Made by a program: the position numbers and the translations under genes. The notes under the pieces were generated by a model. That model searched no databases and was not told the origin of the DNA. It saw only the letters and a list, made by a program, of their open reading frames with translations. This document shows, in pieces, positions 1-64,000 of a stretch of DNA of 64,000 nucleotides (position 1 is its first letter; each line of letters begins with the position of its first letter). The stretch is from the NCBI RefSeq assembly GCF_032444005.1, contig NC_091288.1:203608001-203672000 (forward strand), written 5' to 3'. The DNA is from Ranitomeya imitator (Eukaryota).

Positions 1-1316
1 AAAGCTTGTAAGTCACTCACTCTCCTAGCAGAGGTTAGGGCTACTAGGAAGGCTGTTTTTAAGGTTAAATTTTTAATGGAGACAGAATCTATTGGCTCAA
101 AGGGGGCTTCTGTTAAGGCGTCTAAAACCAAATTTAGATCCCATGGTGGTAATCTAGGAATATATACTGGGTTACTACGTTCAGTGGCCCTGATAAATCG
201 GGAAACCCATCTATTTCCCGCCACATCACTGTTATATAACGCTCCCAAAGCTGATACTTGGACTCTAAGGGTATTTACCGCCAAGCCCAATTCTCGGCCC
301 CTCTGTAAAAACTCCAGAATAGCCGGAATTGGGACCTTGCCAGAAAAGGGATTTTGGTAGAAGGCAAGGAACTTTTTCCAAGTTTTAGCATAGATTTTAG
401 TGGTAACTTCTTTCCGGCTATTTAAAAGGGTAGATATGAGAGCTTCTGAAAACCCTCTTCTCCTCAATAACTCCCTCTCAAATTCCACGCCGTCAGATGC
501 AGGGATTTCACATTGGGGTAACGGAATGGACCCTGAGAAAGAAGCTCCGGGCTGGTCGGCAGTACCCAGGGGTCGGACACAGACATTGCCCTGAGTAACG
601 AGAACCATGCCCTCCTGGGCCAAAAGGGGGCAATCAGGATCACTCTCGCCCTGTCCTCCCTGATCTTCCTGAGGACTAACGGGATCAGACACATTGGAGG
701 GAACGCGTAAGCTAGAGGAAAATTCCAGTGTATTTGAAGGGAGTCTATTATACAGGGCTTGTCCGCCACCCGAAGAGAAGCGAACTTCCTGGTCTGCCTG
801 TTCTCTCTCGTTGCGAATAGATCGATAACGGGCAATCCCCACAGGTCCACTATCTGTCTGAACACCCGTCGATCTAGAACCCATTCTCCCTGACGTAGAG
901 AATGACGGCTGAGGTAATCTGCCTCTGTGTTGAGCTCTCCCCGAATGTGCACAGCTGATAGAGAGCGAAAGTGGGCTTCGGCTATTTCGAGTATGTCTGT
1001 GGCGGTGTTCATTAGGGATCTTGACCTTGTACCCCCTTGATGGTTGAGATACGCCACTACTGTTGTGTTGTCTGTCTGGACTCTTACATGTGAATCCTGC
1101 AGAGATGGAAGCAACCTGAGTAAGGCCTTCTTCACTGCCGTGAGCTCTTTCCAGTTTGAGGACTCTTGAGCCTCTAAGAGAGACCATTGCCCTTGAGTCC
1201 AGACATCTCCTATGTGAGCTCCCCAACCTATCGGACTGGCATCGGTTGTGACCGTGTTGTCTGGTACTACACTCCAGCGTACTCCTTTCCCTAAATGTCT
1301 TCTGTTTAACCACCAT
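1..1316 (-). CDS. DIRS tyrosine recombinase (ORF3), 3'-truncated by the window edge; not in the ORF track
   Basis: Manual translation: the frame is stop-free from 1424 to base 1, first ATG at 1316. It ends ...PPWDLNLVLDALTEAPFEP...KTAFLVALTSARRVSDLQA, containing the catalytic Arg box typical of DIRS recombinases. Confidence 0.9.
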   Translation of the reverse strand, partial: MVVKQKTFRERSTLECSTRQHGHNRCQSDRLGSSHRRCLDSRAMVSLRGSRVLKLERAHGSEEGLTQVASISAGFTCKSPDRQHNSSGVSQPSRGYKVKIPNEHRHRHTRNSRSPLSLSISCAHSGRAQHRGRLPQPSFSTSGRMGSRSTGVQTDSGPVGIARYRSIRNEREQADQEVRFSSGGGQALYNRLPSNTLEFSSSLRVPSNVSDPVSPQEDQGGQGESDPDCPLLAQEGMVLVTQGNVCVRPLGTADQPGASFSGSIPLPQCEIPASDGVEFERELLRRRGFSEALISTLLNSRKEVTTKIYAKTWKKFLAFYQNPFSGKVPIPAILEFLQRGRELGLAVNTLRVQVSALGALYNSDVAGNRWVSRFIRATERSNPVYIPRLPPWDLNLVLDALTEAPFEPIDSVSIKNLTLKTAFLVALTSARRVSDLQA

Positions 1317-2542
1317 CTCAGACTGTGTAGAGTGGTGGTGGAGAGCCTGAGTCTTCCGCCTAATTGCCCTTGAAGACTTCTCTCTGTATCCAAGACTTGG
1401 GCCTGTAACACTCGAGTGTGGAATTCAGCCCACTGGACGGCTGGTATGCAGGACGTTAGAGATCCCAGAAGGGACATAGCGTCTCTTAAAGTCAGATCTG
1501 GCTTCCTTGTTACCGTACTGATTACAACCCTCTGCTTTTTCTCCTCCGGAAGGAAACATTGTTGCACTTCCGAATCCAGCAGAATACCTAGGAAAGTCTG
1601 AGTTGTTGATGGGTCGAGTCTTGACTTCTCCATATTGACTATCCAACCCAAGTCCTGTAAGGAAGATATGACATGATTTAGGCGAGTACTACACTGGCCA
1701 AAGGAATTTCCTACTACCAGGAAGTCATCCAAGTAGGGTATAATTAACGTATCCTGTTCCCTGACATAGGCCATTACTTCTGCCATGACTTTAGTAAACA
1801 CCCTTGGTGCCATAGATAGACCAAAGGGCATTGCAGCAAACTGAAAGTGTCTGACCTGGTCGTTTAAGCGCACCGCCATTCTGAGGAATTGTTGATGATC
1901 CAGGTGAATGGGCAGATGGTAATACGCATCTTTTAAATCCAGGCCTGTCATATAACATCTGGGAAAGAGAAGATTAGTTGCCGTTTTAATAGATTCCATC
2001 TTAAAGGCATGATACTCTAGATGTTTGTTTAATCTCCGTAAGTTTATGATGGTTCTAAAGGATCCATCTGGCTTGGAGATTAAAAATAAAGGGGAATAGA
2101 ACCCTTTCCCCTGTTGATGTTTTGGAACCTCCACTATGACTTTCTTCCGTCTTAGCATTTGGACCTCTTTTTCAAGGGCCTTTTGTTGGTCTAAGGAATC
2201 AGGGGCAGTTAAGATATAAAATTCAGAAGGTCTTTCCCGGAACTCTAATTTTAACCCTGAATTGATTATACCTAGAACCCAATTGCTCGAAGTTATTTTG
2301 GCCCATTGAGCATGGAAGTATTTTAACCTGCCCCCTACTGGAAGATTTCTATTAACGATAGTTTCTTCTTCTTCTTGAGGAAGATGACGAAGCGTTAAAG
2401 TCCGAACCTTTCTTTTTTGGGTCTGATGGTTCCCAGTCTCGGTTGTGGTAAGGTCTTCGGTATTGGAAGCGTCTCCTGAAGGTATTCCTAAAGGTAGGAT
2501 TGAAAGCTTTAGGAAAACCTTTCTTCCTATCCTCAGCCTTAG
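464..2542 (-). CDS. DIRS pol: reverse transcriptase / RNase H with C-terminal extension
   Basis: The ORF track gives 464..2158 with LDLKDAY, PFGL, YLDD and TDAS..GWG motifs. The frame is open upstream to a TAG at 2543-2545 and includes PVGGRL..F...W..IT...WVL, the usual DIRS pol N-terminus. First ATG at 2158. Confidence 0.93.
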   Translation of the reverse strand, partial: LRLRIGRKVFLKLSILPLGIPSGDASNTEDLTTTETGNHQTQKRKVRTLTLRHLPQEEEETIVNRNLPVGGRLKYFHAQWAKITSSNWVLGIINSGLKLEFRERPSEFYILTAPDSLDQQKALEKEVQMLRRKKVIVEVPKHQQGKGFYSPLFLISKPDGSFRTIINLRRLNKHLEYHAFKMESIKTATNLLFPRCYMTGLDLKDAYYHLPIHLDHQQFLRMAVRLNDQVRHFQFAAMPFGLSMAPRVFTKVMAEVMAYVREQDTLIIPYLDDFLVVGNSFGQCSTRLNHVISSLQDLGWIVNMEKSRLDPSTTQTFLGILLDSEVQQCFLPEEKKQRVVISTVTRKPDLTLRDAMSLLGSLTSCIPAVQWAEFHTRVLQAQVLDTERSLQGQLGGRLRLSTTTLHSLRWWLNRRHLGKGVRWSVVPDNTVTTDASPIGWGAHIGDVWTQGQWSLLEAQESSNWKELTAVKKALLRLLPSLQDSHVRVQTDNTTVVAYLNHQGGTRSRSLMNTATDILEIAEAHFRSLSAVHIRGELNTEADYLSRHSLRQGEWVLDRRVFRQIVDLWGLPVIDLFATRENRQTRKFASLRVADKPCIIDSLQIHWNFPLAYAFPPMCLIPLVLRKIREDRARVILIAPFWPRRAWFSLLRAMSVSDPWVLPTSPELLSQGPFRYPNVKSLHLTAWNLRGSY

Positions 2543-3564
2543 CTAGGATATCATCCAATACCGGGCCAAACAGGTACTCACCCCTACACGGTATTGTACA
2601 CAGTTTAGCTTTCGCCTGGGCATCCCCTTTCCAGGTCTTAAGCCATAGGGCTCGGCGAGCAGCATTTGAGAGACCTGCTGATCTTGCCGCCAATTTTAAA
2701 GAATCCACTGACGCGTCCGCTAAATACGCCACCCCTTCACGTATTTGCGAAAGTGAGTTCAACATCTTGTCTCTGGGCACTTTGGACTTCAGCTGTTCTT
2801 CCAGTTGGGATATCCACACCATGACGGATATAGCCATACACGTGCTAGAGATAGCAGGTTTGAACGCCCCTGCAGTTGATTCCCATACTTTCCTCAAAAA
2901 CATGTCCGCCTTCCTATCTGATGGGTCTTTCAGAAGGCCCACATCCTCCAGCGGCAAGGTACCGGCTTTAGATGTAGAAGCCACCGCTGCATCCACTTTC
3001 GGGACTTTCATCCACTCTGCCAGCTCATTATCTTCAAAGGGATACCTTCTTTTAGCTGATGACGGAAGGAAACCCTTATCCTGCTTATCCCATTCTCTTT
3101 TTATAAGAGTCTTAACCGTATCCACCACCGGGAACGCCTTACGACTCCTCTGGCACAAGCCCGCAAACATTATGTCCTGTGCGGACCTTGGTTCCTTGCT
3201 CTCTGCAACACCCATGGTAGCTCGGACTCCTTTAACTAACATGTCCATGTTGTCCACCGAGAAACAAGGCCTTCCCTCTTCATCTGAGGAGGATGGAGAT
3301 GAGGAGCGGGAACATTCCCCTTCTTGCAGGGACAGGCTAGATCCTGGCAATATGTCCCTGCCCGACCTTTCCTGGCGGCTGCCTCTAAGGGAATAGCTAA
3401 TTTCTTCCCTGATGACCGCTCTAAGGTCTGATGACCGAAGGGGAGCTTCCTCTTCTAAGGTCTGAGATATGCACGCCTGACACAGCCTTTTGGTATAACT
3501 GTCAGGCATTGGTGTCATGCATAGAGCACATTGCTTGTGCTTAGATTTTGTGGTCTTTTTTTCC
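2352..3564 (-). CDS. DIRS gag-like ORF1, exon 2 (CxxC..CxxC finger, basic C-terminus)
   Basis: The track ORF starts at a GTG, not an ATG. An acceptor TTTGTGCTTTGTTTTAG precedes 3564. The protein has CALC...CQAC and ends in an Arg/Ser-rich tail. Confidence 0.85.
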
Positions 3565-3623
3565 CTAAAACAAAGCACAAATAACAGACCATATCAGCAC
3601 CAGGTGTCTGATTTAACACTCAC

Positions 3624-3808
3624 CATAAGGCTGATCCTGTGAATACCGGTTCTGGAGGAGTAGGATCCAAATGTGACGCTGGGGCGCTCGGACGCTGCTG
3701 CCCCCGTACCACGCTGCTGCTGCTTCTCCTTGAGCGGCCGCTACCGCTCTTACTGCGCTGTTCCGTTCCCTCTCCATGAGGGTGCTCGGCGTTCCCTACT
3801 GAGGACAT
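3624..3808 (-). CDS. Putative DIRS gag exon 1 (MSSVGNAEHP...GSALW)
   Basis: ATG in ACCATG context at 3808 and donor TG|GTGAGT at 3623. Phase matches the acceptor at 3565 (TG+G=Trp, then EKKTTK). Confidence 0.65.
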
Positions 3809-4257
3809 GGTTGCGCGCCTCCTATCCTAGGCGTCGCTCTTTTACAGCGCTGCAGCGCTCCTCCCCCGGCTTACCCCGGAAGCGTACCAACTACTTCCGG
3901 GTTCACCAGCGCCGGTGTGGACGCTGCACACCGCGCTCAACCGCGGACCAGGACGGCACTGCCCGACTCCTGGGACGCGCTCCTCATGGCCAGACGAGGG
4001 GGGTCTGCTCGCAGGACACCCCCGACGCTGTTTCCGAGCCCCCGATTCCGCCGTTCCTAAAAGACACCGCGCGGAGGCATGGAGGCCCGGGTAAGACTGC
4101 TGATCCTGCAGGCTCCCGCCGTCCGGACAGGAACCCAAACTGGAGTGGTGAGGGGGACCGCCCCTTTAAATCCTGTAGGTTCCTGTCCGGAAGGTGGGTG
4201 GATCCCCTCTCTCGTAGGGGTGCTGTCGTGGCGATAGGAAAAAAAATGTGTTATTAA

Positions 4258-4548
4258 TAGTGATGAGCGAGTGTACTCGTTGTTTGGGTTTTCCCGAGAA
4301 CGCTCGGGTGATCTCCAAGTACTTGTTAGTGTTCGGAGACTTAGTTTTCATCGCGGCAGCTGAATGATTTACAGCTACTACCCAGCCTGAGTACATGTGG
4401 GGGTTGCCTGGTTGCTAGGGAATCCCCACATGTAATCAAGCTGGCTAGTAGCTGTAAATCATTCAGCTGCCGTGATGAAAACTAAATCTCCGAGCAGTTA
4501 CAAATACTCGGAGACCACCCGAGCAACAAGCATATTCGCCCATCACTA
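4258..4548. mobile_element. Palindromic MITE, about 290 bp
   Basis: Ends TAGTGATGAGCGA / TCGCCCATCACTA with internal inverted arms. A second, truncated copy lies at 17961-18185. Confidence 0.8.
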
Positions 4549-4599
4549 GTTATTAACAAAGTTGTGTCAGAAGTTATATACGCCATGTGTAGTCCTTAC

Positions 4600-4778
4600 C
4601 TGGAACAGCAAGCCACTGGCTCATGGCGGCTACTGCTGTGCTCTGAACCTTTTCCTCAGTGACAAGCTTATCCACAAGGCCAATTTTCAGTGCATCGGGG
4701 GCTGGATACATCTGGCCTAGCTGGAGAGACTGTTCGGTTACACGATTGCCTACGGTGTTGACCATGGTTTCCTTGAAC
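4600..4778 (-). CDS. ECI1: Enoyl-CoA delta isomerase 1, exon 6 (179 nt)
   Basis: FKETMVNTVGNRVTEQSLQLGQMYPAPDALKIGLVDKLV...QWLAVP, bounded by AG/GT, phases 2/1. Confidence 0.95.
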
Positions 4779-5446
4779 CTGAGCGAAATATAGGAAGTTG
4801 TGAATACATTGTTAGAGCTCATCTCAAAGGCAAAACAAAAACGTAAAGGGAGTCTGTCTGATGGTTTGTGCCTATAATAATCTAAAACCTTGTATCATGC
4901 ATGCCTCAGGTAGTGAACTTACAATCTATGAAGGTCCCCTCTCTACTGTGGGCAATTGCCTCACTGCTCACTGACTTAGTGTATGTTCACACATCACTTC
5001 TTTTATTTCTGCACCAAAAACCAAAGTAGTGGTAGGAAAAACAATGCAAACAATGCACATTTTAATTGCATTTTTGCCAATTTATTTCAGTGGGTGAAAA
5101 GAATAACACAAATTGATTTGCTGATCTTGAAAAAAAAAAAAAAAACACACGCAACAGGGATGAAAATACCAGCAGAGGGAAAAAATGCAGCATGTGGATA
5201 AGATTTCAGAAATCTTATCGATTATGCTGGTACTGTAAAACGCTGCATAAAATACGCAGCAAAACACCAGGTATGAATATACGCTTGCTGCATACAACAG
5301 GGAGGCCTACAGCTAATAAAGTAGAGTGCATATGCCTTGCTGGAAATACAAAGCACATTCACGAGATTTCAGTACAGATTGCAGTGACTGTCGCAATGGT
5401 GTAGTCCTCAGTAAAGAGCAAGGGGGAAGCATTAGGCAGGGATTAA

Positions 5447-6050
5447 AGGTACCTTCACACTAAACGATATCGCTAGCGATCTGTGACGTTGCAGCGTCCT
5501 GGCTAGCGATATCGTTCAGTTTGACACACAGCAGCGATCAGAATCCTGCTGTGATGTCGTTGGTCGGGGCTGGAAGGCCAGAACTTTATTTGGTCGCTGG
5601 CTCTCCCGCTGACATCGCTGAATCGGCGTGTGACGCCGATTCAGCGATGTCTTCGCTGGTAACCAGGGTAAACATCGGGTTACTAAGCGCAGGGCCGCGC
5701 TTAGTAACCCGATGTTTACCCTGGTTACCATCCTAAAAGTAAAAAAAACAAACGCTTCATACTTACCTTCCGCTGTCTGTCCTCCGGCGCTGTGCTTTCC
5801 TGCACTCACTGTGAGCACAGCGGCCGGAAAGCAGAGCGGTGAAGTTCATTCTCTGTCCTCCGTAGTACATGCCTGCACAAGACAATCTTGCCTTGCGCAG
5901 GCGTGTACTATGGAGGACAGAGAATGAACTTCAATCCAATATTGCAGCCAGCATGCAGCCAGCGGGTAAGGAAAGGGTGAATCAAAAACCCCCAAACCCC
6001 GCCTCCATGGCTGAAGATTGTTCCCTCCAAATTCAGGTGACAGTGTCCCT
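5447..6050. mobile_element. Fused MITE fragments: Harbinger-like left part and a T2-like right end ending GTGACAGTGTCCCT-TTAA
   Basis: Internal palindromes at 5447-5830. 5836-6050 is the reverse-complement homologue of 31045-31250. Confidence 0.6.
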
Positions 6051-6267
6051 TTAAGTGTGGGGACTGTGGGAGCCGTTGGAGGACTTGTCAGATCATTAAC
6101 ACCATGGAACAAAATAGATTTTCCTTACAATGATAAAAAGGTTCACACAAAGAGCACTTGTAATTATATGAACAATGAAAAAGATCAGATTTCAGACGCA
6201 CCCTCAGTGTTGGGTAAGGTCAGAAGAAACATATCATTAATTTATTTCTGCAAAATTCATACATTAC

Positions 6268-6389
6268 CAGAACGGAGCAACTATGCCAAGTTGGGTCTCG
6301 TTCAAGCCAATGGCAAATTTTGGATTGTCAGCCATAATTCTGTAATCGCAACACATTGCCATGAGGCAGCCACCGGCAGGGCTGGAACC
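6268..6389 (-). CDS. ECI1: ECI1 exon 5 (122 nt)
   Basis: GSSPAGGCLMAMCCDYRIMADNPKFAIGLNETQLGIVAPFW, the crotonase-family PAGG and GLNE motifs, AG/GT bounded. Confidence 0.95.
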
Positions 6390-6746
6390 CTGTGTAATTA
6401 AAGGATGTGATTAGTGCCTTATATTGAAATTATATTGTCACTGTTTTCTAAAATATTTGAGGTTTTCACTTGATTGCAAGCTGATGGGGAGATTTTTATA
6501 TAATGCACAAGTCTGAACTGTAGTTGGGTCATGACATTTTTTTCCATACGGATATATTCTAGGAACAGAAGAAAATTACTGGAATACTTTTCTAACTATA
6601 ATAAATACATCTTAAAGGGGTTCTGTAATAAATAGGACAAGCACAATTCCTGCATTATGGCAGATATGCGATGATGGGAAGTCATTGGTGCATAAGTGGG
6701 CAGCGCTGGAGAGTCTCACCAATGTCAATGGGACCGAAACACTTAC

Positions 6747-6893
6747 ATTGATGGCTGCGATCGTCACCATATTGGACCCATATAACTTCAGCCACATTTC
6801 CTGCACAGCTCTCCAGAAAGCGGCGTAGTGCTCAGCACTTTTCCTACACATCTCTGTGATGTCCAGCCCAGCAGAGAAGATTTTGGGAAATGC
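6747..6893 (-). CDS. ECI1: ECI1 exon 4 (147 nt)
   Basis: AFPKIFSAGLDITEMCRKSAEHYAAFWRAVQEMWLKLYGSNMVTIAAIN, FSAGLD motif, donor GTAAGT. Confidence 0.95.
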
Positions 6894-6991
6894 CTGGAAT
6901 AAAAAAGGAAAAAGAAAAATATAAAAAATGTTTTATATTTACAGTATTTAAACACATTTCTTGATCTTTAGACTATTACTTTAATTGCTCC

Positions 6992-7703
6992 TTAACCAAA
7001 TAATTTACTGTTTTTCCCCCCCACTTTTGTTTTTCCTCCCTTTCTCCCACCCCCTCCCAAACCCTACGTTTTTATTTTTGGGGTCAAAGAAGTCACATGA
7101 AGGATTGCTTTTTTTGCCTGATGAGTTGTAGGTTTGAACGACGCCATTAATTTTACCATAAAATCCACTGGAAAACTGAGGGGGATTGGCAAATAAATTC
7201 TATTTTATTAATAATGATAATAATAATAAAAAAAAATTTTTTTTGAATTTTTGGGGAGTTTTAATTGTGTTCTTTGCTTTACATCGTTTTCCATACAGTT
7301 TGCACAAATAATAGATTTTGATAGCTCAGACTGTTACTGACGGGTTCCTTAGGGCCTACAACCTGCAAGCTTCTGATGACTACAGTATTACAGCATGTAG
7401 TTAAATTGATAGTCTCCCAAGATGATAGCTATGGGGCCCCTGGTAATCTGTGGCATCCCACAAACACATAGCGGAGGAGGCTGATGGGTGTCCAAAATGG
7501 AATACATGACTAAAATGCCGCTGTCAGAGACTAACAGTTGCATTTAAATGGTTAACAGCAGTTATCAGACCGATGCTGAAAGAGGTGAATGTCGCCTGTA
7601 TAGCACAGCTGGCACCTGCCATGTGTGCAGAGGGCTCAGCTCTTGATCTCGCTCCATGCACCGCTACCCGATTTACATGTGCGTTACATCTGGGAGGGGT
7701 TAA
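6992..7703. mobile_element. Degenerate non-autonomous TTAA-type (piggyBac-like) element; related AT-rich fragments near 9570-9990, 18230-18520, 33700-35080 and 41700-42250
   Basis: Ends GGGGTTAA. Shares blocks such as GTTAACAGC and CTGTCA(G/A)AGA with 35030-35070. Confidence 0.45.
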
Positions 7704-7937
7704 AATAATACATAAGCCAAAACAGTGAAATTCCTTTAATCCAGAAAGCCCCCCAAACTGGCCCTTGTTTCAAACACCGAATTAATATGATATGGAATTT
7801 CACATTATAGCACAACCAGATTTGCTTGCATGGGAGAAAGCTGCTAAGCCATTTGGGGTGATAGGAGTCAGCCCCCCCTTCAATCTGATATTCTAAGAAT
7901 ATGTAAAATATATAAAAGTCCTAGAAACCCCCTTTAA

Positions 7938-8528
7938 AGGGAACCTGTCACCCCCAAAATCGAAGGTGAGCTAAGCCCACTGGCATCAGGGTCTTATCTA
8001 CAGTATTCTGTAATGCTGTAGATAAATCCCCGATGTATCCTGAAAGATGAGAAAAAGAGGTTATATTATACTCACCTGGGGGAACGTCGTGGTCGGTGTC
8101 TCCCATCTTCATAGGAGGACGTCCTCTTGTCTTCAGGCTGCGGCTCCGGCGCAGGCGTACTTTGTCTGCTCTGTTGAGGGCAGAGCAAAGTACTGCAGTG
8201 CGCAGGCGCCAGGCCTCTCTGACCTTTCCAGGCACCTGAGCACTGCAGTACTTTGCTCTGCCCTCAACAAGACAGACAAAGTACGCCTGCGCCGGAGCAT
8301 GAAGACAAGAAGAGGATATCATCGTAAGAAGATAGGAGACCCCCGACTGGACCGCCCATCGGACCGGAGCAGAACCGGGACCGCCCCTGGGTGAGTATAA
8401 TCTAACCTCTTTTTCTCATCTTTCAGGATACATCGGGGGCTTATCTACAGCATTACAGAATGCTGTAGATAAGCCTCTGATGCCGGTGGGCTTAGCTCAC
8501 CTTCGATTTTGGGGGTGACAGGTTCCCT
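7938..8528. mobile_element. T2/Kolobok-type MITE, 591 bp
   Basis: TTAA duplication (7934-7937, 8529-8532). TIR AGGGAACCTGTCACCCCCAAAATCG with long internal inverted arms. Confidence 0.9.
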
Positions 8529-8584
8529 TTAATGGGATTTATCATCAGGCATTACAGTAGTGTGGTACAAGTTGCAGCACCTAC

Positions 8585-8712
8585 AGAAGTTAGGATAACC
8601 CCCCGGCAGCCGCGGTCGATTTCCAGCTTCTCCAGACTTATAGAGAATTCTGTCAGGACGTCCAGGCTGAGGCTGTTCACTGGCGGGTTCTTCATTTTCA
8701 TGACTGCCACCC
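8585..8712 (-). CDS. ECI1: ECI1 exon 3 (128 nt)
   Basis: GVAVMKMKNPPVNSLSLDVLTEFSISLEKLEIDRGCRGVILTS, AG/GT bounded. Confidence 0.95.
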
Positions 8713-9067
8713 CTGAGAGACATACAAAGCTTCATTATTTCTTCCTTATCAGAAACATGAGACTTCAGCTGTGACCTTTGATCAAAAAGCAAATCACCCA
8801 AAGCAGAAACCAATTACTTTTTTTTTAAAGTTTTGTTGCAAGGTATTAGGTATTAGACTACTTTTATTACCAATATGAGGAATGCTGATGACAGAATGTG
8901 ATGGGATAGCCATTTATGCAAATTTATAATGGGTTTTACAAAGGTGTAACTTTACTTACAAAATATAAAATGTGTACCAGAGATATATAAGGACAGCGGG
9001 GGAGCAATAATATATATACATAATATATATATTTTATTTTCCATGTGACTATATTTGGGAGCCATAC

Positions 9068-9172
9068 CTGTTGATTCATCCAGTTCCACCAAAACCTTCT
9101 CATTACTGAATGGTCTCCGGCTCTGGTAGTGTTGCCATGATGCCAGCCCACCTTTTCGGATGTAGAACGAGC
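9068..9172 (-). CDS. ECI1: ECI1 exon 2 (105 nt)
   Basis: GSFYIRKGGLASWQHYQSRRPFSNEKVLVELDESTG, AG/GT bounded, phases 1/1 fit exons 1 and 3. Confidence 0.85.
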
Positions 9173-9269
9173 CTGCAGAATGAAGACGGTAATCAAACAT
9201 CTCTTCACCATTTGTATTACTGTAGAGAAGTCTCTCTGAATTTGCCTAAAAAAAACGTTTCACATAGTG

Positions 9270-9555
9270 TTTGCTTCACAAACCACACTGCGTTGTGTGA
9301 ACCCGTTACACGGACGTTACACCGCGGCATAACGCGGTGTAACGTAGTCCGTTAACGCCGCCATTGCTTGCAATGGCGAACGCATCGGTAGCGCATGCCC
9401 ATAATGGGCGTGCGCTAGCGATGTGCCGTCATTTGAGTGACGGACCTCGAACGCTGCTTGCACAAAAAAAGGTTACATGGAACTTTTTTTGTGTCGACGG
9501 TCCGCCAAAACACGACGCATCCGTCGCACCACGGATGCGACGTGTGGCCATACGT
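9270..9555. mobile_element. Harbinger-like MITE fragments
   Basis: Short palindromes. Shares GATGTGCCGTCATT and GGACCTCGxACGCTGC with 32410-32952. Confidence 0.5.
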
Positions 9556-10367
9556 CTGAATGCTTTTTCTTCCCTCACATTTCTCATTCCCCTCAAAAGT
9601 GGGATAAAAATTATCAAAACATCATGTACCCCAAAAATTATATCAATAAGTAGTACAGCTTGCTACTCGAGACAAACAGTCCCTCAAAAAGAAAAACGGG
9701 TCTCCAAAAATGGTGGCACAAACCTAAATTTTTAGTATTTTTTGGAAAGGTTTAAAAATTTGTGAAGCCGCTAAAACTACATGTTTGGTATTGCTGTAAT
9801 TATACAGATCAGGAAAAATCATAATAAATGTCATATCAAAATCTACAAAAATTAATGGTGGAATTGCATTTCACCTCACTTGGAAATATTTTTCACGTAG
9901 TTCAGTACACAGGACAGTGAATGGTGTCATTAAAAATGACAACTTGTCAAATAAAAAAAAACAAGTCTTGTAGGGCTCTGCTAACAGAATTTATTTATTT
10001 TTTTTTAGAAAATGGGGACATTGATAAATATTGGCGGATATGACATAAATATTGAGTTATTTTATGTAACTGCCATATTTGTTACCACAGTACATGGAGC
10101 AATGGCTGCCATTCAAGAACACTAGTATTACTGAGATCTGTCATTACGTGGCACGTCTCCATGGTGGAGCAGCGTGCCCTCTAATGACAGATGTGAGGGC
10201 AATGGTGAGGAGAGGAGAGGGAGCCCGGCTTTCTCAATGTCACTTGAGTGATTTAGCCGCTTATAACGCGCAAAACCGCGGGGCTGAGGTGATTTTGGCG
10301 CCACCAGAGCGGGCCGTGAGCGCTAGGAAAGTGGCGCTCGATTTGGGCGGGAAACAACAACACGCAC

Positions 10368-10419
10368 CTGACAGAAGCCGGGCGGGAGCCGAGCTCCTCA
10401 GCACAGCCTGCGCCGCCAT
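10368..10419 (-). CDS. ECI1: ECI1 exon 1 (52 nt coding; mitochondrial presequence MAAQAVLRSSAPARLLS)
   Basis: CAAGATGGCGGCG start, donor CAG|GTGCGT, phase 1, GC-rich context. Confidence 0.85.
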
Positions 10420-10715
10420 CTTGTGTGACCTTTTCGCCAGGCGTCAGACTCAGCCTCTCTATACAGCTAATGCTGGGTAGAAGTAGGAGGCAAATCTGCT
10501 TTTAAAAACGAAAAGAGTGACGCCTGGTGGAAGCAGAAGGGCACAACAACGAACATTTTAAATTATTAATAAAAATTCAGAAATTAAAATGTTCCTTATA
10601 CTTTTCCTTGGTTGACCGTACACACATTAACCCCGCCATATTCTGACAATGAGGAATGTGGCTCCAGATCACTCCCAATATCTGGTCCGCAATGGCGGCG
10701 TTCATCTTCATGTTT

Positions 10716-11085
10716 GGCTACTTTCACACTAGCGTTTTTTTTTTTAATACATCGCAATGCGTCGTTTAGGGGAAAAAACACATCCTGCAAAGTTGTTTGC
10801 AGGATGCGTTTTTGCCCCATAGAGTAACATTACCGACACATTGCGACGTATTGTCACACGTCGCAACCGTCGTGCGACGGTTGCGCCGTGTTGTGGCGGA
10901 CCGCCGGGAGCAAAAAATGTTAAATGTAACTCCGCCCCCACCTCCCCGCACCTCACAATGGGGCAGCGGATGCGCCAGAGAAATGCATCCGCTGCACCCG
11001 TTGTGCGGCGCATCAAACGCTGGCGTCGGAATTTCTGCCCGACGCAATGCGACGGGCTGAATCCGACGCTAGTGTGAAACTAGCC
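10716..11085. mobile_element. PIF/Harbinger-type MITE
   Basis: TIR GGCTACTTTCACACTAGCG / CGCTAGTGTGAAACTAGCC. Confidence 0.8.
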
Positions 11086-12169
11086 TTAGCTCTGAAAATT
11101 GGCGGACATGCTTTCTTGACATTTTGTAAGCTCCCATAGAAATAAATGGAAAGAAAAATTTCCCTCAAGCTGCTTCTCTGTCACTTTTTGCAATGGCTCC
11201 GACCGTTATCGGGGGTCTTTCAGCCATAACTTCAAATTTGAAATCTATTCAAAAACTTGTGAGTTTATGCCCCGAAAAAACTTGTCAAAATGATTCCTTG
11301 TGGTCATGGCCTTTAGGAGTTTTTTCCTGAAGCGTTTTTTATTTTTTTTGCATCCTTTTGATACCACAGTGCCAAGTCTGGAGCCAATTCTGTCACTATC
11401 CTCTTCATCGCCACAAGGCGTTTTTTTTCGAGAAAACAAACCCCTCATATGAACAGCAAACTGGGTTTGCCATAGAAATTAATAGGAAGAGATTTACAAG
11501 TATTCATGTCACTGCCGACCTCAATGCAAATAGACCATTATGTCCCAAGTGATGTGGCGAGGCGCTGCTGTTAAAAATGGCGGCGGGAGCGCAAAGGCGC
11601 TAGCTAGGAAGCCACTTATCTATAAAGTGCAGCTATAGATGAATAAAGCAGGAAGCCATGCTCGGATCTGGTGGCGCAATGTTGTTGTTGTGCCGCTGCG
11701 TCCAATGTCAGGCCTGTGGGGTTTTTTAATCCACAGTATCTCTTAAGACACGTTTGTGTGGTGTATTTTTTTCTCCTTTACATTCGGAGGGCACAGTGGA
11801 TATTTTTATATATTTACGCCTTTGGCCAGAACTTTCGAGACTGAGACAATGTTTGGTTTTCACACCATTTGCTGCTTCAGTGTTTTTTGATTTTTTTAGT
11901 TGGATGTTTCCATGGTTATTGACGTATAGTTATCAAGATTTCATAAGTTTTTACACTTTTATTGACAAATCCATCAAGTTTATGTGAAGGCTCAATAGCT
12001 ACTGTTGACCCTCATTTTTGAATACTTCAGCAACGCGCCACGCCGGATATCCACTTTTTGGCCAATGTTGCAGCTAACGATTTTCTATGGTGTCGCCCTG
12101 TGACTCAAATATTTCCAAATATGTTGGATTCTCTATAGCCCGTCACACACTCATTTCCATAGACATCAA

Positions 12170-12380
12170 TGGGGCGGCACGGTGGCACTCTGGTTCTTGG
12201 TTCAAATCTGCAAGAATTCTGTCTGTTCTCCCCGTGTTTGTGCGGGTTTCCTCCTGTTTTCTCCCACATTTCTAACACCTACTGATAGGGAAATTAGATT
12301 GTGAGCCCCAATGGGGACAGTGATTTATGTCAGTAAAGCGCTGTGGAATTAATGGCGTTATATAAGTGAGAAAAATAAAA
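12170..12380 (+). mobile_element. V-SINE-like element with L2-type tail
   Basis: Core GTTCTCCCCGTGTTTGTGCGGGTTTCCTCC, then TAGATTGTGAGCCCC...GTAAAGCGCTG and an A-rich end. Confidence 0.65.
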
Positions 12381-12799
12381 AAAAAATAAGTCACCCGTGG
12401 TGTAGCCATTTTATTGCACTTGGTTGCCCACTGGTCTAGGAATTAACTCTGATTCTGCAGACATTCATAGCACAACAGAAAAACTAGTTGGATCCTTGCA
12501 GAGCGATTGTTGTGACCCTGGAAAATGTCTAAGCAGACTACAGAATCAATGTCTTGGTGATGTTTTGCACCGTCCTCCGACCCCAGTGGAGAACTTTGGG
12601 TGCTGACCGAGTGACTTTGGCGTGCTCAAATAATGTTTGAGTCCCCGCGGCTGAACGACAGCTGCAACACAGGCAGATTGCTCGTGTTAGGCAATCCCCC
12701 GCATGTGTTGAATCCGTGAATGATCGTCGGGTATTGTGGTTAGAATGTAATGATCGTGCCGGCATCCCAGCAAATATGTATACTGATTGACAAGTCTAA

Positions 12800-13187
12800 G
12801 GCTATGTGCACACGTGGCGGATTCTGTGCGGATCCGCAGCGTTTTTTTGCGGTGCAGAAACGCTGCAGATCCGCAATTGATTTACAGTACAATGTAAATC
12901 AATGAGGAAAAAAAAAATGCTGTGCACACTTTGCAGGAAATCCGCTGCAGAAACGCTGCGGTTTAAAAGAAGTAGCATGTCACTTCTTTTTTTGCGTATC
13001 TGCAGCGTTTTTGTACCCATTCCATTATAGAAAACCGCAGGGGTAAAAAACGGTGCAAATCCGCACAAAAAACGCTGCAGAACCGCACAAAAAAAATGCG
13101 ACAAATCCGCAGGTGCGTTTTTTGCCAGGAGTGGCAGAATCCGATCCAGAGATTCCTAAGGCTAATCCACAACGTGTGCACATAGCC
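12800..13187. mobile_element. PIF/Harbinger-type MITE (GGCTATGTGCACAC TIR family)
   Basis: Terminal inverted repeats and a CCGCA/TGCGG-rich interior. Siblings at 18897 and 44986. Confidence 0.85.
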
Positions 13188-13535
13188 TATCAGTCAAGCC
13201 ATGACGAGAAGGGAGAAGACCGGAGCCGACCAGACTAATTTCTACTCTTTTTTTTCAAGATATGTTGCGCATTTCCATAAACGGATTTTACAGCCCACGA
13301 TGCCTACAAGGCCATTCGATCAGGCTTAGAAAGCCACGGTTGTGTTGGGAGCTACAGCCTGAACCTGGTTGATGTGGAGGGACGGTCCCTGAGAGCTGAG
13401 TGCAGGGGACCATGGACAGTGTGGTTTTCATTACCTGCAACAAAAGTTCTATGCAAAAAAAAACAAAAAACGATGAACCCTGGATGGCAGAAGGATTTAA
13501 AGCAATTTTCAACGAACTCAGCAGAAGAACATTAA

Positions 13536-14417
13536 AGGGAACCTGTCACCCCCGTTTTTTGAGATTGAGATATAAATACCGTTAAATAGGGCCTGCGCTG
13601 TGCGTTACTATAGTGTATGTAGTGTACCCTGATTCCCCACCTACGCTGCGCAATACATTACCAAAGTCGCCGTTTTCGCCTGTCAATCAGGCTGGTCAGG
13701 TCGGGTGGGCGTGTTCACAGCGCTGTTTCTTCCTCAGCTTTACGTTGGTGGCGTAGTGGTGTGCGCACGTTGAGGTGACTAATCCACTGTGGGCACGTGA
13801 ACAAGGAGCGCGCGATCTGCGCTATCACCCCCTGTCATCGGTGGGGGCGGCCATCTTCCTGGGGCCGCGCGTGCGCAGATGTAGTGCTCTGCTGCACGGG
13901 GCTTCAGGAAAATGGCCACGGGATGCCGCGCGTGCGCACAAGAGATCGCGGCGGCCATTTTCCCAAAGCCGAGATGCAAACTCGGCTTTGGGAAAATGGC
14001 CGCCGCGATCTCTTGTGCGCACGCGCGGCATCCCGCGGCCATTTTCCTGAAGCCCCGTGCAGCAGAGCACTACATCTGCGCACGCGCGGCCCCAGGAAGA
14101 TGGCCGCCCCCACCGATGACAGGGGGTGATAGCGCAGATCGCGCGCTCCTTGTTCACATGCCCACAGTGGATTAGTCACCTCAACGTGCGCACACCACTA
14201 CGCCACCAACGTAAAGCTGAGGAAGAAACAGCGCTGTGAACACGCCCACCCGACCTGACCAGCCTGATTGACAGGCGAAAACGGCGACTTTGGTAATGTA
14301 TTGCACAGCGTAGGTGGGGAATCAGGGTACACTACATACACTATAGTAACACACAGCGCAGGCCCTATTTAACGGTATTTATATCTCAATCTGAAAAAAC
14401 GGGGTGACAGGTTCCCT
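13536..14417. mobile_element. T2/Kolobok-type MITE forming an 882-bp near-perfect palindrome
   Basis: TTAA at 13532-13535 and 14418-14421. TIR AGGGAACCTGTCACC. Arms pair inward to a loop of a few nt near 13977. Confidence 0.92.
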
Positions 14418-14694
14418 TTAAAAACACGGCCTGCAGGACATAATGTGCTGGAGTCACAGTCACTTCTCCAACATGTGATCGGTCTTTGTGGTATTGTAGC
14501 AAAATCCTCTCCCCACAAGCGTAAAGTGATACTGGGCGCAGTGTATAGCTTCAGTCTCCAGCAATAACCCAACCATAGGAGCATGCATGGCTTTTAAGTC
14601 TCCTCACTCACTCTGACATGCCAGGCTTGGCTTGTCGCTTTCCACAAGGGGAAACTGACCCCTTATATATCAGAAGGTAAATTCCATTACTTAA

Positions 14695-15534
14695 GGCCGG
14701 TTTCACACGTCAGTGGCTCCGGTACGTGAGGTGACAGTTTCCTCACGTACCGGAGACACTGACTCACGTAGACACATTGAAATCAATGTGTCTCTGCACA
14801 TGTCAGCGTGCTTTCACGGACCGTGTGTCCGTGTGCAAAACACGTAGACATGTCAGTGTTCGTGGGAGCGCACGGATTACATGGACCCATTAAAGTCAAT
14901 GGGTCCGTGTAAAACACGTACCACACACGGACGCTGTCCGTGTGCCGTGCAGGAGACAGCGCTACAGTAAGCGCTGTCCCCCCCACATGGTGCGGAAGCC
15001 GCCATTCATATCTTCTCTCCAGCAGCGTTCGCTGGAGAGAAGATATGTAAAATCCTTTTTTTTTTTCGTGTTTAAAATAAAGATCCCTGTCCCCACCCCC
15101 TGTGCACCCCTATGGGAGGTGGAGCCGCTTATTCATGACTATAATCGGCGGCACCATGTGACCGTTCATACAGGAGAAGGTGCGGCGCGGAGAGGACTCT
15201 GCGAGGGAGCCAGGTGAGTATTTTATTAACAGCGGGTAGGCGCACAGGGGGTGGGGACAGGGATCTTTATTTTAAACACGAAAAAAAAAAAAAAAAAAAA
15301 GGATTTTACATATCTTCTCTCCAGCGAACGCTGCTGGAGAGGAGATATGAATGGCGGCTTCAGCACCAGATGCAGGGGACAGCGCTTATCTCTAGCGCTG
15401 TTTCCTGCACGCTCCGTGTGGTACCCAGTCGGCACACGGGTGCCACACGGATGGCCTACGTGAGCTCACGGACACGGATAACTCCGGTACCGATTTTTCC
15501 GGTACCGGAATTATCTGGACGTGTGGGACAGACC
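14695..15534. mobile_element. PIF/Harbinger-type MITE, 840 bp
   Basis: TAA duplication on both sides. TIR GGCCGGTTTCACACGTC / GACGTGTGGGACAGACC. Confidence 0.8.
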
Positions 15535-16416
15535 TAAAGGAGTATCCCAGTTGGAAGAAGCCTTCAGGTAAACAACCCCTGCCGCTACTGAGCTTTCCTT
15601 AGCGGTCAGCGTTGTGCCGCGCCTCTATCATTCTGCATAGAAATGTAGGAATAATCGGACAATTTATCATTAACCCTTGCCCGACACACCGACACTGCTC
15701 AATCAGTGCTGAAAGTGTGAGGACATATCCCCGTAATACATTTCCAGGAGGAATCACATTAGAAAAACACAATGCAATATACTCCAGCATGGCTATGACA
15801 TGTGTAATACATTTATTAACTAAATAATTACATAGAATTACATGCATCTGCAAAATATATATAATTATTTTCATTTTTATAATAAAGGGGTTTTCCAGTT
15901 TTGGAAAATATGCTTTCCCATGGCTGCAGTTAAAAAAAAAAAAAAAAATTATATATTTTTTTTATGCTTATTCTTCCCTGCTGCTGCTTCCTGTTTGTCT
16001 GCAGTGCTGACATCAATCAACAGAGCAGCAGTCAATAACGGAGCTGCTAGTGCCATCAACTCAGGAAAAGCTGCCGAGTTCAATCTATTTTTTGGCTGCA
16101 GGGAATCACAGACATTGGGAGACTCATATCTGGACCCGATGAGGGAGAGTCAAGAACTTTTTTTTTAAGAAACTGCACCGGAAGGAAAGGAGTTTTTTAG
16201 AAATGTATGTGGGGATTGTGACTCCATCCTCCATCTGAACAGGACGTGCAGAAATCCATGTGTTTGGAACCAAAAGGACGTCATTCGGATGGAAGAAGAT
16301 GATCTTTAGATGTAGAAATTTCTCAAAGTATCTGCGGCTAAGGTTATCTTTTTAAGGGATGTTTAAAAAAAATAAATAAAAAAATACTTAGATACATGGT
16401 GTTTGCCGTCAGCGAT

Positions 16417-16422
16417 TTTATT
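16417..16422 (-). terminator. Candidate DNAJA3 poly(A) signal AATAAA (another at 15812-15817)
   Basis: About 550 nt after the last stop codon, followed by a T-rich tract on the minus strand. Motif only. Confidence 0.4.
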
Positions 16423-16970
16423 CACATGTATAGGACATAAAGCCTGTACGCTGTCCGGCACTATGGCCGCATATTAAGGAATATTATAAGGTGCCAGGAC
16501 ATATCTGATGCTGCAAAACCGCACAGAAAAGCAATCAAATATGCATCATGAGAAGCCTGGAGAGCAAATCTTCCTTCTTCTCGTGTCTTGTACATGTTAT
16601 AGACATCTCCTGTTCACAGTCAGGTACAATATAGAGCAGAGTGACTGCGGTGTATTGTGGATGTGTAATAACCAGAGACCCCCATATATTATACAATAAG
16701 TGTAGACGACAGGGACGCACAAGATCGGAATTACAGGGAGGCACCAAAACTAAAAGGAAACATGTAGCATTAGATTAGTCTGATTCAGATAATCCGTCAT
16801 CTACAGGACAGGAAGAATTCCTGAATTCTGGTGGCTGCGCAGAGAAATTCGACAGGTGACGAAACTGAGAAATGTCTTGCTTTTCCACCCAGTATCACAC
16901 TGGGCATTTCCAAGATGTGACGACGCCACAATACGAGGACTTTTTTTCTACATGGAGACTCCAAACTACG

Positions 16971-16993
16971 TTAGTTTCCCATCGATCTCTTTC
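16971..16993 (-). CDS. DNAJA3: DNAJA3 exon 12, short-isoform (Tid1S) C-terminus GKRSMGN*
   Basis: Acceptor TTTTACTCTACAG, phase 1. Matches the mammalian Tid1S end (G)KRSTGN. Confidence 0.88.
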
Positions 16994-17498
16994 CTGTAGA
17001 GTAAAATATTAAAATGTCACAAAGAATCCAAAATTGCAAATACTATTTATTGCAAATCATGGCATGTTATAAAGCTAAAAGATAACATTACTGCCCGTCT
17101 GTAGGGTTTGCAAAAAGCAGTGGGACTAGAACAACATAACCACAAAAGTTACAAAGTTTGCAGTCAGTCAATGACTGACAGCAGCAAATAATACACCACT
17201 GCCGCTGCGTGCACAGACTGCCCGCGGAGAGATCGTGGGGAACTCAAGGGCTAATATGGTCGCCTACTGGAGGGCCTTGTAACTTATCTTGGTCCACCTA
17301 TGAAGGAGGACTATGACTCCACTATATACTGTGGTACTGAAATATTTAATATAAGCGATCAAACTATCACAGGTTCAAGTCCCCTATATAAATAAAAAAA
17401 AATTAAATTAAACTAAATATATATTTCATATTATTTTGTCCAAAAAAGTATGTCCTATGACATTATGAAATTATTTAAACTGTACGTTAAACCCTTAA

Positions 17499-17960
17499 AT
17501 GGAACCTGTCAGCAAGATTGTGCGGAGTAACCAACAGACAGTGTCAGGTCGGAGCCGTTATACTGATTACAATGAAACCTGGTGATGAAATCCGTCTTGT
17601 GGTTGTTGTTTTATCTTTATTTGCAGTTTTGAGTTAATGATATGCTCGTGCCCGGGGTGGCCTGTGTGGGGGGTCTTCATGTGGTGCTCCGATTATGCTG
17701 CAGAGCAGGTGTCACGGCTGGCGCCTGCCTGCAGAAGGGTTTATTTTGTTTTTCATTATGTATATATAATATTCATTATGTAAACTAAGGGGCAGGTCAG
17801 TTGAGGGATCAGTCAGCAGTCTGCATTATGAATATCTAATCAGAGCACCACATGAAGACCCCCACCGGTCGCACAGAGCACGAGCTTATCATTAACTCAG
17901 AACTGAAAATAAAGATTAAACAACAACCACAAGACAGATTTCATCACCAGGTATCATAAT
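17499..17960. mobile_element. Degenerate T2-like MITE interrupted at its right end by another MITE
   Basis: TTAA then ATGGAACCTGTCAGC. Inverted arms CTGGTGATGAAATC..GTCTTGTGGTTGTTGTTT / AAACAACAACCACAAGACAGATTTCATCACCAG. Confidence 0.65.
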
Positions 17961-18185
17961 TAGTAATGAGCGAGTGTACTCGTTACACGCTCGGGTGTCC
18001 TCCGAGTATTTGATAGTGTTTGGAGATTTAGTTTTCATCGCCTCAGCTGAATGATTTAGTTACTAGCTAGCTTGATTACATGTGGGGATTCCCTAGCAAC
18101 CAGGCAACCCCCACATGTACTCAGCCTGGCTAGTAGCTGTAAATCATTCAGCTGGCGCGATGAAAACTAAATCTCTGAACACTAA
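17961..18185. mobile_element. Truncated copy of the 4258-4548 MITE
   Basis: TAGTAATGAGCGAGTGTACTCGTT start and the same palindromic core. Confidence 0.8.
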
Positions 18186-18714
18186 AATACAAAAAAACAA
18201 ACAAAAACACAAGCCCTCACCCACCTCCATCAAGGGGAAAGAAATAAAAATGAAGTCACGGGTCTCATAAAATGGTGACTTTTTTTTTTCTTTACAATTT
18301 TTTTTGAATTTTGTCACCACTAAAATAAAAAAAAACTTTAGCATCACCGTAATTTTGCTGATTTATACAGAAACAATGAGAGCCAAAAATACCCATACTG
18401 AATTAAAGCACTTGCTCATAGCAGAAAGCTGCAGCTGGTAGAGCCGAGTGTCCGGGGCATGAGCTCAGGCCGGAGGGGTCTACATTTACGTCCCAGAAGG
18501 ATCTCAGATCTCTCCCCGGGATGTAAAATAATGGCAATTATATGTGTAATCACAGAAAAAAACTGCCATCGAGGCGACTGGCAGATCGGGCTCCGACTAT
18601 TGTTAAATCAGTTTAAAAACTCCCAAACCGTGCACACAGCCAAAAAGATGGAAATGAACAGCTGTAATACAATGCGGCTTGTTCTAGAGAAATAAATACA
18701 GCTAATTCCTACCG

Positions 18715-18824
18715 TCAAGAAATAAACATTTTCTTTAGTTTGCTTAGGAATCCCTCCTTGTTTTTCCCTGCCTGCTCAGCCTCAGGCCTCTCCTCATCAG
18801 CTGCAGAGCTCTGCCGTGAGCTGC
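18715..18824 (-). CDS. DNAJA3: DNAJA3 exon 11, long-isoform (Tid1L) C-terminus
   Basis: GSSRQSSAADEERPEAEQAGKNKEGFLSKLKKMFIS*, matching mammalian EGFLSKLKKMFTS. Donor CG|GTAGGA at 18712. Confidence 0.92.
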
Positions 18825-18896
18825 CTGGTGGGCACAAACAGTAAATAGGCGTCAGACCCTCATCCTCCCCATCCACCGGCATGTATCACATTCTTA

Positions 18897-19246
18897 GGGT
18901 ATGTGCACACGCTGCGGATTTTGCTGTGGATCTGCAGCGTTTCCCATGCATTTACAGTACCATGTAAAGCAATGGGAAATGAAATTCGCAGTGCACATGC
19001 TGCAGAAAAAAAAAAAACGTGCGGAAACGCAGCGGTTTATTTTCCGCAGCATGTCAATTCTTTGTGTGGATTCCGCTGCGGGTTTGCCCCTGCTCCAATA
19101 GAAATCTGCAGGTGAAAACCTGCGAGGAAACCGCAAAGGAAACCGCGGTAAATCCGCAGTAAAAACCGCAGCGGTTTTTCACTGCGGATTTAGCAAATCC
19201 GCTGCGGAAAATTCCGCAATGGAATCCGCAGCGTGTGCACTTATCC
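18897..19246. mobile_element. PIF/Harbinger-type MITE
   Basis: TTA duplication. TIR GGGTATGTGCACACGCTGCGG. Confidence 0.85.
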
Positions 19247-19364
19247 TTAGTGCTACGTGTATGTGTAAGACTAAAAGGGTGCAAATAAAACAAAACTGCC
19301 AAGCAAGGGGGTGTATAGTTCAAGTATAAAGACGAAGCACCTCAAAGACAATCGTTCCCTAAGC

Positions 19365-20335
19365 AGGAGCAAACACCTCCCCCGCCCCGAGCGTGCCCAG
19401 TCGCCCCGAGCAGGGGCAAACACCTCCCCCACCCCGAGCGTGCCCAGTCGCCCCGAGCGTGCCCAGTCGCCCCGAGCGTGCCCAGTCGCCCCGAGCAGGC
19501 CCAGTCGCCCCGAGCAGGCCCAGTCGCCCCGAGCAGGCCCAGTCGCCCCGAGCAGGCCCAGTCGCCCCGAGCAGGCCCAGTCGCCCCGAGCAGGCCCAGT
19601 CGCCCCGAGCAGGCCCAGTCGCCCCGAGCAGGCCCAGTCGCCCCGAGCAGGCCCAGTCGCCCCGAGCAGGCCCAGTCGCCCCGAGCAGGCCCAGTCGCCC
19701 CCAGCGTGCCCAGTCGCCCCGAGCAGGCCCAGTCGCCCCGAGCAGGGGCAAACACCTCCCCCACCCCGAGCGTGCCCAGTCGCCCCGAGCGTGCCCAGTC
19801 GCCCCGAGCGTGCCCAGTCGCCCCGAGCAGGCCCAGTCGCCCCGAGCAGGCCCAGTCGCCCCGAGCAGGCCCAGTCGCCCCGAGCAGGCCCAGTCGCCCC
19901 GAGCAGGCCCAGTCGCCCCGAGCAGGCCCAGTCGCCCCGAGCAGGCCCAGTCGCCCCGAGCAGGCCCAGTCGCCCCGAGCAGGCCCAGTCGCCCCGAGCA
20001 GGCCCAGTCGCCCCCAGCGTGCCCAGTCGCCCCGAGCAGGCCCAGTCGCCCCGAGCAGGGGCAAACACCTCCCCCACCCCGTCCCGAGCAGGAGCAGACA
20101 TCCCGAGAAGGCACAAACACATCCCCCACTCCACCCCGAGCAGGCGCAGTCGCCCCGAGCAGGCGCAGACGTCCCGAGAAGGAGCAAACACCTCCCCCAC
20201 TCCGCCCTGAGCAGGCACAGACGTCCTGGGCAGACGCAGACACCTCCCCCACTCCACCCCGTGCAGGCGCAGACACCTCCCCCTACTCCACTCCGTGCAG
20301 GCGCAGACGCCCCGAGCAGAGCAGGCGCAGACATC
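19365..20335. repeat. GC-rich 19-bp minisatellite (AGTCGCCCCGAGCAGGCCC)n, degenerate towards 20335
   Basis: Direct reading. The repeat ORFs show a 19-aa (3-unit) period. Confidence 0.95.
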
Positions 20336-20414
20336 CCGAGAAAGGCGCAATTGTTCTGAGCATCATACCTTTCTATACTCAACTAGATCTACTTGGATCT
20401 CAGCTCTAAGCTAC

Positions 20415-20512
20415 CTGTGGTTGTGTTGGTGATGCCATTCACCGTGCCCTCCACATCATTTTCATCTTCGGCAAAGCTCTGCATCAGTGTGCGCTGCTTG
20501 TCGGTGAGTTGC
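20415..20512 (-). CDS. DNAJA3: DNAJA3 exon 10 (98 nt)
   Basis: QLTDKQRTLMQSFAEDENDVEGTVNGITNTTT, AG/GT bounded. Confidence 0.95.
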
Positions 20513-20595
20513 CTACAGCAGGACAGAAGAGAGAATTGGATAATCTCACAACAGAAATGTAGCGGGCAAACAAAACCCTCTCTAAACCCACTCAC

Positions 20596-20711
20596 CGAGG
20601 AACTTTCAGCTTGACATGTATGTAGTGGTCACCGTAGCCATAACTGTTCATTCTTGCTATGCCCTTGCCGCTAATTCTGATACTTTGATCTGCCTGTGTG
20701 CCTGGCGGTAT
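20596..20711 (-). CDS. DNAJA3: DNAJA3 exon 9 (116 nt)
   Basis: IPPGTQADQSIRISGKGIARMNSYGYGDHYIHVKLKVP. Confidence 0.95.
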
Positions 20712-20823
20712 CTGAAATACACAATGATGGAAGAATCAGACAAGCAAACAACATCAGGTCACAATAAGAAAACAATAACATACTAAGTAATAATATTTTT
20801 TTTATTTTTTAAAAAACACCCAC

Positions 20824-20952
20824 CGTAACATTGATGGTTTCATACAGCCCTTGTGCCCGGGACGTACCACCCAAGATCGCTTGTGCAATAGATACATGTA
20901 GATCAGAATGGATATCGGCCCCTGTCCGTCTGAATATGGGACTCTTCTGCAC
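20824..20952 (-). CDS. DNAJA3: DNAJA3 exon 8 (129 nt)
   Basis: VQKSPIFRRTGADIHSDLHVSIAQAILGGTSRAQGLYETINVT. Confidence 0.95.
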
Positions 20953-21386
20953 CTGTATTACATGATATCACACAGCAATGTAACACAAACATAAAATAGC
21001 AAAATATCTGCACATTTAACCAATCTACTTTGTGTATGCGGGACCTATTACATTACTTTTTTTTTTGCTCTTTTGAGATTATACATAGCCATGTTTAACG
21101 TCAATCAATCTGCGGATAATTACAGTCGTTTCTATACCAAATGTGTGTACATTTTATGACTTTTTTTTCAGTTGTAATACATAGTTCCAGCCTCCTGTTG
21201 GCAGCAGCGTACACCCATGGCGAAGTAACCCAGAAATGTACATTGCTGTGCAGCAATATCTGCCATCATGTGTGCTACACTGCCCTCTGCTGTTCAAAAT
21301 GAAGAAGTCAATTTCCAAATTTTCGCAACATCGTCAACTTATATGGGATATATACCGAGAGCAAAAGAATGGACAAGTGTACCAAC

Positions 21387-21451
21387 CCTAAATGTAATAA
21401 AGATTTCTTTTCTGCCCACTGGCATCCGGACAGTCTGCCCATCTTCTATAC
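21387..21451 (-). CDS. DNAJA3: DNAJA3 exon 7 (65 nt)
   Basis: GIEDGQTVRMPVGRKEIFITFR. Confidence 0.95.
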
Positions 21452-21860
21452 CTGTAGAAGAATTATATTTCTATAAATGTACTTATACAATAAAATCCTA
21501 AATAAGTAAAATAAACAAAACATTTTCACTATTAGGTAAGACGAATTTCCGAGAAGAGGTTCTCCCCATTTATTAGTCAGCATAGCGAGCCAAGAGGTGC
21601 AATCAAGGGCACCGGGTAATAGTGCATTTACCAACCAGCATCTTCATTGCAAAATTAGATGTTTTAATATTATTTAGATTACATTGCACAATATGTATTA
21701 AGTCCAGACACTGATAAATGTACATGACACTATCCACATAAATAAAAAGCATAAGAAAATACGGCAAATCTAAGAGATGGATACAGGTATAATTCCCCTT
21801 CATTATAATAGAGATTTGGTTTTTTTTGGGAGGGGGTTCTGTCATCCCCTTAGCACTTAC

Positions 21861-22008
21861 CAGCAGGTACTGGCACAGTCACAGATTTCTTCTGCTTTGT
21901 CTGTCCACTACCATGGCAAGAGACACACGGATTTGTCATAGTCGTACCCTTCCCACTGCAACGTCGACATGTTGAGCGCATGACGAAGGGACCCGTGTTA
22001 ATGGTCTC
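21861..22008 (-). CDS. DNAJA3: DNAJA3 exon 6 (148 nt), zinc-finger repeats
   Basis: ETINTGPFVMRSTCRRCSGKGTTMTNPCVSCHGSGQTKQKKSVTVPVPA. Confidence 0.95.
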
Positions 22009-22158
22009 CTACAAAGATGACCAATTGCGTCAATGAAATTAAAAATAAAAAAGATTAATAAAAATAAGGAGTTAAAAACTAACAATCAGCACCAACAAAA
22101 AATGTATGATGGAAACACATCAATGTTGATATATTCAGGGGACACTGGCCAGACTTAC

Positions 22159-22311
22159 CATGCCCGTGCCGTTGCAGTAGTGACAGTGCTGCACTTTTGT
22201 GCCGGGTTCATTGCCTTTCCCATTGCACCGCTCACACGTGTCCGTGATGTTTACAGACATTTCTTTGTTCACTCCCTTGGCCGCCTGATTAAATGTCAGG
22301 TCCATGATGTA
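22159..22311 (-). CDS. DNAJA3: DNAJA3 exon 5 (153 nt)
   Basis: YIMDLTFNQAAKGVNKE...CERCNGKG...CHYCNGTGM, CxxCxGxG motifs. Confidence 0.95.
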
Positions 22312-22402
22312 CTGCAAGGAACAAGAGCAGATCAGGCCCACCTCCGAAATATAGACTCGCAGCTGATATAGAACCTCCAGGGGATGGATAAGCGGCACTC
22401 AC

Positions 22403-22603
22403 CTCCTGTGGTTGATCAAACATGTTATTTATGTCCCCGAAAGGCGAGCCGGAGAACTCCCCAAATATCCTGCGGAACAGCTCCTCTGGATCAACAGTAG
22501 GGCCCCCTCTCCAGTGCTGTTGCCCACCTCCCCTGGCCCCTGCTGCAAAATCGGCAGTGCCATATGCATCATACTGCTTTCTTTTCACTTCATCGCTGAG
22601 CAC
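22403..22603 (-). CDS. DNAJA3: DNAJA3 exon 4 (201 nt), end of J domain and G/F region
   Basis: VLSDEVKRKQYDAYG...DPEELFRRIFGEF...FDQPQE. Confidence 0.95.
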
Positions 22604-23100
22604 CTACAAATAGGAAATAAACAAGTTAAGGAAAGTCTGTTGTCAATGCCGCAGATCGGCGGGGGTCCGGAGCTGCTGCATTAGTGTGCACAGAGAGGGG
22701 TACTGTCTTAATCTTCAGTGAAGAGCAATTGAGGGGGGTCCCCTAACCCAGAACACCACAACAACAAAAAAAAGATACAAAAAGCATGGCAAGCACTCTG
22801 TAACCAAGGTCTAATAAAAGGGTTACCCAGCCAGATTGGTGGAGGGGTCTTCACCCGGCACACCAATCGTTCAGCAGACGCAGCTAGAATAGCACGGCCC
22901 TGATCACGGTGTAGTGGCCATTCCCGAATCCTGCACCTCGGCTCCTAATGAACTGAATAGGAGCTGAGCCGCAGCACATGGGAACGGCTGCTATAGAGTA
23001 TGGAGCTGTGCTGTTCAGCTGGTGGGAGGCATCAGACCTCACTACTGCGGGGGGCACACGGCCGGTCACATAACCCACTTTAACCCAGAACATCAGTTAC

Positions 23101-23184
23101 CTCATAGGCTTCAGCCAGCTGAGAGAACTTCTCCTTGGCCTGGGGATCGTCTTTGTTGGTGTCGGGATGGTATTTTTTGGCCAG
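23101..23184 (-). CDS. DNAJA3: DNAJA3 exon 3 (84 nt), HPD motif
   Basis: [28 protein letters not shown]. Confidence 0.96.
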
Positions 23185-24627
23185 CTGTAGTCAATAGACA
23201 AAGGCAGATTAGATCACATCACATCGAGAATCACATAACAGTATAGGACCAGGAATAATTGCAATCATAAAAATAAGTAAATGTGTAAAGAAAGAAGATT
23301 ATTAAGGCAGAGACACAGAAAAGGAGAACTGTAGATGCAAAAGGATGAAGCTGCCGAAGACCGTACAACCTGTCAGCAGCTTTCTGCCCTGTTTTATGTC
23401 CATGTTATAAAGCAGAGGAGGTAAAGGAAGGTCAGTGGTTGTCAGGCATCTGTGATCTCAGCAAAATCACCGAGCTGAGCCCCCCTCTCCAATTAATATC
23501 TGTCCAGCAGCCATCAGGCGGAAGGGGGATTATAAGCCCCTCTTATAAGTCGCTGGTAGTAAATAACTGCATTTCCCATAAATTCTGCAGCTTCTTTACC
23601 TAAATCTCTAGATTGACCTGTAACTCAGTTATTCTTCTTGGAAATATAAACATACAATGGGACCTTGATGCTACAGGCAAAGACAATGGCGGCGTCCAGT
23701 GATTGCACCCGCGTCTCGACAGGTAACGTCTTTGGCACTGCTTGCTTTAAAGGCAAAAGTAAGAGATGGCGGATAAACTCTTTTAATATAAATTTGCAGG
23801 AGGAATTAAAAAAAAAAAAGGAAAGGCCTACTGTAAAATTTTGAAAGAACTACTTGCTGTGCTTGTGCTTTTTCATGGGGAATACAATAATTACCATTGT
23901 AAGCCTGATGGGCGGATACTTACATGGCGAAAGGGGGCAGTAAAGTTTGTCTCTATAGCTCATCTATGTAGAGCCCACCAGCAAGCTTAGGAAGACCAAG
24001 GCCAGGGAATGATCGTTGCAAAACATAAGTGTGTTAATTACTAGTTCTCATCTATGGGGGATGAAAATTGGTTTTCTAGGGTGATCTACTAGAGAGCAGC
24101 CAACATAAGACCACGTAAAGAGCGATGATGCTCGGATAATGAGTTATTCAAGGACGCTTATGTGCTAATAGACTATCTTCATGCTCTATGTTCGAGTCCC
24201 CGCGGCTCTTCGACAGTCGCAGCACATGCAGGGATTGCCTAACAAACATGCGAGACGCAAACATAAAATTCAATCACGCTGAAGATACTCTATTCGCACA
24301 CAAGCATGCTCAGATAACACCTAATCTCAGCACGCTCGCTTGTCACATAGTAAAACCAGACAATGACCCCCAACTACAGACAGCAGAATTGGGGTTCTTG
24401 CAGCTTGTCAGGGCAGACAAGGATACTGGATGACTGGGTGAGAGGCTCTCGATGAAGGTTTACTATGTCTCTGTGTGAAACCGCCCAGTCACAGGATTGT
24501 TTGCCTATTTCACAAGAAGGTGAAACAAGTCCCTGCAACACTAATCAATACATCCAATATGAAAAAGTGCGGACCGTTCGCACCGGGGCTGTGGCGCAAT
24601 CCAGTCACGTCTGACCATTCATCCCAC

Positions 24628-24749
24628 CTGGTAATACGCCTTCTTGATTTCTTTCTGGGTCGCACTCTTCGGGACTCCCAAGACCTGGTAATAGTCCGAC
24701 TTGTTAACAGATGAACTGGTGTGAAACTGGGAGACGTGTCCTGAGAAGG
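24628..24749 (-). CDS. DNAJA3: DNAJA3 exon 2 (122 nt; alternative in-frame acceptor at 24740)
   Basis: [41 protein letters not shown]-domain start. Confidence 0.9.
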
Positions 24750-25276
24750 CTGCAAAGACCGGAGAGAAGGGAAGTGATGGTGAATACGAGGAACTCCCCA
24801 GAATCACCAGCCTTAGACATTACACTGTACTACTAGATCCCCGCGATCACACAGAGTCCGACACCTGCCTCCTTAGAGGGAATGTTGAGAATTAGAAAAA
24901 CATGGCTGATTATTTTCCACCCTCAAAAATCAGGGTCACACCTGTCTGCAAGCAGTATGTAGCATTAACACTCACCCCTACTCACTTTAATAGTGCAGAG
25001 CTGTAATACCAGACACAACCTGCAGACAGATGTGGCGCTGTTTTTAGAAGAAAGCGCCATGTATTTCTAATCCTGAACAGTCCTTTTAAAAGGATAATCT
25101 GGTCTCAAGAGTAAGCGTTCCTTCCTATATAATAGGCAGCTCTGTGAATAAAGAGATCTGTACTACCCTGATCAGGCGTCCACTGTGCAGAGAGCGGAAG
25201 GAACGTCACACATTACCGGAAAAGAGGTAAAAAAAACCCAAACATGTGGAGCTTCAAGATAATATAAGAGTGTTGC

Positions 25277-26250
25277 GATCTGCCGTCCTACGAGGGGGCG
25301 ACATGCAGGGATCTGCCGCCCTACGTGGAGGCGACGCGCAGGGATCTGTCGCCCTACGTGGAGGCGACGCGCCGGGATCTGTCACCCCACGTGGAGGCGA
25401 CGCGCCGGGATCTGTCGCCCCACGTGGAGGCGACGCGCCGGGATCTGTCGCCCCACGTGGAGGTGACGCGCCGGGATCTGTCGCCCCACGTGGAGGTGAC
25501 GCGCCGGGATCTGTCGCCCCACGTGGAGGTGACGCGCCGGGATCTGTCTCCCTACGTGGAGGTGACGCGCCGGGATCTGTCGCCCTACGTGGAGGTGACG
25601 CGCCGGGATCTGTCGCCCTACGTGGAGGTGACGCGCCGGGATCTGTCGCCCCACGTGGAGGTGACGCGCCGGGATCTGTCGCCCTACGTGGAGGTGACGC
25701 GCCGGGATCTGTCGCCCTATGTGGAGGCGACGCGCCGGGATCTGTGGCTGTACAGAGCGAAGGCGACACAGCGGGATCTTTAAACCTACATGAGAGTGAC
25801 ATGCTGGGATCTGTAGTCCTACACGGAGACAACACTCCAGGATCATCAAGTCTGCGCAGTGGAAATACGTCAGTATCTGAAGTTGTATGTAATAGTGGCA
25901 TGCTGGGATCTGTAGTTGCACACACTGGCGGCATGCTGGGATCTGTAGTTGCACACACTGGCGGCATGCTGGGATCTGTAGTCCTACACGGAGACAACAC
26001 TCCAGGATCATCAAGTCTGCGCAGCGGAGATACGCCAGGATCTGAAGTTGTATGTAATAGTGGCATGCTGGGATCTGTAGTTGCACACACTGGCGGCATA
26101 CTGGGATCTGTAGTTGCACACACTGGCGGCATGCTGGGATCTGTAGTTGCACACTGGCGGCATGCTGGGATCTGTAGTCCTGTACAGCGGTGACAAGCCA
26201 GGTTCTGTAGTCCTGCACGGTGGGAACATGCTGGGATCTGTAGTCCTGCA
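25277..26250. repeat. 33-bp minisatellite in two subfamilies sharing a GGGATCTGT core (DNAJA3 intron 1)
   Basis: GGGATCTGTCGCCCCACGTGGAGGTGACGCGCC about 13 times (25308-25745), then degenerate ATGCTGGGATCTGTAGTTGCACACACTGGCGGC units. Confidence 0.92.
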
Positions 26251-26366
26251 CCAGTACAGCACCTACTCTTCCCCAATAATCCGCCAGACTCCCCAGAGAA
26301 GCATAACCTTGAGTGTCCAGCACACATGGGAGCACAGGCCGGACACCGGGTCCCTCCAGCACTCAC

Positions 26367-26514
26367 CTCCTGCAGATGCCCGGGTTATTGCCGCCCTCAG
26401 AGCTAGACGCAGAGCTCCTTCACCCCGAGGCCATCGCTGAACCCCGGGAAGCAGCGGTCCCCGGGCCCCGGACACAGCAACTGACAACCAACGCGAGGAG
26501 CAGCGAGCCGCCAT
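26367..26514 (-). CDS. DNAJA3: DNAJA3 exon 1 (148 nt coding; mitochondrial presequence)
   Basis: MAARCSSRWLSV..., similar to the mammalian start MAARCSTRWL. Donor GAG|GTGAGT, phase 1. Confidence 0.92.
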
Positions 26515-26600
26515 CTTGCCGGGGAAACTTTCTCCACCGCGCATGCGTCCTGGACAGTGGACGCCACTATGGAGGAATGTCATTGGGACACCGGAAGTGC
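26506..26600 (-). promoter_or_regulatory. DNAJA3 proximal promoter: YY1 motif over the ATG, NRF1-like GCGCATGCGT (26539-26548), CCAAT (26582-26586), ETS/GABP CCGGAAGTG (26591-26599)
   Basis: Motif matches clustered in a CpG-rich segment at the start codon. Confidence 0.65.
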
Positions 26601-26957
26601 GCCCTCTTACTCCACCCAAATCCCATCACTTCACCGACGTCCAGAGCTTACTGGTCGCCATCTTAGTACTCCTCTACTGCGCTGAGAGAAATCTCTGGAA
26701 ATCTCTTTCAAGAAAGTTGCGTCACTTGTGCCCGAGCTGTGTAATAAAGTTGTCAATTACTGGCCTACTTACGGAAAACATAGAAACTATATGGGATTTT
26801 TTATTTACCATATTTTGTGTATTTTTTATTTGCATGATTTTCATCTATTTTTAAAGTCTTATATTAGCTTGATCCAACATTTGGGACTTTTCGAAAACTC
26901 CCCTACCCCCATGAGTGATTTTATGCACACCTGAGTTGCTAAAAACATGAAAAGGTG

Positions 26958-29061
26958 GGTGTCCAACCACTGGGCCCCCCACAATCCTGCCTTTGAGGCT
27001 TTAGATCCCTCCTCTATGGGATAAGGGAGAACCTGCTGATCGCGGGGGTCCAACCACTTGGCCCCCCACAATCCTGCCTTTGAGGCTTTAGATCCCTTCC
27101 CAATGGGATAAGGGAGAACCTGCTGATCGCGGGGGTCCAACCACTGGGCCCCCCACAATCCTGACTTTGAGGCTTTAGATCCCTCCTCTATGGGATAAGG
27201 GAGAACTTGCTGATCGCGGGGGTCCAACCACTGGGCCCCCCACAATCCTGCCTTTGAGGCTTTAGATCCCTCCTCTATGGGATAAGGGAGAACCTGCTGA
27301 TCACGGGGATCCAACCACTGGGCCCCCCACAATCCTGCCTTTGAGGCTTTAGATCCCTTCCCAATGGGATAAGGGAGAACCTGCTGATCGCGGGGGTCCA
27401 ACCACTGGGCCCCCCACAATCCTGCCTTTGAGGCTTTAGATCCCTTCCTATGGGAAAAGGGAAAACCTGCTGATCGCGGGGGTCCAACCACTGGGCCCCC
27501 CACAATCCTGCCTTTGAGGCTTTAGATCCCTTCCAATGGGATAAGGGAGAACCTGCTGATCGCGGGGGTCCAACCACTGGGCCCCCCAACAATCCTGACT
27601 TTGAGGCTTTAGATTCCTTCCCAATGGGATAACGGAGAACTGATGACACTCAGATCTACCTCTCTGGCCCAGACGTCACCGCTCTGCTGTCCAGAATCCC
27701 AGAGCGCCTATCAGCCATATCCTCCTTCTTCTCCTCTCGCTTCCTCAAACTCAATGTGGACAAATCTGAACTAATCATCTTTCCTCCATCCCATAGATCT
27801 TCCTTACCTGACCTATCTATCGCAATCAATGACATCATGCTTTCCCCCATACCGGAAGTCCGCTGCCTCGGAGTAACCTTTGACTCTGCCCTGTCCTTCA
27901 AACCGCACATCCAAGCTCTTTCCACCTCCTGTCGCCTCCAGCTCAAAAATATATCCAGAATCCGTCCTTTCCTCAACCGTCAATCTACTAAAATGCTTGT
28001 GCATGCCGTCATCATTTCCCGCCTTGACTACTGCAACATCGTTTTCTGTGGCCTCCCTGCTAACACCCTTGCACCTCTCCAGTCCATTCTTAACTCTGCT
28101 GCCTGACTAATTCATCTCTCTCCTCACTACTCCTCTGCTTCCCCCCTCTGCAAATCTCTAGACTGGCTCCCATTCCCTCAGCGTATCCAGTTCAAATTAC
28201 TAATACTGACCTACAAAGCCATCCATAACCTGTCCCCTTCCTATATCTCTGAACTAATCTCCTGATATCTTCCCTCACGTAATCTCCGGTCCTCCCAAGA
28301 CCTCCTACTCTCCTCCACACTTATCCGCTCCTCACCCAACCGCCTCCAAGACTTCTCCCGAATATCCCCCATCCTCTGGAATTCTTTGCCCCAACATGTC
28401 AGACTATCAACCACATTCGGATCCTTCAGACGGAACCTGAAAACCCAACCCTTCACGAAAGCCTACAGCCTGCACTGACCCCGCTGCCGCCTCATCACTA
28501 TCGAAGCTACCGCCTCACCAACACCGGAGCTCCTGCAACCCTCAACCTACTGTCTCCTCCCCCATAATCCTGTAGAATGTAAGCCCGCAAGGACAGGGTT
28601 CTCGCCCCTCTGTATCAGTCCGTCATTGTTAGCTTGTTTACTGTAAGTGATATCTGTAACTTGTATGTAACCGCTTCTCATGTACAGCACCATGGAATGA
28701 ATGGTGCTATATAAATAAATAATAATAATAATAATAACCTGCTGATTGCGGGGGTCCAACCACTGGGCCCCCCACAATCCTGCCATTAAGGCTTTAGATC
28801 CCTTCCCAATGGGATAAGGGAGAACCTGCTGATCACAGGGGTCCAACCACTGGGCCCCCCCACAATTCTGCCTTTGAGGCTTTAGATCCCTTCCCAATAA
28901 GATAAGGGAGAACCTGCTGATCGCGGGGGTCCAACCACTGGGTTCCCCACAATCCTACCTTTGAGGCTTTAGATCCCTTCTCAATGGAATAGGGGAGAAC
29001 CTGCTGATCGCTGGGGTCCAACCACTGGGCCCCCCATAATCCTGACTTTGCGGCTTTAGAT
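26958..29061. repeat. 87-bp tandem array (about 8 units left, about 4 right) split by an L2 insertion
   Basis: Unit CCACTGGGCCCCCCACAATCCTGCCTTTGAGGCTTTAGATCCC...GGTCCAA, giving a 29-aa period in the antisense ORF. Confidence 0.92.
27641..28737 (+). mobile_element. 5'-truncated L2 (CR1-group) LINE: RT C-terminus, 3' UTR and (TAA)n tail
   Basis: Reads DDTQIYLS...LKLNVDKSELIIF...SRLDYCN. A TGA ends the frame at 28106. Tail ATAAATAAATAATAATAATAA. Confidence 0.9.
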
Positions 29062-30859
29062 GCATTGTTTATAGGACTGCACTTGGCTACGGCCGATTAG
29101 GTTCTACGGACCTCATTGGGCTTTCTCAATTCGATAAAAAAGTATGATCAAAACTTTTTTGGGTCCTAATAATAACATTCTATGTTGTGCCCCCCAAAAT
29201 TTAAAGGCTGGCCTGTGAAGGGCTTAGGATAGTAATGGGTATTACAAAAGAACCAACATGTCAGGGCCAGACTGGCCATCATTGACTGCATGACAGAAGT
29301 CAGGAGGAGACCATTGTGCCTCATGTGTGTGCGGGGAGGAGAGGGAAAGCTTATTTTTAGGCGAGGATAGGTAACTGTTATATGGGTACAATACAGAGGA
29401 CAGAATTACACTGTGGAGGCACAATAGGGGCGTCAGTACTATGTAAAGTTACGCAGAGTGCAAAAATGCATTATTACTTATTACTTACTTATTACATTTT
29501 GGTCATTATTTTATTTGGAAGGCCTGTTGATAACACTATTACTATTTGAAGGCACAGAGAAGGGCACACGGCAGGTACTATTACAGTGCGGGGTATCGGA
29601 GGGATATTGTTACTGTCTAGGTCGTTATGCATCGATATAGCAATATGGTCTCAATTCATTAAGACTGGCATTTTGAACACAAATCACAAAGGACCCAGGA
29701 GTTTGTATGGAGGTGTGGAAAATTGGATAGGATGGTGGAAAAATTATGAGCCAAAAATGTCTGTGTTAAATTTTGCAGAGACACATAATAGATGGAAGAA
29801 GTTGTCATAATGGTCTGGGCTAAATGGAGAAGAAAAAGTCAAGTGAATAATTCTATTAGAGACGTCACCTGGAAGTCAATAAATATACCTGTAAAGTATC
29901 TGTGTATATGGTCTATACAGCACCCCTGTAGGACAGGTATCTACTACTATATGCCCACTTTATGGTGGGATTATTGACTTTAGTACAGTGGTTTTATCAA
30001 TTATCAGCATATAATCACTACTGCTGTGCTGGTGACATGTGGTTATAGCCTGTTGATATATGGTAATATCAATAAAAATTGTAAAAGAGATTATTCGGGA
30101 AAGGAATATAGGATTGAAAAAATAAAGGTAAGGAATTAATCTGTATTACTGCGACCTAACACAGATTAGATCAGTATTTGGGAAAACAAGCTGACAAATT
30201 CACTTAAAAATATCTGGATAATGATGGATAATTGGCACAAGTCCATTAACCTTCATTCTCAGATGTAGATGGTAGATCACTGAGGCCGTCAGATCATTTC
30301 TTTTTTTATTCTTTTCTTAACCAATTACTTGCCAAATTAAAATTTTTACAAGTACGGATTTTTCCGAAAAGGGCGTCCCAATATTCAATTAAAAATGACA
30401 ATGACATGATTTCCTATTTTGAAAACATTCATTTCACAAACACAACACAAAAAATTGGACCAAATGATAAAAATTATAAAATCTTAGTTGCTAGAAGCTA
30501 AAGATTAGGCGTCCCAAAAAAAGGACATTTGTAGATAATGGGTTAAATGATTTTTTAATAATTTATTTATTTATTTTTAATCTTTTTTTTTTTCTTCAGA
30601 CTACCTTTCACCTCCAATATACTACCGTGCCTGTACTGTATTTATAGTCCGTAAAATGAGAATTTTTTTACCATAGGGAGAGAGAAGTTTTTCCTACTCA
30701 TCACAAGAGCATGGAACGTCCCCTGCTAATATGAGCCGCCCCTGCTGAACCCCCTTCTGCTATAGAAAGTCCAACTACAGCGAAGATTAAAGGGATTTAC
30801 CCTGATAAAACGTTGGCTTCTGCCCCTTTTCCCAGAAGCTCATTTGCATATGTCACTGA

Positions 30860-30971
30860 TGGAGCACTGTGATTGGCTGACACAGTAGCTTAGTAGTTAA
30901 TGCAGCCCCGCCCACACGGAGCTTTATTTTAGCCTTCCTCCTGCCGCCATAGGCCCGGGCTGCAGGTAAGG
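30860..30971 (+). promoter_or_regulatory. Possible CORO7 upstream promoter / non-coding first exon
   Basis: ATTGG, GC box CCCCGCCC, then CTGCAG|GTAAGG donor at 30966. No transcript evidence. Confidence 0.3.
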
Positions 30972-31044
30972 ATGTGCTCCGCTCTGAGAAATGCCCCAGA
31001 CATTATCCAGCAGGGACAGTTTTAATGCCTTCACAGAGGATTAA

Positions 31045-31355
31045 AGGGAACCTGTCACCTGAATTTGGCGGGACAGGTTTGCGGTCATATGGGCGGGGTT
31101 TTCGGGTGTTTGATTCACCCTTTCCTTACTCGCTGACTGCATGCTGGCCGCAATATTGGGTTGAAGTTCATGCTGTGTCTTCCGAAGTACACGCCTGCGC
31201 AAGGTAATCTTGCCTTGCGCACGCGCAGTATGCTTTGCCCAACTGCGGGCAAAGCCGAAAAGCCTTAGTGTGCATGCGCCGGCGCACTATGTCCCGGAAG
31301 TATTTTGCTGTGTTCCGGGACTTAGTGCACCGGTGCATGCGCACTAAGGCTTTTC
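31045..31355. mobile_element. Truncated T2/Kolobok-type MITE
   Basis: TTAA then AGGGAACCTGTCACCTGAATTTGG. Homologous to 5836-6050 in reverse. Confidence 0.75.
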
Positions 31356-31910
31356 ACACACCCAGCTAGGACCCCCATTTTCATGTAGCATGCCGTGAAG
31401 TGGAAGATGAATACCTCGCCCACGGCTACCAATCCGCGCCAAGTGGCGCTCATGACACATGGCCAAGAACCACCGCCGGTGCCACTGTGGATTTCAAATT
31501 GCTATTTAGGATGGATTCCCATTCCTCCAAGGGGTTAAATTTAAGATATTGGAATTACCAATTATACAGTTTTATAACAAAAAGAAATTGTAAATCAATT
31601 GTTTAAATAAAAAAAAAAATTTGAAAAAATAAATCTCTAGAAATGGAAAGTACTATGGTGAGACATGCAGAGAAGATGACAGATGAGCTGCAGGGCAGGA
31701 GCAGACTGGAGCAATAGATCGCAGAGCTCATCGCTGGCTGCTGTCTCAGGGGCTGGGAGGGACTCAGGGGAGGTAAGAACTAGAGAGTGAAAAAGGAAGA
31801 AGAGGCTGAGAAGCAGCGAGGGGAGACAGCCCCAGATCTCAGGGACTGAGAGACAGCCCCAGATATAGCTCAGGGACTGAGAGACAGCCAGGCGGCCTCC
31901 CTGCACCGCC

Positions 31911-31970
31911 ATGAACCGCTTCAAGACCTCCAAATACAAGAACTGCATCCCTAAGATCCCCAAGAAGGAG
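31911..31970 (+). CDS. CORO7: Coronin-7 exon 1 (60 nt)
   Basis: GCCGCC-like Kozak (CACCGCCATG). MNRFKTSKYKNCIPKIPKKE resembles mammalian MNRFRVSKFRH. Donor GTAAGA. Confidence 0.92.
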
Positions 31971-32409
31971 GTAAGACGTGAAAAGTGACAGCTTGAATCT
32001 GTGCTCTGCAACTTGCACATTTCCAGCTGTTGCGAAACTACAGCTCCTAGCGTGCAAGGCAGCTGTCAGGGTTTGCTGGGAGTTGTAGTTCCATAGCAGA
32101 ACGAGACGTGCAGATTGCAAAGCCCTGGTCTCAATGACCGGTGTAGCTATATGCATCTTAAGGGGTTAATGCACGGGAAGGGGCGCATTCGTGCAATGCG
32201 TATGCATGCTGTCGTTTATTTTGAAGGTGTGGGTACACGCAGGGTTAACTCCGCATGATGTGCGTGGGGTGAGCGCACGCTTCATACCGCCGGATAGGGA
32301 GCACCGTCTTGTACCTGCACATAGGTCCACAGGTCACCACGGTCTTAAGCTGGGTTCATATTGCGTTAATGGCAATACGCTGATGGCATCCGTTACACAG
32401 CGGCTCTAA

Positions 32410-32952
32410 GGCTAGGTTCACATTGCGTTAGGGCAGTCCGTTTAGCGCATAGCGCTACCGACTGCGCTAACGCAATGTCCCAAAAGGGATCGCGTTTGCC
32501 GATCCCACTAGCGCAGATACCCGATCTGCGCTAGCGAGGAACGGACCTCGGACGCTGCAAGCAGCGTCCGCGGTCCGTCCGAAACTAACGGGACATCGCT
32601 AGCGCGTGCCGAAAATGGCATGCGCTAGAGATCCGTTAGCACATTGCCGTCAATGGGTGCGCTAACGGATCCATTGCAGCATGGCGTTAATTGCGACAAT
32701 TTCGCCATGTAACGGAGTCCGCTAGCGTTAACCCATTAACGCAATGTGAACCTAGCCTTAGTGATGTGCCGTCATTCTGTGAGGGACCCTCGGACGCAGT
32801 CTGCAACGTTTTTGGGTCCGTCACCGCTAGCACAGATAGAGCATCTGCGGTAGCGCAATCGCATAAACGCAAACTTTTTCTGCACTTGCGTTAACACAGT
32901 CCATTTAATGTATGCGTTGAGCGGACTGCACTAACGCAATGTGAACCTAGCC
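32410..32952. mobile_element. Harbinger-type MITE (32410-32757) plus an abutting partial copy ending 32952
   Basis: TIR GGCTAGGTTCACATTGCGTT / AACGCAATGTGAACCTAGCC. The right TIR occurs twice. Confidence 0.8.
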
Positions 32953-33423
32953 TTATGGGGGCGCAGAGATTTGGGGCATGTTCTGCCGAGAGGAACCTCG
33001 ATGCCCAAAACGGATCAGTTCCATAACTGATACAAGCGAAAGCAGAGGGGCCCCATTGCTTGTTATTATGGGGTCCATCTGGGTTACGTTTGGTGTCAGT
33101 TTTTGGAATGGGGGAAGAAAAATCAAGTCCTGCATAATAGGAGCCCCTCTACATTGTTCACATCTGTTCTGCTGGAAAAAGCCGAATGCAGCGCTCAGTA
33201 GCCCCATAGGGAACGAACAGAGCGGCGGTCGGGCATGTTCACCGCTCCATACTAAGGGCGCCGTCAGATGGCCTTATAAATCAGACCGCAGCGCACGGAC
33301 TGGCCGGCGGCTCTCCCCACCCGAGTGACCGCTTCATATAATTCTATGCAGCTGTCCGGCTCGGGTAGGGAGAGCTGCCGGCCAGTCCGATCATTGTGAT
33401 TACACGGTTGTCTGAAAGCGTAA

Positions 33424-33575
33424 GGCCGGGGTCACACTTCCGAGGGCAATGCGAGGAACTCATAGAAGTCTCCCGCATCAATACCCGGGACCATGTATTT
33501 CTATGCAGCCGCACACTCCGGTCCCGAGTATTGATGTGAGAGACTCGCGCTGCACACGCAAGTCTGACCCCGGCT
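33424..33575. mobile_element. Short Harbinger-type MITE
   Basis: TAA duplication. TIR GGCCGGGGTCACACTT. Confidence 0.7.
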
Positions 33576-36093
33576 TAACAGGGATAAAGGTGTCCCTTTC
33601 TGCCAGTCGGTGAGGGTCCCTATGGTCGGACTCAGCACATTATCACCGGACTACCCCTTTAATTTCAGGTCACTATAACAAGGAACCTGTCTGAGAATTT
33701 GGGAACATTTTTTTTTTTTTTTTTTAAAGAAGGTTTCAGATATGTCCTCATTCAGACAGGCAGTTTTCACTTTTATGTTCTATCCGTGTTTTTTACAGAT
33801 TGAACACGCACCCATTATAGTCCCTGGGGCTTTCACATGTTCTTTTAATGGACTGACAAAAAAAAAAAACCTTCTCCATTTACCTTCCATTTATACCACC
33901 AGAATGCTGTCCGTCTTTATTTTTGCATACTAGAAAAATCCATAGCTTTCCTTTTTTATTTTTGGGTGTACTGTATATGCTCACGTAAGGGCTTGTTTTT
34001 TTTATGTGCCGAGTTGTACTTTTGAATTACACCATGCACTTTACTATATAATTTTCTGAAAACAAGAAGAAGATTACAAATGTAATAAAATGGTGTAAAA
34101 AGAAATGCAATCCCACCGGTGTTTTTTTTTTTTGTATTTTTGTATTTTTTTTGTGTGTGTGTTTTTGTTTTTACTACGTTCATCATGTGCAAATAATGAC
34201 CTGGAAACATGATTTTTTTAGTCAGTGTGATTTATGTCAATGCCAAACTTGCAATTATTTTTTTTTCTATTGAAATGAAGAAAAATTCAGATTTTTGTAG
34301 AAAAAATAATAAATATATGTATAAATATAATATAAATATTTTTTAAATTTTTTTTTTTTTGCTTTTTCAGCACCATTTTCTGAGTTCCATAACATTATTA
34401 CTTTCTGTTGGTGGAGCTAACTGAGGGCTGTGTTTTTTTTTTTCTTTGTATAATTTTATTTTTTCTTTATACCAACTTGGGGTACATACGAGGTACCAGT
34501 TAATTCTTATTGCTTCTTTTTAGGGCGGTGAGGTGACCAAAAAACTACAATTCTGGTGTTTTTACTATTTATTTTTTTTTCTCCTTAAAGTAAGGGTTAA
34601 TTTATATATTTTGAAAGACATTTGTGGATTCAATGATTACAAGTAAGCTTATTTTTTTCCCCCCTTTTCCTTATTTTTAATGGGGGGAAAATGGGAGTGA
34701 TTTGAAATTTTTACTCTTTTTTTTTTTGTTTTGTTTTTTTTTAATATACGGTATATATTTCCGTTACGGGACATAAACCTGCGATTGTTTAATCACTTGT
34801 ATTATATACTTTAGTACTGTAGTATTGCCATTATATGCTAAAAATCATGGTCTCCTATGGAGCTGGACCTGTGGCTGAGCTTCACAGTAGTACCAAGATG
34901 GCAGACACGGGGGGCTTTCAGCAAGCCCCAGATGTCATTATGGCCCATCAAGCCCCCGCGTTTATGTCACTGAGTGCTGATTGGCATTTACATGGAACAT
35001 GCACCGATGCTTCCTCCGTACTGACTCCACTGTCAAAGATCAATAGCAGCATCTAAATGGTTAACAGCCGCAGCCAGAACTCTCTCTCACACTCGCCATG
35101 AAATCTGACAGATGCAATCCGATTTACAAAAAATCTGATTGCATTCAGGCCAATGTTATTCAATGATTCAGTGCTCATCTCATCTGTTAATTTTAGTTTA
35201 TTTATATAAATAATCTCTGATCAGATTGCGATCAGACTGATACAAATTTACAGCATGCTGCAAGTGGATGCGAATTTCGTATTGCAATCGCCAATACAAG
35301 TCAATGGGTGCAAGGAAAAAAAATCGCATGGCACTTGCTCATGTTCTGCCCAATTTTTTTATGCAATCAATGCAGAGGAAACCTGAGATTTCATCAGCCG
35401 AGCACAGTAAACTCACAGCATGACCCGTCAGAAAAGAATATATTTAAACATAGAATAGATATCTATAAATATGTGTGTCTTATATATTTAGTGCAGTTCG
35501 TGTGTAGTTTAATGTTCATGTCTTTAATAAATCAATATATTACAGAAAAGAATGGCTTGTGATCCTCCGAAATTCTGTAAAGCAGACAGAGGTAAAACTT
35601 TCTAAACCCTGGGCTTGATGTCAGCTGCCAATACAAAGCAGACCTCAAATCCAACCCCATCACCCCACTTGCCAATGCACCAGGGCAAGTGGGAAGAGCG
35701 GAGGCTAAACATCAGAATTGCCGCATTTTATGGATGCATCATTTCTGGGGCGGCTCAGAGCTGATGTTTTTAGTCTGTGTGGGAGGGCCAGTATCCATTG
35801 CCCCTTCATATGCAATTAATATAGCCTGCAGCCGTCTGCTTAGGCTTTGCTAGTTATTATAGGGAGGCCCCATGAGATAGATAGATAGGCTTTACTGATT
35901 ATATCTAAGTATACAACTGTGAGCTGATATTAATAGCCTGGGAAGCTCCATGTTAATTACTCCCTTCCCAGGCTATAAACATCAGCCCCTAGCTGTCAGC
36001 TTTCCCTAGCTGGTTAACAAAAATTTCGAGGGGTCACCACTCAATTTTTTTTCTTTCATTTTTTTAATTCTTACTTAAATGCATGTACAGTAA

Positions 36094-36096
<3 letters not shown>

Positions 36097-36134
<38 letters not shown>
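36097..36134. repeat. (CA)n microsatellite
   Basis: Direct reading. Confidence 0.95.
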
Positions 36135-36139
<5 letters not shown>

Positions 36140-36180
36140 TAATTATATATGTCACTCACATATATCTCTTTATTTATCTA

Positions 36181-37455
36181 CAGTGGGGGAAATAAGTATT
36201 TGATACACTGTCGATTTTGCACGGTTTTCCACCTGCAAAGAATGAAGAGGTCTGTAATTTTTATTGTAGGTACACTTTAACTGTGAAAGAATGTAAACAA
36301 AAAAACAACAGAAAATCACACTGTATGATTTTTACATAATTAATTTGCATTTTATTGCATGAAATACGTATTTGATAAAATAGAAAAGCAGAGTTTAATA
36401 TTTGGTACAGAAACCTTTGCTTGCAATTTACAGAGGTCAGATGTTTCCTGTAGTTCTTGACCAGGTTTGCACACACTGCAGAAGGGATTTTGGCCCCCTC
36501 CTCCATACAGATCTTTCCTGATGTTTCAGGGCAACATTGAGTTTCAGCTCCCTACAAAAAATTTCTATTGGGCTCAGGTCTGGTCACTGGCTAGGCCACT
36601 CCAGGACCTTGAAATGCTTCTTAAGTAGCCACTCCTTTGTTGCCCTGGCTTTGTTTTTCGGGTCATTGTCATGCTGGAAGACTCAGCCACGAACCATCTT
36701 CAATACTCTTGAAGTACTGAGGGAAGGAGGTTGTTGGCCAAAATCTTGTAATGCATGACCCCATCCATCCACCCTTCAATACATTTCAGACGTCCTGTCC
36801 CCTTTGTAGAAAAGCAGCCCCAAGGAATGATGTTTCCCCCACCATGCTTCACGGTTGGGATGGTGTTTTTGGGGTTGTACTCATCCTTCTTCTTCCTCCA
36901 AACACGGCGAGAGGAGTTGATACCAAAATGTTCTATTTTGGTCCCATGCCTCCTCTGGATCATCCAGATGGTCATTGGTGAACTTCAAATTGGCTTGGAC
37001 ATGTTCTGGTGAGCAGGGAGACCTTGGGTGCCCTGCAGGATTTTGATTCATGACGACGTAGTGTGTTACTAACGGTAATGTTTGAAACTGTGGCCCCAGC
37101 TCTCTTAGGGTCATTGACCAGGTCCTCCCGTGTAGTTCTGAGCTGATTACTGACCTTTCTCAGAATCATCCTCATCCCACGAGATGAGATCTTGCATGCT
37201 GCCCCAGACCGAGGAAGATCGACAGTCATCTTTTTTTTTTTTTTTTTTCAATAATTGTGCCAACAGTTGTTGCCTTCTGCCCAAGGTGCGTGCCTATTGT
37301 CCTTGCAGCCCATCCCAGCTTTTGTGCAGGTCTACAATTTTGTCCCTGGTGTCCTTAGACAGCTCTTTGGTCTTGGCCATGGTGGAGAGGTTGGAGTGTG
37401 ATTGAGTGTGTGGACAGATGTCTTTTATACAGGTAATGAGTGCAGAGTAGGAGGC
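36181..37455 (-). mobile_element. Degenerate Tc1 transposon; transposase pseudogene with ATG near 37380
   Basis: TA + CAGTGGGGGAAATAAGTATTTGA TIR. Fragments read [22 protein letters not shown] and [27 protein letters not shown]. Frameshifted. Confidence 0.9.
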
Positions 37456-38559
37456 TTCTTATCAACATCGGACTGACTTTATAACCACTAGTGCGATTTC
37501 GGCCTTAGGGACAGATTTTGGTTATGTATCATAATCCGCATCATACATGTGAAGAAATCTCAGCTCCCGAGCCCCCTACACACATGCAGACCACTACCCA
37601 GGATGTCAAATCGAGAAAGGGTTAAAAGGATCTTCTGGTAATACACTGACTATTCAGGATCCGAACCTCTACAATCTTCACCGATCAGCACAGCATTACA
37701 TTTCTGCCATCTTTTTTTTTTTTTTTTTTTATATTTATATTACCCTCTCTACGTTCCATATCTACAAACCAAATCTTGCATAATTGTATTAACCCTCCGC
37801 TTCCTTTGCGTTAGTCTTTTCAGCCTTTTTTATTTTTTTTGATGGCTTGATATAACGAGAATCAGGATAATTCAGGAAAGGAGAACTAAGGATAACGAAG
37901 CTCTAAAAATAAGCAGATGCGACATGGGAGCTGGGCACCGAATCCTCCCACGCCGAGCTCATGTAAATGTAGACCTGCTGTTAGTATTTGTGCCCTCGTA
38001 ATGTAAAATTTCCGGAGTTTTGTCTGTACGGCCATGTCTTAATAATCTCATTTCCTCCTGCATTTCCTGTACCACAAGTCATCTCCTGGCTGTTACCCGG
38101 ACAGAACCCAGCAATGATGGCGGGTCCATACACCATAGTGTATTGCTTCTGATGGACTTTACCTCAGCTGTATGAAGGCACCATATGGCGGCACATCTCC
38201 TATATACATAATCTGTGTGTGTGTGCCGCCATATCACCTCATGTTTGCTGCCTGGTAATGGCCTTCTGACGTGATCATTTCTATGGCTTTTTTTGTCGTT
38301 TGTCAGGTGACAGAAAACACATAATCCCATGGAAAGTTTTTGTGAGGTAAAAGTGTAGCTGACATACATGTGGTTGGTGTCCTTTAGTAATGTGCTGGTG
38401 TGTGTGGCTGTGACCTGGAAGTACAAAGTAAAATATTTTTAGTGTTTTAAGATATAAATTATATGTACTGTCACCAGCAGAGAAAATGAGTGTTAATCGT
38501 CCATGTGCATAGTAAGTCGGATCCTTCTACCTGAAGATCAGCGGTAATATGCAAGCGGT

Positions 38560-39314
38560 GATGCGGCCCTCACCCAGTTTCTCTGAAAAATACTGCGCCC
38601 CGCCAGAAGCTTCATGGCCGAGCAGTTGCATGTAGCCGTACATCACCAAGCACAATGCCAATCATTGGATAGAGTGGTGTAAAGCTGCCATCACTGGACT
38701 CTGGAGGAAACGTGTTCTGTGCAGTGACGGCCCACTCTTCTCTATCTGCGTCTGATGGAGGAGTCTGGGTTTGGGGATTCCTGGAAAACGTTACCCCCTG
38801 ACTGCATTGTGCCCCCTGTACAGATGGTGGAGGAGGATAATGCTATGGGCTGTTATGAGGGGTTGGCCTCAGCCCCTTGGTTTCAGTGAAGGGAAATCTT
38901 AATTTTTCAGCTCAAGACATTATGGACAATTGTAGGGACAGTTTGGTGAAGACCCCTTTTCTGTTCCCCATGACTGTGCCCAGTGCACAAGGTCCATTAA
39001 AACATGAAGGAGGAGTTTGGTGTGGACTCCTGACCTCATCCCCGACCAACACATGGAATGAGGTAGAGCAGAGATTGTGAGTTCGGCTTCTCCCCATCAT
39101 CAGTATCTGACCTCACTAATGCTCTTCTGGATGAAGGAGCAAAGATTCCCACAGACGCCTCCAAAATCTTGTAGAAATCCTTCCCAGAAGAGCGGGAGCC
39201 GTTCTATCTGCGGAGGGCCGACTCCATATTAATGTGTATGGTAAGGTGGGAGGTCAGGAAAGCTCCTGGAGGTGTAATGTGGAGGGGGGGGCACATACTT
39301 TTCTCTACATTGTG
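38560..39314 (+). mobile_element. Degenerate Tc1-like fragment (3' half)
   Basis: Remnants of WxxVLxSD, GGGxMxWGC and PDLxPxEx-W motifs. Ends CATACTTTT..ATTGTG-TA. Confidence 0.65.
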
Positions 39315-39793
39315 TATATACCACGCCTGTCAATTAGAAGTTCATGTGTAGCCACTCTCTAGATGGATTTTTGGAAAAGAGAAATGGAGTCAATTAATGT
39401 ACTGATGCAATAAGCGCTATATAACCTGTGACACCGCATCCATCCAGTGCCACCAAATAAAGCGCAAATACTGGTGTCAGTGACCAAAAATAAAAGCTCC
39501 ATACAACGTCCAACCATATTTTACTGTGACGAGAGCACAGACCTGCCGGATCAAGGGAAGGGGTTGTGGGGGCCGATAATGTCTCAGGCCCTGGGGCAAA
39601 TACCCCAGCTGCCTCTACCATAGCCCGGCCCTAACTACTGGTAGGATAAAGATTCTTAGTGGTACATTAGTAGCCGTTCTGCCTCCCAATACTGCAGAGG
39701 TGATGAGCGAAAATACCGCGGCAGAATAATGGCTGCCATATCGCCATGTGTTTTATACATATTGTGATCCTATATGTCGCCGTTCATCTTTAG

Positions 39794-39890
39794 GGCTGGA
39801 TTACAGACATTGGCGGAGTATCTACTTCTACCAGTGGGAACAACATCAGATGTGGACACAGACGTATTGTGTACAGCACAGACAGTCCAG
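39794..39890 (+). CDS. CORO7: CORO7 exon 2 (97 nt)
   Basis: GWITDIGGVSTSTSGNNIRCGHRRIVYSTDSP, AG/GT bounded, phases 0/1. Confidence 0.88.
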
Positions 39891-40190
39891 GTACGTGACC
39901 ATCAGTGCTGCGCTCTATGGCGGCCATTGGACTTCCATAATACACCTGTATGGAGGGAGCATGGGGGCATTACAATATGGAAAGCAGTATAACAAGTAGC
40001 GCTGATCAATTCTTCCTTATTACAGGAATCAGAAAATTACCTATAGTTAATATTGGGTTTTTATGTTAAATATTTTTTTTTTTTTTAAATAATGCTGTCC
40101 ATATTAGAAGTAAAAAAAAAATGTTCAATTTTCACACTGGCCACTTAGCCTATTATAGACTGTTTGGAAAGGTGACTATGAATAGAGGGG

Positions 40191-40497
40191 GAGGAGGTGA
40201 GCTGTGACATCACCTATTGTGAGTGGTGGATCCTGTGTTATCTACTGTATATAGAGGTGTTATCAGTCATTGTACAAGAGGAGGAGGAGGAGAGCTGTGA
40301 TATCACTTATTCTGAATGGTGGCTCCAATGTTATCTACTGTATATAGAGGTGTTACCAGTCATTGTACAGGAGGAGGAGGTGAGCTGTGACATCATATAT
40401 TGTGAATGGTGGATCCTGTGTTATCTACTGTATATAGGGGGGTTATCAGTCATTGTACAGGAGGAGGTGAGCTGTGATATCACCTATTGTGAATATA
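40191..40497. repeat. About 90-bp tandem repeat, 3.5 copies
   Basis: GAGGAGGTGAGCTGTGACATCACCTATTGTGA...GTCATTGTACAG repeated. Confidence 0.85.
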
Positions 40498-41121
40498 TAT
40501 GTGCTACCTGTCATTTTAATCCTGCCTTTGATGATAATGAGACTGCTGAAAAGTCTTCTGTATGGGACAGGAAGAGTGAGCCTAGTATTGGGTCAAACGG
40601 CAAATTTTCGAATTGCTAAATATATACGGTAATATAAAATAATAATTTAAAAAAAATTAATGGAAAAAACTAATAACAATAAGACCTAATTTAAATACTG
40701 CGTTATTTTCCGATAATACCTTTCATTTGCTGTCAGCTGTCCATGATGGGAAGTGACCTGTTAGCTCTGGGTGTCTCTGCTGCCATGTCACAGTAGTTTT
40801 TCCTACTTTGAGTGGATCCATATAATTGTTTGTGCTTATGGTCTAACCTTTCTCAGATGTTTCTCGTTCTGAGAGCCATCCGCAATGTCTGGACCGGCCG
40901 CAGGACTATTGACCCCAACTCAATAGCCTCCTCTATGCCTGTTTTTACATTGAGATTTGGTCAGGAGACCAACGACTGGTTCCGACCTGGCGATCACAGG
41001 GAATGTCTGACAGATGAAATCGGCCTCAATGTGATATGTATTGTTGTAGTCAGATCAAAATCGCGATCTGTCAATATTTTTGCATCTGATTAATTCATCC
41101 TCATATGTGATTTATTTTCAG

Positions 41122-41196
41122 GGGTGCTGGGGCTGACCTCCCTACAGGTGGAGCAAGGAGAGAAGAGGAAGATATCCCGGCTGCATTGTCACTCAG
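41122..41196 (+). CDS. CORO7: CORO7 exon 3 (75 nt)
   Basis: GVLGLTSLQVEQGEKRKISRLHCHS, phases 1/1. Confidence 0.9.
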
Positions 41197-41555
41197 GTGG
41201 GCGCTACCTTGGGATGAACGGTTTTGTCAATCCCTTTATCAATTCACTTTGTCCCCCGTGATGCAATAATGGGGTCTCGCTGGTTTATCATGGCAGTTGG
41301 GGGCCTACTTTAAGCCCCCATGATTGCTATCTCTTGGTACTCCAGAAATATTAAAGTATAAGTCATCAAATAATTGCATGTCGCAATAATCGCCTGCCAT
41401 GGCGCCCCCTGGGGCAAATATACGGTACATAAATATATATATTTAACCCTCCCGACTTTGTAGTTCACAGTTTTCAGTTCTGGCTGTAGGATGTTATTTG
41501 TTGCAGATGCGCCCCATTATGTCTCCTTCTCACCCGTTTTCTATTTCTCCCGCAG

Positions 41556-41626
41556 ACGTGGTGACGGATTTTGCGTTTTCACCATTTGATGACGATCTCT
41601 TGGCCACTGGATCTGCGGACCAGTCT
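41556..41626 (+). CDS. CORO7: CORO7 exon 4 (71 nt)
   Basis: DVVTDFAFSPFDDDLLATGSADQS, coronin WD40 signature. Confidence 0.95.
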
Positions 41627-42299
41627 GTGAGTGACGACAACATGGTTTTAGGATGATGGCCCTTCTTCATCCATCGTTACTAATGCATAAGCCACGATGT
41701 CTGGCCGTACGAGCGCAGAGCGAGTTGTAGTTTTACCATATAGTGTACTGAAAACCAGGAAAAAAAAAATCCATTCCAAGTATGATGAAACAGTGAAAAA
41801 AAACAAACAAAAAAAACCCGCAATCACAGAAATGTATATTATGGGTTTTGTTTTTATGGTGTTCATTTTGAAGTAAAAATGACTGGATGCCATGATTCTT
41901 CAGGTCAATGCAGTTATTGTCCAATGTTTTGTTTTTGTTTTTAGTAGTGGAAAAAAAAAATCTGAAATAAAAAAAAAAACCAAACAAACAAAGAAACGAG
42001 ACCTGTAACTTTTTTTCGTTGATAGGACTTCTCTTTTTGCACTTTGAGCTGACATCTATATTGACACCATTTTGGGGTAGATATGATGTTTTGGTTGCTT
42101 TGTATTTAATTTTTTTTTTTTTAGGAAGTGCACAAAAAAATGGCAATTCTGATGTTCAGATTCGTCTTTTCGGCATTTAACGTGCTGTTTAAGTTATTCT
42201 ATATTTTCCTAAATTGGACTTTTTTTGGTCACACTCACAATGCCAAATATGTTAATTGTTTCCTTCTTGGAGAAACGATGCAGGAGCTTCTAATCAAAC

Positions 42300-42575
42300 A
42301 CTGCAAGGCTGAGATATAACTCTGTCCTTCCCAGCTGTGCTGCATTACCCTCCTTATTATATTGATGGCCGTACCACACAATACAAGCACATTTTATCAT
42401 GTACCTTTCGTGTCTCCCCTAATTCCTCATAGATTGTAACTTTCCAGCAGGACCCTCACTCCTCTTGGTATGTGTCTAATTATATGTTACTCTCTAATGT
42501 CTGTTTTGTCAGTACAAGTCCCCTAAGAAATGTAAAGAGCTGCGGAATATATTGGGGCAATAGAAATTTAAAAAA
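42300..42575 (+). mobile_element. L2 3' UTR remnant
   Basis: TAGATTGTAA...CAGGACCC...TGTAAAGAGCTGCGGAATAT tail motif and A-rich end. Confidence 0.55.
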
Positions 42576-42799
42576 AATATGTATAAATGTATATATATTT
42601 TTTGTCCCCTTAGGGGACTTGAACCTGCAACACACAGAGGTAGATCTGCTAGTCTACATTACAATATCAATATAGGTTTTCAAAATCCGGGTTTATATAT
42701 AATGTCTCCATTCACTGGCTGCAAGCAGAGATCCTACACACTGTAAAGCTCGTTAATATCCAGGTGTATTAATAAGTAATTTGAAATTTTGTTTTGTAG

Positions 42800-42977
42800 G
42801 TGAAATTGTGGCGCTTGTCAGAGACTGGCGATGTGGGCGACTCTGCGGCGACTCTGACAGTGAAAGGCGGCCATGTGAAAGCTCTGCAGTTTCATCCCTC
42901 CGCTGATGCCCTGCTCGTCTCCGCGGCTGGCAAATCCGTACAAGTCTGGGATCTCTCCAGAGACTCTGCCCTCGCCG
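42800..42977 (+). CDS. CORO7: CORO7 exon 5 (178 nt)
   Basis: VKLWRL...LQFHPSADALLVSAAGKSVQVWDL, donor G|GTAAGG. Confidence 0.95.
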
Positions 42978-43183
42978 GTAAGGGCAGATACACCTCCAAA
43001 ACTGTTCTGAATCAGCAAGGTTTTTTTTTTTTTTCAATTTAACACCCTAAATGACTAATTTGTATAAACACAAAGCACATATATATTTGTTGTTAAAATA
43101 TATAAATATTGAATTATTTTCTTATTTAATGTTCCCTTATTTCAATATATATTATACATCCATTATTTCTTCCTCGGAGCTGC

Positions 43184-43219
<36 letters not shown>

Positions 43220-43220
43220 T

Positions 43221-43575
43221 CAAACGCATCGGGTATTCTAGAATATGCATGTCCCCGTAGTATATGGACAATGATGATTCCAGAATTCGCGTCAGACTGT
43301 GCCCGTCGCTGATTGGTCGAGGCCACCTTTATGACATCATCGTCGCCATGGCAACCATTATGACATCTACGTCGATACTGTGCCCGTCGCTGATTGGTCG
43401 AGGCGAATTCGCGGCAGACTGTGCCCGTCGCTGATTGGTCGAGGCAACCTTTATGACATCATCGTCGCCATGCTGTGCCCGTCGCTGATTGGTCGAGGCC
43501 TGGCGGCCTCGACCAAATCAGACGTGGGATTTCCAGGACAGACAGACAGACAGACAGAAAAACCCTTAGACAATT
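43221..43575 (-). mobile_element. Non-autonomous Helitron-like repeat (ends truncated) next to (TA)n
   Basis: Minus strand starts ATTGTCTAAGGG..(TCTG)n. Four internal copies of GTGCCCGTCGCTGATTGGTCGAGG. Terminal CTAG absent, so the class is inferred. Confidence 0.45.
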
Positions 43576-43684
43576 CTAAGATTCTTATGGAATCAGGGCG
43601 CACCTATCAAATCTGTTCCTGACCAATTACCAAGAGGCCTCCATTTTTTAGGGTAGCTCCACCCTGTAGACTGGGCCTGTGCAA

Positions 43685-44784
43685 TGTGTTAACTCAGTGT
43701 TTTGCTTCTGAGCTGCCAGGCCTTGCTCTGTGTTCCTCCTTCTCTACTCCGGCTCTACTCTTAGCTTTGTCTTGTTCTTGTTGGTCTGCCCCCCAGGAGG
43801 CTGTATATCCTGGTCTCAGTGTCTGTGTTCTTGTTTTGGTCTCTCCGCCCTCCAGGAGGCAGAATATCCTGGTCCTTGTGTCTTTGTGCTTGTGCCTTGT
43901 CTTGTTCCATTACCTTGTCTGAACTTTGTCCAATCTCTGTCTCCTTGTCTGTGGCTTCTTTCCCTGCTGTGTCTTTCTTTGTGTCCTCTCTGTTTGCTTA
44001 TGCTCCGCACTCTTGCGGCTCTGCCTGCTCTGTGCCCTTGAGACTTTGCCTGTGCTCTGCTCTCTTGCAGCTTTACCTCTGCTCCACACTCCTGCGGTTC
44101 TGCTCCATTCAGTTCTGCTCCTCTCCTGTTGCTGCAGGAATCTCTTGCTGCAGCTCCTCTCCGCATTCCTTGTGGTTCCGCTCTGCTTAGCTTCTGTTGC
44201 TGCTCTATCTCTTGCTGCTCTATCGCTCCTATCTGCGGTTCTCTTCCTGTGTGAACAGATCCCAACCTGTTCCTTCGTACTTCATTCCTTCCTGCTTTTT
44301 TCCTTACCTGCACCTCCTGTGTGAACAGGTCCCTTCCTGTTCCTTCATGCACCACACCAACCAGCCCTGTGTCTCTGCTGTGCCTGCCAGCCCTGTGTCT
44401 CTGCCATGCCTGCCAGCCCTGTGTCTCTGCCGTGCCTGCCAGCCCTGTGTCTCTGCCGTGCCTGCCAGCCCTGTGTCTCTACCGTGCCAGCCTACTCGTC
44501 TGAGTTTCATCCGTGCTCATCTGCTAGTCCTGCCTGATGCCCGCACCTGTCCTAGTGCTAGTGTTCCTGTTCTCCAAGTGGGATCAGCAGCCACAGCCAG
44601 ACACCACCCTGGAGTAGCACCTGGCAGATGCCTGCCGCACAAGTCTGTCCTCACCATCAGAGGCTCCAGCGAAGACCAAGGCAGCTGTCATAGTCACGCC
44701 CCTTCCAGGGTAGTTTGGTTCGTGGCACAGTGGGGCCACAAACCACCCGAGCTCATGCCCACCAGTCAGGGCGCGAGCGTGACA
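43685..44784 (+). mobile_element. Probable Gypsy-type solo LTR
   Basis: TG...CGTGACA ends, pyrimidine-rich low-complexity interior with short CTGCCAGCCCTGTGTCT repeats. No clear TSD. Confidence 0.5.
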
Positions 44785-44789
44785 ACTTA

Positions 44790-46148
44790 TTGACTCGAGT
44801 ATAAGCCTAGGGTGAACAATGCAGTAGCTACCGGTAAATGTCTGAAGTAAAAATAGGTACCAATAAAAGTAAAATTAATCGAGACATCAGTAGTTTAAGT
44901 GTTTTTGAATATCCATATTGAATCAGGAGCCCCATATAATGCTCCATACAGTTCATGATGGGCCCCCGTAAGATACTCCATATTAGGGTATGTGAACACT
45001 CTGCGGATTTTGCTGCGGATCCGCAGTGTTTCCGCAGGTGCGGGTGCACAGCGGTTTCCCATGCGTTTACAGTACAATGTAAACCTAGGGGAAACGCAAT
45101 CCGCAGTGCACATGCTGCGGGAAAAAACGCGCGGAAACGCAGTGGTTTACATTCCGCAGCATGTCAATGCTTTGTGCGGAATCCGCAGCGGTTTTACAGC
45201 TGCTCCATAATAGAAAACCGCAGGTGTAAAACCGCAGTGGAATCCGCACAAAAACCGCGGTAAATCCGCAGGAAAAACGTGCAGTTTTTGCCCTGCGGAT
45301 TTATCAAATCCGCTGCGGAAAAATCCGCAGAGGATCTTTCTACGTGTGCACATACCCTTAAAATATGCCCCTTATAGTGCTGCACAAAGGTTAATAATGC
45401 CCCATAAGATGCTCCATAGAAAATGTGCCCCATATAATGCTGTATAAAGGTTGATTATTGCCCCATAAGATGCTCCATAGAAACATAGAAGCCCCATATG
45501 CTGTTGCTTCTATTTAAAAAAAAAAAAAAATGACATACTCGCCTCTCATTGCTCAGGCCCCCAGCACTTGCAATATTCACCTGTCCCCGTTCCACCGTCG
45601 GGCGCCGCACCGTCTTCCGCGTCCTCTGCACTGACAGAGAGGGCACGCACTATACACGTCATCACAACCTCTAACCTGAACAGTCAGTGCAGAGGATGCG
45701 GGAGACGGAGCGGCGCCCGACGGTGGAACGGGGACAGGTGAATATTGTGCAGTACTCACCCTCCCCATTATACTCAGACCTGCTCCCGGCGTGGTCCCTG
45801 CTTCTTTCTTACAGACGGTCTCTGGGCGCTGACAGCTTCTTCCAGCGTTGAGCGGTCACTGGTATCGCTCATTACAGTAATGCATATGTGGCTCCACCCC
45901 TATGGGAGTATAGTCGCGTCCATATTCATTACTGTAATGAGCGGTAACATGTGACCGCTCAACGCTGGAAGAAGCTGTCAGCGCCCGGAGACCATCGGAG
46001 ATTCTGGGACCTCGCCAGGAGCAGGTGAATATGTGACAGCTGCTTCTCACCCTCCCCCGCCAACAGTGACTCGAGTATAAGCAGAGAGGGGCACTTTCAG
46101 CCTAAAAAAATGGGTTGAAAATATCGGCTTACACTTGAGTATATACGG
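44790..46148. mobile_element. pogo/Tigger-like MITE, left end disrupted, with a nested Harbinger MITE
   Basis: Right TIR TCGGCTTACACTTGAGTATATACGG. GACTCGAGTATAAGC occurs at both ends. Confidence 0.65.
44986..45357. mobile_element. PIF/Harbinger-type MITE
   Basis: TTA duplication. TIR GGGTATGTG(A/C)ACAC. Confidence 0.85.
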
Positions 46149-47045
46149 TGTATGTGTATGTATGTTTGTGTATATATATATATATATATATATTAGTCCT
46201 TGATTGATTTTCTCCTGGTGTAGAACTTGTGAACATAATCTAGGTTATTGTCGTTTGTGTTTTTTAGAATTTAAGCTCAATTCAATTTATTTGTTTTTTT
46301 ATAAAACAAAATTCAAATTCTTTTTTCATTAAATATTTTTATTACATTTTTTTTTTTTTTTTTAAACCCGATCATTACCATTTTATTGTTTATTTAATAC
46401 TGCACAGAGTTACCCCAGACATTTTATGTTGTCACCATCAGACCCAATAATCCAACTGAAGACAGGAGATCGCCTTGATTAAGAATGACTATGGCAAACA
46501 GCGGCTTGACTGTCCCGGCTCAGAGCTTTCTCCGATCTCACCCGTCAGAGCAGCAGCTCGGCCACCATTAGCCAGTCTTGCACCTATTGCCGGACGGCAT
46601 GTGACACCCATGCATTGCTGTAAAATAGAAATGACCCTATAGAATAAGGCTTCTTAAAGGGGTTTTTCTGTCTGAATTTACATATCTGCAGACGTTTGTA
46701 TCTGGTTTGAATCCATGTAGAACTTTTTTGCTTGTGACTTGCAATACCAGACACTTTCTTGTACTGGAGTGGCGCCATTTCTGGAATATGGAAAACAAAA
46801 AAAAACCTTGTTTGTAAGACTTTTTTTTTTTTTCCGTGTTCCTGGAATTTTTTTGGCTTTTCTCGGTGCTCAGGTTTCCTTCGCATTCCTGTAACATACG
46901 TGTTGGTTAGCTGGTTTCCTATAAGCCTTGTGTACAGAGAGACGACTGTTTATTTTACTGTGGCCGCGGAGCTGGGTTATAAGCGCGTCTTTATATGAAC
47001 AGATGGGAATTTATTATTCTTTATATAAACCTGTATAATATCTTA

Positions 47046-47332
47046 AAGGGGTATTCCTAGCTTATAAAGTGATGGCATATCACCTTCCCTTTACTATCGA
47101 CTTATGGGACCCCTATTCATCCTTTGAATGAAGGGGTTTCAGCTCTGGTGTGGCACATCCCAAGGCCATCCGCTGTGCAGGGATATGTGGCGTGGCCTGA
47201 TTCACGTAGCTGTGGCCATGCTGCAGTTTCTTGCACAGCCATCATTACTGTATTACAATGGTCGCTTCAGTCTCCGGACCGAACATCGATATCCTATGGA
47301 TATGCTACCCCTTTATAAATCGAATACCCCTT
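47046..47332. mobile_element. Degenerate T2-type MITE
   Basis: TTAA-AGGGGTATTC ... GAATACCCCT-TTTA. Confidence 0.65.
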
Positions 47333-48036
47333 TTAGAGGGGTTTTAAATGGGTAAATTTGCAAAGTGCTTGTAAAAAAATCCTCTCTCTCTCCTTAAAAT
47401 AGGAGAGATTTTTAATTATATTGTTGTCGAGGTTACCGGCCACCTCTGCGGTCTATCATCATTGGTCGCTCTCCTAGGCAAAGGGCACAGTGCTTACAAG
47501 ATCTTTGCTATACAGCTTGTAAGCGCTGCACCAAAGATGGCTGGAGTGCACTGTTGGCTCCCAATCTGGGCAGCTTCAGTGTCCCTGCCCGCCTCTCACT
47601 CTGCCTCTGCTTGTAACAAGGAAGAGAGCACCGTTCAGGGCAAGTGTAGTCAGTTAATCATCAGGCGTTCAGCACTGCTGATAAGCTGGGAGACAGGGTA
47701 GTGGTGCGCTCCTGAATCTAATACATGAGACATCCCCCTTAAATCTAGTGGGATAAATATATGACCCATGTAATTCCCTTGAAATTATGAAAATAAAAGG
47801 CGCTATTACATCAATGGCGTAATCAGTCAGAAGGGCCCCTGTGCAAAAGTTATTCCTGGGCTTCCGCATGTTGGTTAGATGTATGAGCCCTTATAGTATT
47901 CTAAATCCTATAAGGACATACGAGTTGTACCCCCTCCCCCACGTTATGTAGCAAGTTCCCCCATCCTGGGCCTTGTATATATGACCCTCATCCTGGCCCC
48001 ATCCTTGGGCAATATACCAAGATTAAGGACATGATA

Positions 48037-49176
48037 CAGTTGAAACCAGAAGTTTCCATACACTATATAAAAAGGGACATCTGCATGTGTTTCTCAATAT
48101 CTGACCTGAAATCCGAATAAACCTTCCCGTTTTAGGTCAATTAGGATTACCATAATTATTAATATTTGCCAAATGAGAGAGAGAGAATGTTTTTTAAGGC
48201 ATTTTTATTACTTCAAAGTCAAAAGTTTCCATACACTAAGATTACTATGCCTTTAAACAATTCTGGATTGCCCATATGATGATGTCAGGTGTTTGGAAGT
48301 CTCTGTTTTTTTGGCAACTTCTAAGTTAATAGAGACACACCTGTGGATGTATTTTAATGCACACCTGAAACACACTGCTTCTTTGTGTAGCATCATGGGA
48401 AAGTCTAAAAAAAATCAGCCAAGATATCAGGAAGAGAATTGTGGACTTGCACAAGTCTGGCTCATCCTTGGGTACAATTTCACTTTCAAGATACCTGAAG
48501 GTGCCTCATTCATTTCTACAAACAATTATACACATGTACAAACAAGATGGGAATGTCCAGCCATTATTCCGCTCAGGAAGAAGACGGGCTCTGTGTCCCA
48601 GAGATGAGCGTGCTTTGGTCCGACGTCTTCATATCAACCCAAGGACAAAAGCAAAAGACTTTGTGAAGATGATGGCGGAAGCTGGTAAGATTGTGTCAAT
48701 ATCCACAAAGAAACGAGCACTGTATCAACATGGGCTGAAAGGCCACTCTGCCATTAAGAAGCCATTACTCCAAAAGAAACATAAAAAAAAACAGATTAAT
48801 ATCTGCAAATGCACACAGGAACAAAGACCTTCATTTTTGAGACATGTCCTGTGGTCTGATGAAACTAAAATTGAACTCTTTGTGCATAATGACAGTCGTT
48901 ATGTTTGGAGGAAAAAGGGAGGAGCTTGGAAGCCTAAGAACACCATCCCCACTGTGAAACACAGTGGTAGCAGCATCATGTTGTGGGGTTGTTTTGGTGT
49001 GGGAGGGAACTGGTGCACTTCACAAAAATAGATGGCATCACGAGAAAAGAAGATTATGTGGCAATACTGAAGCAACATCTCAACACATCAGCCAGGTAGT
49101 TAAAGCTTGGACGGAAATGGGTCTTCCAAATGGACAATGACCCAAAGCATACTGCCAAAGTGGTAACAAAGTGGCT
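48037..49176 (+). mobile_element. Sleeping-Beauty-like (IR/DR) Tc1 element, 3'-truncated; transposase pseudogene from 48395
   Basis: TA + CAGTTGAAACCAGAAGTTTCCATACAC with an inner DR near 48215. Reads MGKSK..., DLHKSGSSLG, VLWSDETKIELF, PTVKH. Frameshifts. Confidence 0.9.
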
Positions 49177-49493
49177 TAATGCGTTCTCTTCTGAAACCGG
49201 CAGCTGACTTCAGTGTGGGAACGCATGACGCCACTGTCATATGCGCGCTGATGTCAGCTGCTGGCCTCTATCGCAGTGCATGGACCTGGCGGGTCTCTGC
49301 TCCACATTACACTTACGTTGACATTTGTGCTGGCATCAGCAGACCACTCATCCGCTCGATCGCTATTTCTTTGACCACTATCATTACTTCCCCGATGAGT
49401 GCCTGGGCTGTGGTACCAGACGAGCTTTACTATGTGTGATCGATAACAGATACGGGTCACTAGAATCTTGATTTCTCTTTCTTTTCTGTATAG

Positions 49494-49570
49494 CTTTGGA
49501 TGATCATGGCGACCAGGTGCAGAGTATATGCTGGAGTCAGGATGGGGTACTGATCGGAACCACTTCTAAG
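49494..49570 (+). CDS. CORO7: CORO7 exon 6 (77 nt)
   Basis: ALDDHGDQVQSICWSQDGVLIGTTSK. Confidence 0.93.
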
Positions 49571-50890
49571 GTGAGAAATAGAAGGGACTTTAAAATGGGG
49601 ATTAAATGTTTTACTCTTTTTCCATAGATAATAAACAAATAATAATAATGTTTTCCATTTACTGACTGTTGGGAAATCAATGCAGTGAAGAGTTACCGTA
49701 TATCATTTACTTCCATACTCTGGCGCCACCTAGTGTCCAAAGTGGATAACAATGTGCACGTGCATCTTATGAGATGAGCAGAGGTGGTCGCACATGCTCA
49801 GTCACTCATCCCACAGCCCAGTCTGCACATTGTGAACCTCAGCTTTCTGCCCTGGCTGGACTTCATAGGGGATAGTTATTTTCGACATGTATTGCCATAG
49901 ATGTAAAAATATCACTGGTTCCATTCCCCTATACAAGGTGAAAAAATAACAAAATAAAAGTTGAAATTGCAACCTTTTTCTCAGTAAAGAAAATAAAAAG
50001 AATTATCATATTCAGTATTGCCACGTCTACAAAATTATTTAACTCTTATGGTAGATACCATATTATTTAGGAGTCTTGCCACCCCCACCCCCCCCAAAAA
50101 AAAATGAAGAAATAAAAAAAAAAGTATGTACCCCAAGAATGTTGATTCACGAGGCAAAAAAAAATCAACATCCATTGACTGAGAGATTAACCTTGTAAGA
50201 ATGGTTTTCAAGCTGTCCAGTATCGCTGAAGCACAGTGTTGGCTCCTAATCCCAACCCAGCTTCATCACAGCACTTACAAGCTAGACAGCAGCGGTGGTC
50301 GGTCACCTAGGCAACGAGCTATAAACAAAAGAAAAAGTGTTAATATCTCAAGAACGGCTGCAATTTTTAAGAAACAGTAACTTGCAAAAGTGTTTGTTTT
50401 TTCAAGCCCTATCCAACAATACCCTTATAGAATTTAAAGGGATTAACCCTTTAAATTCTAGTTTTACGTTGGTATTTTCTGATGTGTCCTGTAGGTGGCG
50501 ATCTTAGTATACTGAACGGACTTTCTTTTCCTAACTTTACAATTGTTTTACCCCTTATTTACTATATTTAGTTGCCTACTATCAAATTTTCAGGTCCTTT
50601 ATCAGTGTGCCTCTTTATTGATTTATTCCTTTGGATATAAGTTTTATTCATTTATTTTTTTAATATAAAATTTGTGGGAAAAATATAGTTAAAGGGGTTT
50701 TACATAAGTTTTGAAGCCTTTTAATCCCTTTTTATGCACGTGATGATCTGACATTGTATCGTATGATGATGGCGGTGTAATGGCAGAACGCTGGCATTGG
50801 ACATAACGGCGTGATTTCATCTTGCGTCTTAATGTCTTGTTATTCCTTGATTTCCCCATTTTTATATATTTTCCGGTTTCTTTCTTGCAG

Positions 50891-50941
50891 GACAAGAGAC
50901 TGAGGATTTTTGATGTCCGGAAAAGCACAAAATCCATTCAG
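50891..50941 (+). CDS. CORO7: CORO7 exon 7 (51 nt)
   Basis: DKRLRIFDVRKSTKSIQ. Confidence 0.93.
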
Positions 50942-51324
50942 GTATTGCTGCATATTCTGATGGCGCTGATGCCATGGGGGGGAGGGGAGGCTGTAGGATA
51001 AATCTCTGGGGGTCTATGGCTGTCACCACATAAGTGCTGGAGGAATCTGTCCGCTTGTGATTACATGTTGGTACCACACATAAACAAATGACACATAGAC
51101 AAGATCCAGCCAGCGTGTCACAACAGGAGATAAGGGGCCATTCATGTGAGAGCTTTCTGGAAATGGCTGCTATTTTATACTGATCCTTTGATATCTGATC
51201 CCCCTGTGTACATGTTATTGATTCTATACATCCCCCCCATTGTCTGTCCTCTCATGCCTGCAGCCTCGACCAGGGACATAACAGGAAATTATGTCCCCCC
51301 TGTACAAAAAATGTTATTCCTAAT

Positions 51325-53962
51325 TCACACAGTGATGTCACAGTACAGAGGTAATACACACGGTGATGTCACAGTACAGGGATAATGCACACAGTGATGT
51401 CACAGTACAGGGATAATACACACAGTGATGTCACAGTACAGGGATAATGCACACAGTGATGTCACAGTACAGAGGTAATACACACGGTGATGTCACAGTA
51501 CAGGGATAATGCACACAGTGATGTCACAGTACAGGGATAATACACAGTGATGCCACAGTACAGAGGTAATACAAACGGTGATGTCACAGTACAGGGATAA
51601 TAGTTAAATAAATAGGGCAGCACACTGCAGCGCCAAAACATGCAAACTTGAAAAAACTAAATTTGAACTGCATTACTGCACTAGAAATATGAAAAATGAG
51701 AGCTTTTAGCGCACAAAAATGGCCAATTTTATGTGTACCTCGTAGCCACGTTAAGGCATCTCTCTTATACGAGGTCCTAAGTTTGACCTACCTCACTGAG
51801 AATAAACGTCTCCATCTGAATGGGTACATGTAAAAACCTCTTCTTGGACTCAAATTCTCTCTCTATGTGGAGGGATATTGGACCTACTATAATTAAAACA
51901 CCTGAAGCTAGGAGGCGGGGAGTGCACGATCAGAAGGCTAGAGAATACATTTCAAAAACCTGACCTGCACATCCAAACATAGACTGAGTGTGAACAGGTG
52001 CTGAACCCAGAGTCGCCAACTCGTATATAGTTAAATAAATAGGGCAGCACACTGCAGCGCCAAAACATTCAAACTTGAAAAAACGAAATTTGAACTGCAT
52101 TACTGCACTAGAGAGATGCCTTAACGTGCACTCCCCGCCTCCTAGCTTCAGGTGTTTTAATTATAGTAGGTCCAATACCCCTCCACATAGAGAGAGAATT
52201 TGAGTCCAAGAAGAGGTTTTTGCATGTACCCATTCAGATGGAGACGTTTATTCTCAGTGAGGGAGGTCAAACGTAGGACCTCGTATAAGAGAGATGCCTT
52301 AACGTGGCTACGAGGTACACATAAAATTGGCCATTTTTGTGCGCTAAAAGCTCTCATTTTTCATATTTCTAGTGCAGTAATGCAGTTCAAATTTCGTTTT
52401 TTCAAGTTTGCATGTTTTGGCGCTGCAGTGTGCTGCCCTATTTATTTAACTATATACGAGTTGGCGACTCTGGGTTCAGCACCTGTTCACACTCAGTCTA
52501 TGTTTGGATGTGCAGGTCAGGTTTTTGAAAAGTACAGGGATAATACACACAGTGATGTCACAGTACAGGGGTAATACACACAGTGATGTCACAGTACAGG
52601 GATAATATACACAGTGATGTCACAGTACAGGGATAATATACACAGTGATGTCACAGTACAGGGATAATACACACAGTGATGTCACAGTACAGGGATAATA
52701 CACACAGTGATGTCACAGTGCAGGAATAATACACACAGTGATGTCACAGGACAGGGATAATAAACACAGTGATGTCACAGTACAGGGATAATGCACACAG
52801 TGATGTCACAGTACAGGGATAATAAACATGGTGATGTCACAGTACAGGGATAATGCACACAGTGATGTCACAGTACAGGGATAATACACAGTGATGTCAC
52901 AGTACAGAGGTAATACAAACGGTGATGTCACAGTACAGGGATAATACACACAGTGATGTCACAGTACAGGGATAATACACACAGTGATGTCACAGTACAG
53001 GGATAATATACACAGTGATGTCACAGTACAGGGATAATATACACAATGATGTCACAGTACAGGGATAATACACACAGTGATGTCACAGTACAGGGATAAT
53101 ACACACAGTGATGTCACAGTGCAGGAATAATACACACAGTGATGTCACAGGACAGGGATAATACATACAGTGATGTCACAGTACAGGGATAATACATACA
53201 GTGATGTCACAGTACAGGGATAATAAACACAGTGATGTCACAGTACAGGGATAATAAACACAGTGATGTCACAGTACAGGGATAATACACACAGTGATGT
53301 CACAGTACAGGGATAATGCACACAGTGATGTCACAGGACAGGGATAATACATACAGTGATGTCACAGGACAGGGATAATACACACAGTGATGTCACAGTA
53401 CAGGGATAATGCACACAGTGATGTCACAGGACAGGGATAATACACACAGTGATGTCACAGGACAGGGATAATACATACAGTGATGTCACAGGACAGGGAT
53501 AATACACACAGTGATGTCACAGTACAGGGATAATACACACAGTGATGTCACAGTACAGGGATAATACACACAGTGATGTCACAGTACAGGGATAATGCAC
53601 ACAGTGATGTCACAGGACAGGGATAATACACACAGTGATGTCACAGTACAGGGATAATGCACACAGTGATGTCACAGTACAGGGATAATACACACAGTGA
53701 TGTCACAGTACAGGGATAATACATACAGTGATGTCACAGTACAGGGATAATACACACAGTGATGTCACAGGACAGGGATAATACACAGTGATGTCACAGT
53801 ACAGGGATAATACATACAGTGATGTCACAGTACAGGGATAATACACACAGTGATGTCACAGGACAGGGATAATACACACAGTGATGTCACAGGAGAGGGA
53901 TAATACACAGTGATGTCACAGTACAGGGATAATACACACAGTGATGTCACAGGACAGGGACA
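51325..53962. repeat. 31-bp minisatellite (CAGTACAGGGATAATACACACAGTGATGTCA)n split by an insertion at 51601-52530
   Basis: Direct reading. Confidence 0.95.
51601..52530. mobile_element. 930-bp insertion built from a 427-bp unit in direct and inverted, circularly permuted copies (Penelope-like architecture)
   Basis: Unit 51601-52027, partial direct copy 52028-52112, inverted copy 52125-52530. Apparent 13-15-bp TSD AGTACAGGGATAA. Confidence 0.6.
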
Positions 53963-54716
53963 CTATACTCCTGATCTCAGCCTGTCGTGCATTATCTAGT
54001 CTATTATTGTGAAGCTCTATAGAAACAACCACACGAATCCCTTTATTATACAATGAAGTTGAGTATAATTCGGGGACATTCCGTCTGTTTTGTATTAATG
54101 ACTGTATATAGGAATTCTCGGGTATTTGTCTTGTAGTTAATGATCCATTATTGCACTGAAACTAGGCCAAGGACAGATCCCAAGACGATCAAGTGCAAAA
54201 CAAAACCACCCTGTTTCTACCATAATAATTAAACGCAGTACTCGTTAAATACAAGCACAACATCATCTACCTCTATCTTGCTAATTAAAAGCAGAGAACT
54301 TACTATAAGTCTGCAAATACACATGTGGGGGGCATCCCAGGTTCTGGTTGGGGTCTGTGAGCAGGAACAGTCATTGCCAGGCTCATGGCTCCTTCATGTG
54401 GTATGATCTGATATTTGGGCCACATGGAGGGGAAATTACAAGCCTCGGTATTGTTTATGAATGCCTCCAATTTATCCTTGAAATGATGGACAATTGTGTC
54501 TGTTACTGGTAATATCTGGTTACAACCTCCAGATATTGCCCAGATCATGTCAGGTTACAACCTCCAGAGGGCGCTCTTTATGTATATTTAGCACCTTTTT
54601 TTGTTCTTCCATGTTTTTCTAGTACCATCACAATGTAGACTGTCTTTTATTTAACACTAGCCTTATAAACCAGATATACGACCTGCTAGAAGAGGATTTG
54701 GGGCAAAACTTTCTTT

Positions 54717-55075
54717 TAATGGAAACCTATCAGCACATATTTATACATGGAAGAAGTGGTACAGCTTTTATAGGCGCTCGTCTGCCAATAAAAACGATAC
54801 ATTTTTTGTAGAGATCCGATGAGCCAATGATGAGAAATCTAGTGTAGAAGCCATATGCAAATGAGGCTGGAAGTTTACTGTGGGCGTGTCTGCAATTGAT
54901 TTTTTTTTCATGACACGCCCCCAGTACACTTTCTGCCTCATTTGCCTATAGCTTCTACGCTAAATATCTAATGAGTGGTAGATCGGATCTCTACAAAAAA
55001 GGTATTGATTTTATCGGGGGACAAGTGCGAATTCAGCCATACCACTAAAAACCCGTGCTGACAGGTTTCCTTCTT
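54717..55075. mobile_element. Degenerate T2-type palindromic MITE
   Basis: ATGGAAACCTATCAGCAC ... GTGCTGACAGGTTTCC, with internal inverted arms. Confidence 0.65.
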
Positions 55076-55897
55076 ATGGTTTTACTTTGCTCTATGTTAT
55101 GATTTATAGCCCACTGACCTTCTTAATTACATTTTTATTAATTTGTTTCCTGATAGTAGGGTAAGGGAACTCGGCTCATGGTCAATGTGCTCATATATTT
55201 GCTGGCATAGTGTTCAGCGCCACAGGCAAGAAGATAAAATGGGCAGCCTCATCCCAGAGTGTGTGGGTGAATTGGCCGCAGAAACTGCTTCCAGATGTTG
55301 CAGGGCGTCCTAGCATCCTTCATCATTCTGGGCGGGAGGAGGAGAGAAATTCTTTCCTTCAGCATCATAAAATTCCTCCTAACCTCCTCTCCCTTCTCTG
55401 TCCAAATACTCTCAATTTCCTCTTTCCTGACGGAATGGTCTGCAGGTCCGGATCCTGTGCATAGGCGAAGTGCCGAGGAGGGGGAGCAGAATTTGTAGAT
55501 CTTGCAGTTTATGACTGTTGTTTTATGTAGTTTTATGAAGCTTTTTGCACATGCAGGGAATTCTAGTTCTGCTGGCAATTAGGGGTTAATGCCACGAGCT
55601 GCGTGTTGTAACCATTAGGGCAGGAATGTTCTGCAGATCTGGCTTTAAAGAAAGGGCTTAATTTCAGTATATTCTTCTGCTGGCGCAAAAATGCTTCAGC
55701 ACATGTTCTCTATTAAGTACTGAAACCAGGCTTCTCATGAGAAAACCATCTCTCCCCCTCCTCACAGAAGCCTGTGTGTCCTCCTAATATAAAGGCAACT
55801 GCACAAAGACCTGCTCTGTACACCTAATACACAGACGCATGCCTGCGCCATTACACAGGGCACTGGCGGTATTATCCCCTATATACAGCAAGCTCTC

Positions 55898-57548
55898 CTA
55901 ATACACAGGGATCAGGACACGGCCCCGTCCTCCTCCTAATACACAGCCATCAGGACACGGCCCCGTCCTCCTAATACACAGCCATCAGGACATGGCCCCG
56001 TCCTCCTCCTAATACACAGGGAACCGTACATGGCCCTGTCCTCCTCCTAATACACAGCCACCAGGACACAGCCCCGTCCTCCTCCTAATACACAGGGATC
56101 AGGACATGGCCACGTCCTCCTAATACACAGCCATCAGGGCACAGCCCCGTCCTCCTAATACACAGGGATCAGGACATGGCCCCGTCCTCCTCCTAATACA
56201 CAGGGATCAGGACACGGCCCCGTCCCCCTCCTAATACACAGGGATCAGGACACGGCCCCGTCCTCCTCCTAATACACAGCCATCAGGACACGGCCCCGTC
56301 CTCCTAATACACAGGGATCAGGACACGGCCCCGTCCTCCTAATACACAGGGATCAGGACACGGCTCCATCCTCCTATTAATACACAGCCATCAGGACACG
56401 GCTCCATCCTCCTCCTAATACACAGGGATCAGGACATGGCCCCGTCCTCCTCCTAATACACAGGGATCAGGACATGGCCCCGTCCTCCTCCTAATACACA
56501 GGGATCAGGACACGGCCTCGTCCTCCTCCTAATACACAAGGATCAGGACACGGCCCCGTCCTCCTCCTAATACACAGGGATCCGGACACGGCCCCGTCCT
56601 CCTCCTAATACACAGGGAACTGTACATGGCCCCGTCCTCCTCCTAATACACAGCCATCAGGACACGGCCCCGTCCTCCTAATACACAGGGATCAGGACAC
56701 GGCCCCGTCCTCCTAATACACAGCCATCAGGACACGGCCCCGTCCTCCTCCTAATACACAGGGAACCGTACATGGCCCTGTCCTCCTCCTAACACACAGC
56801 CACCAGGACCCAGCCCCGTCCTCCTCCTAATACACAGGGAACCGTACATGGCCTTGTCCTCCTCCTAATACACAGCCATCAGGACACAGCCCCGTCCTCC
56901 TAATACACAGGGATCAGGACACAGCCCTGTCCTCCTAATACACAGGGATCAGGACACAGCCCCGTCCTCCTCCTAATACACAGGGATCCGGACATGGCCC
57001 TGTCCTCCTCCTAATACACAGCCATAAGGACACGGCCCCGTCCTCCTCCTAATACACAGCCATAAGGACACAGCCCCGTCTTCCTCCTAATACACAGTTA
57101 GCAGGACACAGCCCCGTCCTCCTCCTAATACACAGCATCAGGACACGGCCCCGTCCTCCTCCTAATACACAGCATCAGGACACGGCCCCGTCCTCCTCCT
57201 AATACACAGGGATCCGGACATGGCCCTGTCCTCCTCCTAATACACAGAGATCCGGACATGGCCCCGTCCTCCTCCTAATACACAGGGATCCGGACATGGC
57301 CCCGTCCTCCTCCTAATACACAGGGATCCGGACATGGCCCTTTCCTCCTCCTAATACACAGCCATCAGAACACAGCCCCAACCTCCTAATACACAGCCAT
57401 CAGGACACGGCCCCGTCCTCCTCCTAATACACAGCCATCAGGACACAGCCCCAACCTCCTATTACACAGCCATCAGGACACGGCCCCATCCTCCTCCTAA
57501 TACACAGGAATCAGTACACGGCCCCGTCCTCCTCCTAATACACAGCCC
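55898..57548. repeat. 35/38-bp minisatellite AATACACAG(GG/CC)ATCAGGACACGGCCCCGT(CCT)2-3
   Basis: Direct reading. Unit length varies by one CCT. Confidence 0.95.
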
Positions 57549-58097
57549 TCTCCTCGTCGCCCTTCTTATAGAAGGTTCTTTGCGCACATCTTTAATGTTT
57601 GGCATACTGTCACTTCCATGACACCCAGCGAGGTGGAGGTGTTACAGAGCCAGTACTGTGATGGATCCGGACGCTCCTCTACATTGGGAGTTACTTGTTT
57701 ATAGTGAATCTAGTATCTGGTCCCTGCGGTTTCATTGCTCCGACTGATTCATCATTTTTTTTTGCATTCCTGGACGATGCAGAACTCTTTCACAATTGTG
57801 AACTTGAGAAATCAAAACATCCAATGTCCACGAGTCAGTACAATCCAGACTAAGATGCAGAATCCTGGACGCAGCTACGTTACATCCGAGACTTTGCCGC
57901 ATATCAACGCGGGAACTACAACCTCCAGCATCCTGTGCTGGCATTTTAATCGTGTTCGGACGTCATGTAAATACCTAATTGCTTCTGATTGCAGGTGGAT
58001 GTAATGATTTTCTATTCTAGGTGTCAGGAATATATATTTTTTAATACATTCTCCCTTTTGAAGGCGACGTGATACTTGCCATAACTATACAGATTGC

Positions 58098-58400
58098 TTT
58101 ACACGGTGTAAATGCCGCTGTTCTCCTGAATCCGGCGCTGTTTTTCTTTCATTTCTGCGCCTCTCCGTTCCTGAGATATGGCTTCTTCTTTGCGATATAT
58201 AAAATTAGTCTTTTTATTTCCAACTGGGTGTGGTTTTCAGGAAGGCTCCAGCAGAGAATAGTGGAGAACCACACCCACTTGCCTAACAAGACTAGAATTA
58301 CGTGCAGGGAAGATGGGGCCATATCTCAGGAACGGAGAGGCCCAGGAAGAAAAAAACAACAACTCCGGATTCAGGAGAACAGCGGCGTTTACATGAGGTG
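58098..58400. mobile_element. Palindromic MITE core
   Basis: GTAAATGCCGCTGTTCTCCTGAATCCGG / CCGGATTCAGGAGAACAGCGGCGTTTAC arms. Confidence 0.65.
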
Positions 58401-59709
58401 AAAACAAAAATGCATTTTTATGGTGACCGGTCTTTCTTAAAGGGGAACTCCATCTTGGAGCCAATTTATTTATTACATTTACCACCTCCAAAGAGGGCGA
58501 CGTAGGGAAGATTTTCTTCTGAATTACTTCATAATGGAAATATAAGAGTTTTTTTTCACAAAATTTTGCCAAATCTGCACAAATAAAGGGCCATTTAAAG
58601 GGTTATTTCTTATTTTTTTTTAAAAGGGACATATTAAAGGGGTTATTTCATGGCAGACATTAAGGGCATGTTAGTAGAAATCCAGTCTACGCTATACTTT
58701 GAACCATTGCCAGTTGCTCAATATTAGCTGTACCGTTACCGGGGGGTGGTATTTGTTATCGGGGGCTCTGTGACAGTCACAGCTGTGCCCCCAGATTGCC
58801 ATTCCCAAGGGTTGGATGTTTGCCCGGCCTTGTCTCTACGGGGTGTCGGCCATGTCTGGTCTCTGTCGTCATGACGACACTTTAACAAGAGGAGAATATT
58901 TGAGTAATGGTCTGGGCCTATGTACTGAGCAGGGGCTGGTCAAACACTTTCCAAATTACTTTCTATGTATTAAAGGATTTTTGGGGGGCTCCTGGGAGCT
59001 GAGGTGATATTCGGAGGCCAGATGTTACACATACATTGTCCCCGTGATCGCTGGGACTTCAGCGTGACAATGGGAATCTGGCGACATTTCTGTAGTATCT
59101 GTGTATAAGTGCATCCCTAGAAGTAAGTGAGACCCCCCTCTGCCGGCAGGAAGTGTGTGGGATTAGAGGATTTGGGGCCGTGGGAAGTTCGGACGGAGCT
59201 GAGGTGAAGGCTATAAATAGGAACCGTGACATCTTATTGCGGTTTACACCATGTGTCACTGTATGTTTGTATTAATTTGTTAGATAGATTAGCATGGTTA
59301 GGTATTTATTTAATGTACGCCGGAACGTAGATGTGTCCGGCAAGTCGTCTGCAGGGGCGCAATGTGCAAAAATTGTTATAATCGCAGTCAATATCTTCAC
59401 CAGCTACTCGGCGTCCATGGCTTCTCTAATCTCTGGGGAAACAAGGGATTGGACATGTTGAATTTTAACATGCCTGATCCCCGTTTCTGTGGGCAAACAC
59501 ATAGCAATAGGTGGTGAAGTTGGTGTCACGTTTTGACACTGAACCCCTTAAGGGCACAAAGACCCCACTGCTTCATAAGAAGATGCATGTGGCAGGTTGG
59601 GGCCTAAAATTTATTTGGCAGTGATGCCAAAGAACTTAAAACTACATCTTGTGATGTGTTTCGGTATATGGCAGGTTTTTTTGGGTGTTGCCAGTATGCG
59701 TCAGGATTC

Positions 59710-61932
59710 ACGGGGTGTTCCCGATATACTGCAGGTCTTCTGGGGTATTCCTGGTATACGGCAGGTCTTGTGGGGTGTTCCTGGTATACGGCAGGTTTTG
59801 TGGGGTGTTCCTGGTATACGGCAGGTCTTGTGGGGTGTTCCTGGTATACGGCAGGTCTTGTGGGGTGTTCCCTGTATACCTCAGGTCTTGTGGGGTGTTC
59901 CCTGTATACGGCAGGTCTTGTGGGGTGATCCCTGTATACGGCAGGTCTTGTGGGGTATTCCTGGTATACGGCAGGTCTTGTGGGGTGTTCCCGGTATATG
60001 GCAGGTCTTGTGGGGTGTTCCCTGTATACGGCAGGTCTTGTGGGGTGTTCCTGGTATATGGCAGGTCTTGTGGGGTGTTCCCTGTATACGGCGGGTCTTG
60101 TGGGGTGTTCCCTATATAGGGCAGGTCTTGTGGGGTCTTCCCGGTATACAGGTCTTGTGGCGTGTTCCCAGTATTCGGCAGGTCTTGTAGGGTGTTCCCA
60201 GTATTCGGCAGGTCTTGTGGGGTGTTCCTGGTATACGGCAGGTCTTGTGGGGTGTTCCTGGTATACGGCAGGTCTTGTGGGGTGTTCCCGGTATACGGCA
60301 GGTCTTGTGGGGTGTTCCTGGTATACGCCGGATCTATTGGGGTGTTCCTAGTATAAGGCAGGTCTTTGGGGTGTTCCCGGTATACGGCAGGTCTTGTGGG
60401 GTGTTCCCGGTATACGGCAGGTCTTGTGGGGTATTCCCGGTATACGGCAGATCTTGTGGGGTGTTCCCGGTATACGGCAGGTCTTGTGGGGTGTTCCCTG
60501 TAGACGGCAGGTCTTGTGGGGTATTCCCGGTATACGGCAGGTCTTGTGGGGTGTTCCCGGTATACGGCAGGTCTTGTGGGGTGTTCCCGGTATACGGCAG
60601 GTCTTGTGGAGTGTTCCTGGTATACGGCAGGTCTTGTGGGGTGTTCCTGGTATACGCCGGATCTTTTGGGGTGTTCCTAGTATAAGGCAGGTCTTTGGGG
60701 TGTTCCCTGTAGACGGCAGGTCTTGTGGGGTGTTCCCGGTATACGGCAGGTCTTGTGGGGTGTTCCCGGTATACGGCAGGTCTTGTGGGGTGTTCCCGGT
60801 ATACGGCAGGTCTTGTGGGGTGTTCCCGGTATACGGCAGGTCTTGTGGGGTGTTCCCTGTATACCTCAGGTCTTGTGGGGTGTTCCCTGTATACGGCAGG
60901 TCTTGTGGGGTGATCCCTGTATACGGCAGGTCTTCTGGGGTATTCCTGGTATACGGCAGGTCTTGTGGGGTGTTCCCGGTATATGGCAGGTCTTGTGGGG
61001 TGTTCCCTGTATACGGCAGGTCTTGTGGGGTGTTCCTGGTATATGGCAGGTCTTGTGGGGTGTTCCCTGTATACGGCGGGTCTTGTGGGGTGTTCCCTGT
61101 ATACGGCAGGTCTTGTGGGGTCTTCCCGGTATACAGGTCTTGTGGAGTGTTCCCAGTATTCGGCAGGTCTTGTAGGGTGTTCCCAGTATTCGGCAGGTCT
61201 TGTGGGGTGTTCCTGGTATACGGCAGGTCTTGTGGGGTGTTCCTGGTATACGGCAGGTCTTGTGGGGTGTTCCCGGTATACGGCAGGTCTTGTGGGGTGT
61301 TCCTGGTATACGCCGGATCTATTGGGGTGTTCCTAGTATAAGGCAGGTCTTTGGGGTGTTCCCGGTATACGGCAGGTCTTGTGGGGTGTTCCCGGTATAC
61401 GGCAGGTCTTGTGGGGTATTCCCGGTATACGGCAGATCTTGTGGGGTGTTCCCGGTATACGGCAGGTCTTGTGGGGTGTTCCCTGTAGACGGCAGGTCTT
61501 GTGGGGTATTCCCGGTATACGGCAGGTCTTGTGGGGTGTTCCCGGTATACGGCAGGTCTTGTGGGGTGTTCCCGGTATACGGCAGGTCTTGTGGAGTGTT
61601 CCTGGTATACGGCAGGTCTTGTGGGGTGTTCCTGGTATACGCCGGATCTTTTGGGGTGTTCCTAGTATAAGGCAGGTCTTTGGGGTGTTCCCTGTAGACG
61701 GCAGGTCTTGTGGGGTGTTCCCGGTATACGGCAGGTCTTGTGGGGTGTTCCCGGTATACGGCAGGTCTTGTGGGGTGTTCCCGGTATACGGCAGGTCTTG
61801 TGGGGTGTTCCCGGTATACGGCAGGTCTTGTGGGGTGTTCCTGGTATACGCCGGATCTTTTGGGGTGTTCCTAGTATAAGGCAGGTCTTTGGGGTGTTCC
61901 CGGTATACGGCAGGTCTTGTGGGGGGTTCTAG
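59710..61932. repeat. 30-bp minisatellite (GGCAGGTCTTGTGGGGTGTTCCCGGTATAC)n with a 985-bp higher-order duplication
   Basis: 10-aa period in the repeat ORFs. Identical 156-aa ORFs at 60215 and 61200. Confidence 0.95.
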
Positions 61933-63038
61933 GTATTTGATTGGATTTGTGGAGTCATTTCAGTATATAGCTTGTTTTGTGAATTGTTTCCGTTCATATC
62001 TATCAAAAATCGTCCAAGGAAGGAGAACCAGAGAACTTGGGACAGGGGCATGGAAGACCAAGCAAGGTTTATTATTTTGCAAGGGGTGGCAATTCCCTTG
62101 AGTTCCTGTGTGTTCGCCCCTTAATGTAATAATAAGGATTAGTAAATCCAGTGTCTTCTGGAGACATATGGGAACCTATACACACACGTCCTGTCCTTTT
62201 CACTATGGACACATGCAGTTCACACATGAGACATAAATATTTACGTGACGCGTTTCGCAGCCCATGATCTGTCTATACACCAGTTTACACAGTCATGCTG
62301 CTGCGCCTGCATGCAGACGTTTGACAGATGTGCCTGTTCACTACCACGATGTGGCGATGCCAGCACAGCCCAGTGGCACACGGCGCGCCGGAGGCAGCAG
62401 GCACAAAGCAAACTATTGCGTTTGAGTCACAGCAGGAGCTACGTGGCCTGAACTAGATGGGTTTGGAGATCACATTACAGAAGTGGCAGCGCTGCAGCCG
62501 GCTCAGTGTGGGGTCACAGTGAGAGTGACAGAACGATTTGTTGCCGCCTAAGGCACACTGACAGGTCCTGTGCTGGCACCGCTCCGGTCTACAGCTGGCA
62601 GCATGTTCCTGCGCGCTGCCTTAAAGGGACATTCAACTTTACTAACCTATGATTTGTATGTTTTCACAAGGGGATTAATTTGCTTCAATTTACCTTTTAC
62701 ATGGTGGCTGCATGCAAATGCAAAATATCAGTTAATTCTCCAATGGGCCTTCCCTAAATTCTGGAAATGTCGTGACTCTGGCTGTAGACCTTACCTAACC
62801 GTCCCGTACGAGCCTTGAGCGCAGCTCATTTCTTCAGTGAAGCCTATTGTTTTCGGTCTACAGCTCCAATGCAGACTTATGTGTCTCCATGGTAACAGAC
62901 TACAAACAAACCCTGATTGTGTATTCTGTAGTCCTACTCTCCTCCATGGGCGACGCATGAATATGGTGATGATTTATGATCCACGCGCGTCTGGTTTTAT
63001 CATTTTTGCACAGTAACGTCTTTGTTTTGTTTTTTCAG

Positions 63039-63125
63039 GACGCACAGGGTCACGACAACAATAAAGATTCTCGTGTGGTCTGGACCAATTCCAGCAGCCA
63101 CCTCCTAACATCAGGATTCAACCAG
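63039..63125 (+). CDS. CORO7: CORO7 exon 8 (87 nt)
   Basis: DAQGHDNNKDSRVVWTNSSSHLLTSGFNQ, AG/GT bounded, phase 0. Confidence 0.93.
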
Positions 63126-63587
63126 GTAGCGTACGCCCCGAGGGGCCACAAATCCCCTGTATGCATTGTCTGTTTCCTAGGAAGGTGATGCTTTTTCGAT
63201 GCAAGTCACGGGTCACATAAATGCACCATTGCTTTATAACCTTCCATAATCCGTGAGCAGCCGGTGGGACCAGTTACCGTGGACCAATATGTAACCTTAT
63301 AGCTTCACTTCTCTGTTTATTTTTTTTTTTTCAGGTTTCTTTTTTTTTTTCTGCAACATTTAGAAGCTATAGCTTTGAGTTCTTGGGCCAGAAACTATTA
63401 GAAAAAGGTTATGTTGTACAATGGAGTCTGTGGGGGTTGTCGTAGATAGCGAGGGACACAAAAAAGCCTTGGACGCCCGCCAGTTGGCCAGCCCTCCTTT
63501 GGACAAACTTTATATATTGTATCCCAGGGAATTGCAGTTCTGCTGCAGAGCGTTTGACACTTGTTCATCTGTATCAAACAATACATA

Positions 63588-64000
63588 CAGTGGGGAAAAT
63601 AAGTATTTCATACACTGCCGATTTAGCAAATTTTCCCACCTGCAAAAAATGGAGAGGTCTGTAACTTTTATCGTACGTACACCTTACCTGAGGGAAACAG
63701 AATCTAAAAAAAAAATCCAGAAAATCACATTGTAAGAATTTTACATAATTAATTTGCATGTATTGCATGAAATAAGTATTTGATATAATGGAAAAACAGA
63801 ACTTATTATTTGGTACAGAAACCTTTGTTTGCAATTACAGAGGTCAGACATTTCCTGTAGTTCTTGACCATCTTCACACACACACTGCAGCAGGGATTTT
63901 GGCCCCCTCCTCCATACAGAATTTCTCTAGCTCTTTCAGGTTTCGGGGCTGTCCCTGAGCAACATTGAGTTTCAGCTCCCTACAAAGATTTTCTATTGGG
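63588..64000 (-). mobile_element. Tc1 element of the same family as 36181, running off the window
   Basis: TA + CAGTGGGGAAAATAAGTATTT TIR, colinear with 36181-36560. Confidence 0.9.

Follow-up and report, generated by a model that had tools for sequence, protein, structure and literature searches.

Two introns in the gag region of an anuran DIRS1-type retrotransposon and a proposed splicing route to Gag and Gag-Pol

The element and its surroundings

The window, that is, the whole stretch of 64,000 nucleotides analysed here (Ranitomeya imitator, contig NC_091288.1, positions 203,608,001 to 203,672,000 of the forward strand), carries a complete retrotransposon on its minus strand, which begins at about position 4246 and ends 940 bases outside the window, past its start. 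The whole element is contained in a fetched locus, L031, whose positions minus 3500 give those of the window. The 5′ end consists of a T-run and the left inverted terminal repeat (ITR) at 4132..4246 (minus strand, like all element features below), where sibling alignments begin at about 4242-4247. The ITR arms measure 101 nt and are 98% complementary (L031 7632-7732 and 2598-2698), and the halves of an internal complementary region (ICR) pair with both ends (pairs I2 and I3). The coding part of gag exon 1 (3647..3808) comprises 54 codons, is Ser/Arg-rich and ends in Pro (CCG); gag exon 2 (2352..3564) encodes a basic stretch, a CxxC..CxxC finger, a LAP2alpha domain (Pfam PF11560, E 4.7e-23) and a basic tail. 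Gag has 45 named relatives from frogs and toads, the nearest being those of poison frogs and other anurans. The pol frame, 692 codons from stop to stop (464..2542), covers reverse transcriptase and RNase H (RVT_1, E 4.2e-18; RVT_3, E 1.3e-6; the RNase_H Pfam profile matches weakly, E 0.045), and its first Met occurs only at codon 129. A Dam-like methyltransferase was sought in the last 145 aa of pol, which give no Pfam or PHROGs match; DLFA and YAFPP motifs may resemble those of such a domain. ORF3, the tyrosine recombinase, overlaps pol and occupies 1..1424; reaching past the window start, it spans L031 4924-2951 (657 codons), and the ICR and the right ITR come after it. It matches a PHROGs integrase (E 3.3e-9) and, below the Pfam cut-off, PF00589 (E 2.3e-4).

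Host exons, presumably of an enoyl-CoA delta isomerase gene, flank the element on the same strand (window 4574-6932 and L031 1860-2049), so that it lies in sense orientation within a host intron. A LAP2alpha gag, reverse transcriptase and RNase H in ORF2, an overlapping tyrosine-recombinase ORF, and ITRs with an ICR are all present, and the element is a DIRS1-type retrotransposon, by structure an ordinary anuran DIRS. Assignment to Ngaro or PAT was rejected, as split direct repeats are absent, the termini are inverted and the only direct repeat is one of 25 nt shared by ICR and ITR.

A second, different DIRS copy (its 5′ part) lies 1.2 kb downstream on the minus strand (L031 1-1320) and shows the same layout of the first gag intron, which there measures 83 nt and has a strong U1-type site at +22. 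In three other copies (L009, L015 and L029), gag exon 2 is interrupted by some 750 nt of inserted sequence. In the P0012 lineage (L234, L239), an open recombinase frame of 968 codons begins at the gag stop and has an ATG overlapping that stop, which suggests that the recombinase may be translated there by stop-restart; the corresponding frame of the window family is shorter (657-747 codons). Elsewhere in the window, short ORF-like units are tandemly repeated at 7948-8774.

An 82-nt intron near the start of gag

According to the original prediction, gag is split by a 59-nt intron of phase 2, with a donor at 3623 and a 465-aa Gag as its product. The letters were read correctly: there is an ATG at 3808, a 62-codon ORF, GTGAGT at 3623, CTGAT at 3597-3593 and TTTTAG ending at 3565; in the window copy 59 nt separate the two sites, the join gives 465 stop-free aa, and the long gag frame has no Met before the zinc finger. 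A real spliceosomal intron near the gag start is upheld, but the length, donor, phase and product are not. Gag model P0003 from the database, which is 83% identical, matches the 62-codon ORF only up to the Pro at codon 54 (by eye, exon 1 aligns with the N-terminus of the model as far as this terminal residue), which places the donor at 3646 and makes the intron 82 nt long. This intron 1 (3565..3646) is of phase 0 and has a weak donor CCG/GTA (the slash marks the boundary), a pyrimidine tract and the acceptor TAG/G. In related Gag models of the database, a Ser/Arg-rich N-terminal segment is followed by the zinc-finger region, the junction falling between Pro and Ala or between Pro and Gly.

The alignment of copies that had been proposed as a check recovers a GT intron in 30 of the 30 closest copies, but with a length of 82 nt, phase 0 and the donor at 3646. 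Exon 1 has 54 codons in 28 of these copies and 55 in one, and has lost its start in another. Use of the 3646 donor would give a product of more than 440 aa in 15 of the 30, the rest being broken elsewhere or carrying one extra base (the +1 form, see below). The intron recurs well beyond the closest copies: in all ten subfamily representatives a phase-0 intron of 78-87 nt starts at CCG/GTA, which removes the puzzle of an unusually short intron, and the eight bases after this start show only random-level identity. Gag exon 2 of these representatives is 46-87% identical, apart from one pair at 39% over a short broken piece. A putative branch point, CTGAT, lies at 3593..3597; the distance from its A is 52 nt to the real donor and 29 nt to the internal GTGAGT. 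In the alignment, some of the families share a CTGA-like block. The GT..AG ends, the pyrimidine tract and the conserved phase are those of a U2-type intron. Without splicing, gag invariably runs into a stop ahead of the zinc finger, and the claim that unspliced RNA codes only for a short peptide is borne out, at 61-99 aa in most families.

Two further candidates in this region were rejected. RNA structure over intron 1 is unremarkable (z = -0.65), and a 5′-UTR intron from the donor-like site at 3874 is unsupported, six intronless copies of a sister family having retained the segment. Donor-like sites occur in the 5′ leader of two families (window 3874, L031 at about 991), and L038 has one 517 nt before the donor; the leader sites show no loss in processed copies.

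Intronless copies as records of splicing

Genome-wide copy searches were run on the 5.96-Gb genome. When G000 was searched with related Gags, the best-scoring copies matched without a break, and intronless copies occur in five further groups. Sister families yielded 16 distinct intronless copies, counted among best-scoring candidates (e.g., the best 92 of 29,055), a sample that favours intronless copies. When compared with a relative that has the intron, 15 of the 16 gaps can be placed as GT..AG, 14 starting at CCG/GTA and one belonging to the P0029 group; the gap of L081 is not exactly placed against its 12%-diverged relative. The six copies checked for this have a full-length 5′ end with no other large gap there. 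In the P0004 family, six intronless copies among 54 rows require six changes on the tree, at least four of them forced; no bootstrap tree gives them one origin, and a single origin is rejected by the AU test (p-AU 0.0002). A second family, whose sampling used only exon 2, has one intronless locus among 29 non-seed loci, and the intronless seed L189 is identical to the intron-bearing L190 over 1,950 nt. Neither of the two trees contains an intronless lineage, intronless copies appearing only as tips.

Exact loss of an intron from genomic copies implies that splicing preceded reverse transcription, and these copies are best read as daughters of spliced RNA, each made afresh. Judged from this exact loss in sister families, intron 1 is a real intron and is spliced. 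Intronless siblings had been named beforehand as a finding that would speak against splicing; such copies do exist, but they are rare and independent, and constitute the best evidence for it. The earlier assumption that the element is copied mostly from unspliced RNA is likewise supported. The window's own subfamily, whose acceptor was found in 53 copies, yielded no copy lacking intron 1: the junction search returned one chance match, none at two mismatches, and no spliced form was present among 46 listed junctions, for which the last letter of the pattern shut out most of the closest copies. Intron 1 of the window therefore rests on homology.

Assembled contigs of four of 16 sequencing runs, none of them recorded as RNA, were also compared with the element, and none of the ten listed joints corresponds to either intron; as contigs are prone to drop rare variants, this weighs neither for nor against splicing. 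In three of the runs, contigs connect host exons on either side of the element, so that these runs contain spliced mRNA. Contigs of two runs skip 127 nt of the leader (window 3975-4103) with non-canonical ends, which probably reflects a deletion subfamily. In the more distant P0029 group (L165-L188; 39% Gag identity), a phase-0 intron, mostly of 82-102 nt, lies a few codons further upstream, GTGAGT is the true donor and one copy, L183, is intronless; this arrangement is perhaps the ancestral state.

The internal U1-type site

The GTGAGT originally proposed as the donor is a strong U1-type site inside intron 1 (3616..3626, GT at 3623). It forms a conserved block, with an identity of 0.89 among the ten subfamily representatives vs 0.25-0.33 in its flanks, and is 56-66 nt away from the acceptor. 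Its offset from the intron start is 18-23 nt and takes all three frames. The predicted U1 duplex is stronger here (-7 to -12 kcal/mol) than at the real donor (-4 to -5.5 kcal/mol). Vertebrate splicing needs roughly 50 nt between donor and branch point, and the internal site, 29 nt from the likely branch-point A, is probably too near to serve as a donor. It is likely to act as a U1-binding splicing brake that would keep genome RNA unspliced.

That Gag is a 465-aa protein made by removal of 59 nt from the 3623 donor is very improbable. The better U1 match of this site speaks for it, and the join is in frame in the window copy and in two more of the 30 closest copies, but this frame depends on a single base. 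After the acceptor, an A-run (3556..3562) in a purine stretch is one base longer in the window copy than in 26 of its 30 closest copies. Four of the 30 carry this +1 form, as do five of the 53 copies found genome-wide with an exact pattern (window included), the shorter form accounting for 48 of the 53 and a -1 form for none. In the 26 shorter copies the 59-nt join is out of frame and ends early, at 77 aa in 23 of them, so that the frame fails in 26/30 and 48/53 copies. The four +1 copies are scattered on the tree (four changes, at least two forced) and therefore do not form a lineage, which rules out a clade of +1 copies that uses the 3623 site. The short-intron form was found at none of 23 loci without a detected full intron and at none of the 46 listed junctions, and the offset of the 3623-type site takes all three frames across families. 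Spliced from the 3646 donor, the window copy would yield only 61 aa; its gag is therefore frameshifted (or misassembled), and the neat 59-nt frame reflects either a slip peculiar to this copy or a mistake in its assembly.

A less remote alternative, which we consider rather doubtful on balance though quite possible, accepts intron 1 and takes the internal site as a helper that brings U1 near the weak donor, or as a minor donor. The minor products would then be an out-of-frame RNA, a 404-aa Gag from the ATG that abuts the site in the window's subfamily, or an RNA spliced over a long distance to an acceptor in pol or the recombinase. U1 can activate nearby donors, the strong conservation of the site shows some function, a GTGAGT is the real donor in the P0029 group, and in majority copies an ATG immediately preceding the site shares the gag frame (404 aa). 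Against this, the active P0004 family keeps the block yet has lost its GT (48 of 48 rows shown or tallied), most families have no start codon immediately ahead of the site, the candidate recombinase acceptor is absent from some families, and no copy spliced at the internal site was seen among the copies and junctions examined. A spliced Gag-recombinase mRNA using an acceptor-like site near the pol end found no support, the AG being shifted in four of 14 listed loci (21 taken in). Intron 1 is missing from six of 54 rows in the P0004 family, where the internal site is weakened, and from none of 53 in the window's, a single contrast in a biased sample.

A second intron at the gag-pol boundary

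Intron 2 (2488..2581) is 94 nt long, begins with GTGAGT, ends with TTTAG, is of phase 1 and lies inside the gag coding sequence. It came to light in model P0003, which passes from gag into the pol frame at Cys-Arg-Gly. A search with the gag-pol part of this model gave three matches, L230, L231 and L232, all of which lack exactly these 94 nt; they differ from the window by 7%, 16% and 26%, and all keep intron 1. Among the ten listed representatives (13 taken in), donor and acceptor are kept in seven, one has a GC donor and two have lost the site. Stops in the pol frame occur inside intron 2 in six of ten representatives, and between the acceptor and +240 in none of the ten. Five of 30 automatic gene models from the database run from the position of the intron-2 donor into the VGGRL motif of pol. 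With GT..AG ends and precise removal in three copies, the segment has the features of a U2-type intron, and its removal shifts gag into the pol frame. The precise losses argue firmly that intron 2, too, is real and spliced out.

Loss of intron 2 was observed in none of the other 217 motif matches (some copies having been fetched twice), and no copy lacks both introns, intron 2 being present in all 15 of the intron-1-less copies checked; a doubly spliced RNA is therefore inferred. The donor of intron 2 is gone from the young, many-copied P0012/L190 lineage and from the P0029 group, and Pol can therefore be made otherwise. Splicing of intron 2 would be the way to Pol in the window's clade, though not in all relatives. 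In copies that have lost the donor (L234, L239, L090-L092 and L059), a phase-1 GT/GC donor-like site at +123 and an acceptor-like site at +274 form a pair that would join gag to pol but skip the VGGRL motif. Long open frames in 11 fetched copies were set aside; where the gag end is readable, they are ordinary deletions or frameshifts.

A proposed expression programme and the persistence of the introns

The family carries two introns whose splicing is recorded by related genomic copies, and slow, partial splicing is likely to divide one transcript between unspliced RNA as the genome, an mRNA for Gag with one splice and an mRNA for Gag-Pol with two. One transcript would start in the left repeat, and most packaged RNA would be unspliced, coding only for a 62-aa peptide. 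Removal of intron 1 would give Gag; removal of intron 2 as well would give Gag-Pol and take the place of a frameshift. By arithmetic on majority-type copies, these products are the 62-aa peptide from unspliced RNA, a 457-aa Gag with intron 1 out, and about 1,055 aa with both introns out, i.e., 381 Gag residues and 674 of Pol. The weak donor, together with the stronger U1 site 18-23 nt downstream as a competing decoy, would hold splicing down, and such weak and decoyed signals could keep all three RNA forms present. The doubly spliced mRNA, the brake and selection on the introns are the parts of this scheme that we infer.

The introns may well be under selection, since a few % of new copies lose intron 1 without any sampled daughter lineage, and since the intron persists across families whose Gags are only 46-87% identical. 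If a loss of a few % per round were neutral, the intron would be gone after some tens of rounds. Selection in cis would be the simplest reading, although two trees of this size cannot by themselves establish the sterility of intronless copies, since most copies, with or without the intron, leave no daughters. The fullest version of this view, in which graded splicing runs the whole programme in frog DIRS, the decoy U1 site sets the ratio, and the genome records and then purges the processed daughters, is put forward tentatively, as possible rather than probable.

Two other explanations bear on this programme. Intron 2 could be an accidental cryptic splice at Gly-Glu-Tyr codons, with Pol made by +1 frameshifting or by re-initiation near the gag end. 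The loss of its donor in active lineages fits such an accident, as do the 94-nt length, which follows from conservation of the gag protein, an in-frame join that arises one time in three by chance, and the rarity of intron-2-less copies noted above. We nevertheless regard it as unlikely: synonymous choices keep GT and AG in seven of the ten listed representatives and GC in one more, the three precise losses are independent, and the pol frame is stop-free from the acceptor onward, without an early Met. Less likely again is that the intron is kept as a shield against HUSH silencing of intronless DNA, or for export, with intronless daughters being switched off. In one study, introns protect transgenes from HUSH even when unspliced, but in human cells and with longer introns (PMC8770142), and the intronless frog copies are intact yet appear only as tips. 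A shield of this kind does not account for intron 2, for the constancy of the phase or for the stop that every unspliced form contains; it could act together with graded splicing, which remains our preferred account.

Relation to known systems

Xenopus DIRS_XT/XL is described as having a gag ORF with LAP2alpha, an RT/RH ORF and a YR ORF, ITRs of about 100-120 nt, an ICR and a 5′ T-run (PMC9210276), all of which are found again here. Unlike in that description, from which the strings "intron" and "splic" are absent, the window element has an exon of its own for the gag start and a second intron whose removal can link gag with pol. Nor does the word "intron" occur in an overview of DIRS1, a survey of fungi or the paper on VIPER/TATE (PMC3266345, PMC3783388 and PMC6681497), and the sections obtained of PMC5890265, PMC5718144 and PMC13465315 hold nothing relevant on native DIRS introns. 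Dictyostelium DIRS-1 has the same ITR/ICR layout and overlapping ORFs; in the portions consulted, an engineered intron near its 5′ end is only partly spliced, and both forms are reverse-transcribed (PMC7192593; PMC5633606). These introns are marker cassettes rather than native ones, and the same portions describe no splicing route to Pol.

Among other retroelements, copia sets its Gag supply by splicing. Foamy virus makes Pol from a spliced pol mRNA, apart from Gag, whereas Pol of the window element would be a Gag fusion. In Rous sarcoma virus, the NRS is a U1-binding decoy 5′ site that keeps genome RNA unspliced; the likeness is one of working only, the decoy role of the internal site being putative. 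Unlike retroviruses, the window element has a recombinase and neither integrase nor env. For BARE1, the available part of the report describes a Gag supply set by splicing and separate RNA pools for translation and copying (PMC3735527). In copia and BARE1 the unspliced RNA gives Gag-Pol and the splice gives Gag alone; in the window element the unspliced RNA would give neither, one splice Gag and the second Pol.

The literature searched contains no report on native introns in amphibian DIRS or on such an arrangement, although Repbase entries and supplements may mention an intron. Spliceosomal introns in tyrosine-recombinase retroelements are reportedly mentioned by Goodwin and Poulter in 2004 and by Poulter and Butler in 2015. 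Introns in this class are thus said to be known already, and it is for the two-intron Gag/Gag-Pol arrangement that no earlier report was found.

The arrangement bears on the access of DIRS elements to the overlapping ORFs that lie downstream, and on the way in which a retroelement keeps an intron through reverse transcription. Both questions are made testable by the junctions 3647/3564 and 2582/2487 and by one 8-nt site. Processed daughters provide a natural measure of the copying of spliced RNA (a few %) and suggest strong selection for the intron. For annotation, frog DIRS ORF1 described as a single ORF misses the first 50-60 residues, and the "LAP2-like genes" of databases in these frogs are spliced DIRS Gag.
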